Of a stretch of 64,000 nucleotides of DNA, positions 1 to 64,000 are shown in pieces (the stretch's first letter is position 1; the number at the start of each line of letters is the position of its first letter). Source of the DNA: Epithemia pelagica (taxonomy: Eukaryota > Protista > Bacillariophyta); assembly GCA_946965045.2 (NCBI GenBank), contig OX337232.1:2046001-2110000 (forward strand), in the 5' to 3' direction. Made by a program: the position numbers and the translations under genes. The notes below the pieces were generated by a model, which saw nothing but the letters and a program-made list of their open reading frames with translations, did no database searches and was not told the origin of the DNA.

Positions 1-241
1 TCCCTGATTCACCTGCTCCTAACAGAAGAAGCTTCACTTTTAATTCTTCCTGCTGCCTAGCTCGATCCAGATCCCGATCAATTCCGCTGGACGCCGCGGT
101 CTCCTGCCGGTCATCGCTTTTTGCATTTGCCGTATAAGGACTACTGGCTGTGTTGTTGCGAGCTACACCCGCAGCGCCATTGCTCGTCCCTGCTTGAGGC
201 TGAGACTCAGGGGGCGCTGGAGCTGATGCCCCACAGCCCAT
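1..241 (-). CDS. Heterotrimeric G-protein alpha subunit, 5' part (runs off left edge)
   Basis: Manual translation from ATG at 241: MGCGASAPAPPESQ...GIDRDLDRARQQEELKVKLLLLGAGESG. It has the MGC lipidation N-terminus and the KLLLLGAGESG(K) P-loop of G-alpha. Not in the ORF track because it is truncated by the window. Confidence 0.92.
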   Translation of the reverse strand, partial: MGCGASAPAPPESQPQAGTSNGAAGVARNNTASSPYTANAKSDDRQETAASSGIDRDLDRARQQEELKVKLLLLGAGESG

Positions 242-1094
242 ATTCTTTCGATATTAATGTTTGATACGTTTATCTGCACCTTGGTTGTTTCTATATCTCC
301 CAAGACTTGCGTGGGCAACCGGCTGCGTTGTGTTGCTGTTGGATTGGATGGTTGTTGCAAAAAAAGGGGGTACACTTTCTCCGAGACAGGAAGAGCGACG
401 CGGCGTGCCTCGTGGTCCGGTGAGGTGCGAGTCCGATGCATGACCCCAAACCCAACAAACCCCAATCCAAATTTCGTTGAAAATCAAGATAATATCCATT
501 TTTCTTTTGTAAAAATCTTTGCTTTTTGAGCAACACGTCTGCCGCTGCCGGAAGCGGGAATAGTTCCCGGTAAAAAAGCAAAAACGCTGACGTGAGGAGT
601 CCCGATCCAACTACCTGTCCCACAATGTACAGTCTCGTTTTGACTGGTAACTCTCCGTTCAAGTTGGAAGTTGAATAGATTTGTACATAGCAACATAGCA
701 ACTACACCGACAAAGAGTGAAACCATAAAGCTGGGAAGGAGCTTGCGATCAAGGGATCTGGTTTTCCGCAATGATACATGATACATGCAAAGGGCACAAG
801 AGTTTATTGTGAAAGTCTGGCTTCCACATTGAACGAACTGGTAATATAGATCACATCCTCCCATGCCCCATGGCTACAGCCGAGTTGCTCGAGAACAACC
901 ACATAGGAAAGTTCTTCTAAGGCTTTAGATCCTATCCATCTGTCGACACAAGGGGGTAACGAGTAACGAATGTATTAGTGACCACGTAGTCGACCTTGCT
1001 AGGCTTGTCCATTCATAGAAAGCGGTACTCGCCCTTCCGATTCAGCTTTCAACCACAAAGATCTACAGGCATGCCCCGTTCAGCCAATAAAAGG

Positions 1095-3152
1095 TCAAAA
1101 GCGTAACAACCACTTTAGAGTGATATGCCAGCGCTTGCCGTCTGCGCGAACGGTTGAAAGATCCCACACATCCACTTTTTCTAGCCACCAAAAATAGCTG
1201 ATCGGATACTTTGGAGGACTTCTTCTGCACTTGGTTGGTTGTTGAGAGAGTTCTTCTGGTTCTTGATCTTGCTCTTCTCCTTCCTCTTCATCCTCGTTGT
1301 GACCAGTCAAAGATTCTAAACGACGAAGAACTCCGTCACTGATTGATACATTCGCCAATGTGAGCGGTAGGCCCATGCCCCCGACTACAAGCCAGGACAC
1401 CAGAAAAGACACTGTAATCGGAACGAGCAAGTCAAACGAACCACCAAACCATGCCAAGGATACCAAGACCGTGCTGACAGGAAACGGAAATGCCGTAAAC
1501 GACATCGCAACAATGGCACATGAATACGTGACCAAAGGTGGGACAGCTCCCATTACGTTTTCCAACGAATGTCCCAAGCAGCATCCGGAGAAAAGAAGCG
1601 GCGTTAATGATCCACCGACCAATCCAAAGCTCGTCGAGATAGATACCCCCATAATCTTGACTAAAGCAATCAGGAGAAACCAAAATCTGTGGTTTTCATC
1701 TGATGAATCGACATATTCCTCCGGGTCAGATATTGAAGTATGATTCGTTCGTAAGGAAGTGATGGTGGTTTGAATAAAGCTTAGTCCAGACCCTGCGACT
1801 TCTGGGGCTACCACGAAAATACCCATATTGCAGAGTGCTGCCAAGATTGGAAAGGCCAGTGGTACTATCCAGTACCCCATGGTGCCACACGACATGGATA
1901 TTTGTCGACAACATGACCTTCGCAACCACCGCGAGAACGTCATCGTCGCATTTCCCATCAGAGCGAGACAGCCACCCAAAATACCAATCAAGGCTGCTAC
2001 CAGAACATGACCATGATGGTATTGATAGTGGCCCATATCATCATTCTTTTCAACAAACACGGCAAGTTTCCAATGCACAACAGAAAGAATGGCTCGAGCG
2101 CACAAAGAAGACGCCAGAGACGCGGCGAGTTGCAATGAAAACTGCTCCAAACGGTCGTGTCCAGGCCAAGTTTTGCACTCATCGTGTGTATGTTCAACTT
2201 CCTCCCAAGTGGGCGGTATCCCCACGAGCTGCGCCAACTCACCTGCTACAACGGGCCCAACCACCGGTGAGGGAATGAACGGAACAATAGATGCAGCTAG
2301 TGCGATTCGTATCATGTTTATGGGAGATGAACCATCGTGGTACAAAAGACCATGGCCGGGGGCATGATGCATCATGAGGGGAACGACAGCGGCAACGAGC
2401 TTTCCGAAAGCAGTCGCAATCGCACCCACCACAAATTCGGGTCCAACCGGAGCCCCCGAGATCAACGCAACAAAACCCGCAAATATCACAAATACGAAAT
2501 GTCGAAGATGACCATCGTGATTACTTTCCGTTTCAAATAACTCTTGAGTCATCCAGAGAGACGAAGCAGAATAAAATATGGAATCGACGAAGGCTTGGCC
2601 CTCAGTGGAACGACGACCAAACCACCAATCGACCAAGAAGAAAATGATGCCTGTCGCCAAGCTTCCCAAAACTGCCACCAGTCCGATCCAATAAATGTGG
2701 GTGTCTTTGCAATCATTCTTTATATCTCCTTGGCAGGGAATCCAGAGGCTGGTCATGGCTTCCGTCACTCCCACAAAACCCACCGAAAGCCCTCCCACCA
2801 AAATTCCGACCACTATCGCCGACGGTAGATTGACGCACCAAAACGAACTTTCGCGTCCGTAGGCTTTGCCATGAAGAAGACTAAGTTCTTCATTTAGACA
2901 TTGACCTTCTTCCATAGAGGGAGACGAGGTATCTCCATTGTCGTCAAAGTTTCCCTCATGGGACAGATCAATCTCGCCACTTCGCCGTGGAGCCGGGAAA
3001 AGCGCGTTTCTCAGTCGTTCGCTTCGTGCTCGTAGGGCCAAGGCTTCAGCTGAATCTGCCTCCTCCGTCTCCGTCCTACTTCTTATCTGAAAGACATGCC
3101 TTGGAGGAGGGGTTTGGGCTTTGTTTGATCTCAATAAAAGAGGCTCTTCCAT
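1095..3152 (-). CDS. Divergent ClC-family (voltage-gated chloride channel/antiporter-like) membrane protein
   Basis: ORF 1095..3197, first ATG at 3152. Many hydrophobic helices; GAPVGPEF (gating-Glu motif position) and GLVGGSLTPLLFSG (GGxFxP-like motif). Acidic tail; a 3' intron is possible. Confidence 0.7.
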   Translation of the reverse strand: MEEPLLLRSNKAQTPPPRHVFQIRSRTETEEADSAEALALRARSERLRNALFPAPRRSGEIDLSHEGNFDDNGDTSSPSMEEGQCLNEELSLLHGKAYGRESSFWCVNLPSAIVVGILVGGLSVGFVGVTEAMTSLWIPCQGDIKNDCKDTHIYWIGLVAVLGSLATGIIFFLVDWWFGRRSTEGQAFVDSIFYSASSLWMTQELFETESNHDGHLRHFVFVIFAGFVALISGAPVGPEFVVGAIATAFGKLVAAVVPLMMHHAPGHGLLYHDGSSPINMIRIALAASIVPFIPSPVVGPVVAGELAQLVGIPPTWEEVEHTHDECKTWPGHDRLEQFSLQLAASLASSLCARAILSVVHWKLAVFVEKNDDMGHYQYHHGHVLVAALIGILGGCLALMGNATMTFSRWLRRSCCRQISMSCGTMGYWIVPLAFPILAALCNMGIFVVAPEVAGSGLSFIQTTITSLRTNHTSISDPEEYVDSSDENHRFWFLLIALVKIMGVSISTSFGLVGGSLTPLLFSGCCLGHSLENVMGAVPPLVTYSCAIVAMSFTAFPFPVSTVLVSLAWFGGSFDLLVPITVSFLVSWLVVGGMGLPLTLANVSISDGVLRRLESLTGHNEDEEEGEEQDQEPEELSQQPTKCRRSPPKYPISYFWWLEKVDVWDLSTVRADGKRWHITLKWLLRF

Positions 3153-3562
3153 TGGCAACAAGTCGTGGGTTTTATTTGGAAAATGGACGAGGCGCAAAAT
3201 ATTCCCCCCTTTTATGGGTCATGCAAAAGATGCGCGGTCCGATTCACGCGACTCATGAGGAGTGCTGGACAGACGCCTCATCGTTTACCTTCTTACTAAA
3301 AGCTACGCCGCTGGCCAGATGGACGCAGTTTCTTGATTAACGCCTTGGAAGAGGTAAGACGAATGGGTTTGACGTCTGGTATTCAGAGTGACGATGCATT
3401 TCGAGAATTTCAATTCGAAGTTTTCGAGATGAGGCATAGATTGCTGGAAGGTGTTGCTCGCTTGTGTCGTGTCTCTTACTTTTATTGAAGGTTCGCACTC
3501 ACCGTGATCTTGCCATATCTCGTTGTCTTCGTTCCAGATTATCATAAAACAGATTGCACAAA

Positions 3563-3751
3563 ATGGCCGAGACACGAAAACCGAACAAATTGTATGCCAC
3601 GCACCCGAAAGGATATGGTAAAGGTTCCCGTCAATGCCGAGTGACAGGACGCCAAGGAGGTATGGGATTGGTTCGAAAATACGGTATCAACATGAAGCGA
3701 CAGGTTTTCCGGGAACGTGCATATGATATGGGATTTATGAAGTACAATTAA
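3563..3751 (+). CDS. RPS29: 40S ribosomal protein S29 (uS14), zinc-ligand-deficient variant
   Basis: MAETRKPNKLYATHPKGYGKGSRQCRVTGRQGGMGLVRKYGINMKRQVFRERAYDMGFMKYN aligns with the RPS29 pattern HP-x2-(Y/F)G-x-GSR-x-CRV...GL(I/V)RKYG-x-NM-x-RQ-x-FR...D-x-GF-x-K. Intronless. Confidence 0.92.
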   Translation: MAETRKPNKLYATHPKGYGKGSRQCRVTGRQGGMGLVRKYGINMKRQVFRERAYDMGFMKYN

Positions 3752-3849
3752 TTTTTGAGAAATGTCTCTGGAATAGCGGAAATTGGACCAGGTTGAAGTT
3801 ATTCACTGCATTTACTTGTGTAAAGCCTAAGGCCATGGTGATGCATCAA

Positions 3850-4164
3850 AGTTGTCCTGGGACGAGAGAAAGGTTTTCTCTGTGGGCCGACAACTTAGGA
3901 TTGCGAGTTACGTGGTCCATCAGGTTGATCCAATAGTTGAGAAGTTGCCAATCCACAGTACACAGCCTGATTTATTGAGCGTTCACTCCATGGTTCGATC
4001 CATGTGGCAGCTACAATTCGCGAAGTGGTCCTTTGGGGACGATGGCCGACCAGGTGGCAGTTCCTGTGACTTGTGTCTGACATGGAACAAGGTTTGTTCT
4101 GCCAGGTTGGTTTCTAGGCGCGTTATCATGTACGTTTGCGAAATGGTCGCCACATGAACTTTTT
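3850..4164 (+). ncRNA. Candidate structured non-coding RNA (unassigned)
   Basis: Intergenic block with consecutive stems: AGTTGTC/GACAACT plus AGAGAAA/TTTCTCT; AGTTGCCA/TGGCAGCT plus CATGG/CCATG; GCCGACC/GGTTGGT plus TGGCAG/CTGCCA plus GTTCC/GGAAC. It ends in T5 at 4160-4164. No known family motif recognised. Confidence 0.25.
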
Positions 4165-4574
4165 CACCGCTTGATCGTTCGTTCTCGTTTGTCCATCTCT
4201 TGAGCTTTTCCGAGAAGTCTTCCAGCTAGCTCACGGACAACGCATATGCAATTGAAATGCATTCTATTTCGCTGTTCTCGTTAGCAACTGCAATGTCCTC
4301 TCCAATCCATTTTAACACTTTTCTGCAGTACCTTGGTCGCTGGTCGCACATATGAAACACACGTGGGTCGCTCTTGTTTGAGAACCCTCGCCCACAATGG
4401 CGGCGTGCGTTCTTTGAGCGGGGTTTCAGTTCCTTCTCTTTCCGTTTTGTGGCAGGTTTCGATCGAGAAATTCGGCATTGTGTCATTGAGCAGCCATTAA
4501 CGACAGCCAGATTCGAGCTTCCTAGTCGAGTGGTAGATGGAGCGATTTGTGATCGAAGCATTGTTGTGTCATCC

Positions 4575-7500
4575 ATGAACCAAGCCAAAGTAAACGCAAC
4601 AAGTGGCAGAAGTGATGACGAAATAAGCGAAGCCTCGTCAATTCCAGTAAAAAGCGACGATTCCAATGATGAAGATTACTCTGATGCCGCGAAATCTAAT
4701 ATTGAAGATGAAATCAGTGATGGCGACAACAGCAGTTTCGATATGAACGAACTTACCCTGGCGTCTGCATCAAAACTCAATCCGACAGGTGCACAACAGA
4801 AACGAACACGGAGCAGTACCACTAGTGCCAGAGCTTCTGCTGCTCGGTCCAGTAAAAGCAACGCACGAGAACAGGGAAGGGAAAAAACGCCGTCACGGCA
4901 GCGGAGAATCAGCGCAAAGAAGAACAATGGACAAGCGCCATCGAAACAGCCTGCCGCGGCCACTCGACGCTCACGTCGTCGAGCGACACAGCGAACGTTG
5001 TCCAACAAAGAGTCGGATAGTAGCCATCACGAAACGTTGGGCGAAGAGTTTGATGACGAATCTGATGCAGACGAGAAAAGTCACGTTAACAACGAAAAGG
5101 ACAAGAAGGTGAAACCAAACAAACGGCGCACTATACTTTTAGATTCAGACGAAGAGTTGTCGGAAGACAATAACAGCAACCAGGAAGTCGAAACTCCTGT
5201 ATTGAAACTCAGTCGCCCAGCAACGAGAAGCCGTTCACAAAAGAGAAGTCGTCCTGAAAGTGTCGCAAGACCAACTGCAAGTAAACAAAGAATGAAGCGC
5301 AAGGGCGGTAGGACCAATAACTCATCACGGCTTGTGGATACGGAGGATGACGATAGCAGCATCGATGATACGAATTGGGCTATCACTCCAGAGCACACTC
5401 CAGTAACGATAAGAAAACAACGAAGTTCTGCTCGAAAAGCGAAAATATCCTTGTCGAGACATGCTAGGCTGGACAATGAAAACAGTGAAGATGAAGAAGA
5501 GGATACAGCAGCTGATGGATCCGAAACACCTCCGCGAAAACCCAGAGTCACCCGTGGAGAAAAAACAAGAAAATTCGCGGATGATGAAGATTATCATGAG
5601 GAGGATGACGATGAGGAGGCTGAATCGGAAATCGAGGTGGAGTCGGAAGAAGACAGTGACAACCCAAAGATACGGAAACGCAACAAGAGGAGATCAGTAA
5701 ATATAGACCAAGAGCAAATCGGCACAGTGAACGATGATTCAAGTCGAGATGAAGAGACGACTGGAAAACATCAGCAGTTTTCTTCTCCTGGTTTACATGA
5801 GATATCGCCGTCGCAAAAAGATGTCTTTGTTGACAGCGATAGTTACAGTCAAGACGACAATGCTCACCCACTGGATAGCCCGGTGCCATCTCCACGGGGA
5901 AAAGTTATGGAGTGCCCAAGCACACACGACGAGATCACAGCAGAGAAACTCCCCAAACGCCATGTGTGTTTCATCACAAACGATGGATCTCGACATTGTT
6001 TTGCGTTGTCTACGCTACACCGAATCGCGACTTCGTCAGCTTTAACCCAGTATCGCACAGATGTTGGTGGTAATCTGAAAAAGACATTTCTTCAGCCCCC
6101 TCATTTCCGATCTGCAATGTCTGAAGACTTGCTGGATCAGATTGCATCCCGTTTTGGACGTCAAGCTTTGGAAATTAGTTCTTCATTCTATGGTGGTAAT
6201 CTGCACCGAATGGAAAGAATGAACGAAGAGGACGTTTCCGTTGACGAGCAATCCAGAGATGGCCATTCAATGTCCAATGATCGAAGCTCTCTTAGGAATG
6301 CAATAGCAGACAACGAAGACTTTCTTCGACAGGTGCATCAGTACATGACAGCCCAGATGGGATCCCATGATTTATATGCATGTCCTGTATGCTTCTCAGT
6401 GGCACAGTTTCGATTTCGTCGAAAATCGTTTTTTGGAGCGCGTTGCAAGGAACAAGAAAATGGCGAGTCAAGTAATGATGAAGACCTCTATCTAGCAGAA
6501 GAGAGGCAGGATCCCATGGCTGTTCTCCAGTCACTGGACAAATCGTTTTCCCGGGAGTTTGAGATTGCTTCCACATTCTGTAGAAGCAAGGTGTCCGACA
6601 TAAAGGCGCATCTGCGGGACTACCATGATCTCGATACAAGAAACATTGACGGGAACAGTCTGTATTCTGCCTTCAAGATTCGAGCTCAAGATGGGTAAGG
6701 AACGATATGGCTCATGCACTGCGCAATAATAGCGCCACTAACGTTTTCTTTTTCACTCTTGCTTGGTTCAGTCTATTACAAAGGTACCTGAAGAAGCAGC
6801 GGCATTATGGGCGAGGTCAAGGTGCCATGCAAAGATATTGGTTGAGAGGCAACAATTTCTACTTTGTTCACTTGTTAAGTCTTGTTCAGAAAGCTCAACT
6901 GATGGCCATGGTAAATGAGACGGGAGAGCAGGATGAGGAGGTGGGAGCAGATGTTCGAGAAGAGGCACAGCAGTACTGGTCTGCCCCGATTGAATACTTT
7001 AGCTCGTGTCAGAGAATAAAAGATGCGCTATGGGATCGAATTGCAAGTCCATTTCGTAAAACTGATGCTCTGAGAGAAATGAAAGAGTGGATCGCTGACG
7101 AAAACGAAGATGATGGTGACGACGCAATTGTGTCTCATCGATCACTGTACATGGATTCCATCCGCAAGGATGAGGCTCGGGAGGCTGAAGCCAACCAAGA
7201 ACTGGTGGAGCGACTGAGAGTAGAGGCGGAAGGAATGGATGATGAAGAATCGGTTGTCGTGGAAGAAGAGGAAGAATCCGATGTCGTTCTTTCGGAGGAT
7301 AGTGGTTCGCTAGAAGGTGATGAAGAGGAGAACGAAAGCGATGATATGGATGAATGGCAGCAAAATCTTTTGAATAAGCGACGTGCTCGTAGTCCCGAAG
7401 ATGAAAAGAAGTCGCGAAGAGGCAACCCTCGAACAAGAGGTTCAGATGTCCCCCGACGTAGATTGAGTCTGTCAAAACAGAAGCAAGACGATTCCGACGA

Positions 7501-7639
7501 CTCTGACATATCGTGGAACAAGGATACGGCGAATGAAACGAAAGGCAGGTCACCTTCTTCTTCGGGGAGGAAACGAAGAGTGGTGGATGATGACGATGAT
7601 GATGAGACTGGCGAAATGGAAACGACTTGTTATGTATGA
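4575..7639 (+). CDS. Uncharacterised ~995-aa acidic/basic low-complexity protein with a Cys/His (zinc-finger-like) core
   Basis: Exons 4575..6694 and 6772..7639 (intron GTAAGG...TTCAG 6695..6771 joins DG|LLQRY in frame; 2988 nt total). CPVC...HLRDYH motif; many RK clusters and D/E runs. Confidence 0.75.
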
Positions 7640-8137
7640 CTCATTATTGGAGATCACCGATCTATGAAGGATGGTTCTTCTTGGATTTGCTAGCCCTGGA
7701 TTTGCTAGCTAAGGATGCTTGGTCCTTGCACTCTGTCCATAGTCCGTAGATCGAATGTCAAGCACATTAATGCGCCTCATCGCTTAAATTATGAGTGTGT
7801 TAAAGCATTTTTTATTAAAATAATGGATACGAACGCTGAAAATTGGTATCTTTCATTAGGCTTCTGTGCGTTCTGTCTGTTCGGTTTTGGGTGTGATTTG
7901 TGACCGCTCATCGAATTCTAATTCTCATCGAAGGCCAAACCAAAGGGATCTAAAAAGATCTGTCGACGCAAGTTCTCTTTTCCGTGTCCCTCCCCAACTG
8001 TCTGGCTTCTTTTGTCTGACCCGATACTAAGAACAGGCATTCCCTTGATATTGTATCCTCTGAATCAAGAGAAATCCAAATACCTCGACTATTGAAACAT
8101 GTAGACTCGCAACTTCCTTTCGCCAACCGCCACCATC

Positions 8138-9240
8138 ATGAGTCCAATCACCAAGACATCTGTGAAAGCGAAGGCAACGACCTGTGCCAATATGCTTCGA
8201 CGTTTCCCATCTGCTGCCACCTGCTCTGGTGAAGTGACGAAGGTGGTGAGTCAACAAGGACAACAGCAGCGACATGCTAGTTTCCTCTCCATCCCTTCCA
8301 AGATGTCCACCCAAACGACTGTCACTCCTTCTACGCCGTTCAGTCGTCGTTCGTTCACGTTGACACCGGGTTTGTCATCGACGGATGTGTTAAAGCCAGA
8401 ATGGACGACACCGAAAAAGGAAGGTGACCACATTCCCAACGTGGAATTTCTCACGCGCGTCCGTGTGGAACCTCGTAAGGATGAACCCCATCCAGATCCG
8501 CATCCCTTGGATTGGAAGAAATTTACGACGAACGATTTGTTTGCCGGACGGCGGTGTGTCGTATTTGCCTTGCCTGGAGCCTTTACTCCTGTCTGCAGTA
8601 CCACTCATTTGCCTGGATTTGAAAAAGTCTACGACGATGTCAAAGAGGTCGAATTGGATGATGTCTATTGTACGTACAATACTTCTTTTGGGCAAGATTG
8701 TTTTGTGCTTTCTGCAAACAAGCAGTACCCATTGAACACACACGTGGCATTTGCACCTGCTGAACTTATCCTGGAGGAATGACCGTGTGTTTTAGTTGTG
8801 AACTCTGTCGCCTTGTTGTCAGAAGTTGGATGCAATAACGTGTTCTTTGAAACCACTACTAACGCTGTTTACTCGGTGCTCTTCCTACAGGTCTTTCGGT
8901 GAACGACGCCTTTGTAATGCGTCAGTGGGGTTTGAAAATGGGTTTGGAAGAAGATTTCGAGCTTGGTACCATGTTGGGATTTAGCAAACTGAAATTGTTG
9001 CCGGACGGGGCTGCTCATTTTACCCGTGGTATGGGAATGTCTTGTTTATGGGAGCATGAACGCGGTTTCGGAGAACGATCATGGCGGTATTCCATGGTTG
9101 TCAATGACTGTGTCATTGAGAAAATGTTTGTCGAACCTGGACGGACGCACAATTCGGGACCTGATCCCATTGGAGTGTCGGATGCCAAAACCATGATGGA
9201 TTACTTGAACAATTCCGATTGGCCCAGTTACGACGAATAA
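8138..9240 (+). CDS. Type II peroxiredoxin (Prx5/Redoxin family), copy 1, with long N-terminal extension
   Basis: Exons 8138..8669 and 8891..9240 (intron 8670..8890 splits the Cys codon of YC-LSVNDAFVM). Motifs VFALPGAFTPVCS, LPDG, GFGERSWRYSMVV. Confidence 0.9.
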
Positions 9241-9860
9241 AAAACGTGACTAAGTGGGTTCACACCAGAAAGATCAGTGACCCAAACAGTGAAAGAAAAC
9301 CAGAAAACAAAACAAGACAACAAAACAAACAGTCCACACGATTTCCCCCCCCAAACATACGGTACAAGATGAATTTTAAAAAATACCCCACATACCACAA
9401 AGCATACGCACTGAAAACGCTCTCTAACCTTACTAGGTAGCAGAATATGAGATTATCCTCCTATCATGATTGCTCTCTCCTGGTAGGAAGGGATTCGGAT
9501 GAGCCAAGAGTACCTTACACCTAGAAACACTAATCAAGCCACATCCAGTACCACCATCCAGGCTTGTGGGGGGCTTATGGTCCACCTCGATACAAGAAGA
9601 TCATGACAGGTGGGCTACACTGGGCCAGGCGCCCACTTCATCCTATTTGTGATGATCTTGTATTGCGGCTCGTTGTTATCGAACCGCACCACCACGGTCT
9701 GGCGGTTGGTTGGTTGAGAGCGTAACACTGGCATAGATGATGCCTTGCTGCCTCAAAGCCATCAAGTAGGAGTACCTAGGAGTACTTCGGCAAACACCCG
9801 CCCAGACTACCCTAGAGACAGAGACGGGATAGAGGAGATAGGAGTAGATGATAGACGGGG

Positions 9861-10085
9861 CGTGGGAGTGGTGGAACCCTAACCCTAATATGGCAGAAAA
9901 GATTCTCACGTTCTTACGTCTCCTCCCAAAGACAGTACGGATATCTTGCGTTCCTGCAGTCGGAGCAGTCTATCTGTCGCGAGGTCTTCACACATAGCTA
10001 GAGGAGTGCTAGGGGAGTAGTCGCACTTGCCGTAAGGCCCAACAGGAACCGGAATGGCTCCCACGGGCGGGAAAGGGGAATTTTT
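9861..10085 (+). ncRNA. Speculative telomerase-RNA-like locus
   Basis: AACCCTAACCCTAA at 9875-9888. CGTGGGAGT (9861-9869) is complementary to GCTCCCACG (10057-10065). GTTCCTG/CAGGAAC stem, GCC-GTAA-GGC GNRA hairpin, T5 at 10081-10085. No TATA box seen upstream. Confidence 0.22.
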
Positions 10086-10334
10086 GATTGTCTTAGATCT
10101 ATCTATCTGTAGACCTCGTCTCAGGATGGCAGTGTCAGAGCACACGATCCCAAGATTGTGAGCTCTAGACTCTTGCGCATGGATTGGTCACTGGGCCAGT
10201 ATCTTGTGTCCACGAGATAGTCCACCTGGCGCGTCATTGCCCGACATGCGCGCGCTCCACCGCCCTGCTCCGACGTACGCACGACAGACACGATCTTGCC
10301 ATCTTCTCGTTGGGATTTTGTCAGAATCATCGTT

Positions 10335-10361
10335 CCGACCTCCGACCTCCGACCTCCGACC
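10335..10361. repeat. Short tandem repeat (CCGACCT) x about 4
   Basis: ccgacct ccgacct ccgacct ccgacc, about 50 bp upstream of the second peroxiredoxin ATG. Confidence 0.85.
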
Positions 10362-10410
10362 ATCCTTAACTCCACTCCTTCCTAGTGTAATCTCCAGAAC
10401 AGAAGCCAAA

Positions 10411-11224
10411 ATGGACCCTCCAACAAGTGGTGAAGAGCCCCCTACGAAAAAGGTGAAGGGTGATGACCGGACGTCCCAGCCCTTGCCGGTGGAATGGACG
10501 ACCCCCAAGAAAGAAGGTGATTCCGTTCCTCAGGTCAACTTTGTCTGCCGCGTCCGCACCGACAGTGAAGGTGATAATCCTTTTGATTGGAAGACGTTTA
10601 CGACCAAGGACTTGTTTGGTGATAAACGGGTTGTCGTCTTCTCCTTACCAGGGGCCTTTACCCCAGTCTGCAGTTCCACGCATTTGCCTGGTTACGACAA
10701 GGCGTACGATGAAATCAAGGCATTGGGTATAGATGAAGTCTATTGTACGTTGTCATGATACCGAATGAGTCCCGTTTGGTCCTTTCGGAGAGAAAGGACA
10801 GTGTGAAGTGTCAAAAAGAAGTCATGCTATTGGCACTAATGATTGTTGCTCGCGTCTTTTTCTGTTTCCAGGTTTTTCGGTCAATGACGCCTTTGTCATG
10901 CGCCAGTGGGGGTTGCATATGGGCTTGGAAGAAGCAGACAAAACGGCATCGATCGGGACTGTCGGGAGTGGATTTGCCAAGGTCAAATTGATTCCCGATG
11001 GTGCCTGTCATTTTACCCGTGGAATGGGAATGAGTTGCGTGTGGGAATCGGAACGTGGCTTTGGGGAACGTTCGTGGCGCTACAGTATGGTGGTCCAAAA
11101 TGGCGTCATTGAAAAGTTGTTTGGAGAACCGGGGTGTGTTCAAAATTCGGGACCCGATCCCTTTGAGGTGTCGGATGCCACCACCATGATTGGATACCTT
11201 CAAACAACGCACAAGAAGGAGTAG
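10411..11224 (+). CDS. Type II peroxiredoxin (Prx5/Redoxin family), copy 2
   Basis: Exons 10411..10744 and 10872..11224 (intron 10745..10871 at the same codon as in copy 1). Motifs VFSLPGAFTPVCS, C-FSVNDAFVM, GFGERSWRYSMVV. Confidence 0.9.
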
Positions 11225-11666
11225 TCATACTAGTCCCGACAGTGGCCGTGGCAAAACTATAGTGATGTGTTGACTCAGCCATCATACCGATTCTCCGGGA
11301 TTATTCGAGTATTTCGTTTGGGTCTGAATGAGTTTGTCATCAAATTAGTAAGTAAGCACATAAGATCAAGGGGAATGCAGTAAGTTGTTTGTTTTCTAGG
11401 AGTACAAGCTTCTGTATGGACGGGTAGGGGTCAAGGTAGTTCTCTTTTGTTGTTCCGCCTTGCGTGTTGTCAAGCAAATATTTACGCCTAAGATCTCCTC
11501 ATTCATAAAATTTTATCAAATATGAAAATATAATAGAATAGAAACGCTCAAGAGTGAGTGATCAAAACGAAACCCATAGAGATTTGTAACGACAACGAAC
11601 ACACAAAAGATCGAAACCGGGACGATTGCGATCGACAAGGCTTGTCATCTCTGTACCATTGATAAA

Positions 11667-12902
11667 ATGAGCGGAAAAGTAGCGAGCAGCTCTGATCCAT
11701 CAGCCATGACATATGTGACGGACAGCGCCGATGCCAAATATGCTGTAGATCCGACGTCGTTGCAGACTCTGCGGGAGAGTGTTCCTTGGATGAAGGATGC
11801 CAAGTATTTTAAGAAGGTGGCCTTGTCGCCGTCGGCTGTGATGAAAGTGATGATGCATTGTCAATCTGGTGTTGAGAAGGGCATTGCAAAAGGAGGTAAT
11901 CCCATTGAAGTAATGGGATTTTTGTTAGGTCGCCCGGATCCTGTTACTCCCAAAACCTTGGTTGTCACCGATGCCTTCCCGCTACCGATTGAAGGGTTTG
12001 AAACCCGAGTGGTGGCGGACGACCAAGAAGTTCTGAATCATATGATTGCATTGGGAGAAGCGTTGGAAAAGACACGCCGTGAACGTTTTTGTGGATGGTA
12101 CCATTCTCATCCATTCGATTTGGGTGATCATTCCCACTGTTTCCTTTCACAAACTGACTTAACCACTCAATTGCAATGGCAACGAATGGAAGATCCTCAT
12201 GGAAACCCGTTCGTAGCAATTGTTGTCGATCCTCTACGTTCATCTCACATGGAAATTCCTGAACTAAAGGCCTTTCGGGCCTTTCCGCCTGAGTTCAGTC
12301 CTGCAGCAAATGAATGTCCTGACGGTACCCTAGAAAGTCGCGAGAAGGTACGGTTGGAAAAATGGGGATCCTGTTGGAACCGCTATTACGAACTGGAGGT
12401 GGAGTATTTCATGTCTCGCGTCTCACGGAATGTAATGGAAAAACTAACGCAAGACTACTTGTGGATGCGCACCTTGACGAGACCCACGGTGTCTTCCCGG
12501 ACCGCGGCCTTGACCACGGCCGTACAGCATTATCAAACTGCTGCTGGATCGTCGGCTGGACTTGGTGGAGGAGGATCATCTCGTGGCTCCGCGGCGGCAG
12601 CCGTGGTCGCAACGAGCGCGGCTGGGGCCACCACGTCTTCCTCCACTGAAGCGTACAACCAAGCCCGGACCGAACAAGCCATGGCTGCCATGGCTGTTGG
12701 TGCTGGTCCTTCACCCTCCACGCTCGCACCATCCTTACCAGGATCAATTCCTTCTTCCTTGGTACAACTTTCACCGTATGCGGCCGTCTCGGACAAGGCC
12801 AAAGAGTTGCACAAGGCAACGCGAGAAATCATGGAAGTGGCAGCAGATCAACTGTGTGATGAAACTCTTCAGCAAACCAAGGAAAAGATATTTGCCTCGT
12901 AG
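11667..12902 (+). CDS. CSN5: COP9 signalosome subunit 5 (JAMM/MPN+ deneddylase)
   Basis: YFKKVALSPSAVMKVMMH, IEVMG, GWYHSHP...FLSQTD JAMM motif, AIVVDP-x-R, KWG-x2-WNRYYELEVEYF-x-S. Confidence 0.93.
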   Translation: MSGKVASSSDPSAMTYVTDSADAKYAVDPTSLQTLRESVPWMKDAKYFKKVALSPSAVMKVMMHCQSGVEKGIAKGGNPIEVMGFLLGRPDPVTPKTLVVTDAFPLPIEGFETRVVADDQEVLNHMIALGEALEKTRRERFCGWYHSHPFDLGDHSHCFLSQTDLTTQLQWQRMEDPHGNPFVAIVVDPLRSSHMEIPELKAFRAFPPEFSPAANECPDGTLESREKVRLEKWGSCWNRYYELEVEYFMSRVSRNVMEKLTQDYLWMRTLTRPTVSSRTAALTTAVQHYQTAAGSSAGLGGGGSSRGSAAAAVVATSAAGATTSSSTEAYNQARTEQAMAAMAVGAGPSPSTLAPSLPGSIPSSLVQLSPYAAVSDKAKELHKATREIMEVAADQLCDETLQQTKEKIFAS

Positions 12903-13830
12903 CGATTCGACCCAAGTATAGGGCGTCCAATGCAACTACCCAGATGGCGATACTTTGCTTGCCCGCACCGTTTCATTTTGATATCTTGCCATTCAAATGC
13001 ATAAGTTGCTGTGATTTTATTTTGGTACGAACTACTCCTAGTTGCATTCAACCGTCTGTTTCAGATTGCATTTTCCCTTTTGACCGTTGTAGATATCGAA
13101 CATATCGGAGAAGGAGTAAAATGCTCCTCTAGAAAGCTCCCCCCGACTTTGGGGGGGGCCCAGGCAGGCGAAGGGGGAAAGGGAAGGGGAAAGGAAGGAC
13201 TTGCCATAGGATGAGGGATTCCACTTCCTAACGGGAAACCGATATAACCGTCGCCAATTTTTAGTCTTGGTATATCTTGAGTACACTAATTTCTATAGTG
13301 ATCATTTTTCGTGGAGGGAGTTAAATGAGGAATGACAAATCCCCCGCGGCTGGGGGACTGGGCATAATTCGAACTTTCTAACTACCCAATCAAATCTTGC
13401 CATAAAAAAATGAGCGACAGAAACAGACAGATCCTCAGTACCAAGCTTTCTACACAGGAATCACGTATGTACCTGGCTACGTGAAATTTGTACCGGAAAA
13501 TCGCTTGATTCTCAGTATAACACAAACAGTAGTACGAAAGACCGTGGACATCTCACCATCCACATTTCATTCCTCATAATTTGGTAACAAAAACCAGTGA
13601 TTACACCGAAGACACAACACCATCATCACTCCATCCGTTCCCACCACCATATCGTTCCCACCACCATAGCGTTGCCATTGCGTTGTCATACCGTTGTCAT
13701 CACCAACAACAACAACAACAAGCCGAAAGCCACAGCGGCACAAAAAGTAAGTGTTTCCCTCGCCGATGGATGTGATGACAACAGTAACTAACCTTTGCTT
13801 TCTTCCATGTTTACAGGAAAAGTGGAGTGC

Positions 13831-13981
13831 AGTAAGGCCGTTCCCAAATCGGACCCGAAACCAAATCGAAAAGTAAGGCTGTTCCCAAAACGGACCCGAA
13901 ACCAAATCGAACAGTAAGGCCGTTCCCAAAACGGACCCGAATTCATTTTTTCAGTAAGGCCGTTTTAACAGACCCGAAATC
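13831..13981. repeat. Tandem 40-41 bp repeat x4 with internal palindrome CCGTT-N5-AACGG
   Basis: Units start at 13831, 13872, 13913 and 13953 (AGTAAGGCCGTTCCCAAAACGGACCCGAA...), ending about 20 bp before the ATG at 14000. Confidence 0.9.
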
Positions 13982-13999
13982 AAAGTCCGGCCATTAACC

Positions 14000-15433
14000 A
14001 TGGCCCGGGACCGTCGACCCAAGGCGCCTCCAAAGGCGGCCTCAACAACATCCACGGCAGCAACCGCTGCTGTGAAATCTGAATCTCGTCCCAAAAAACG
14101 GGAACAAGAGGACGATGACAACTTTTCGATCTCGACTCCTATCCCGAAAAAGAAATCCAGGACGAAAGCGCCTGTGGATTCGGAGGAGGAAGAGGAGAAC
14201 GAATTCGATGATGAAAACTCAGTCGTACCAATCGACAAACCTCCCAAAAAGAAGGGGGACTCCTCAAAAACGGCCGCCTTGAAAAAGGATGAGTTGGATG
14301 AAGAGGAAGAGGAAGACGACGACGAAGTCGAAGATGACTGTCCTATATTCGAGGACAAGACTCTCGCTTTGTCCAACTACCTCCCCCGCGTTCGGACCAA
14401 ACGCAATAATTTTATGAACGAAAACGTTACGGCTTCCGCGGCGATCGCATTGGCAAATGCCATTGACGAGAATGTATGGTTCCCGCTGGGTCAAACGACT
14501 CCTGGCGCGGATCTATACGGGTTCAGCCTGATTGCTCAGGCCAACAAGGTGCCGTTGAAAGAAGACGAGACGCTAGCAATGGCTATGAACAACCGCATTA
14601 CGTCGTTGATCAAGCCTTTGTACAACTTTCAGAAAATCGAAGAAGCCAAGTTTAACTTGAGCGATTACAGCATCCCCACTCCAGTGGTGGTTGTCTTCCC
14701 GAGCAAAGGCAATGCCAAATACAAAGGCTTTGCTGTTTGTGGATCATGGATCTACGTTGCCAAAGAGAAGTACACGATGGAAGCAACCCAGCAGAACTTT
14801 GTGAATCTGGGTTACATGGAAATCGTGAACGAGAAAGGCGATCGTGTTCGTCACAAACACAGCCGATCCAAATTGGAAGAGACAACAAGGCGCCTCGAAC
14901 AGGCTGTCACGAGTCTAGAGAACAGTGTCTTGGACATCAACACTGCCCATTTGGAATCGAGCATCAAAACGGAAGACACCACTCGGCGCCTCGAAGAGGC
15001 TGTCGCTGGATTGGAGTCGAGTACGAGCTCGATCTTAGAGAAGCTTGAACAAGGGACAAACAAGCCCTCCGGTTCATCTGAAGCTACTCTTGCCGAATCT
15101 CCCGACTCCAAGGGAAAGGTTGGACCTCCTCCGGAAGCAGAAGGACCGGAACAGACCGACGAGGATATGATTCCTACCATTCCTTCTCCAGCACCGGAAG
15201 CGGAAGCGAAACCGACCCCTCCCAAACCCACGGTTATCAACATCAGCCAAGGTGAAGTTGTTCTACAGAAGGGACAAATGCTCCGTGTCCGAAAGGGCAT
15301 CAGGCATTTTGCCATTGTCCCCAACAAGGACTATGTCACAAAACTCCTACAAAAAGAAGAACAACGACGCAGGGAAATGGCAAACGCCGCCCTCAACCCG
15401 AACTCGCACCATGTCCATGCGTCTCGCCGTTGA
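14000..15433 (+). CDS. Uncharacterised 477-aa transposon accessory protein
   Basis: Long ATG-initiated ORF with K/R and D/E-rich N-terminus, globular middle and a duplicated coiled-coil segment (KLEETTRRLEQAVTSLE / KTEDTTRRLEEAVAGLE). Lies tail-to-tail with the transposase. Confidence 0.75.
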   Translation: MARDRRPKAPPKAASTTSTAATAAVKSESRPKKREQEDDDNFSISTPIPKKKSRTKAPVDSEEEEENEFDDENSVVPIDKPPKKKGDSSKTAALKKDELDEEEEEDDDEVEDDCPIFEDKTLALSNYLPRVRTKRNNFMNENVTASAAIALANAIDENVWFPLGQTTPGADLYGFSLIAQANKVPLKEDETLAMAMNNRITSLIKPLYNFQKIEEAKFNLSDYSIPTPVVVVFPSKGNAKYKGFAVCGSWIYVAKEKYTMEATQQNFVNLGYMEIVNEKGDRVRHKHSRSKLEETTRRLEQAVTSLENSVLDINTAHLESSIKTEDTTRRLEEAVAGLESSTSSILEKLEQGTNKPSGSSEATLAESPDSKGKVGPPPEAEGPEQTDEDMIPTIPSPAPEAEAKPTPPKPTVINISQGEVVLQKGQMLRVRKGIRHFAIVPNKDYVTKLLQKEEQRRREMANAALNPNSHHVHASRR

Positions 15434-15682
15434 AGAACGACGAAAAACCCTATCCTACTCCAATTTGTTATTGGAGTGGTATTTGTCATGCCACTCTACA
15501 AATGGGGAAGAAGAAACGAGTGGGGTAAACCTACTACTTGGAATTACTCTGTAAATCCTTGATACTAATATTGCTGTTTCAACACAGTCGATATCTCTGA
15601 TAGGACTTGAAATTTTTCATGTGCTTATTATATTACTGACGATGGAAACTAAAGAAGACTCTGACGAAGGGTTGATTTAGAG

Positions 15683-15776
15683 GGGCCATGTAATCACATG
15701 GACTCCGATGAAGAAGGCAGGGCCACGTTCTCTCGTGGACTCTGAACGAAGAAGGGCCATGTACTTACATGGACTC
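15683..15776. repeat. Three 23-bp hairpin repeats GGGCC-N12-GGACTC
   Basis: Units at 15683, 15720 and 15754: gggccatgtaatcacatggactc / gggccacgttctctcgtggactc / gggccatgtacttacatggactc. Confidence 0.85.
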
Positions 15777-18700
15777 TTCCAAACTTTGGGTCCCATTGTT
15801 AATTCTGCGATTGGGACAACCAAGAAGATGAGGTGGGCGTCCGTTCCGATTAGGGCGTCTCACCCATTCTAAAAAAGCTTGACAGCAAATCTGTTGTTGT
15901 GCCTTGGGGCGTTTGGTACGAGCGATGTCTCTCCACGACCACGACGATGCAGATGCCTGTGAGCAAATCTCAATGGGACTCTCTCGAGTGCCCGACATTT
16001 CAATTGCTTTCCTGACACCCTCAGGAGGAGTATATTTTACCTTATAAGGATTGGTGATCTTGACCGATGAGGGAATACCCGAAGCATCGGAGACACGATG
16101 CTTGGAGGCCACAGACTTCTTCGCAGGCGTCTGTTTGAATGCTTGAGAAAAAATCGACGGTGCACTCAGGACATCGATACAAACGGGCTCTTCGAAAGGA
16201 TTGCCAATAGTATCCTGTGTTTTGGGTTCTTGTTGGGTTGGCACGATGGTTGCAATCTCTGCCGAAGTGTCCAATTCAATGCGATTGGTGCTGATCGTGT
16301 CCACCTCGACACCATCACATTCCATAGAAGGTGGAAGTGAGCACGATAGCTGCGAAGGCGAGGCCGTTGGAGGAACGGACGCCCTTCCCGATCGTACCTC
16401 GTGTGGCAACGGCGTTGGATTATGCCCACACGCCCGACAATAACAACGATCAGACAAAGGACTTGTCTCCACTTCGGCTTCTCTCTGGAGTTGCTCCGAC
16501 AAGTACTGGGCGAAGAAACGCTCACCGTTGTCTTCGGGGAGAGGACGAGCATAGTCGAAGGGTGACACCGGATAACCAATGGATTCAGCCAATCCATTGG
16601 CGAAAGTCAAGTCACTATGATTGAAAAACTCGGGATGGTTCTTCCATCCTGAAGGAACATTGGGGCGAGAAACACTCGACTCCTCCGCCATACGGATCTT
16701 GTGACGAATCTTGGTGTTGTAACGGGCAGTGCCCACCAGATTCAATGTATCACACAGCTCCGCCCTCATTCTGCAATTAGCGAAGTGGGCCAACTGGTCG
16801 TGGTACTGCTCGACCTTGGACTCACATCGTAACGAGATATATTCGTTGCACTCGTGTTTTGTGGAAGGTGTTGGTTTGATTACACGATAAGTTTCGTGTA
16901 AAGGCAGGGCATCCTGGATGTGGACTGCGTTCTTCATCTGTTCGGTCACGGCGGTCTTCGTGTCGACAGTGAACAGCTTCTTACCAGTACTTGGATCAGT
17001 ATCGCCCTTGTACTGGTCCATCCACCTCTGCAAGTTATGAGCGATCACATCCGGAGGATTGATCTGCTTCATAAGGAACTTGGAGTACTTGCGGCGGAAC
17101 TCCGGTCCCGACTGCATCTCAGAGGACCAGACCGTCCCATTTGACCCGCCTTCAATGCCTTGAGCAAGGCATTGTACGAGTCCGGCTCGAAACCATACAC
17201 GCATTCCAAGAGCTCATTAAGAGCCTTGTGGTAATGGCGATGTCCCTGGCGCATTGTTTTGATGATGCGCTGTTGGAAATGGTAGAGTCCAAGACGACCC
17301 TCCAAGGTATCTCCAAAGAGGAGTTTCCAGAACTCACACTTCTTTGGCCATGTATCGCTATACATGGAAACGGGGTTGAAACCCTTTCGACGGGCTAAAC
17401 ATTCAGCGGCATGAGCAAAAGATTTTGTCTTTGTGTCCTCGACACAAACGGCTGAGGCAATCTCTCCAGTCTCTGTCGCCGAATCCCAAACGGCCTTGAT
17501 TCCAAGGGATTTTTTATAATTCTTGGCGACCTCCATAGTATGATCCTGGGCGAACATACTGGAGGTCGTGACGGATTGTATCTCCCTGATACAACGATCT
17601 TTGTCCGAAACGCCATAGTTGTTGGCCGTGGAAGTCGAAGCACGGTCAAATAAATCACGGAGCGAATCTCCTGATGGTGGGAAGGTGGGGAGATATTCGC
17701 CCGCTAACTCCGGATACAAAGGGACGCCCAAAGGGGCGTCACTAACACCAATGAGACTCTTCCATTCCGACAGATATTCTGTGAATCGCCGGAGATGAGT
17801 GTTGGTGATGCCAGCATAAATGGAGCGCGACAATTTGTCGGCGTTACCATATGTCAGCATGTTCTCTTCGAGTACATGACTGCATGCCCGGTCAAGATGG
17901 AACATCATGCCATTGTCGGCGAACTTCGGTTCGACCGGATAAGCCGACCGAACATGAATCGGAAGGGTCATGAGAACTTTGGCAGAGTTCCCATCATATC
18001 GCATTGGGCATTTTGAACATTTGTACGACATAACAATGGCCCAGTCGGGGGGACCATTGACGTTAAAAATGGGAAACAACTTCTTATTCTTTGAGAAGTT
18101 GCTGCGGTCTCGGCGCAATGTCCCATTATCGCAATCTGGACAGCGGATGACAATGCCAGGGAATTGGTCTTCCCAGCAAACATTGTAAATCCTCTGACCC
18201 TCAATCGAATGATAATGAGGGTCAATTGGCTGTCCATAACGGACGACCGGAATCTGGAATTCCAGTGTCTGTGGTGTGAACCAATTCTGTTCCTTGTGGT
18301 TCAATAAATGGCGGGTAACTGCCATTATTGGTAGGGGAACCCCATTCTTCTTCTCGGTTGAGGAAGAGACAAAGTCTGGGTCGGCCATTGCATCTTGCAC
18401 TGCGTCGTGAAGATTTGTATGGTTGGTTCTCTGAGGAGCCACCATTTGCTGGGCGTACTCACGTACGCTCGGTTCTGCGGTCGATATGTTAAAAAAAGTC
18501 CCCGTGAAGGGCTTTTCGTTCGTAGCGGCAAGTTTCTTGTCGTTCTCTTCGGATTTCACGGTGGTTTTGTTCTTATGCCCCTTCGTCTTTCGATTGTGGG
18601 GGCAAAGAACATGGTGTCCTCGATGCGGCTGTTTTAGCCCATTGAGTTTGGTGTAGCACATGATGCAGTCCTTCGAAGGGTCGAAGGCCTTTGCATCACA

Positions 18701-19021
18701 GTCGAGCGCATTGTCAGAGACTTTGCCAGTCATCTTCTTCTGCCCCTTATTCTGGTAGCACCGGTATTGGTACTCTTGCTTTCGTTTGATAGCAGTGGTG
18801 GCTTTTTGGCGCATCTGGCTTTGGATGCCCATTTCACCGTCTTCTGCTTCGTCCGTTGGGTTCATTCGGTCCTGTGCTCTCGCTGCTGCGTTAGCGTCAA
18901 CGTAGCAGCGGAAGAAGAAAGGATCCAGAGTCGACTTGATGCCGCCCTTCGTCCGTTGGGTCGTCTCCGGAGAGACGCCCTTTTGGCCAGTAAAGCCCAT
19001 ATTAGAATCCTCTTTGTCCAT
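15765..19021 (-). pseudogene. DDE transposase (MULE-related/Dada-like), frameshifted near 17125-17145
   Basis: Candidate catalytic residues in FAQDHTM (D), MYSDTWP (D) and ESKVEQYH (E); RLGLYHFQQR at the DxxH position; CPDC...YKCSKC zinc motif. The reading frame shifts between YNALLKALKAG and NGTVWSSE...FRRKY with no intron signal. Confidence 0.75.
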
Positions 19022-19649
19022 CCCTCTTGGTTTTGTTTTTGTTTTTAGAATTATGAGAGTAGTTGTGTGTTGTGCGTTTTTTAGAGAGCTGAGGAGGGAA
19101 TTTTTCGTGTTGGCATTTTCTGGTGAACTCGGTGGGGAATCGGCATGTTCCGAATTCCTTCCGACCGGGACCACCGACTTTGAAATATTGAATAGTGTTA
19201 CTTAGATATTTTTATAGCTAATTGGATCGCAATTGGATTTTTTTAGACTAATTATTAGTGTTGATCCGACAGTTGGTTGACAGTTGGAGGATAGTGACAG
19301 GGGGGAAAAGGCACCAATCAGATCGCTGCCTGAGGAAACTGCACCCCTCCCCCCGGGGAATATCACTCTATGCAATCAATATCATTGGTCGCTTGGTAAG
19401 GCAGTAGTCGGACCGTTGAATGCAAATGACTCTGAAGGATTTTGTACGCCCCCTTCCAACTGATTTCTTCCTGGGACTTTAAATTCATTATTGCCCATAT
19501 ACCAGCGTTCCAACTCATCGACCGTCTCACATTTTGGTTTTCCGGTGCACGATGACAGCTTACAGCTCTCTTCGAAAGGTTGTTTAAGATAGAGAACGAA
19601 CACGATCTGATGATCAGTGTTCATTCTTCATCAGGCCAAGGCATGAAAG

Positions 19650-20422
19650 ATGAATCAAAGTGGTCGAAATACCGCATGCGTTGTTCGCCATGACCTTGCA
19701 GTAGATGTCATGGATGATGACAAACATACGAGCAACCTGTCATTTCCTCGTCGAAAAACACCGCAGCACAAAGCTCCACCCTCGCACGAGAGTATAGATT
19801 CCGAACACGATGATTTTCACAAGATCGGACATTCCATTCTGAACTTTTCGTGGAAAAATGTTGTTTCAAAAACATTTTCTCGAAATGCCGTGCTGTTGCT
19901 CTTTAGCCTTGACGGCTGTCGCTTTGAACTGTTGGCGTTGCAGGAAATAGATGAGAAAGCCACGGTCTCTGATATCTTCCAGCATGTATCGAATTGTCAA
20001 GATGAATTCTTGCAAAGACAAACCTACAAAGGAGTTCTCGTCGCCGCGACTGAAAGATTAGTGACCATGGACAAAGTCGTGGCAAATCATTGTGGGAAAC
20101 GAAACAGTATCCTGGTTGCTGTTCCTGAAGAATCGACGGTGATTGAATGTACAAGGAATGCCATTCAACTGCTGTCAGATCCATTAATTGATCACAGCGT
20201 AAGTGAGAAGCATTAAACTCGCCGCTATTTGTACCATTTCTCACTCCCCGCTACTACTCATGTTTCCTCTTTCAGCTATCCTTGCACGAACTTGACGCCA
20301 GAGGATGGATCACAAGAGGGAAAAAACGGCTCCAATTTCTTTCCGACTCGGACGTGCAAAAGACGAAATTCAGGTTTTCTTGGTACCCTCGTGAGCGAGA
20401 GGAGACAAGACGCACAAACTGA
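19650..20422 (+). CDS. 231-aa protein with the RFELL (ubiquitin-like) domain; short paralog of 26147..28098
   Basis: Exons 19650..20198 and 20276..20422 (GTAAGT...TTCAG, phase 0). RFELLALQEIDEKATVSDIFQH...ILVAVP aligns with RFELLQLEFDSEKALVSDVLAQ...VLVAVP. Confidence 0.75.
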
Positions 20423-20637
20423 ATATTTAGGTTTGCACAACATTTATACACCTTATTACATCGTTTTCAACAACTTTTACAACTAGGCATACGCTCGAAA
20501 AGACATATTCCATCGTTACCCTCGTTGCATGATTTTGAGATGTCTTTCTTTGTGATGAGCTTTGCATCATGACAATAGTGTTGTATTGCAGTCAATGGCT
20601 TAAAAGCAAGAACATAGGAAAGGTAGCAGGTCAACTA

Positions 20638-23600
20638 CTACTTTTCTGAACTGTTCCCATCACAATCTTGGGTTTCATACTCGTCAACAAGACGAGAAGA
20701 AGAGTCTTCCAAAAGGTAATCTGACAAAGAGTACACTTTTGTATTCATCTTATGCATAGAGTTTGCCAGTTGACCGTATGGCTTGAAGTTGACGTCCAAA
20801 ATACCCATATTGTTGGTTTCCCCGTCAATGTAGCGGGACCAATGCCAACCCACAACGTTGTGATTCCGCAAGAGACGTATTACAAAGTCTTCATATAGCG
20901 TTCCACGGTTTCTCTGGGTCGGAACAATGAGTCCACCACTCGGACCAATGTTGCAAGTGGCAGCATCTTCAGCTTGAACGTGCCATTCTGTAATCATGAC
21001 AGGATGCCCAGAAAGCTCCGAAATGCTATTCAAGCGGTCTTGCTCTGGTGTGGAGCTCTGGCAATAATTCACCGAAACAACGTCCACCCATTCAGAACAA
21101 GCCTCAAATACATAGTCTTGTTTGGGCATTACACCATTGAATCGGGTTCCAAAGAAGAGATGATTAGGATCATATTTTCGCACAGCAGTGCCCACAATTT
21201 GAAAGTAGCGAGATACTGCAAACGCGCAGAAATCAGCGTTGTCCTGTTTTGAAATTTCTTTTTCTGTTTTCTTTCTCTCCGACAACCACTGCGAAGCCTC
21301 TTGATGACCTGGATCCGAGCTAGGAAGGGCGAGATACCGTTGGATTATATCAGTTTCTCTGAATAGTAGGTCATTGTCTGAGAAGTGGCCAAGCAACCAC
21401 GGATCCTTTGATCTTTCTGTCAACATCTTTGCGTGCTCCTCGCAGAACTGCTCAAATTCCTCATCAAAAAGAGGTAAAAGGCCATCAGAAACTCTTACTC
21501 GACCATGTGGGCGATTTCGGCAATATGTGCTCATAAAGTTCCAGTGAGGGCAGTATGGGGCATGTTTTCTTGCGTGTTCAAAGACTTGTGGATCAGACCA
21601 ACACCCAAGGGTATTGAAACCCAGCTGAGCGAAAAGATATTTGTGGGTGTTGTTGACCCAATCAGTGGTACTGCTGTACTCAGCGGAAAAACCTTTTTCG
21701 TAATATCCTTCTTCATTTCGTGGGCTAACTGTATTGACACCCACACTGAAGAACAACTTTCCCTCCGGATCTACCATGACCCAGCGCTTGCCAACTCTCT
21801 TAACGTGGAAAAAACCAGTTGGCGGCTCAGCGGCATCCATTCTCCCACCATATGGGCTGCGTTGAGTCTCCCTGATAATGTAATCGTCCAGATTATCCAA
21901 CACCAGGGGTCTGTGTCGCTTCCAACCCTTAGTCTTGCTCGTTTTCACTTTAATCCCATCGGTTTTGTCACCTTCACTATCTCCACCGTCAACCACAATT
22001 TCGACCGGGATATTCAACTCGCTTATATTCCCTTGCTCCTCCGGCACATCGCTCAGACTCGAAGAATAGGCAAGGTCATTCTGGTTCATACTGGATTCAT
22101 CTCTCCGTGACTTGTTGGTCATGCATATAGTTTTGTCATCATCCCCATGACTTGAATCCTCCGAGTTCGCAACAAATGTTGTTGTGACTTCAACATCGGC
22201 AGCTGCACTTACGCTTGTGGCAAGCGCTCGTTCCTCCCTCAGTCTCTGTTTAGCCAATTTCCACGCTTGCATACGTTTGGCCATATCGTCTTCATCAAAT
22301 TGAGAATCAGTGACAAGGAGCTTCGGCTTTTCTTTCGATCGATTCTTTTGTTTCTTTGATTGTTTCTTACTATCGGGGACATCCCTCAATGCCACTTCAT
22401 CCTTTTGATCAAGAGACACGACGATGGGTTCCCTTAATTCTTCTTTGTCACCTGATGCAGCCAATTCTTTCTTCTCGCTTTGTCTTTCATCAAACGGAAG
22501 GTTTGTTGCAGCTTTCCTCTTGGTTTCGCCAACTATGTCCTTCTTTGATTCTCGTTGCTTTGCTTTTATGATCGAAGACTCTGCGAGGCCTGGATCGACA
22601 GTGTTGTTGGAGGGGGTGACTAGATTGTCGGAGTCGAATTTACAGTCAGCCTCTCTTTGGGTAGTTTGCCCATTCTTTCTTTCAACAGCCTCAACCATAC
22701 CTCTAGATGATGAGTCCAGCTTATTCACACCGGCCTTGCGCTTGGGTGGGACGTGATCAGGCTCACGATAAGGCTGGGGAATCGCAGCAAATAGGGTGAT
22801 TTGGTTTGCCCCGGGTTTCGAATCACTGTGTGACTCTCTCACGACGTTCTCACGAAAAGTATCTCTAAGAAATCTCACCGGTGCTCCTTGAGGGAACCTG
22901 GGGAGCACGCAGTTCAGTTTCTTTGTTTTTCCGCATGGTTTTTGAACTCCTTAACTGCGTTTTGGTGAGGTTCTCCATTTCTTGTACCCTCTTCGTGCCC
23001 GTATCCTGTAGCACTGGTGCCATGCCCAACTTCGCGCTGTTAGATTCTTCTACAGAGTTAATTACCGGAATGATGGCTTCCTGTCTCTGTGATGAATCAC
23101 TGGACTTGCCCTTTCGTTTGTTCTTCTCATCATAGAACTGCGTTTTGTTTTCTTTGTCAGTATCAGCTATCATAGTTTCCTGCCGTCCTACAGGCTCCCT
23201 CGCTGCAAGACCCTTGTTATTCGACAAGAATGGAAATTTGCCTCTCATGGGTGACTTCTGCCGTGTTGGAGACTTGCCCCTTGAGGGAGATTTAGATCTT
23301 GTCGGAGACTTAGTTCTCATCGGAGATTTAGTTCGCGACGGAGACTTGGTTCGCAACGGAGACATAGTTCGCGACGGAGACTTAGTTCGCAAAGAAAACT
23401 TAGTTCGCAGGGGGGATTTGGCCCTCGCAGTCGTTCCTGATGTGTCCTTTGTCAACTTTCTTTTGATTTTGTTGGTTTTCGCCTGCACCCTTTTGGGATC
23501 AAGTTCATCAATACTTGGTGCGTCTGTCTCTGTGACATTACATTCTTTCTTTCCTTCAGACAGTTGGCCTGGTGAAACATGACAACGACCTGGTTAATAA

Positions 23601-25173
23601 CTCATCGATTTTTCGTTCTCTCATCGGAAAACATTCACTTACTTCGCTGGCGTCTAAGTTGTCCAGGAATCTCTGAAACATTGTTCTCTTCATTTGTCTG
23701 AAGTTCTGGATCTATATCCTTGGCAAGGATTTTGCGCTTGCTTCGTTGACGTTTAACGGTACCGGGTTTTGCCAAGGTCTCCCTACTTGGTTCATTGCCT
23801 ATATCACTGTGACCAGACGTACTTTCCAACGTGATCTCTTCTCCCACAGACGCATCAGTAATCCTAGCGCTAACTGTCATGCTTCTCAGAGCCGCGTTTG
23901 CACCCAGAGATGACCGCCTGACTTTCTGGCCCTTCACCATTCCAGATTTCGTTGCCGCGTTCTTTGCTGTTTCCACACCAACAGAAGTGTCAGCATTCAC
24001 TGGAGGAAGATTTTCTGTGTCTCCTATTTTCTGTTCGCGTAAAGGGGGAACAGAATCAGATAGACACAATTCATGCTCATTCAGGAGCTTTCCTTTACTT
24101 CGTTGGCGTTTCATCAACGCAGGTTTGATTATGTCTGTTTCAGAGTTTCGTTTCATCAACGCAGGTTTGGTCCCATTCTTTATCTCCGTTTCAGTGTTTA
24201 GAGCGGTAGTTGTTTGAGTTTCCAATTTTTTCGAGGACACAGATTTCCCATCAGTCAGGGCTCTAGAAGGTCCTTTGCTTCTTGACCTTCTTTTCGGGGG
24301 GTTTCTGGACTCATCAGTTGTTGAGCTCATAGAGTTTCTATCCAAAGTAGTTTCGGTTTCGTTTTGAGGACGTCTTCCACGTTGGTTTGAGTCATCATGG
24401 CTTTTCTCAGCCATGGCCGCTGCCAGTGAACCATCTGGTTCACCACCTCTCACGCTGAGGTCAATGCCTTTTCCTGCCCATGGATTGGCGGTCAATTTCT
24501 GCTTGCTTCTTTGTTTCTTTAAAGGCGACCTTGAGTCTGCCCTACTTGCCATAACACTTGGATACCCCTGTTTCTCTTTTATCAAACCGTCGCTATCAGT
24601 GGTCCCATCACGTTCTACGTTTTCTGTTTTCTTGGCCTTGCCCTTTTGACCTGTCTGCTGAGATTTGGTGTCCCCTGTGGCTTCTTCTTGTATCTTTCTC
24701 TGATCTTTGTAATCTTTCCTTGCCTTTTTGTCGTCTTGGTCATCGTTTATGAGGCCATGACCACAAGGGTCGAGAAGGATACTGAGCTTTTTCTTCTTTT
24801 CATCATCCAATTGAAATGCATCTTGTTCTCGTTTTCCCTTGTTCTTTTTTGGTGAGAGCGGCTCTTTGTTCTTTTTCGGTGAGAGCGGCTCTTTCTGATT
24901 TGCCTTAATCCCCGATCCTCCATCTACCGATCCGTTGCTGAGAATATCGGCCTCCTCGACGGAACACTGCGATTTGAGACTCTTCTGTTTGATTATGTCT
25001 TTGGAGCTACTACTCCTGTTGATGGCAAGAAGGGAGGCTCCATTTTCCGACAAGGACGTCTCCTCTCCAGTTTTTCTTCCTTTTTGCACATACTTTTTCT
25101 TCTCCTTTTTTTGATCGCCCGATTCTGGAACCTCTTCCGACAAGTAGTTATTAAGACCAGCTGCGTCGTTCAT
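20638..25173 (-). CDS. Large multi-exon protein: long disordered K/S/E-rich N-terminus fused to a C-terminal GH50/agarase-like glycoside hydrolase domain
   Basis: Three long ORFs in series. Intron 23590..23642 joins the first two; the junction near 22830-22880 is unresolved and the start is uncertain. C-terminal motifs: RWVMVDPEGKLFFSVGVN, FNTLGCWS, DPWLLGHFSDND, YDPNHLFFG-x-RF, DVVSVNY, PVMITEWH, VVGWHW. Confidence 0.75.
23250..23425 (-). repeat. Coding 18-bp repeat encoding about 10 R-x-K-S-P-x hexapeptides
   Basis: RAKSPL RTKFSL RTKSPS RTMSPL RTKSPS RTKSPM RTKSPT RSKSPS RGKSPT RQKSPM. Confidence 0.9.
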
Positions 25174-25634
25174 GCTAACTGCTCCGTCCACTTCACGGAT
25201 CGGGGCAGTGTCAGTCAGGATCCGTAAGGATATGAAGAAAATCGATGGTTTCAATGCAAAGGAATTTCGAAGGGGGATGGTTTATTGCGTGGAAGAAAAA
25301 AGTTACAAAATCCTCTCACTCCGAACACCGAGCATGATACAACACAGTGAATTTGAAACTTGGTCGTGTCTTTGCTGCATGCCAAAGGCAAACTGTCGGC
25401 TCAAATATTGTTGCAATGGCCGTGGCAGAGCTTTGGTGACAGACACAGCGAATTACAAACTGAGCTGCAGCAAAAAGCAAAAGCGTCCTTATACTCGCAC
25501 TCGTATTCGTAGTTCTGTTTGATTTTGTCCTTTTTGTCCACCCAATTCTCTCTGGCAAGGGCTTTTTGGTTGGGACGGATTGGAATGGGGGAATCCAGGG
25601 GCTTAAATGAGTACCAACAGGTAGCTGTAGCTGG

Positions 25635-25684
25635 CCCCAAGCCCCAACCCCAATAACACTAACCTACCCCAAACCCCAAACCCC
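25635..25684 (-). promoter_or_regulatory. Six C4 runs (G4 runs on the minus strand); potential G-quadruplex upstream of the GH50-like gene
   Basis: ccccaagccccaaccccaataacactaacctaccccaaaccccaaacccc. Confidence 0.35.
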
Positions 25685-26146
25685 AAAAGGTACTACTCCT
25701 AGCTCTACCTAGAAAGCTTTGAGACAAGGGATGTTGCATAGGTACTGTTTCATAGCCTGTCCCTGGAAGGATGGATCTACTTGTAGTCGGGAGGTCCCTG
25801 CCAACACTTCGATACAACCCCAAACACAACCATGAACACGAAGGTATTCCTCCTATTGTAGGTACTCCTACTCCTATGACGTAAAGACGTAGCGCACAAG
25901 ATTCGTCTAGCTGTATTTGTTTTCTTAAGCTGCCTCGAATGAATCCGTTTCAGGTTCATATGTAATTAAGGCGATGTAGGCAGTCGTCCCTTCCCGTGAT
26001 TTTCTCTTCAAATGTTTTGCCTTTTACGTTTGCTCGTAGCCTGATGTACTTCAACTGTCGTCATCGATTAGTTGTGGTTCGACGATCACTGCTTTCAAGT
26101 TTTCATTCGTACAAATAACACACTAAACTCTGTTCTCCAAAATTGC

Positions 26147-28098
26147 TCAGTCATTGGTCTTTGTGAATATCTGGCTTTCCTTGATCATACTAGTTGTCTT
26201 CTTGATCCTGTCTGTTGTTTCATCGATCACTCTCTCTGCGGCCTGTTGGGCGTTTTCCTTGATCTTTCCAGCTGCTTTCTTGGCGTCATCGGCCAGATTA
26301 GCAGCTTCGTCCTTTATATAGCTTGCAGCCTTTTTGGCATCTCCGGCGAGATGGATGGCATCGTCCTTGATCCTGCGACCCGCTTTCATGGCATCATCCG
26401 CAATGTTGGCTGCTCCACTTTTGACTTTGGTGGCAGCAATTTCCCATGATTTGATCTTGGGTTCTTCGTAAAAAGGCCATGGCACCAGTTGGTCGGCGCT
26501 CGTTGACTTTTGACCCGACTCAGTATACTTTTCCATCCACTTGATAGGTTCCCCTCCAATCCACAAGGTTCGGTCTTGTTTGAACTCCAGTCCGTCAAGG
26601 CATGCCTTGTTTTTGATTTCGTCCTCCCGGCAAACTCGACCATGAATGACCCACGCCAATTCTTTGCCCTCGTAGTACGACACAATTCCCGACTGCACCT
26701 CCAAGTACGCTGGTTCGCATCGGGAGAAAAAGTTCAATCCACACTTGCTCAGCACAATTCCTGGGGCAACCACGTGGCCCGGTTGGATCGGGGTGGTGAT
26801 GTATTTGTGCACAAAACTGGCGACCACGGCAGCCATGGCTACCACAATGGCAGCAAACAACTTGGAGCCACCCGTTTGTGTCGGTTTCTTGGTGATTTTG
26901 TCAGCGGCGATTTGACGGCTCGTCCAGTCCGACATTGCCTTGTCATTTTTGTCAGTATCACTCTCAACTTCCTTCTTCTCTGGTCCAAGAACGTCCCTTG
27001 ATGTTTGGAGTGCCTGTGTATTGACCCCACTCGATTTGAGCTGAGCCAAGGAAATACGGAGAAATCAAGTGTCAGGTCCAACTCGTGAAAACGCACATTA
27101 CAATTGCAGACAATCATACGTACCATGCCGACAACCTTAGTGTTGGAAAGAATTGGCTTCGATAGACGATGTGCCTCCTTCGCTGACAAAACCTTTGGCA
27201 CAGCCACCAGAACGTCGTTGCTCTTGCAGAATTCAGACAATCGCTTTCCAGATACTTTTTCTTCGCCGTCTGTAGTAACAATGGTTTCATACGACTGGTC
27301 GCGGAGGGATTCTTCCGTCACGCTCACAGGAATTTGCGCCAAGACATCTGACACCAAGGCCTTTTCCGAGTCAAACTCCAACTGAAGCAATTCAAAGCGT
27401 CGTGAGTCGACATCCATCAACAAGAGTACCATACGTAGCAAGTATGCTTCCTTGGCGTCGGCGAGTTTGGACGAGGCGACCGTAGAGTTCGCCACGGACC
27501 GGTCGTCCACATTGACATTGACCGTGGAGGCGTCGTCTTCGGTGCTGGCGCCTCGGCGAAGCTCTTTCAGCTCTTTGCTGCTCTTTCTTGAAGTGGCACT
27601 TTTCGAGGTTTGTTTTGAGTCGCGACGTGATTTGCTTGATTCGCTCTTACTAAACATTCCTCTAATCTTCTTGAAGGACAACGTCTTGCGAACAACATTG
27701 GATTTGCTATTCGATCGGGGTCCCCCAGGAGCATTGCCTGAGGAAGCCAGGAACTCACCCAAAGTTGCATCTTTCCGTACCGATCCACTTTGCTTCTTAT
27801 CGGGGACACGCATCGAAGTAGCGCGGGTTTTGTCCGTCGTCGCTTTCTTGGACGAGGCTCGGGAACCTTGAGAGGCAGAGCGAGAGCGTTGATTCTTTGG
27901 TGGAAGACGGGAACCAGCTCGTCCTCGACTCGCAGGATCGTCCGCCTTGCTTTTGGGGGACGACGCAGTTTTGGTGGTGGTGGTGGTTGTCGACGGATTC
28001 TTCTTGACAACTTCCTTCTTGTCGACCGTGGAGTCTTTGGCTTGTTGTGCGGGACGAGCCGATTCTGGAACTGGCGTTGGTTCCGTTGCAGTCGACAT
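26147..28098 (-). CDS. 622-aa predicted single-pass membrane protein: disordered N-terminus, ubiquitin-like domain, TM helix, Cys-containing lectin-like domain, amphipathic tail
   Basis: Exons 28098..27124 and 27040..26147 (GTACGT...CAG intron 27041..27123, phase 0, VVGM|LKSSG; 1869 nt). TM segment LFAAIVVAMAAVVASFV. Confidence 0.8.
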
Positions 28099-29052
28099 TT
28101 TTCCTTTCTAAGTACCGAAAAGTATCCTTGTGCTCTTCCCTTTGAGAACTAGCTTGAAACAGAGTCGCTTGAATGGAATTTGAGCGAGCTCGTTTGCCTT
28201 CACTTTGTTCTGCGAGGAGCGATGGGTATGGACGAGAAGTGGAGAACTGCTGTGCATTGTGCATGTCGTCCCAAAGACACACCATCCAAAAAATCCAAAC
28301 GGTCCAGCCCCCACGATCTTTTCGCCCCTTGACCCTTGACACTCCCTATCGACTGGATTCAACTGAGTATACTCACGCACCCTCATTTTTCTTTCCACGT
28401 CTAATATCCTCATAAAGCGAAGAATTCATCATGGCTATGATACTATGAAAGTCAATTGAACTAACTTACTGTCGTCTGTCTTAAGTGGAGTCCAACATCG
28501 CGCATCTTGAGTCTTAAAAAAAGATCGATGCAGGGCATGGGGGAAAATGGGGGATTGATTCCCATCCAGTCGCAGAAGGTTGCTTGAAGGTGATCTGAAT
28601 TCCTCAGTGACGTTGCCCCCAAAGCAAGACACAGGTGGAGTGTGAATGACTGACGTCAATGTCATCGATTTTGTATTGGCCAATGAAGATCGAGTGGTGT
28701 GTCGTAGTGAATGTCGCGCCTTCTTTCCATTCGTTCTCGGCTCGCGAATCACGAATTCACGACATGCTCAATGTCCTAACCCTAGCCCTAATCGGATATT
28801 AGTTGGGCCTCTTCTAGGACATGAATTTTTTGAAGATTCCCAATGTCGTATGTGACATCTAATATACTCGTAATAGTCGCAATAATATTATGAGTACGAG
28901 TACACTACCAGATCCCAGATCATTCCAAAGAACGACGATTCTGATCCGAAATCGGTACTCAATATCATACAGTCACCCGTAGAATTATACGTGTATGGTA
29001 CTCGTATTCCAGCATGAAGTTATTCCAACAAGCTTCCATGAAGGACAATACT

Positions 29053-29768
29053 GGAACACTCGGAACTTTGTAGTTGGGGACACATAGCCTCGATTGCTAG
29101 GAGACACTTCTTGTCCTCTAGCTGGCGACGCTCTAGTCTCGATTGTCTTGTAGGCTTTAGTGGGTAGTCCTGTAGGGTAGAAAAGGGCAATACATCTGGA
29201 CACGAGTACATATTTGGACAACATCTCCTCAACGGAGAATTTTTAGTCTTGTAGTGGACAGCGTGACATAATTGATTTAACATTTTCAATCCCGTATGTG
29301 CCCAGACAAAATAATATCCCTAAGTAGCGATTCCTGCGGTCCGTTGAAGAAAAGAATGTACTGGAAGTAAATACACTACCATAGAGCACCGAGATCCCGG
29401 AGAGCCGGGGGATGTCCGTTCCTGTTAATATCGCCTACGGGAATCACAAACCAATCAGCGATCGAACTGGACAACTGGACAACTGGACAAATCGAACTGG
29501 ACAACTGGACAACCGGACAACGAACTGGACAACTGGACAACTGGACAACTGGACAACTGGACAACTGGACAACTGGACAACTGGACAACTGGACAACTGG
29601 ACAACTGGACAACTGGACAACTGGACAACTGGACAACTGGACAACTGGACAACTGGACAACTGGATAAACGATGCAACAATACAAGGACACAACAAACAA
29701 GCCAACGAACGAACTAACAATCAAGGACGCAACAAACAAATAACCCAACAATCAACCAGGATTTTACT
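29053..29768 (+). repeat. Left long imperfect terminal inverted arm
   Basis: Colinear blocks match the reverse complement of 39495..40145 (CTCAACGGAGAA, TCCCGTATGTG, GAGCCGGGGGATGTC, CAATCAGCGATCGAACTGGACAA, CAACAATCAACCA). Confidence 0.85.
29467..29660 (+). repeat. (CTGGACAA)n octamer array, 3+3+17 units
   Basis: Blocks separated by ATCGAA and CGAA; the last run is 17 perfect units at 29525..29660. Confidence 0.95.
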
Positions 29769-29826
29769 ATGGAGAATTAGTTCTACCTATGGGTTTTGGT
29801 GATCAGGTACGAGTGGCAGGTACGAG

Positions 29827-30240
29827 TCAGCCGGAGGAAGACATCTGATCAGAGTCGAACACAACAGGGCGAAACCAAGCCTTCGAGCCCTTGTTTCGCT
29901 GTTTGTCGATGGCACGCTGAAGTCGGAGCTTGAAGAGGGCGGTCATCTGGTCGGGGCTCTGAAGCCCACACTGAGCGAACTGCTTGACAAGGTGGTTCAG
30001 CTTTTTTTCAAGGTCAAGGTGCTGTTGCAAGATGGCTTCTTCAATGCATCGGGGAGGCTTGATCGTGCTCTCAAGAGCCACACTCTCCTTGGAAACAAGG
30101 GTATATTTGACGGCACCCTCGCCCATGTCGATAATGACGGGAAGCATGCATTTGGTTGCTGAGCGTTGTGTGTTCAGCCAACCTTTACTTCCGACAAACG
30201 TGCCGCCAATGAAGCGGATAGGTTCGCCTCGACCGTCCAT
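29827..30240 (-). CDS. Accessory ORF-A, 137 aa, N-terminal KOW-like motif
   Basis: ATG-initiated intact ORF. GEPIRFIGGTFVGSKGWL fits the KOW pattern; helical C-terminal half. Confidence 0.65.
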   Translation of the reverse strand: MDGRGEPIRFIGGTFVGSKGWLNTQRSATKCMLPVIIDMGEGAVKYTLVSKESVALESTIKPPRCIEEAILQQHLDLEKKLNHLVKQFAQCGLQSPDQMTALFKLRLQRAIDKQRNKGSKAWFRPVVFDSDQMSSSG

Positions 30241-30284
30241 GATTCAACAATCAACCAATTGCCTGAGTGGAACAACAAGTAAAG

Positions 30285-30386
30285 ACGCAACAATCAAAGC
30301 AAGAAAGAGGGTCCGAGAAGAGTGGAAAGATTTGAACGCAACAATCAAAGCAAGAAAGAGGGTCCGAGAAGAGTAGAAAGATTTGA
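30285..30386. repeat. 51-bp direct tandem duplication in the divergent ORF-A/transposase intergenic region
   Basis: acgcaacaatcaaagcaagaaagagggtccgagaagagt(g/a)gaaagatttga at 30285 and 30336. Confidence 0.9.
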
Positions 30387-30759
30387 GACAAAGAGTCTCG
30401 CTGTTCATTCGGCCTGCGTCCAGTCGAAGGGTGCCCCGCGGGAAGTGACATCCCCAACAACGTAGATTTAAGTCTCCTATTAGTCACAACTTCTATGGAT
30501 TCAAATGCTTTAGTATGTGCTCGCTCTTCATCTACTTTATTGGTTCACTTTCTACTTTACAGGCTCGCCTTTTCATCTACTTGCCTCTCCTGTCTTTTGT
30601 ACTCGTAGGATCATAAGCTTTGCCGAACACGAAAATGAGACTCTTGCTTCCTGATGATATGATGCAACATGGCATCAAGCTTTTGGGCTTTTCATATGAT
30701 TCTGTCATGAAGATGTCCCCCGCAAAGCAGGAGAAGGTCTTTCGCTCACACTATGGTTC

Positions 30760-31523
30760 TGTTAGGATTCTCACCTTTAACTAGGTGATGGTGGAATCTA
30801 CAACACATCGACTGATGCTAGTATTTTATGGCATCCGATGACATTTGTGTTAAAGTGAGAAAAGAATGACGGCATGCTCGCGGACCTATAATTTTGGCCA
30901 AGGCATGCTCGCAATGCACGCGCTATCGGCGACCGCTCGGATATTGACTATGGCCCATCAAGTGCGCGCCCAGTATTCTCAAGCGCGCGCAATCACGATC
31001 CGAGTGAGCACCTCCACGACTTACCTCAACGACCTAAGTAATCAAAGCACGAATCACGATCACGCGAGACCATATTTCCATTCCCACAATTCCAAGAATG
31101 CAATCAACAACGCGCCAAGAAAACTACCTATATCACAACAAAGCAAGAGCTGTTGGCATTGGTATATGATATACAACTGCATATACTTTCAATACAACAA
31201 TGCAGGTCTACTCCAACCATTTGAGGACCTATCACACCAGATCCATGGCCGTATACAGGAGCCAGGACCTCGACCTTCATCAAACATCTTAGTTAGTAAT
31301 CATCTCACAATCATTAATATCACCATTTTAACACTCATCTTAAGACTTACCTCTTATCAGTGGACCGACTGCCCCCACCCACGGCGGACTTCGACTTGCA
31401 ACTCTTCTCTGACCCGTGGAGGATTGTTGTATCGGTTGGTGATCGATTGTTGGCTCAGCGAGCCTTTTACCCAACTACCTATTACCCTTCTGAATTCTCA
31501 ATGAGAGTTCTGCTAGATTAACA
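30760..31523 (+). repeat. 5' LTR (764 bp, TGTTA...TAACA)
   Basis: Matches 35388..36143; 5-bp terminal inverted repeat. Confidence 0.93.
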
Positions 31524-32019
31524 GTCTCATCGCTCATTGCCCTGCAGTCGCATTGGAGATCATACTTACCCATCTACATTGCGTACAGATTGAGCTACAC
31601 CAACAAACAAGAGTTAGAGGACAAAGCTACCCAACCCAACAACAGGGCCAGCCTGGCTAAGGCTAGGGTCATCAACCCTCTCCTATTCCAGGACCTCAAG
31701 CTGGACCAGGACTTTGTGCAACTACCTTCCCAATACTCACCTGACCAGTACTTTGCTGAGGACTACGAGCAAGACGAGGAAGCTACCATCATTCCTGACT
31801 CCCCGGTTCAACTCGATCACCGCAACGAGTCCGGAAGTGACCAAGGATAAGTATCTTTAAGTAGTTTCCACAACAAACCAGAGACAAAACCGAGTTCCGC
31901 ACATCCGGGTTCCCAGCACAACACACATCCGGGTACTGACATACGTGGCACACACGTGGTACATCCGGGTTCAGATCACACCACACATTAAATAAACAAC
32001 GAACCAACCATATACTACC

Positions 32020-35000
32020 ATGGATCCAACATACCCCAAGACACCTTCTCTTCCTTCTGACGACTCAGTACCGCCTGACATATCAGATACACAAGTGTTC
32101 AATCATATCACCCAGCATCTATTTGAATGTGATGAAGAACGAGCTCAAGCCCTTCATCAATGGATAAAACATAGTGGTTTCGAACACATTCTGAATGTCA
32201 TCGACTATCTTGCAGTCAATCCAGAAAAGAATATCAAGGACCTTGGACAATACAAGTATGGGAACAAGACGATGGATCTGAAGACATTTACAAGGCATCA
32301 ACTGAAGATCCTAGCACATTGGTCACGAGAACAAACCTCAACCCTGCAGCAGTCTGATTTACCTCGCTCTACCTGGTTGAACCTCACCAAGGCCAATTAT
32401 GATCATTGGAGAATCAATGCAGACTTCACCAAGCTCCGTCTGAACCAAGGTTGCATTTCGTCATTTCGTTTAGCAAAAAGAGAGGTGCTACGTCTTAACA
32501 ACTACATCTCCAATCTTCGTCTCGATGATTCATGGCACGGCACAACCTATCAGTTTCTTCTCCACTTTCAACACCAATTCCATCTTCTCGACAATCTGGG
32601 ATCAATGTTTGATCACATTCCTGGCCACTCCACTAGGATGACCTTCCTGATGAAAGCCGTTGAAAAGGTACCTGATTTACGACAAGTCAACATCTTGTCT
32701 GGTGCAAAGACACTTTGTTATCAATCATATTTCCGTCTTCTCCTTGATGCGGCATATGATCATGACCAAGTAACTCAAGCACCAAAGTCTAACCGACTTA
32801 AGCATACCAAGCAATGCGACTTTCAATATGATCAAGATTTTGATATCAAAGATCTATCACCCAAAGAAAAACACCGCATGATTAAGAGAACTAACGTGAA
32901 GACCAAGAAATCATCTTCGCTTCGTCCAAAGATCAGTCTTCCAAGAGATCTGTGGAGTAAACTCAACGACAATAGTCGTCAAGTAATCATTGCGTACAAC
33001 AAGTCTACCCAGAATCCGTCATCAACAACTGCATGCATGGAACAGACGCATACTCTTGACATTGATCCGGAACCTGATCCCGACCCTGGTCGTGCATGGA
33101 TTGACGACATGATTCAAGATGATTCCCAAGACCATCAAGATAATTTCTTTGATCTGATTACCTGGTTGGTTCCACAAGTTGTGACCAATATTGATGTCAA
33201 TCATCCAACATCTGATCTTGCTAATTTGGTGTCCAATATCAAGGCAACATCCATCCCTAATGATTGTCTCGAGAACAACAACTGTAAACAGAAAGTTGAG
33301 ATATCTCGACATCTGCTCTCTCGCATGTCTATTTTCTCCGGTGACAATCAATTGACTGGCTATAATCATTGGTATCTTGATCCCATGCAAGATACGGCAC
33401 CTTCTTCAAGGACTGTTGAAAATGATGGCAACAATCCGCATGATGCTTTTGGGAAGTATACCAATCGTGTTGTCTGTAACCTCAACCTTCTCTTGGATTT
33501 ACCTTACGATCATGGACCTGATACGCCTTCCTTCTTCACACCCCTGCTTGGAGAATACTGTTCCAAACCATATCTCCAAGATCAGAACATGGCTGAGAAC
33601 CGTTATCAGACCGTTAAGAGGACAACATACGTCGTGACCCTATCGGGCCATATCCCTCTTGAGATCCTCAATGGTCGCCCACCCGGCATTACCCACCCTC
33701 TTTTCTTCCTTATCTCGGACAAGGCCCCCTACTTTACCGAATCATATGCCCTCTTCCACCGTCCCTACCGTCCCTACCCTCCCTCTTTTGTCACGACACT
33801 TGGCTACTGGCTTGTTTTTGCCCCTCCTATTGGTGATACTTTGTCTCTGGACACTCAAACCCTTTGTTACTCTGCCATTCTTCATGATGCACCCACGCCA
33901 CCCAGCAACCTTTGTGTGGATACCTCTTCAGGGGAGGAATCGCTTCCAAGTGAACCCAACGGCAAGCAAGCTGACATTGTTTTCATTTGTAGCAAAGGTG
34001 AAGATCCATCCACGCAAATTCCAACGATCAAACATGATGACACTATTGGACAACCTTTCCTTGTTTATGATCCAGAGGAAAATGGGGAGCAACGACAACC
34101 GTATAATGGGGAGCAACCACAACCGTGTCTTATAAGATGCGTCATTGATTTAGAACAAGATGCTCTCAAGCAAGAAGACTGTATCAAGTACACTTTCTGC
34201 AAATCCATTTCCGACATTGACAAGATAATTTCATACCGTCAACATATGGAATACATCAAACAGGACAACCAAGCACAGGAAACTGAAGATGACGTTTTCC
34301 AGTTCAGAGACGTTGTTGCAGATCAAGAACCGTCAAGTATTAGCAACAATCCTGACTACAAAAGAAGTCACTGTAATATACTTGTTGATTGGGAGACTGG
34401 GGAGATGATCTATGAGCCTCCGTCACTCATGGTAAATGATGCCTATGCCAAGAAACATGATCTATTAAATGAACTTGGATGGAAACATCTCAAGCGTTTT
34501 GTCAAGACCAGTAAATGCCTTGTTCAAGCTGCTAAACAGCAGTCAAGAATCAAGCAAGTCTGTCGTTCCATCAAGTACAAGTTTGGTTATCAAGTTTCAA
34601 TGACAAATGAAGAATTAGTTGTTTTGTTAGACAAGCAACATGGTAAAAGAAAGTGGCACAACACTACTGAAGTTGAGCTCTTTCAGGCTTCACAGATCCA
34701 ATCCCTCACAAAAGTCAAGGATTGCGTTCAAGCTCAGTTCAAGAGAAGGGAAATGATAAATTCATCACCAGAAGAGTATCACAAGAACAAGATTCGAATC
34801 CATCTTGTAAAACATGATGATAGTCGCCCAGCACTTCTCATCACAGACGAGGCTTTTACCAAAGAACCGGTTGAGGCAATCTTTTTGTGTACTACTTCCA
34901 TTCACAACTTCCATACAACCACCTGTCTTGGGATTCTCAATGATATGGATGTATGGGGAGCAAAAGTTGGAATTGCACACGACCCGGAAGCTTTATCTGG

Positions 35001-35412
35001 AGAGAAGATCTTGATAGTTGCAAGACAAGAACTCAAGGAATCAGGTCACATCTTGATTACGCACAAGGCCTCAAAGGGATTGAAATCTTCAGGAGCAGGT
35101 CGGCGTGACTGTTTCTTTGACATCCCAATTGATATGGATTTGTCACCAACTAAGGCAGATCCCAATGTTTGGATGAAGAAGGCACCTGGGGAGCATAGCT
35201 CAAAGGGCATCGACAAGACCTACCAACTCAAGAATGATGACTATGAGAACATCCAGGAGACATTCTCAACAAACATTGGAAATTCTCGAAAGTATGGACC
35301 ATGTTCAAGATCATATTCTTCTGGGGAGGAAACGTTCAGAAGCATGACAAGGAAAATAACAATCCTCACTCGACGAATTGTGGGGAGTGTTAGGATTCTC
35401 ACCTTTAACTAG
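32020..35412 (+). CDS. Deleted/degenerate gag-pol, open for 1130 codons
   Basis: Gag-like LDDSWHGTTYQFLLHF; integrase tail SKPYLQDQNMAENRYQTVKR; WETGE...YAKKHDLLNE-x-GWK; RT remnants WGAKVGIAH, GLKSSG, PTKADPNVWM. No protease motif, HHCC, YxDD or RNase H recognisable. Confidence 0.8.
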   Translation: MDPTYPKTPSLPSDDSVPPDISDTQVFNHITQHLFECDEERAQALHQWIKHSGFEHILNVIDYLAVNPEKNIKDLGQYKYGNKTMDLKTFTRHQLKILAHWSREQTSTLQQSDLPRSTWLNLTKANYDHWRINADFTKLRLNQGCISSFRLAKREVLRLNNYISNLRLDDSWHGTTYQFLLHFQHQFHLLDNLGSMFDHIPGHSTRMTFLMKAVEKVPDLRQVNILSGAKTLCYQSYFRLLLDAAYDHDQVTQAPKSNRLKHTKQCDFQYDQDFDIKDLSPKEKHRMIKRTNVKTKKSSSLRPKISLPRDLWSKLNDNSRQVIIAYNKSTQNPSSTTACMEQTHTLDIDPEPDPDPGRAWIDDMIQDDSQDHQDNFFDLITWLVPQVVTNIDVNHPTSDLANLVSNIKATSIPNDCLENNNCKQKVEISRHLLSRMSIFSGDNQLTGYNHWYLDPMQDTAPSSRTVENDGNNPHDAFGKYTNRVVCNLNLLLDLPYDHGPDTPSFFTPLLGEYCSKPYLQDQNMAENRYQTVKRTTYVVTLSGHIPLEILNGRPPGITHPLFFLISDKAPYFTESYALFHRPYRPYPPSFVTTLGYWLVFAPPIGDTLSLDTQTLCYSAILHDAPTPPSNLCVDTSSGEESLPSEPNGKQADIVFICSKGEDPSTQIPTIKHDDTIGQPFLVYDPEENGEQRQPYNGEQPQPCLIRCVIDLEQDALKQEDCIKYTFCKSISDIDKIISYRQHMEYIKQDNQAQETEDDVFQFRDVVADQEPSSISNNPDYKRSHCNILVDWETGEMIYEPPSLMVNDAYAKKHDLLNELGWKHLKRFVKTSKCLVQAAKQQSRIKQVCRSIKYKFGYQVSMTNEELVVLLDKQHGKRKWHNTTEVELFQASQIQSLTKVKDCVQAQFKRREMINSSPEEYHKNKIRIHLVKHDDSRPALLITDEAFTKEPVEAIFLCTTSIHNFHTTTCLGILNDMDVWGAKVGIAHDPEALSGEKILIVARQELKESGHILITHKASKGLKSSGAGRRDCFFDIPIDMDLSPTKADPNVWMKKAPGEHSSKGIDKTYQLKNDDYENIQETFSTNIGNSRKYGPCSRSYSSGEETFRSMTRKITILTRRIVGSVRILTFN

Positions 35413-36143
35413 GTGATGGTGGAATCTACAACACATCGACTGATGCTAGTATTTTATGGCATCCGATGACATTTGTGTTAAAGTGAGAAAAGAATGACGG
35501 CATGCTCGCGGACCTATAATTTTGGCCAAGGCATGCTCGCAATGCACGCGCTATCGGCGACCGCTCGGATATTGACTATGGCCCATCACGTGCGCGCCCA
35601 GTATTCTCAAGCGCGCGCAATCACGATCCGAGTGAGCACCTCCACGACTTACCTCAACGACCTAAGTAATCAAAGCACGAATCACGATCACGCGAGACCA
35701 TATTTCCATTCCCACAATTCCAAGAATGCAATCAACAACGCGCCAAGAAAACTACCTATATCACAACAAAGCAAGAGCTGTTGGCATTGGTATATGATAT
35801 ACAACTGCATATACTTTCAATACAACAATGCAGGTCTACTCCAACCATTTGAGGACCTATCACACCAGATCCATGGCCGTATACAGGAGCCAGGACCTCG
35901 ACCTTCATCAAACATCTTAGTTAGTAATCATCTCACAATCATTAATATCACCATTTTAACACTCATCTTAAGACTTACCTCTTATCAGTGGACCGACTGC
36001 CCCCACCCACGGCGGACTTTGACTTGCAACTCTTCTCTGACCCGTGGAGGATTGTTGTATCGGTTGGTGATCGATTGTCGGCTCAGCGAGCCTTTTACCC
36101 AACTACCTATTACCCTTCTGAATTCTCAATGAGAGTTCTGCTA
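35388..36143 (+). repeat. 3' LTR (756 bp, terminal 8 bp deleted)
   Basis: Ends ...GTTCTGCTA followed directly by TSD GGTTC; the 5' LTR has an extra GATTAACA. Confidence 0.93.
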
Positions 36144-37098
36144 GGTTCGTCGCCCCTGGTGGTTGCACATGTGTGGTATGATCTTACCACAACCGACATC
36201 GCAAGTTCCAAGCTCAACGACAGTGAGAAGACAGAGAAAGGATTGAAGAGGTTCTTTGTTGCGATGTATTTTCTGTTCACTTACCCAAAAAATGCGCATA
36301 TCATTGCAACCGTGTTTCACCAAAATGAGAAATATTCCCGGGGTGAGGCAGTGTGGCAGTGGGTCCGTAAGATCCAAGGCCTGAAAGCCAAAGTCATCAT
36401 TTGGCCTCAATCACATGACGACCCGAACCGTGAAGTGTATGTTGTTACAGTTGATGGGGTGGACATGAAGACATGGGAACCGATGCATGAAACCTTTCCG
36501 CATGACCGACAATTCTTTTCCAAGAAATTCGCGCATGGTGGGCTGAAGTACGAGTTGGCAGTGAGTGTATTTTGGGGTCGGCTTGTCTGGATCAATGGCC
36601 CGTACAAGGCAGGCTGTCATGACCTGACCATCTTTTGAAACGGGCTTAAGGATCGCTTGGCAGATGGCAAGATGGCGATCGCTGACCGAGGATACGTTTC
36701 CTCTAGGGAAGATGAGGTCCACAAATTGGCAACGCCCAGAGCCACCGACAGTACGGAACTAGCAAAGTTCAAGTCTCGTTGCCGATGCAGGCATGAGACA
36801 TTCAATGGAAGGATCAAGAACTTCCGCATTCTGTCTGACACATACCGCCACTCCCTGGACAACCATCAGGCAGCTTTTGAAGCGGTTTGTGTCCTTGTCC
36901 AGTATCAAATCATGAATGGTTCTACGTTGTTTAACATCTAGAGAGTAGGTCTAACATGGCAAAATAACCAATAACCAATAACAAACGATCCTAAAAATAG
37001 TTATCATCTTGATGCATATTATGACTACTTCTCTGTACCACGTGGCATATAACAGAAAAGGATTCGCTTTCTTCTTCTTCGTTACTCAGTACTAAAGC

Positions 37099-38538
37099 TC
37101 AAAGGGATGCAAAGAGAGAGTTGACATCAGTCACACCACCATCAGAGGATCCACCAACTGGGACAGACTTGCTGTCAGAGACCATCCAATAAACATAGAC
37201 AGAAAAAAATGAGGTGCGCCCACTCTGTTTTTTCATCGGCGCCGTCTTCCTCGTCATGTTGATGTTGTCCCCAGGGTGAATCACTGAGTTGTCTAACTCA
37301 ACGCCCTCAGGGAAAATCCCAAGCCAATTCTTGCTACTGCATGCCTTGTTGAGCTTGCTCTTCATGCATGTTGAATGCAGCCGGTTGCTGACATTCTTCG
37401 AGTTGTCTCCGGTGAACTCTGTGTCTTCAAAACGCGACAAAAACTGATCAACATCATCATCCATCGAATCACGCCACGGACCTTCAATCAAGATGGCACG
37501 TCTCTCCAAGCCAGGGAAACCAGTGGCAATCCTTGCGCTGTACTTGTCGATATCCAGTGGCTCGACTTTCATTCGGATGATGTAGACGGTGCGTTCGTGT
37601 TTGTGATACACAACGCCAGGCACTCGGAAGACCATCACCTCATGAGAATCGGGGTAGTCAAATGAGATGTTGACAATCTTCGGGTTTTGGATGGTGCCCA
37701 AAGGGAACTCGGTCATTTCGCCAGAGTTTCCGCTGCTGCTGTCGGTCGTGGACGACATGATGGGAACGGCTGTGATGGGAGCTGGGACTGAGGCTTGGTC
37801 AGGGAGGACGAAGGAAGGAGGTGCAAGTTGGATGCCTTGTGGCTCAGGAGATGGAGATTGAAAGCTGGAGAACCGCGGTGGAGTTGCAAAGGAGGGAAGG
37901 TCTCCTCCGAATGCAACGGCTCTCTTCGAAGTTGCACGCGGCGGCGTATGGAACCGTGCAGATGTTGCGCCGGTTGACTGGACCTTGCTGGGCGGGCGAT
38001 GTATTTTGATGTCTCCTGCGCCTGCGCCTTCGTCAAGCTTGTGCTTGCTTGCCTGGACGCGCGGTTCAGAGGCAACGGACAAGTTCGTAAATCCACCAAT
38101 CAACGCGAAATCGTCGATGTTTTGTTCCTCCTCCTCGGATGCCTCGTCGTCCACCGCAAGGTCTTCGAAATCGACGTCGTCAACGCTGCTCGTCGTGGTG
38201 CCGGAACTTGCTGGGCCACTATAAGCAGCGAACGCCTCTCTGTTGGTGCCAAAGTTGCTGAGGATCCGAGTGTTCCACTCAGCAAGGGTCCGCTCACTGG
38301 GGGTGATCTTGCACTCGTCCAGGAGCTTCTTGTACTTCTCAATGTCAAGCTTGGTAAGTGACGAACAGCGCTTTTGAAAGCGGCGGAAGATCTTCCCAGA
38401 GCCGTACTTGTCACTTGACGAGGCTCCTCCCACGATGTCCGAAAAGAAGACTTCGGCTCGAGGCTTGGATGGGATGCTCTCGATGTCTTGCAAGAGAGTT
38501 TTCACCTGCTGGTTCGATAAGAATGAGGGATTCGGCAT
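37099..38538 (-). CDS. Accessory ORF-B, about 480 aa (helical N-domain, S/P/T-rich linker, beta-rich C-domain)
   Basis: Intact long ORF (track 37099..38691; likely ATG at 38538, MPNPSFLSNQQ). Convergent with the transposase, divergent from ORF-C. Confidence 0.7.
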   Translation of the reverse strand: MPNPSFLSNQQVKTLLQDIESIPSKPRAEVFFSDIVGGASSSDKYGSGKIFRRFQKRCSSLTKLDIEKYKKLLDECKITPSERTLAEWNTRILSNFGTNREAFAAYSGPASSGTTTSSVDDVDFEDLAVDDEASEEEEQNIDDFALIGGFTNLSVASEPRVQASKHKLDEGAGAGDIKIHRPPSKVQSTGATSARFHTPPRATSKRAVAFGGDLPSFATPPRFSSFQSPSPEPQGIQLAPPSFVLPDQASVPAPITAVPIMSSTTDSSSGNSGEMTEFPLGTIQNPKIVNISFDYPDSHEVMVFRVPGVVYHKHERTVYIIRMKVEPLDIDKYSARIATGFPGLERRAILIEGPWRDSMDDDVDQFLSRFEDTEFTGDNSKNVSNRLHSTCMKSKLNKACSSKNWLGIFPEGVELDNSVIHPGDNINMTRKTAPMKKQSGRTSFFSVYVYWMVSDSKSVPVGGSSDGGVTDVNSLFASL

Positions 38539-38933
38539 TATGAGAGGTTGTGAGCCTTTCTTTGCAAAGCAACAAACTACTCGTAGACCTGTCAAAAGCA
38601 ACATTAGTCTTATTTTCATTCCTACGTATACGCAATCATAGGTACATCTTAGGCATTGGTACTGCGTTGCCGTGGAGCATTTTGGCGCCATCCTTTTTGG
38701 CGCCGTCCTTATTCATACCTCTACGCAATCATAGGTACATTTTGGCCGTTGATACGCATTGCTATCCATTCGTGCCGTGCGTTGCATGGCATACATTACA
38801 GCGAAGCGACTGTTCGCGGGAAGCAGCTTCCCGTCAAGGGTGGGTCTTGTTTGACGCTATTCTATCAATGAAAGAGCATTGACATGGCAATCAAACTGTT
38901 TCTACTATCATCTTATCGCTCATAACTTCTAAG

Positions 38934-39494
38934 ATGGCACCGATTGGAAAGGAAGGTTGGATTCCCTGGCGCAAGAGCGCAACTCGAGCTCTCATTGTTT
39001 CTGAGTTGGAAAGCGGTGGCATTCCACTCACGCATGCAATTGGAGTCACGGCCGAAGATGTTTGGAGCAAGTACAAGGATCATGAAACTGTTGTGTCCGA
39101 GAAAGTGGTCAAGGAGCAGTTTCTTCTCCGTCTCAGGGACCACCAGAAACAAGTAGCTATCAAGAAACAATGTTCCTCACGTGAGGAAATCGCCCTCCGT
39201 CACGACCTTGCCATGCATCCTCCTCTCTGTAGCAACGCCTTCGGCCGTCCATTCTGGAACGGCTCTGATGCACAGAATTTTCTGGAACAAGATGTCTTCA
39301 ACCGAGTTTATGAACGCATGCATGTTGACCTGCTCTACCTCAGCCGCCCTGAGTACCAGGAGTTTCCGATGCGTTTGTTCCGTCATCATCTCTACCAAGA
39401 GATCAAACGCCAGAAGTTTATCTGTTTCCTTGAAATGAAGCGGGCCCAGAAACTAGCCACCAAGCAAGCCAAAGATCAGACCCGTAGCTCTTAA
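38934..39494 (+). CDS. Accessory ORF-C, 186 aa, two tandem W-x-x-S helical repeats (possible Myb/SANT-like DNA-binding partner)
   Basis: WRKSATRALIVSEL...EQFLLRL and WNGSDAQNFLEQDV...EFPMRLFRHHL. The stop codon abuts the inner end of the right arm. Confidence 0.7.
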   Translation: MAPIGKEGWIPWRKSATRALIVSELESGGIPLTHAIGVTAEDVWSKYKDHETVVSEKVVKEQFLLRLRDHQKQVAIKKQCSSREEIALRHDLAMHPPLCSNAFGRPFWNGSDAQNFLEQDVFNRVYERMHVDLLYLSRPEYQEFPMRLFRHHLYQEIKRQKFICFLEMKRAQKLATKQAKDQTRSS

Positions 39495-40145
39495 AGTAAA
39501 TTGGTTGATTGTTGTGCCATTCCTCTAGTTTGTCTTCGTAGTCTTTTGTACAGTTGTTCGTAATCTTTGTCCAGTTGTCCAGTTGTCGAGTTGTCCAGTT
39601 GTCAAGTTGTCCAGTTGTCCAGTTGTCCAGTTGTCCAGTTGTCCAGTTGTCCAGTTGTCCAGTTCGTTGTCCAGTTGTCCAGTTGTCCAGTTCAATTTGT
39701 CCAGTTGTCCAGTTGTCCAGTTCGATCGCTGATTGTCAAGTTCAGTTTTGTGTTTCCCGCAGGTCATGTTAATACGAATCGACATCCCCCGGCTCCCCAA
39801 CTTGTCATATATTGTACTATTCTACAGTAGAATTTTTCTCAACGGATCGTATCTTCTGGAGTACTTAGCGATCAAATTTTCAAGTCCGCACATACGGGAT
39901 CAAAAGTATCGATCAGACCCTGTCACGCCCATCGCTACAGGACTAACATTTCTCCGTTGAGTTGGTCGTGTACAGAAAATTGCGATAAGTATCCATGTCC
40001 AGTTATATTGCCCCATTTGTCCCTTCCGGACAACGTCACGAACCGAACTAGACTAGAGAGCTCTAAGCCTGAATAGCTAGAGGACAAGAAGTGTCTCCTA
40101 GCAATCGAGTCTATGTGTCCCCAACGACATAATTCCGAGTGTTCC
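39495..40145 (-). repeat. Right long imperfect terminal inverted arm
   Basis: Its reverse complement matches 29053..29768. Confidence 0.85.
39567..39720 (-). repeat. (TTGTCCAG)n octamer array, 12+3+3 units, inverted relative to the left array
   Basis: Blocks separated by TTCG and TTCAAT; two variant units (TTGTCGAG, TTGTCAAG). Confidence 0.95.
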
Positions 40146-40418
40146 TGATCGATGATTCCTACAAAATATTCTACAGTGTATCGTGGAATTGTACGTACAT
40201 GGTAGAGATGGGGATTGCGTCAAACTGGCCCATGAACCATGAATGCGTCAAACTGGCCGATTTCCTCACAAATTGAGACCTCTCTCCGCTCTTCACTGAT
40301 GCATGTTCAACAGCTTATTCTTGCCCTGATTATCCTTAGTCAAGTTGTTTCCCAAGGACACTCGTTTCTGAAGGTAAATTTGCAGACGAAAGTACTATCA
40401 AGTCCCTTATCTCATAAC

Positions 40419-41410
40419 ATGAAGGCAGCAGTTTTTGACGAGCACAAGGACGACATGTCCAACGTCATTGTCAAGGATATCCCAAAGCCATCGGACATTC
40501 CCAGTGACTGTGTTTTGGTCAAGGTGAAATATGCTGCCATTAATGCAGTTGATCCCCTAGTCGCGAACGGTATTGTTGGAAACTTTGGTTGGCAGACTCC
40601 GTTGCCCATGACCATGGGATACGATCTGAGCGGTGAAATTGATGCTATCGGAACAGATGTTACAAAGTTCAAGGTCGGAGATCCTGTATTTGGCGTCATC
40701 TGGGGACAGAAGAATCATGATACAGAGCCTGTTATTGGGGTGCCTTTGCGGAGTATGCGCTGGTCAAGGCAAACAAGCTTTCCGCGAAACCAGAAGGATT
40801 GGACTTCAAAGTTGCCGCCGCCATTCCTCTGGTTGGGACAACTTGCTATCAGGCACTTGATAAGATTGGAGTTGTTGATGGATCCGCAAAAAAGGTTCTC
40901 GTTTTGGGAGGGTCATCAGCTGTTGGATCTCTGGCTATTCAAATCGCCAAGGCCTCGGGATGCTGGGTAGTAACCACCTGTTCAGGTCGCACCAAAGATT
41001 ACGTGGAATCGTTTGGATGCGCAGATCTTATCATTGACTATACCAAGGACCAATGGGACCACGTGGACGCTCTAAAAGGTATCGGTGCAGTGTTTGATGA
41101 TGTGGGAGAGAAACTAGCTCTGGAACGTGCCAAAACGATTCTCAAGGAACAAGGTTCATTCATCACCATTGTCAGCCACCAATACGGCTTTGACCCTTCG
41201 GCTTATCCGCCCCTCAAGTTTGCTTCTTCATTTATTTTTGATAATGATGCTACGGTTCAGGACAAGCTTGCTGAATTGATCGAGGAGGAAAAGATGAAGA
41301 TTGTGGTGGAGAAGACATTCCCCTTCACACAAGAAGGAGTCACTGACATGATAGCTTCGCAGCAGACTGGTAAGAACAAAGGCAAGAGCATCATTGAGAT
41401 TGCTGCCTAA
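40419..41410 (+). CDS. MDR-family zinc-independent oxidoreductase (NADPH:quinone reductase-like) with a 1-nt frameshift at a G run (40737-40740)
   Basis: VLVKVKYAAINAVD, MGYDLSG, FKVGDPVFG, then G-AFAEYA in the other frame, KVLVLGGSSAVGSLAIQIAK. The span is 992 nt; one extra G restores a 330-aa ORF. Confidence 0.85.
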
Positions 41411-42135
41411 GCATGTAGACAAAGTCCGAGTAGGGGCATTGAGTATAAGCAGATGAGTAGTGCATGACATTTTCAAACCCGTTGCCACAAAGTATCGTAG
41501 CGAAACAACACAGATTTCTTGCGTTTTTCGGTTCTGGGCGAAACGGAGTGAACCTGTTTCTATGGATTTCGAGCACGAAACAATGAGGACGGGTTGATTG
41601 TTGTACAATTCCTAGCCCAGAAGTCTGTCTCGTATCAGTGGCTCTGCAAACACAACCGACACCGCACATTTCATCCTCTCTCTATCTCTCAGTCTCAGAG
41701 CCGTATCGTTGTTACATTCGCAAGCATCAAAACCAGCACAACCCTCGCACAAGATTTCCCTTCCCTGTTCATGCGGCAGGGAAAAACTAGCCATACCCGC
41801 TCTGCTCAATCTACACAAGCGACGAAATGTTCAAGTTCTTTCCGTACGTGCTCCCGGACAAGCGATCTAGTGTCCCCGCAATTTTTTGCCAGTAGATGTT
41901 TGCTCTTTTCGAGTCTTTTCGGTTTGTTTTGATTTTCATATATTTTATGTTTTCTTTTCGTGTTCCTCTTATCATTATTTTTCTTTTCTTTTTTATTTAT
42001 GATGTACTTCAGTCTTTCGACAATCTGTTATTCGCATCAGAGTGGAATTAAGTGGGACGACCATCGGCTGAAATAACATCTGTAACCCAAGAGCCTCATG
42101 CTGAGATGAAAGTCGGACAAAATGGACGCGGTAGA

Positions 42136-43719
42136 TCAACCTTCTTGGGCACCAGACCCAGAATCAGTGGGTTTGGATGCCTCGCCTTGGTCTTCTCCCT
42201 CTTTCTTGCGGACCCAGGTCTTGGATGCGATCATGCTCTTTACATCCGCACGACCCGCCCAGCGGCCACGTCCTCCTCGGCCTCTGTAGCCACCTCGGTA
42301 CCCTCCTCCTCCTCGAAAGGCCGCAGCAACAAGGGGCGACGGATGGACAGCGGCGGCTTCTGCAGTGTCACTGTTGCCACTTGGTCCTTCTCCTTCAGCT
42401 CCACCCTGGTTGTCCGCTGCCGGGTCCCCTTCACTGGCGTGTTGCTGAAAGGAGCGACCACCAGAGGCATGGTATCCGCGATAGAAGCGACCTCCCCGTC
42501 CACGGTATCCTCCACGAAACCCAAAGCGACCGTGACCACGCCCGGGGAATCCACGACCTCCATATCCGTGTTCGTAGTGACTGTCATAGTCTTGGTCATG
42601 GTAGTTGTCTTCTTGCATGTACCGCTCATCGTAGCCTTCATTATAATTCTGGTTGTTGCTGTCGTCTCCCCCTTCTTCCATTCGTTGTCGTTTTCGATCG
42701 CGATCTTCATTGTTGTTCCCTCGACCTCTTCCTTCGTGAAAGCCCGATCTTCCGCCTCGTCCTCGTCCACCCATAAAGGGCTCTCGTCCACCTCCACGAC
42801 CTCCTCTGGTGTGACCTCGGCCACGTCCAGTTCGTCCTCCAGATGGAGACTCGCTGTGGTAGTTTTCATTTCCTTCCTCGTTGAATTCATCGCGACTGCG
42901 TCGATGGCCTTGATTGCCACTACGGAACCGACCTCCATCTTCTGGCCCGTGACGGCCCCTTCCTCGTCCACGACCTTGGCGGTCCGGAGTTTCACCACCA
43001 CCACCTCGGCGTCGGTCGTTGTCGTGGTCTGGTTCTCGACGTCCGCCGCCCCGTCCACGACCACCGTCTCGACCACCACGTGAATTGCTTCCTCCCTTGT
43101 TTCCTTTGAGGCGATCAAAGGCCTCTCCTAGAATGTCCCGACGGGGATTCTTGGAGGAATCTTGTACACTCTTGTTGTTGTTGTTGTTATTATTTTCCTT
43201 CTTTTTTCGATCTGGCTGACTCTGTGAAACTGCACCCTTTCGTTTCCCTTCTCGTGTCGCTCCCAACGCGCCGGCCATGGTGAGAGCGTTTCCTCCCGAG
43301 GAGGATTTCAAGGAAACCAATCGATTCTTGGATGCTTGTTCCTTGTCTGCGGCCGACGTTTCTTCCGTGGGTTCTTGAGCAGCATCTGTCGTTGCTTCGG
43401 CAGCCGTCGGCGATCCCAATTTGCTTTGAATATACGACTCGAGCACCTTTCCCATTTGTGTCGTGACGGAGGGGGGACAGAAATCCATTTCCATTCCCTG
43501 GAGTTCCGTCATGGCATAGGCGACCGTCTTTTGATTGGAAATCATGGCGGTGGTATACTCCAACAAATCATGAACATCTTCTTCGTCTGTATTCGAATTT
43601 GGCGACAATAAGGAACGCAACTGTTGGCTCAACTCGGACGTTTCCTCCGAGGTCAACTTGCGGTGCAGACACACACTTTGCCAAGCGGTCGGCCACTCTG
43701 GAGGAGGACTATCCGTCAT
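42136..43719 (-). CDS. RNA-binding-like protein: N-terminal PWI-like domain and extended RG/RGG region
   Basis: Helical N-domain DVHDLLEYTTAMISNQKTVAYAMTELQGM; many RGG/RGRG repeats; C-terminal SKTWVRK motif. Confidence 0.75.
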   Translation of the reverse strand: MTDSPPPEWPTAWQSVCLHRKLTSEETSELSQQLRSLLSPNSNTDEEDVHDLLEYTTAMISNQKTVAYAMTELQGMEMDFCPPSVTTQMGKVLESYIQSKLGSPTAAEATTDAAQEPTEETSAADKEQASKNRLVSLKSSSGGNALTMAGALGATREGKRKGAVSQSQPDRKKKENNNNNNNKSVQDSSKNPRRDILGEAFDRLKGNKGGSNSRGGRDGGRGRGGGRREPDHDNDRRRGGGGETPDRQGRGRGRGRHGPEDGGRFRSGNQGHRRSRDEFNEEGNENYHSESPSGGRTGRGRGHTRGGRGGGREPFMGGRGRGGRSGFHEGRGRGNNNEDRDRKRQRMEEGGDDSNNQNYNEGYDERYMQEDNYHDQDYDSHYEHGYGGRGFPGRGHGRFGFRGGYRGRGGRFYRGYHASGGRSFQQHASEGDPAADNQGGAEGEGPSGNSDTAEAAAVHPSPLVAAAFRGGGGYRGGYRGRGGRGRWAGRADVKSMIASKTWVRKKEGEDQGEASKPTDSGSGAQEG

Positions 43720-44414
43720 TTCGAATGTTCTTGCCTTCCCTCAAAGATCACAATCTCAATTGCGAATCCAGAAAATTACAGACTAGACAATGGAGACCCT
43801 TACAACGACTGGCGAACACAATGTTGGAGCAACTCTCGTCTTGCGGCGCTCCACAAGTTCAATGGGGATGGGGAATGGGTTATTACTCCCTAGCATCTTT
43901 GACTTGAAATGTACTCTCTTGCAAGCAACAAAAATTTTACTTCCTCCGAAATGCCTTCTCTGCCGCTGGGGAATACCATGGGGCACAAACCGCTCAGTCT
44001 CGCAAGCCGAATCGTCCACATTCACGGTTCACGGGATTCCCATTCCCGCCTCGGCTGGCATTTTTGTCGGGCCGATGTCCACGCCCCGGAGGAGGTAGTA
44101 TTGCGAGGTGCATGAGTGAAACAAAGATTTCTTCCAACAAGAGAGCTGGGTAGTCTGTCTTCTTTCAAATCGTTTCTCTCCTTTTTTCCATTCTTCGAAT
44201 GTGATCTTGTGATGGTCCATTGATGATATAGAGTATCGACCAACGAAGCTATACATACACAAGTGCAGGAAACAAGTTTGGTGAAACCAGGGGAGCAGGC
44301 TTCTGAACCCAAAGAGTCGACTTCGACATTGCAACTGATTCGTTGGATCTTTTTCATCTCCTCTTGACATCAACATTTCGCGCAGAAGCTCTTTGAGCAA
44401 TCTTCTGCATTTAG

Positions 44415-47400
44415 ATGTACAATCCATCCAAAGAAATAACGAAACTCTTGGAGTCATACTTGGAGTTTGACTCGGAGCAACTGAAACTTGGAATCTGGTC
44501 GGGTGAATTATCCTTGAAAGATGTCAATCTCAAAGCCGATGCAGTGTACCCTCATTTAAATCAGTACTTCACGGAAAGTGAAGCCAACAGCAATGAATTC
44601 ACGAAAAGCAAACCACCGGCAAGGGTGAAGCTCGTCTCGGGCTCCATCGGTGACCTGCAGCTCAACATTCCATGGCAGAGTCTTGTCTGGGGACAAGGAG
44701 ACGTCAAGGTTGATTTGAGAAATGTTGTTGTTGTCTTGGCCTTGGAAAGTATGGAAGAAACGGAAGAACGTCTCCGACAACAAGCCGCCGCCTCGGAAGA
44801 TAACTCGGAAAGTAGTACTCGGTCCATGTCCGAATCACACGATGCAAACCATGAAGATCCGGGGACCAAATCACGTCGGCGCTATCAGAAGCAGAAAATT
44901 ATGCGAGAGGCCGAACGGAGACAGCTGCAAGGTCGCGATATCGCGTCCTGGCTGGAACGGGTTTACAAAAAAAAAGAGGAAGAACGACAGCGAGAAGCCT
45001 TACGGCATGGTGATACGCTGGTGCAAAAAGAAGGTCAATTTCGCAGTTGGCTCAAGGGTGCCACGAAAGGCTTCTTTTGGCGATTCTATGCTGGTCTGCA
45101 AATGAAAATTGAAAATCTCAAAGTCATTATCGTCCAGGATTCGATTGAAATCGGTCTGATCATTCCATCCATTCATGTTCTTGCTGGAAAGCAAGAAAAT
45201 CGCCGCATGTCCGCGGTGTCTTCGAATAATCGCGACGGGGATGAGCAAGCTGAGTCACAACATTTACAACAATCTCGTCCTTTGATTATATCCTCGAAAC
45301 CACCTCAAAATGTCATGTACGAAAGTCCCGACGAAGACGGGGAACACGTCGACAAGCATATGCGTATTTTGGGATTGGGAATCTATGTTCGGAAACTTTC
45401 CGCGAGTACATATCGAAAGATTTTTGGTGGAGAGGGAGCCCCTGTCACCAAGAAACTGTACGGTGGAGAGGGAGTCGCTGCTGACCGCTTTCTCGGGGAC
45501 AGTCCAGCGGCAGGCGAACATGCCATGCTGCAAATCGCTGATGTATCGGCCAAAGAATATCTGCTGCGACCCACCGAGCTCAATGTGTCATACAGTCTGT
45601 TCTATCCCTACCCTCCCGAGAAGCGAAAAAAGAAGAAACAACAGCAAGCTTTGGATTCATCCACGACGGCTGAAACCGCCACATCGTCGGTAGCTCCTTC
45701 CGTGACTACCCATTCTACGGGAACTTCGGGCAAGCGGCGAAGAGGGAAGCGTGATAAGGCTGGTTCTGTCTCGACCAGTGAGGGGGGAGCATCTCATACA
45801 ACAACACCCACGGCTGATGGTACCCCCACCACTGGCCGATCACCGTCAGCCGAAGGAGACACCCTCGCGGTAAAACAACAAAAGCAAGAACAACCTGAGA
45901 CTCCCAAACCGAAACCACGAATGGTAATGAGACGATCGTCAATTGGTGGACGTCAGCCCTTTCCTGTACAACAATCTTCGTCCGCAAACGCTGAGCCAAA
46001 CAGAGAACCTATTGAAAGAATGTCTTCGACAACTTCGATTGACCAATCGACGTTCGATGTGTCGTCCTCGACTCCAACCATTCCCACAACACCAGAACAC
46101 CCAGGGTCTCAGAAGCCCCAACTCAATGAACAATCAAGTGGTCAGCTGGAGCAGCAAGTCACCAAGGCACGATTTGCACGCCGTTCTTCCATCGCGGCTC
46201 CTGTCAAAGGATCGACTGCCGCCGCCGCCGTTGTTTCACGAGTACCAAAGCCAGATACTGTGAGTCGAATGAAATCTGTGCCGCTGGCGCAACCAGACGA
46301 TATTACAACGGGATTCTCTGTTGCCGTTCGCGAGAGCACCAAAGACTTGACGGCTCGCCTCGACGGAGATGTCCAGTTTGGGCCTATGCAAGTCGTCCTG
46401 TCGACCCGACACTTCAATCTTATTGATAACTTTCTCTCCGCATGTGCGCGCATGAGAAACGGCCGGCCGTCGAAAACTGTCGGTTCTGTCTTGGAAACAA
46501 AGCCGGTGCGTCATTCTGTTCTGGTGACTTCGTCCGAGTTGGCGAGAGCTACATCTGTGTCTACGGATGCCGCTGCCACACTTCGTCTTGGATTAAATGC
46601 TCCCCGGAGTGACCGATCTAAGGTCGTACGTTCGTGGTGGAGGTACGGCCTGTACGCAGTTCGTTGGGAAATCCAACAAAGACGGAAAGTGCGGAAACAT
46701 TTTCAGGACAAGTATCTTTCGTTCAGCTGGGATCAGCAACGCTACCGTCGCAAAGAATACGTGACGTTGTACATTGCCTCCAAACTCTTGTCTCCAGAAG
46801 AGGAGGGGGCACTGGCGACGGACAGTGCAGCGATCGAGTCTCTTTTGACTATCGAGGATGAGCTTCCAGTAGAACAGATTCTGCTGTATCGATCTCTCGC
46901 TCGAATGCTGCATGTTGGCGGGAAGAGAGAAATGCCGGATTCAATTGTCGGGATTCGGGCCACCTCGGGCTATCGTGGACGAGCTATTTCAGATGACATG
47001 GAACACCAATCCTCACATCGAAGCTCAAATGGCTACTCAAGTGATGAAGGATTTGAGCGGAACTTGGGTCACAATCGGACTGTTTTGTCGCTGCTCGAAG
47101 AGACTTGTGAGATCTCGCGTTTGCGAATGGAAAGGGGGCACGCGGATGTCGTGCCAGCCCACCGACAGCAAATTAAGTTCTCCATGCATGAACGGAAGAG
47201 TAAAGTGGACGAGTCTACGGTTGGGATGACTTTGGACACGAGAACAGACAGAAAGGGAGGAGCTGGGTATTCCAGAGCGACGACTAGGAGGAGTGGGCCT
47301 GAAGTCACAGGAGACACGTCCATGAAGTTTTCTTTCTCTGGGTCTATGGAAAAGGTGGAACTCATGGTTATTGAAGAAGACTTACAGTATGAAAACGCTG

Positions 47401-50400
47401 GTCGTCCAAAAAATGGCGACGGTGAGTCATCGGCTGATACAAATGCTAGCGTAAGCGATATATCAGAGCTCACTGAGGAAGACAGGTTGTCGGACAGTGC
47501 AACACAAGTCACTGGAATGGAAGACGAAAGCGCGTCCGATCTCATCATGGCATCCACCGATTTTCTGCTTTTCCGCCAGCCAGAGAAGCATTTGTTGAGG
47601 ACTGAGATTCGGAGTGTTAATTGTACAGCTTTTGCGAAGGCGTCGGGATCGAGGAGCTTCAACTTTAGAATTGGTACGTTGCAAGCTCTTTCAGGGACCG
47701 GGGTCAAACTTCTTGATGTGGGAACGGACAAGGAAGGGTTCGCCTCAGACTCTGCTCTCGGGTCGTCTCATGCACAGGCTGATTCCGAGGACCCCCAAGT
47801 TCCGCAAACGGCGCTCTCGGTTTCACTAGTACTGCAGAAAGATCAACGAGTAGCTCAGTGTGACATTGCTACTGTCAAAGCAACATTTGATCAGGATGCA
47901 ATTACGAGCCTTTTATCGTTTGGTACTTCCTCGAGATCCCCTCGGCCTTTGATGCCTTCCACTCCCGGTGAGAATGTCCGATTATATGTAGTCAACCAAA
48001 ACGTTGGCACTTCTTTCCGTTTCTTCGATGCGTCGTTTCGTTTGCATGGGATTGAAATTACGATTCCGAAGGAACCCTCCAATGGCGGGCATTTCGAGGG
48101 AGACATTGAAAGCACAGACGAAGTAGAGGAAGGAACTGAAACGCGTGCAGTCTTCGTCGCTGATATGATTGAAGTGTACAGTGGCCAAGCTGCGAATAAC
48201 CTTGGTATTGTGAAGCCTCATTGGCAAGAAACTTACACGTCATCGAAGCTGTCCGTTCTGGGAGAGAACGAAACAAAGGAGCAGAAGACGCGGCATCTGC
48301 GAATGCTTGATGTCGACAATCTCATCTCTACCAAAAGTGCCTTCTTGGCGTTCAATGTCGTAAGTACATTTTTGAAGCTTCCAAACTCTTGGTCGTTTGC
48401 AACCTCAAAGCTTGGCTTCTTTTTCAGGTGGCTGCTGTTTCAGGACTTGACTTTGTGACCGCAACTTACACGAAAGGCGGTGTTGAAGAAAGCAGGTTAA
48501 GCTTTTTCGATACCCCAATCGATGTGGAGTCGTTCGCTTCCGTGAGCGAGAGTTCCGTTCTTGACTACAATCGAGCAAAGCGTGAGGTGGTCATGAAAAT
48601 GTCCGAAGTTAACGCTCTCATCTCGGAATCTCGACTCAAACTCCTGTCCGAGGTTGTTCCGCGTAGGCGCATCGAAATGAGTGATTACTTCGTTCAAACT
48701 GAAAAAGAGCCAGAACCTCGTCTTGAAATACTGGCTCGATTGATGTTAAACTCGTTCGACATTAGTATCTCCCGACTTCGCCTTTCCTTGGTGACGGATG
48801 ACCAAGGAAAAGTCGGCCATTCGATGCTCTCGAAAGCCGATCAAGTGGAAGACTTCGTAACCTCCTTTTTGCGGACTGTTGGCAAGCTGGATCTCAGTTG
48901 GCCGCATGAAGAAGCTTTATCTTCAGCGATGCAGATATGTATCGATCGTCTGACAGGCGTTGGGTTCCCGCTTAATGACGCCTGGCAGTGTGCGAATACT
49001 GCTCTCCTCAACTTTCTGGAAGACATTGCTGAACATGAGGGAGGTAACAAAGGTGACGGAGATAGCGATCCCCTGGATGAAGTAGTCCATGATTCAGTGA
49101 CACGAACAATAGCCTCATTTTCACATCGCTTCGATTATACTGATCCGTGTGGACCGTTGATGGAGAATCATGTTGTTGTTGATTTTCCTGAAGGCGTATC
49201 GGTTACAGCTGTTGATTTGTTTTACGATCATTTTGTTGCAGTCGTTTTCAATTCACTTTTCGTAACAAATGGAGATGGTATCCATCTTCTTCGCTTGATG
49301 CCGGAAGTTGACCATTCAGATGGAAGTGAAAAACCTGATCAGGACGCACGCTCAGATGCTGCTGCAAGTTTGTCCAGCTCTAATACTGGTTCCTCGCACA
49401 GCAGCCCTTCCTTTATTCTCCGGTGCTTTAAAGTCAACGAGAAGTACAGTTTCGGCAGAGGTGGTCTTCCTCTGTCAGTTCTGGGAGGGGAGATTGAAAA
49501 GGTGACAGATATAGATGAAGAATCCTTGGTTGATATCGACATGGGAGAGATCGAATTGCTCTTCTGCAGCGATGTTTATGACGATGTTCTGTATGAGGTG
49601 GCCCAAATTGTAGATCCACTTCAAGAGTTCGTAGGAACATCAAAACAAACAAAAAAGTCATCTACCAGAGCAGCGTCCCTCGATCCAGTGCATGTTTTGG
49701 TGACTGCCTCCTGTTACTCGCTTCTCTTCACCAGCGAAGACTTGGTTCCATTTACGAGGCTGATCCTTGGACACTGTGCCGCATCATCTGAGTCGAAACG
49801 AGGTGATGCTTCTGCCTCGACGAAGATTAGTGCGAAGCAGCTATCGCTTCTTTACTTGTCTCCAGCTGGTGAGCTGTACCCTGAACAAGTTTGTGTTCAC
49901 GAAACACTACCTGGTTCTCCTTTAACAGTGATATGTGGTACTTCCGACCAAGCAGAATCAACCTGCCGTGTCGAGTTAAGAGGTGCCCGAGTGTTCATTG
50001 TTTACCAATATATTGCCGAGTGTATTCAGTACTTCTATTCAGGAACGGTTGGCTTCGGACTCTGGATTGCCAACAGTTCTGAAGCTCTTTCGAAATTTTC
50101 CTCGGCCGATCAAGGTGGTGCATCAACAGAGATTGAGATTGCTTTTTTCGACTGCTCTTTAATCATGCCAAGATCATCTCTGAGCTCGGAGATGATTGCA
50201 TTGGAGGTCGAGTACGCAAAGGTTTCGTTTGATTCTCTTTCAAGCTCATTTCACATGCCAACGGAAGATGTCCCGTTGGAGCTAACCACGGGGTGCGTCT
50301 TTGAAGAGATCGCTTCGAAGCAAAACGAGGAAGAGCAAGACAGCGCGCGCTATGACAGTGGCGTTACCCCTGAGTCCACTGAGTCTGCATGTTCAGTTAG

Positions 50401-53400
50401 CCGCACAAACATTGAACTGCATCGTTTTCGTGCTTTTACATCATTGCTTGAGTCAACCACTCGTCGAGATAGTGCTCATTTCAGTGTCCGAGAAAGTCTT
50501 GCCTTCAATTGCTTTTTCGAAATAGATGGTCGGGCTGAAGCAAACAAGCGAGTATATCGCCAGCTGTCCCCAACTCAGAATTACGAAATTGAGAAGGAAA
50601 AAGTGGAACGCTGTTGGCGCGAAATCACCACTGACGTTGCAGCTCTGAAGATTATCGCCGATTATGCGCCGCATCTTAGAATCTTGATGACGGATGACAT
50701 AGAAGGATCCAAAACTCCTTTTAATCTTGACGTGACACTATCCCAGTTTTGCCTGCTGATGTCGTGTTGGTATGACAACATGAGTGAGTTGCCAGTTTTG
50801 TTTCCAAAATCTGCCAGTGATCTAGAGGTCGGATCGAAGTTCATTGCAAGTGCCGATACATTTCCTGAGTTTGGCACTGAAGAGTATAGGTCAACAATGG
50901 AATCGACGTATCCAGCAACATCGGAATTCGCCATGTCTTTCAGTTACATTTCCCTTCGCTGTACGTCGGATCCAGATCGGCACCTGGATAGTGTGTCGAC
51001 GGAGGCCAAAGGGGTATTACTGGGTCTTGACGATTGTACGTTTCATGTTATCAACGACAGTATTGGGACAACGAAACTTGGACTGGGTGCATTGGGAGCA
51101 CGGCTTCTGGACGATGATAAAATTCACCGCAATGTGGTCGACCTAAAAAACAAGAAGAATGTTGCTCATTCCTGGGCAGATCTTACATTCGGGATTGGTG
51201 AACAATGCAATAATATGATCGAAAGAATACCTCTTCCATTCCAGATGTCGGTTTTTATGGCACCGAAGTCCGCCCTTTACACTATGGGTATGGATTCGTC
51301 GGTACTTACGCTCTCGGACTTTTCAACCCTTTTTGGCTTCTTGAGTTTTGTATCAGTTTATTTCTGTGAAATGGAATTAGGTTACCCAAGTCTTCGAGCA
51401 GAAGAATGTCTGGCAGAAACCAAAAAGCAATTGACAAGTGGGGAGGCGAATGAAGATGAAGACAAATCGGATTATTTAACTGATTTCAGGCTGTGGCTTA
51501 CCCGTCCTGTAATGTGGGTACCGCTTGAACCAGCTCTTTCCGAAACCTCGTTTTTGATGCTGGCATCCGACAAAGGACTGTGGTATCGATGTGCCACGAT
51601 CGATATGTTTCTGTCTCAAGAGTGCATTGTCAAGGGACTTGCGTTGTCACACCTGGACAAGAACGACGCCTTAAAGCGAGACACAGCTTCCCGCTCGTTA
51701 GGGAAGGCTCTTTTCGAAGGATTGTCCCTTGGTCTTCGGATCGATTACAATGGAGAGTCGAACCACACTGACTATGCACTGAAAATACCGTTCAGTGATG
51801 AATGGGAAAGCAATGTGACCTCTGGAAGAATATCCTTAGATCCATATCTGGCGTCTAAGCCGACAATATTGAAGCCTGTTGAGACGCTGGATCGCTTCTT
51901 GGGTCCTAATATATGTGAAATGACATGCGTGATTGACGTTCTTCCCTCTACTTTTGCGGCCTTATCAAATCTTTTCGTCGGTACGGATGAAGTAGATGAC
52001 TCGAGTCGAAACCCATCAATGTCTTCCGGTTCAGATCTAACTAGAATGGAGAATGAAGATTCGGAAACGGATGGCGCAGATCCAGATGGTAATCCCGAAG
52101 CTACCTTTTCATTTACGGGGAAGATTGGAGACGCCAGGGTATTCGCCCTTGATCCTGTTTTGGGCCCGCATTTACCTGTGGCGGTTTTGTCCATTGCGTC
52201 ATTGAAAGTCACAGCTTCAAAGTTCTCCGATCCTATCGAGGAAGAGCCACGCCGTGGCGAATCACCTCCTGAAGACTTACAGATGTACGTAGATGGCCAC
52301 GTTTGGGCCGATTCCTTTAAGCTTGGTTCAACGAGAAGTTGGGAACCTTTGCTGGAACCATATCGGTTCAACGTGTTTTATGAGAATTCGAAGTATCGTG
52401 GCTCGGGTGTGACTTTGGCTTCCGATGTTCCTCTACACTGCAACATAACAGGAGCCAACCTCTTGGTGATAGACGAAGTCGCCGATTCAATTCTCTGCCA
52501 AGTCAGAGACACCTTCGGTAACCAGGAAGGTTTGAAACCATCTTCTTCGTCAATAACACCAGTCGCAACTGTTGGAACCAAAGAAAGAATCACCTCCACA
52601 GAAGAATTGCAAGGTCTCACTGTAGTGCACGAGTTCCCAAGGACCCTTTCCCATGGAGACCGTGTTGCTTTCTCACTCAGGAACATGACAGGACAATTCT
52701 TACGTGCCTACCGGCCAAGAAATGGCGACCACCAATCATCTCGCTCCGCAACTCTATCATACGTCGAAAATGAAACTTCCACGAGACTTCGTTTTCAGCC
52801 TTCTGTTTCGATGGTATCTAACATGGAGATTGTCGAAGTTGAATACCCTGGTCTTGAAAACTCTCCAAACCACAACTTCGGCCAATCAGGGTCCTTGCAT
52901 GAGCTCGACATACAAATTCCTGGCTTCCAGTGGATGCGGGGCGTCAAAATCGACAATTTTGGACGTCATTTTGTCAACCTAACACCTCGTTCTCGTTTAC
53001 TCAGAGAGAGAGCCAGAGAAGACTGGCGAATTGGGAACGTAATGAAACTACTGGTTGAGGTTGGACTCGAGAATGGAGGAAGAGAACTAACCGCGCGGTC
53101 TATCTTTTCTCTCGTCAACAAGACAACACACTCTTTGTCTCTCGTGTTCCATCCAAACCCCTCTTTTGTTCCGGAGATCCAGGACGACGAGGGCGTACAA
53201 CTTGAATCTGGTTGTGTTCATCAAATTCCTGTTCTCCTGCTCGAGAGCGCTCTTAGACAGGCAGGAGGAATGGAGTTAGGCTGCGTTTGGATGAAGCCGA
53301 GTATGGGAAAGTTACCAAGCTCTTTTCATGAAGGTGAAGATGGGCGTGAACTGCTTTCTGCATCGTTTAGTTCACGTCCCGTGAAACTCGGGAAAATGGT

Positions 53401-56400
53401 TACTGATTCGGCTCTGCTATTCAACGACGCTAGTAAGGGACATGATATCACGCCAGACCAAGCTGAAACAGGGGTTCAAATATCGTGTCCCGTTTCAGGT
53501 GGTACTGGAGAACTTGAATTTGCGCCTTTTTGTTATGCTGGTAAGTTACACGGTAGCAGTGCCACACCATTCAGTTTTCTTACATGCAAGAAATCGATAT
53601 TCTCACAATGTACTAGTTGAGGTTGGTCGAAGTCCTATCGTAAAAGCTCGTAAGGGACAAGGCTCCAACCACCGGAACGAGGCTGGACAAACTCATGTAC
53701 ATGGGCCTGTGGCCTATACGTTATCTGTTTATGCACCATTTGTCATTGCAAATTTGCTTCCTGAAGCTGGCCGGTTCGAGCTCATGCACGCGGTCCGACG
53801 AACAGTCGTCTGGTACGCCGATTTGGAGCCTGGGCAGCAAATCTCAGTACACTCGGTGGGGTTGGATGCTCCACTTCTGCTTCTCATTAATTTAAGATTT
53901 TGTCGCACTCCCATTGGAGAAGGTGCACTAGTGCACCATGGGGTTGACCCACCTCCCGACGCTCGAGGTACGTTATCAGCAAGAAAGACATGGGCCGCTC
54001 AGTTAATTTTGTCACTTATAATTCTGTATGCAGAACATTTGGGAAGGCTCAGATCATTGGGCAAGGCGGGGAAAGCGGCGACGAAGCAGCTTGGAAAGGC
54101 CCTTACGTCGTTGGGTGAGACTCCTGACAAGCGAGGTCAGCAACTTCTTTACACTGCGAAGGACAAACAGAACGGCCTGATTGGAACCCGTGAACGAAGA
54201 AGAGGACAAAACGCGAGAAAGGCGACCAATGTAGCCACTGGTAAGCATTTGTGACTTGTTTGCTTCTCCGAGGATGAATCTAACGTTTGTTTTCGCTTCA
54301 GGTGATTCTGGAATCGAAGATGTAGATGGGAAAACATATAGGGTTGACACTACTGTGTTCTTTCCCGAGAATTGTGTTGAGGAGACAGTAGTTGTTGACG
54401 GTGTTGGTCAAAGATTGACGCTTGGTATTGAAAACATACGAGGGGGAGGAGGGCAACGTCGTGTTTCCATCTATTGTCCGTTCTGGATTATAAACACGAC
54501 GGAGCATGCGCTGATGTACAGACAGTACAGTAGCAAACACTATGTCAGCGGTTCAGTTTCTAGTAACAAGATGGATGGGTCGCTTGCTCTTAGTGGTGGA
54601 CATGTTGGTGGAAAGCAGGAGACAGACGGTGCTGATCTCCATCGTAACGACGCTCTTTTGAGACCTATGAACGAAACAACAATTTTTGCTGGAACCCCCG
54701 GTGCATTGGCCACGTCAAAAGGACACTGTGACTTAGCTCCCGACGATCTTGCTCCCTTACTACAGGAGGTTCTCTCGCTTGACGACCTGTCTCGTTTGGC
54801 ATTTATGTTCAATTTCCACGAAGGTGCAATTCCAGGAAGCAACCAGAAGCTTTGCGTTCAACTACATGACGGGACAACCCAGAACCGCTATAGCTCGGAC
54901 TGGTCGCGGGGTTTCGGGCTCCATTCGGTCGGAATATCACAAACGGTTGAGTAAGTGACATTTTGTACCAAGAACAGCTTTCATCAATTTTAGACTCATA
55001 CTTCGTCGACATTGCTTCAGAATGAACTGCAAAGATGGTCGGTCTCTTGAGCTATCCATGGTGTCTCAGACAGCGCCAGGTCATCTCTCGAAATACACAA
55101 AAATCGTCCGCTTTCTTCCACGCTATATTGTTGTAAATAACTTGCCGTACCCTGTACGTCTATGGCAAGACAACTCAATTTTTCGACCGCCATCAGTCGC
55201 AGATATCACATTAGTGAGCAACAACAGAGAAGCAACACGAAGGTGGCGTTTGGCATCGTATCGCAAAAAGAAAGAAACAGGGAAAATAAATCAGTACGAA
55301 GCTCTGTGGGGTAGAGAAGTAGATATCCTGGCCGAAGAATCAAATCTTTCATTTCCTGTTGGTACTACTGCCCATCCATCTGCGCTTCATGTTGTAAGTG
55401 TGTCTCCTTCATCGTGGAAGCCTTTCAATCTGCCAGACACTCGAGGAGACAGACAGCTTCGGGTCGGGCTCGGTGGTTCATTCAACTTGACCGCCAGCAT
55501 ATCCGCCGACGTTCCAGGAGAACATACCTTGCGACTTTCCCGTGCTATTGATTTGAGACTTCTCAAGCACGTGTCAACGCGAGCTTCTCCACAGTATAAT
55601 ATCACGTTGCCACCAACAACAGGTGGTGCATTCTCTGGGGAATTGGGAAGTAAGTTTGTGTTCTGCGGATGACTGATGAAATCGTGTCGTTTTCCACTAA
55701 CATACTCCTGCACAAAACTTAGTCTGGTTTGAAACCGAGTGGGGAACGGATCGCAGTTTAATTGTAAAAGCTATCAGGTACAATTCATATGCCTACAACA
55801 AAACTGATGTCCACGTTGGTGATGAACTTCTTCTGATTGATGGAGGACCCGTTGCTCGGATGACTTTCCAAGAAGCGATGAATATGCTTCGAACGCGGAT
55901 TGGAGAGATTAGGTCTTCCGCCCACATTTCTCGTCGACCACTTTCTAGAAGGACGAGTCTCCGGTTTGGACTGTCGACCAGGTTTGGCTCTTCCCATTCT
56001 GTAAACGAAGGTGAAAGTGCAACGGCTCCACGGCAATTGACCCTGACATTTCGGACGGTGGAAGAGCGCCTAAGACGAGTCCGTTTAAAGGCCGCACGGA
56101 ACACAAACAGCGGAAACCATCAGAGCAAGCCTCGCGATACTACCTCAACTGCTGTAGACGTGACACCAAGCTCAGCAGAAGGTGAGAATTCTGATCTGTC
56201 TTTCATGAAAGCGGAGCTCCGCACTCTTCACAAAAGTATGTATCTTGTTCTCGGAGCAATCGGCACGGTACCATACGAAGTTCATAACAGGACACAGAGC
56301 AGCACGGTATACTACAGACAACGGGGGTGTTTCAGTCACCCGTGGCGAACATTGAAACCTGGGGCTTCAGAGGTATACTGTTGGGAGGAACCCATGAAGG

Positions 56401-59400
56401 CAAAGAGGTTAACGGTGAGGGTTGCGACCGAAGGGTCGTTTGCATTCGCTACGCAGAAGGACCGTGCGGAGGCTGTTGGAAGTGAGGCTGAGAGAGTGAG
56501 CGAAGTAGCAGAGTTCGGACGACCCGGACCTAGGAAGAGTGTCTTTTCAGGAAATGTCAAAGACGAGGAGGATTCCGAGTTTTCCCCATCCGTAAGCGTC
56601 CGACTAGAAGAAATTGGATTCCGAGAGTTTCTGCAATATGGGCATGGGTATGGAGAACTGTATAAACATCTCGAATTAGAAGTTGATGTTGTGGGATCAA
56701 CACGTGTACTGGTTGTTCGAGATATAGCCGCTGGATCCAACACAGAAGATCAATTAATGGGTCATCTCACTGCATTGACCCTCAAATGCGCAGAGGAAGA
56801 AGCACGGATCCAACAACTTCGCACCATTCAGTCGCAACTTCCAACAGAAAGTGCCGACGGATCGGTGGACGGAGACGTAACTCCTACCCAGTTCAGTGCA
56901 GAGACACTTCGAAACTTGATGTACGACTACCCTGAAGAGAAGAGCATCACCAGGGTTCATCAAATGGTTGTCGAAGTGATTGAAGCCACAGGTTTGAGTC
57001 CGGACAATTATGTCGGCGTCTGTAATCCATACGTTGAGGTATCGCTGAGATCAGGCTCTAATGGACGGACCAACCTGTTCCATGGGACGAAACAATATCA
57101 CAGAACGTACTTCGTGCGAAAATCTGTTAATCCTTGTTGGAATTCTCAGTCTTTTGTTTTTGATATACCACCTGAAGCTGTCACTATCACAAGAGGGCAC
57201 GCGGTGAAGGTGAAAGTGAGGAATTTCCGCAGGATTGGTCGTCATGCTATATTGGGTAGGGCCCAGATTGACCTTCATAGTGTCAAAGGACAAAGTCCAC
57301 TTCTGGGATGGTTTCCTTTAGCTGGACGCACTGGTCGTCGTGAGTTGGAGAACTCTCTTTCACACTGGGGCCGAGGTTCTATCAAGCTGAAAATACACTG
57401 GGTTTATTCCTTTCCAGCGTTGCTTGAGTATTTCTTGCTTCTTTCCGAAGCTCGATTGGCTGATTTATATGAGAGTGTTGAAGGAATGGCTTCGCAAATG
57501 GACAAACGACGAGAAGAAGAACGCAAGAAGCAAGAGCGCATCGATGGTTTTAAAGCAGTTCGAGTGAATGAAGCTCAGGGACACCGGAAGCAAGTAACAC
57601 CCAACAATTTCCAGCCGCGCCTCAGGATTGAGGCCGAAATTTCCAGTTCACAGCGGAGAACCGAGGATGACGCAAGTTTCTTCAACTCTCATGCTGGAGA
57701 CAATAGTCTCGGAGATTCAATTTCGGCAATTGATGTATCTACAACAAGGCGGAACACGCACCGGCATACACCCTCGTTGAGACCTGACGTAGAAGACCAA
57801 ATTTCATTGAAACGGCAAAAGCCTCAGCTGGGATCGCTTGCAGGTTACACAAAGAGGCTAAGCACACAAATGGCTTCCATCGATGCAGTGGGGCAGTCGG
57901 TTTCTATCGGGGCCTTTACTTCATGGACGGAAGCAAAAGTTTTCTTCAATGACGAATCTCTTGATGTACGCTTCGATGGCCAGAACTATGATGTTCGCCT
58001 TCGCCGGAGAACACTAGTCCGACGTAAGGAGCCAGCAGAAGATCCTTCTGAAGAGAGGCAGATAGCGGGGAAACTTCGAGTTCCAGTTGGCTCACCCTCC
58101 TTGGTTGCTCGTTCAGCTCGTGAACACACGTCGAAGTTTGCGAAATCAAGGGCTAGTTTCGAACGTTTTGCCCGTAGTTCTCTTCGAGCGGCATTAAACC
58201 CTGGAGGTTGGCTAACAATCAGGCCTATTCAAGCTCTGAACCTTCCAGATACGTACAATGGAATGTTTGTCAAGGTTCGGTACGGTTCTGAATCTTTCGT
58301 TAGCGACACAGTAGATGCCACAGTTTATCCCACCTGGTTCAAGCCCTCGTCTGAAGGCCGAAGTGAACCAATTAGTCCGGAGACTCTGGAGTATTTCCCG
58401 GGTGACCTCCATATATTTGTACCTCCACAGAAGACAAGTGGTTCTATCCGCCTCTCTGTTGTCGGTGAAGGTCAAGGACAGCGATTGAACACGAAAACTG
58501 AACTTGGTGTCCTTTACATACCGCTTGGAGCTGCGATAACAGCATGTATCGACTCTGTAGAAGAATATTTCGATTGTCACATGGGCGAAAATGGCTCATC
58601 ACCTGTATATCTTCGATGGTTTCCCCTGTCTGATCCGAAAGGAGTTCTACCAGTTGAAGGAGACCGGAGGACTGGTGCTCGCCCCAAAGAGGTGGAGAAA
58701 GATAGCGATCATCTTTTCAATGATTACTTCTCCAAATGCATACAGCTGGCATTCATTTGGTCACCAGAGATCGAACCACCAACCGGTGAAGTTCATGAAT
58801 CGGATGGAGCTGTAGTTGCTGATGACAGCGCAAAACCAGGGACGTCAACTGAAATGGTGCCAAATACTCCAAACATAGACGGGCAAAACGAAGCGACGGA
58901 AGAAGCGAAATTGGACGGTCAAGCTGGAATGGGCACAAACCGCACGAGACTAACGGAACGTCAAACTGAGAAGCCAAATCATTCGGGAATGGTTGAAAAC
59001 TACTTCAATGCAGACATTGGGCAGTTATCGTTTGCTCTCATTGATTCGGATAAAGCAAGAGAGCTTATTTCGGGATGTGTCTGCGACATTGACGTGAGAT
59101 ACTGGGTGACAAAAGCCAAGACACGATTTGGTGTTTCGATAGGATGGTTCCAGCTTGACCAACAAGACGATTATGCACGGGAGCCTGTGATATTGGCACC
59201 TACGCCGTCTGAGTACATTCCAACAGTTCTTCAGATCCTTGCCTTGAAAGACAATCTAAGGAGTAAAAATGACGTGCTGTCATTTGAATTCATCGATTTC
59301 TCAATTGCAGAGTTTGACATCACCTTGGAGGAGACATTGCTCGCTGATGTTGCAGAGTTCCTCAATTCATTGAGACTGCATGGTTCTCTGTCGAGCCGAA

Positions 59401-62400
59401 GCAGCCCCATCGAAGGGACGGTGGAAGATTTGAGCACTCTTGGTGATAGAAAGTCACTTTTCGAAATCGGAAGAGGTTTCCATGAGGTCAAGCCTGAGGA
59501 TTCTTTGATTTCGCTTCTGTCTGAAGGTCATGATGAAATGAAGGGTCGCCAGCGCGTCTACATCGAACAACTTTTTCTTGGCGTTGTGAAATTCAATCTG
59601 TCTTACCTCAAAGGCACGAAAGACACGAGAACTGTTATTGAGGATCAGCTAGGAGCGGTTGGAAGTCGTGTGAATGACGTCGGAGGCCGTGTGTTTGGGA
59701 TGGTTCTTCCCTCATCACACCACGAAGAGTCGGATGTATTCTCCACATGGAGTCAACACACAGCCAATAACTCCGGAGGTAAGTACTTTCGAGCGGTGAG
59801 CGAATTGGATGATCCAGTTTTGCTAAACTTTTTCAAAACCGTTGGTTTCAGGATCTTTCACGTTGCCGTCACTCTTTACAAGCCTCCTGCCGACGGTTTC
59901 AGATGCCCCCGTTCGACTTCAAGGCAAAGCTCTTAATCATGTTTTCGAGAGTCCTAGCGAAATCATACAGAGTATTCGAAAGTTCTACGTCAACGAGGTT
60001 CGTCTATTTTTATCCTCTATGGATGTTGGGTCATGCATGCATCTCACGCTGTTCTTGAATCTTCTTCAACCAGACTCTGAAACAAATCTACAAAATCATT
60101 GGATCCTTGGACTTTGTTGGAAATCCTACCATGCTTTTTACCTCATTTTTATCAGGTTTGAGGGATCTCATTCTGATACCGTCTCAGGCTTTCATCAAAT
60201 CCCCAAATCCATCGAGTGTTGGGCTCGGTTTCGCGCAGGGCACTCTCTCTCTCTTTTCTCATAGTGCCAGCGGATTCTTTGGCTTCACGTCAAAGATTTT
60301 TGCTGCTGCAGGTCAATTTTTGGCATCTCTTTCCTGTGATAGAGACTTCCGTACATGGCACCGTGACAATGTTCTTGCAGAAGCCGGAAATCTCAATAGA
60401 ACATGGAAAAAACGGGGAGTACAAAGCGCGCGCCAGATGATAGTGAGACCTTTGGGAGACATTGCAATAGGTGTTGGATGCGGTTTGGTAGGTGTTGTTC
60501 TTTGTCCCATCAAAGGATATAGAAGGTCTGGGCATATTGGAATTGCAACAGGCATGGCGGCAGGTGTTTTCGGTATACTGTTGAAGCCGGCAGTTGGGGT
60601 TCTCGACGCCCTTTCTCATTTTACGGCATCCATACATGACATTGCAAAGTCAGTGAATGTTCTGGAGAAACGCTTCCAGCCTGCAACAAAATATCGGCTA
60701 CCATACGTCTTCGGGACAAACAAAATCTTGATGACCTTCGATGACGCACAAGCTCGGGCATTCTACCTCCTGAGGCTTTTCCCTTTGAAAACAGGAAAGA
60801 GACATACAGATCCGATTGTCGAAACTTTGGTCCACGTTGAAGTTCTTCATAATATTGGAATTGATACTTATGCGATTGTGACAAGCGCCCGTCTGATACT
60901 GATTCGACTTAAGAAGGGAGCAGGCGGATCATCCGTACCGACGTTGTGCTGGCAAGTGGTCATCGTGGGTGGTGCCAGTGTCTCTTCAAAAGTAGCAGAA
61001 CATGGGCATAATGGTAAGCTTCACGTAAAATTCCCCGTCATGGCTGTCCAAGATCTAACTATACATGTATTTCGCAGGCTTTGCTCTCACCATAACTTTG
61101 AAGAGAAAGACTTCTCTGGAGATTGAAACAGTTGTGGATCGGAATTCAGGTGCTGAATCGCTGGCATTATCGCACGGATCTGGTGGCAGTGACTCGGGAG
61201 TTTCGGATCAACCCATCATCGGCACGGGGACCGAAGAGTTTGGCTATGGCACTAGTCGGGGCGAAGGCGGTGAACTTCTCGAGTGGTTCACTGTAGTGGC
61301 TGAGTATCAGTACCGACGACAGCTTGCCAAATTGCATAATTCAATCTGTTGTGTGGCTGGCAATCTCGACGACGTGATTCACGATCCAACTTTGGGTAGG
61401 TTCGGCAGTCATCAGTTTTATAATGCTTTTGGGATTTACCATTTTGATCAAGGACACCATGAAGACGGAAACGTTTCACCGGTTGGCTATAGCACTACTC
61501 CGCTGAGTAGCTTCCTTGAAGGCTTGCCATGGCGCCTGGACAAGGAATCCAAAATCCTTGAAACTGATCCCGAATGGCTCGCGATAGCCCGTCAGCGAGC
61601 AGCAAATTCTGCACTGGAAGTGTCCACTCCTGTATTGGAGCAGAGCAGTCAAGAAGATTCGCGGCGAACATCAAACTCCGCTCCCGTGGCGGGGCCTGTA
61701 AGAAAGATTGCCCGATGGATTAGAATTGCTAACAGGCTTCCCACTATTGTTGATAGTGAAGACGAAGCTCCGTCTCCTTCAAGAAAGGAAGGAGAGGTTG
61801 ATGATGAAAAACCTAGAACACAGACTGGAAATGAAAAACTGGACCGCGACGACGACCGACAATTAAATGAAGAAAATCTCCTCCCAGCTAGTATGCGCCG
61901 TATGAACCGAAGTCAATCAGTGGATTCCGCGGGTGATGAGTCATTCATGACAGCTACCGAATATGCTCGCAGCGAAATGTTATCGAGTGACGATGACTCT
62001 TTCAGGACTGCTCTTAGGAGTTCTGTCACTGCATCCGGAAGCGAGTCTTTCAACACCGCAATTGGAGCTAGCGGAATATCCGAGATGACCCGTCTAAAGA
62101 GGGTTTCATTCAGCGATTCCTCCACGTCTTTTACCGATAACCATCCCTCGACAGATCCTGATTCTCCGCTACCATTCGTTACTCCACCAAAACAGTCTAT
62201 GCCGACCCGTGGCATATCAGAACAGACCGAAGTACACAGCAACAAAAGTCTGGAAGCTTCTGAGGGCCTCGGCGTCCAGCGCGAAGTAGGTCCTTCAGAC
62301 AACCGTCTTGCACGAATGGAGAATATCATGGAGCAGTTGCTTGTTTTCAGCTCGGAACAGGCACTGCAAAATATGAATACGAGGTTGGCAGCACCGACAA

Positions 62401-62714
62401 CTTTGGGAAACAATCAATCTCTTGTGCAACAGATCAGTAGTTTGCAATCAGAACTGGAACGACAGAACGCGGCTGAACAGAGGGCACACCAAGAAATAGA
62501 GGTGCTTCGGGAACAAGTGTCGAAGCTGACGGAGATGGTTACAAATATCCGATCGCCTATTCCAGAAGCACGTAGTGATATTGTGTCAGCAGGACCACCC
62601 GAAATGGGAAGGAATCAAGGAGGAGCTACAAGCCCTGAACCTGACGTTGGAGAAGAGCTCAGTGATGACCTTGAAGACCTAAATGGGTCGTGGATGAAAG
62701 CCGGAGAAAACTGA
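44415..62714 (+). CDS. VPS13: VPS13-family bulk lipid transport protein, 10 exons, about 5890 aa, with PDZ and two C2 domains
   Basis: Chorein-N start (LESYLEFDSEQLKLGIWSGELSLKDVNLK), WEPLLEP, VAB-type repeats, VPS13-C QIYKIIGSLDFVGNP, ATG2-C-like Gly-rich helices. Introns 48360-48427, 53541-53616, 53968-54033, 54241-54301, 54951-55020, 55650-55722, 59779-59851, 59998-60073 and 61014-61077 are all GT-AG and phase-compatible (17673 nt). Confidence 0.93.
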
Positions 62715-63421
62715 TGAATGACGGAAAAAGTTTATGTAAATACGAAAAGGAACTCTTGCATTGAGTGCAACAGCACTGGAATCGTCTTGTGGAAGGCCGA
62801 GATGTTTTAGATGGAGATGAGAGGACAACTGGAACAATACTCATAGTCGACGTTTATGTATTTCCGGTTAGACTACAAAATAGTTTCACGATTACATTAC
62901 AGTATAGGAGAAGTACACTTTTTCATGAACGGTCGACGCTGTCCGATCCCGATAACTTTGAGCTGCATGATCCAAAGTTCACGCCCCCAAGCCACATGTA
63001 ATTTACAAAACCACATCTATCCATTTCATGTTTGCTTTCCTTATACCACAGCTTAAATCATATGAGCGTTTAGGATAGGACAAAGATCTTTGTCAGTGGT
63101 GGCCTCCAATATCAAGTGCAGCGGTCCGGTTTCACCGATTCACTTGCCCCCAATTGAAGAGAAACCATTGATCAAAACAAGTTAAAGCGTCAAGGGAACA
63201 ACTACCGTTGTTGTGACCCCGAATTTGTCCGTTGAGACGCTTCTACAGCCTTGCTCCTCCAGGAAGGGAACAGGTGAGTGTTTACCGGGTTTCTTCGTCG
63301 CACACGACGGATTTCGATGCGTCGATGTCGTGATTGATACAAGTGACACGAATCCTTGTCTTTGCACACCAATTTGGGCCTCAATGGAAGCTCTTTGGAT
63401 ATGGTTCTTGTTGTATTAGTT

Positions 63422-64000
63422 TCACTTTCTTTTCGTAACCTTTTTGTTATTAACCACAATCCTTGCAACCGGCCCATTCTCTAATCTTTCGGCCGTTACT
63501 TCCCATGGTTTGATTTTAGGCACCTCGGAGAAGGGCCACGGCGTCAAGGGATTTGTGGTGTTTGTCTTGTTTCCCGTTTCGGAATGCCGTTCCAGTAGCC
63601 AGGTGATGGGTTCCCCACCAAGCCATAGGCTCCCATCAGTTTTGAATTCTAATCCGCGACGACACGCCTTGCTGGTAGTCACTTGGTCTTGTTCGCAAAC
63701 TGGTCCATGAATGGCCCATTCCAAGTCTTTACCTTTGTAGTAGAACACCTTGCCGGATTCGACCTGCAAATAGGCATCATCGCAGTGTCCAAAAAGGCTG
63801 TTCAAACCGCATTTGCTCAAGACAATACCAGGAGAAACCACATGTCCAGGTTGTATTGGCGTTGCGACAAACTTGTGGACATAGCTCAGAAAAATGGTAA
63901 CCATGACAACAAGAATGGATGCAAAAACCAAGGATCCACCCAGGTGAACACGACTCTTGGTCACAAAGCTATTGGGAACCTCCTCTCCCTGCGGAACAGT
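63422..64000 (-). CDS. 3' part of a paralog of 26147..28098 (TM helix plus lectin-like domain); runs off right edge
   Basis: TPIQPGHVVSPGIVLSKCGLN...AYLQVESG...GLEFK...LWLGGEPI-x-W...PWPFSE-x-PKIK-x-WE matches the 26 kb gene; frame open to 64000. Confidence 0.88.
   Translation of the reverse strand, partial: TVPQGEEVPNSFVTKSRVHLGGSLVFASILVVMVTIFLSYVHKFVATPIQPGHVVSPGIVLSKCGLNSLFGHCDDAYLQVESGKVFYYKGKDLEWAIHGPVCEQDQVTTSKACRRGLEFKTDGSLWLGGEPITWLLERHSETGNKTNTTNPLTPWPFSEVPKIKPWEVTAERLENGPVARIVVNNKKVTKRK

Follow-up and report, generated by a model that had tools for sequence, protein, structure and literature searches.

A transposase gene of Harbinger type in the diatom Epithemia pelagica stands beside three further open reading frames between two long inverted arms, which raises the question of whether these parts form a single transposon with several protein components or an ordinary element, or host gene cluster, with incidental neighbours. 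The DNA examined, referred to below as the window, is a 64,000-nt stretch of contig OX337232.1 (assembly GCA_946965045.2, positions 2,046,001-2,110,000), and all coordinates are those of the window. We conclude that the locus is probably an autonomous-type cut-and-paste transposon of the PIF/Harbinger (PHIS) kind, from a diatom lineage that duplicates CWG trinucleotides and carries four genes (transposase, A, B and C) between its arms. An earlier, sequence-only reading had proposed a multi-component transposition system, and this is supported: in other copies, too, the transposase and the arms are accompanied by A, B and C.

Ends of the element and target duplication

As the sequence-only reading had suggested, the exact ends and the target-site duplication were defined from multiple copies. 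The region 29054-40144 is a single DNA transposon with CTG as a 3-bp direct duplication on either side (29051-29053 and 40145-40147). The homology common to three near-identical copies (in the window, on contig 7 and on contig 16; mutually 97-99% identical) ends sharply at 29051 and 40147, and the inverted repeat proper runs from 29054 to 40144, within one or two bases of the extent first proposed (29053-40145). After removal of a nested LTR element the window unit measures 5,702 bp, in line with the earlier estimate of about 5.7 kb, and the contig-7 copy, which lacks the insert, measures 5,686 bp. The layout is likewise as first described, namely arm, ORF-A(-)/transposase(+), ORF-B(-)/ORF-C(+) and arm, the genes thus forming two divergent pairs.

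The same direct trinucleotide is present at both ends in all 11 complete independent insertions, which represent seven subfamilies: CTG in five, CAG in five and CCG in one, i.e., CWG in 10 of the 11. Since copies belonging to a single subfamily can differ in this trinucleotide, it is a target duplication and lies outside the inverted repeat. No empty insertion site was found, and the target duplication is assigned from the comparison of flanks.

The transposase and the nested LTR element

The transposase gene (plus strand) is split by an LTR element, foreign to the transposon, that occupies 30760-36143 on the same strand. Its LTRs (30760-31515 and 35388-36143) are 756 bp long with three mismatches, and it is bordered by its own 5-bp target duplication, GGTTC (30755-30759 and 36144-36148). 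The internal ORF (32020-35412, 1130 aa) gave no Pfam match of any kind at E<=0.1, and hence neither a reverse transcriptase nor an integrase domain, so the LTR element is either non-autonomous or strongly diverged.

The 5' part of the transposase gene (30635-30759) retains codons 1-41 and is truncated by the insertion; positions 30635-30781 match residues 1-49. The 3' part (36149-36941) encodes the DDE_Tnp_4 core and contains an in-frame TGA (36636-36638) in place of Arg205, a residue that is invariant in the intact copies. Judged from its reading frame, with the LTR element at codon 41-42 and Arg205 changed to TGA, the window copy is no longer able to encode its own transposase. The earlier statement that the transposase is dead therefore holds for this copy but not for those on contigs 7 and 16, whose transposase ORFs are intact (305 aa). 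These two copies could in principle move the window copy in trans, since the two ends of the latter are retained and its A, B and C genes are intact.

For domain assignment the window transposase was searched as two separate pieces and the intact paralogue L001:3543-4460 was used besides, whereas the joined frame obtained by excising the LTR element was only read. The paralogue matches PF13359 (DDE_Tnp_4) at E=7.2e-12 (45.7 bits, cut-off 24.8), and the catalytic triad (D144, D221 and E258) is unchanged across nine diverged transposases. The Harbinger-like label originally given to the element is thus upheld by the DDE_Tnp_4 match, the D..D..E triad, the inverted repeats and the 3-bp duplication, PHIS elements being characterised by target duplications of 2-3 bp.

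Co-occurrence and conservation of the accessory genes

ORF-A (29827-30240, minus strand, 137 aa), ORF-B (37099-38691, minus strand, 530 aa) and ORF-C (38934-39494, plus strand, 186 aa) are all open in the window copy, as had been noted. A 51-bp sequence, repeated twice in tandem (30285-30386), lies in the divergent intergenic region between A and the transposase in all three near-identical copies.

Whether these ORFs accompany the transposase elsewhere was the point on which the sequence-only reading had staked its interpretation, and they do. Among the 40 loci of this genome whose transposases are related over their full length, an A homologue lies within 13 kb of the transposase in 39 and a C homologue in all 40, and B is present in every subfamily examined with a profile HMM. 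Of 42 places in the genome that are homologous to ORF-A, 40 adjoin a related transposase. The homologues of A, B and C at these approximately 40 loci share 26-68% identity. Three gene orders occur. The window order is A-, transposase+, B-, C+, another is A+, B-, transposase+, C-, and an environmental (metagenome) contig, L032, has all four genes as B-, C+, A-, transposase+; the context of public homologues was viewed on 17 metagenome contigs. The differing orders indicate that each gene is a separate unit. In the dN/dS comparison that had been proposed as a check, synonymous sites are saturated, dN ranges from 0.25 to 0.97, and the frames are still open; on this codon-level evidence, A, B and C are held by purifying selection. 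In public data, B is represented by more than 1000 clusters (full HMMER scan) and C by 65, none of which is named.

Arms and octamer arrays

The left arm (29054-29668, plus strand) starts with GAACACTCGGAA and pairs with the right arm (39535-40144, minus strand); positions 29053-29644 align with 39546-40145 at 76% identity. The arms are imperfect inverted repeats with octamer arrays, as first described, but their length is about 600 bp rather than 650-700 bp. TRF delimits 25.9 copies of AACTGGAC in the left arm (29465-29665) and 20.2 copies of the complementary unit TTGTCCAG in the right arm (39567-39722). The 76% similarity between the arms might mean that activity is lowered in the window subfamily.

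The arms also recur in other copies. In all subfamilies sharing the window gene order the arms are 590-750 bp long and contain arrays of period 8, with about 20 units each, composed of AACTGGAC, AAGCGGAC/AAGACGAC, AAGACAAG, CGGACAA or AATCCACA, with GACAA or CACAA as the common core. In a subfamily with the second gene order (L014) the inverted repeat is only about 31 bp. Among the subfamilies compared, long arrayed arms are the mark of one sub-clade, that with the window gene order.

Predicted folds of the accessory proteins

Pfam searches with A, B and C, together with 13 A, 50 B and 10 C family members, returned low-complexity or chance matches only; no Myb/SANT domain was found in these family members, and none of the three proteins showed a domain recognisable as a nuclease or recombinase. 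Profile searches against PDB sequences gave nothing below E=0.04, and viral contigs scanned with the C profile gave no match. A is without a named family; comparison with a protein atlas gave an uninformative score of 0.75, and its profile does not match that of B.

ORF-B is predicted to consist of a helical N-terminal domain (about residues 56-155), a disordered linker and a C-terminal beta-sandwich (about residues 332-515). In the model of ORF-C (pLDDT 93.6) there are two small domains of three helices, with a long helix after each, and the protein has a basic tail. The second domain of C is similar to homeodomains and to SANT and Myb domains (Z ~5), and 39 of the best 40 matches of the C-terminal domain of B are to beta-sandwiches of the HSP20/CS/p23 type (Z 5-7); all fold matches of B and C lie below Z 8, the reliability level of the structure-comparison tool, and the predicted folds serve as weak leads only. 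Foldseek gave no match to the PDB at E<=0.001 for either protein.

Three candidate assignments were not supported. A relationship between the N-terminal domain of B and the repeats of C, for which hhalign pairs an LL.D.E motif, reaches a probability of 0.2%. A KOW/SH3-like N-terminus of A, considered for its motif G..I.F.GG.Y.G..GW, found no KOW match in 13 members. The likeness of the C-terminal domain of B to the N-terminal domain of family-B DNA polymerases (protein atlas scores of 0.83-0.88, about 104-125 shared features) is sub-threshold.

Relation to known transposons

NuwaI, a group of the PHIS (PIF/Harbinger-ISL2EU-Spy) superfamily known from 16 animal genomes only, combines a CWG duplication with two ORFs (transposase and Myb/SANT protein) and inverted repeats of 12-61 bp that usually start with GGG (Han et al. 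2015, PMC4482050). That survey scanned three diatom genomes, and in those of its supplementary files that were searched diatom names occur only in the genome list (PMC4482050). Like NuwaI, the diatom element has a Harbinger-type DDE transposase, a 3-bp CWG duplication and a G-rich repeat start (GGA or GAA after CWG), the comparison being based on duplications, ORFs and repeats as described. As the duplication is the same, the chemistry of the transposase is of a known kind. Unlike NuwaI, the element resides in a diatom, has four conserved genes without a Myb/SANT Pfam match, starts with GAA or GGA instead of GGG, and in the window sub-clade bears long arms with tandem arrays.

Classical PIF/Harbinger elements duplicate TWA and have one Myb/SANT partner, and their inverted repeats are shorter than 60 bp in about 93% of cases (PMC4482050). 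The diatom element shares with them, and with Pong, a DDE_Tnp_4 transposase and a 3-bp duplication; it differs in duplicating CTG, CAG or CCG rather than TWA, and in having four conserved ORFs, with Myb/SANT present only as the weak fold resemblance of C. The transposases of Harbinger3_DR and Ping/Pong depend on a separately encoded partner protein.

Very long inverted arms that enclose tandem arrays of short units are reminiscent of Foldback/Galileo elements, whose transposase belongs to another superfamily and whose target duplication exceeds 3 bp. The arms had been called foldback-type; the long arrayed structure is there, but the likeness is one of resemblance, since both the DDE_Tnp_4 transposase and the 3-bp duplication differ from those of Foldback/Galileo. 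DNA transposons with an extra conserved gene include MuDR (mudrB) and CACTA (TnpA/TnpD). ISL2EU carries an additional YqaJ exonuclease gene (PMC4482050), and KolobokP an additional His-Me endonuclease gene (PMC9587614). All four are earlier examples of accessory genes co-evolving with a DDE transposase, but each has a single additional gene, in most cases with an identifiable domain, as opposed to three in the diatom element, none with a named domain.

We found no description of a multi-gene diatom Harbinger in the literature searched; Repbase and Dfam may already contain such elements. As regards the gene set, the earlier view of the element as a candidate for an undescribed system agrees with that literature; the transposase chemistry is of the NuwaI-type CWG kind.

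Possible roles of the accessory proteins and alternative explanations

In the mechanism that we propose, the part played by the Myb/SANT partner in classical Harbingers would fall to the helical protein C, to the N-terminal domain of B, or to both. The helical protein or proteins would bind the array of about 20 tandem units in each arm and would recruit or import the transposase, while the beta-sandwich of B may provide protein-protein contacts. A stronger version is an obligate four-protein machine, in which C and/or the N-terminus of B coats the arrays, the sandwich of B oligomerises or recruits a chaperone and so pairs the arms, and A regulates the process. We put this version forward tentatively, as possible but rather doubtful; if true, it would represent a class of accessory factor undescribed for eukaryotic cut-and-paste transposons and widespread in diatoms and marine metagenomes.

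Alternatively, A, B and C might be conserved cargo that is of use to the element outside the DNA chemistry: they could, for example, counter silencing, control copy number or, by way of the HSP20/CS-like domain of B, recruit chaperones. The resemblance of this domain to co-chaperone CS/p23 and small heat-shock domains is in keeping with such a role, as is the lack of a recognisable nuclease or recombinase domain in the three proteins. However, subterminal arrays of short units accompany the gene set, which suggests a DNA-binding partner like that of classical Harbingers, and the fold evidence is weak in both directions; we regard the cargo explanation as unlikely.

An ordinary two-gene Harbinger or NuwaI element, with one Myb-like ORF and two others that are chance, decaying or captured host fragments, would agree with the two ORFs described for PHIS groups (PMC4482050), with the CWG duplication of NuwaI and with the weak likeness between the three-helix fold of C and SANT, Myb and homeodomain folds. 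It does not account for three ORFs that stay open and recognisable at about 40 loci and on environmental contigs, even though synonymous sites are saturated and the gene order takes three forms, or for the abundance of B alone in public data. By the co-occurrence of the genes this explanation appears already largely refuted, and we consider it very improbable. That the locus is an immobile, segmentally duplicated host gene cluster which merely holds a transposase gene is scarcely credible: two loci on contig 13 (L005 and L006) do have common flanks, in inverted orientation, and reflect segmental duplication rather than transposition, but the remaining copies have unrelated flanks, sharp identical ends, inverted repeats and matching 3-bp duplications, several subfamilies comprise 4-8 near-identical dispersed copies, and truncated solo ends are found on contigs 9 and 1.

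Significance

For genome annotation, the four-gene transposon reading means that four ORFs at each of about 40 loci should not be counted as host genes, and large unannotated protein families, e.g., that of B, are now given a transposon-borne context. The CWG-targeting branch of the PHIS superfamily would be extended from animals to diatoms, and the intact copies, whose ends are defined, might be developed into genetic tools for these organisms. The standard example of a eukaryotic transposase dependent on a separately encoded partner comes from the Harbinger-type transposons, and the mechanism of this partnership is still poorly understood. The diatom lineage keeps three candidate partners together with the transposase through deep divergence, shuffling of gene order and many environmental sequences, and is thus a natural system for studying the function of accessory proteins.

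Organization of the window copy and its closest relatives

Repeat and ORF scans of the window reveal two inverted arms, four ORFs (the DDE_Tnp_4 transposase and the accessory ORFs A, B and C) and one pair of long direct repeats in the element at 29054-40144, confirming what the sequence-only reading had observed, i.e., a four-gene Harbinger-like transposon with long arms and a nested LTR element. The LTRs of the insert (30760-31515 and 35388-36143) are 756 bp each, with 3 mismatches between them, and the 5,384 bp that they bound (30760-36143) are flanked on either side by a GGTTC duplication (30755-30759 and 36144-36148). This LTR element is young. Its only long ORF (32020-35412, 1130 aa) has no Pfam match at all, and the insert is a retroelement, either non-autonomous or strongly diverged, in which a long open frame is still kept.

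Once the insert and one GGTTC are taken out by script, the transposase flanks fuse into one frame, whose sole break is a TGA at 36636-36638, where intact copies carry an Arg205 that is invariant in the family. The fused frame served for inspection alone, and the searches were run with the separate pieces and with an intact paralogue. In the 60.5-Mb assembly (23 contigs, the window being contig 5, 2046001-2110000), a search with the left arm yields two further full copies, on contigs 7 and 16, which are 97-99% identical to the window copy; the homology ends at identical bases in all three. The contig-7 copy measures 5,686 bp without the insert, and its four ORFs are all open, including a 305-aa transposase that matches DDE_Tnp_4 (E=7e-12). 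The description of a dead transposase among intact accessory ORFs therefore holds for the window copy, but not as a general rule.

In the contig-16 copy (L002/L003, 891767-901048), a segment of 3,614 bp comprising the transposase, B and the first 105 codons of C is duplicated internally in tandem, owing to which this copy has two intact transposase and two intact B genes. The window's subfamily is also represented by solo left and right end fragments (L044:1994-2078 and L045:2051-2148), 85 and 98 bp long and 99% identical, beyond which the DNA is unrelated; one of the pair adjoins ATG, not CWG.

Association of the accessory genes with the transposase

The whole genome was searched at the protein level with the transposase and with each accessory ORF, and the results were tabulated, the neighbourhood being set at 13 kb; 40 loci with a full-length transposase match (about 37-100% identity) served as the reference set. 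The accessory ORFs travel with the transposase: a homologue of A occurs in the neighbourhood of 39 of these 40 loci and one of C at every locus, and B, the most diverged, is found in every subfamily examined by means of a profile HMM, including all those missed by single-sequence search. In the reverse direction, 46 of 50 C, 40 of 42 A and 24 of 26 B matches adjoin such a transposase. Two gene orders are evident. The order A-, transposase+, B-, C+ characterizes the window's sub-clade, which includes three loci on contig 13 as well as contigs 6, 9, 17, 3, 8 and 5; A+, B-, transposase+, C- is the order in a second sub-clade, whose subfamilies each have 7-8 near-identical copies.

The C profile also matched 17 loci among metagenome contigs. 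One contig of 4.6 kb (L032) bears B-, C+, A- and transposase+, the last with stops, and shorter contigs contain B/C, A/C or transposase/C as neighbours. The same profile, searched against the genome, found no C next to the remaining DDE_Tnp_4 families, which are more numerous and match over part of the length (31-38% identity); the gene set is thus the mark of a single transposase clade. When subfamilies are compared, the synonymous sites prove saturated and dN lies at 0.25-0.97, with the reading frames open, a pattern that fits purifying selection on all four genes.

Termini and target-site duplication

Termini were located for seven subfamilies (20 loci). An identical direct trinucleotide is present at both ends in all 11 complete independent insertions (CTG in five, CAG in five and CCG in one), and it varies within a subfamily (CAG, CTG and CGG in that of locus L008; CTG and CAG in that of L011, the contig-8 element). 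Its being part of the inverted repeat was ruled out, the two ends not being reverse complements. Judged from the sequences, the trinucleotide is a 3-bp CWG (rarely CNG) target-site duplication, because it is direct, not reverse-complementary, and variable within subfamilies. Two decayed copies on contig 13 (L005 and L006, at about 2.826 Mb and 3.004 Mb) have common flanks in inverted orientation and therefore represent a single insertion, which an inverted segmental duplication has copied over a distance of about 177 kb. A second, distantly related DDE_Tnp_4 reading frame (L011:7963-8715, 27% identity) lies outside the contig-8 element, immediately past its right end, so that Harbinger-type elements are clustered there.

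Arms and terminal arrays

Every subfamily that shares the window's gene order has arms of 590-750 bp, with an arm-to-arm identity of 77-98%. Each arm carries, at its inner end, an array of about 12-26 units with a period of 8 (7-8 in locus L007). The units are AACTGGAC in the window, AAGCGGAC/AAGACGAC in contig 6, AAGACAAG in contig 13, CGGACAA in L007 and AATCCACA in L008, with a common core of GACAA or CACAA. Subfamilies of the second gene order have short inverted repeats (about 31 bp in locus L014), and long inverted arms are a trait of the window's sub-clade. Within the second sub-clade, locus L016 has arrays of an 11-bp unit, GTTTCGACTTT, near both ends (10.7 copies at 2621-2735 and 16 copies at 6857-7026), in direct rather than inverted orientation, and in L014 a 9-10-bp array lies close to the right end. 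Since both sub-clades carry them, short-unit terminal arrays are general.

The accessory proteins

No credible Pfam match was obtained for A, B and C or for the 13 A, 50 B and 10 C family members scanned, and none of the three has a sequence relative in the PDB. C falls into 65 clusters in public data, all unnamed, and a full HMMER scan with B gave 1,027 cluster representatives, of which 204 lie below 1e-30. The model of C (from an alignment of 47 sequences, pLDDT 93.6) is entirely helical and consists of two small units of three helices, with a long helix after each. Foldseek returned nothing significant for C or B. With an exhaustive aligner, unit 1 of C matches FF domains and unit 2 homeodomain, SANT and Myb-type DNA-binding domains, at Z 4.5-5.4, under the tool's safe level for helical folds. 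The B model contains a confident helical domain (56-155), a disordered linker (160-330) and a confident alpha/beta domain (332-515); HSP20/alpha-crystallin or CS/p23 beta-sandwiches account for 39 of the best 40 rows of its exhaustive search (Z 5-7), and the helical domain reaches Z about 4-4.7 at most, to homeo-prospero, Reb1 and PHR2. These modelled resemblances of B and C may serve as leads, short of identification, and any role of A, B and C as accessory proteins is a putative one.

Comparison with described systems

The PIF/Harbinger-ISL2EU-Spy (PHIS) superfamily is split by target duplication, TWA in PIF/Harbinger and CWG in NuwaI (Han et al. 2015, PMC4482050). In PIF/Harbinger, about 93% of the inverted repeats are shorter than 60 bp; those of NuwaI are 12-61 bp, usually starting with GGG, and NuwaI elements have two ORFs, one a Myb/SANT protein, and are recorded in 16 animal genomes only (PMC4482050). 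In supplementary files of that study, a term search met diatom names only in the list of scanned genomes, which includes three from diatoms. Harbinger-like elements have been noted in Thalassiosira pseudonana, with no structural detail (PMC2806351). No description of a Harbinger with three accessory genes was found in the literature, the search covering papers, with Repbase and Dfam outside its scope. The testable core of the sequence-only interpretation is supported, and the Epithemia pelagica element is a CWG-targeting transposon of the PHIS superfamily.
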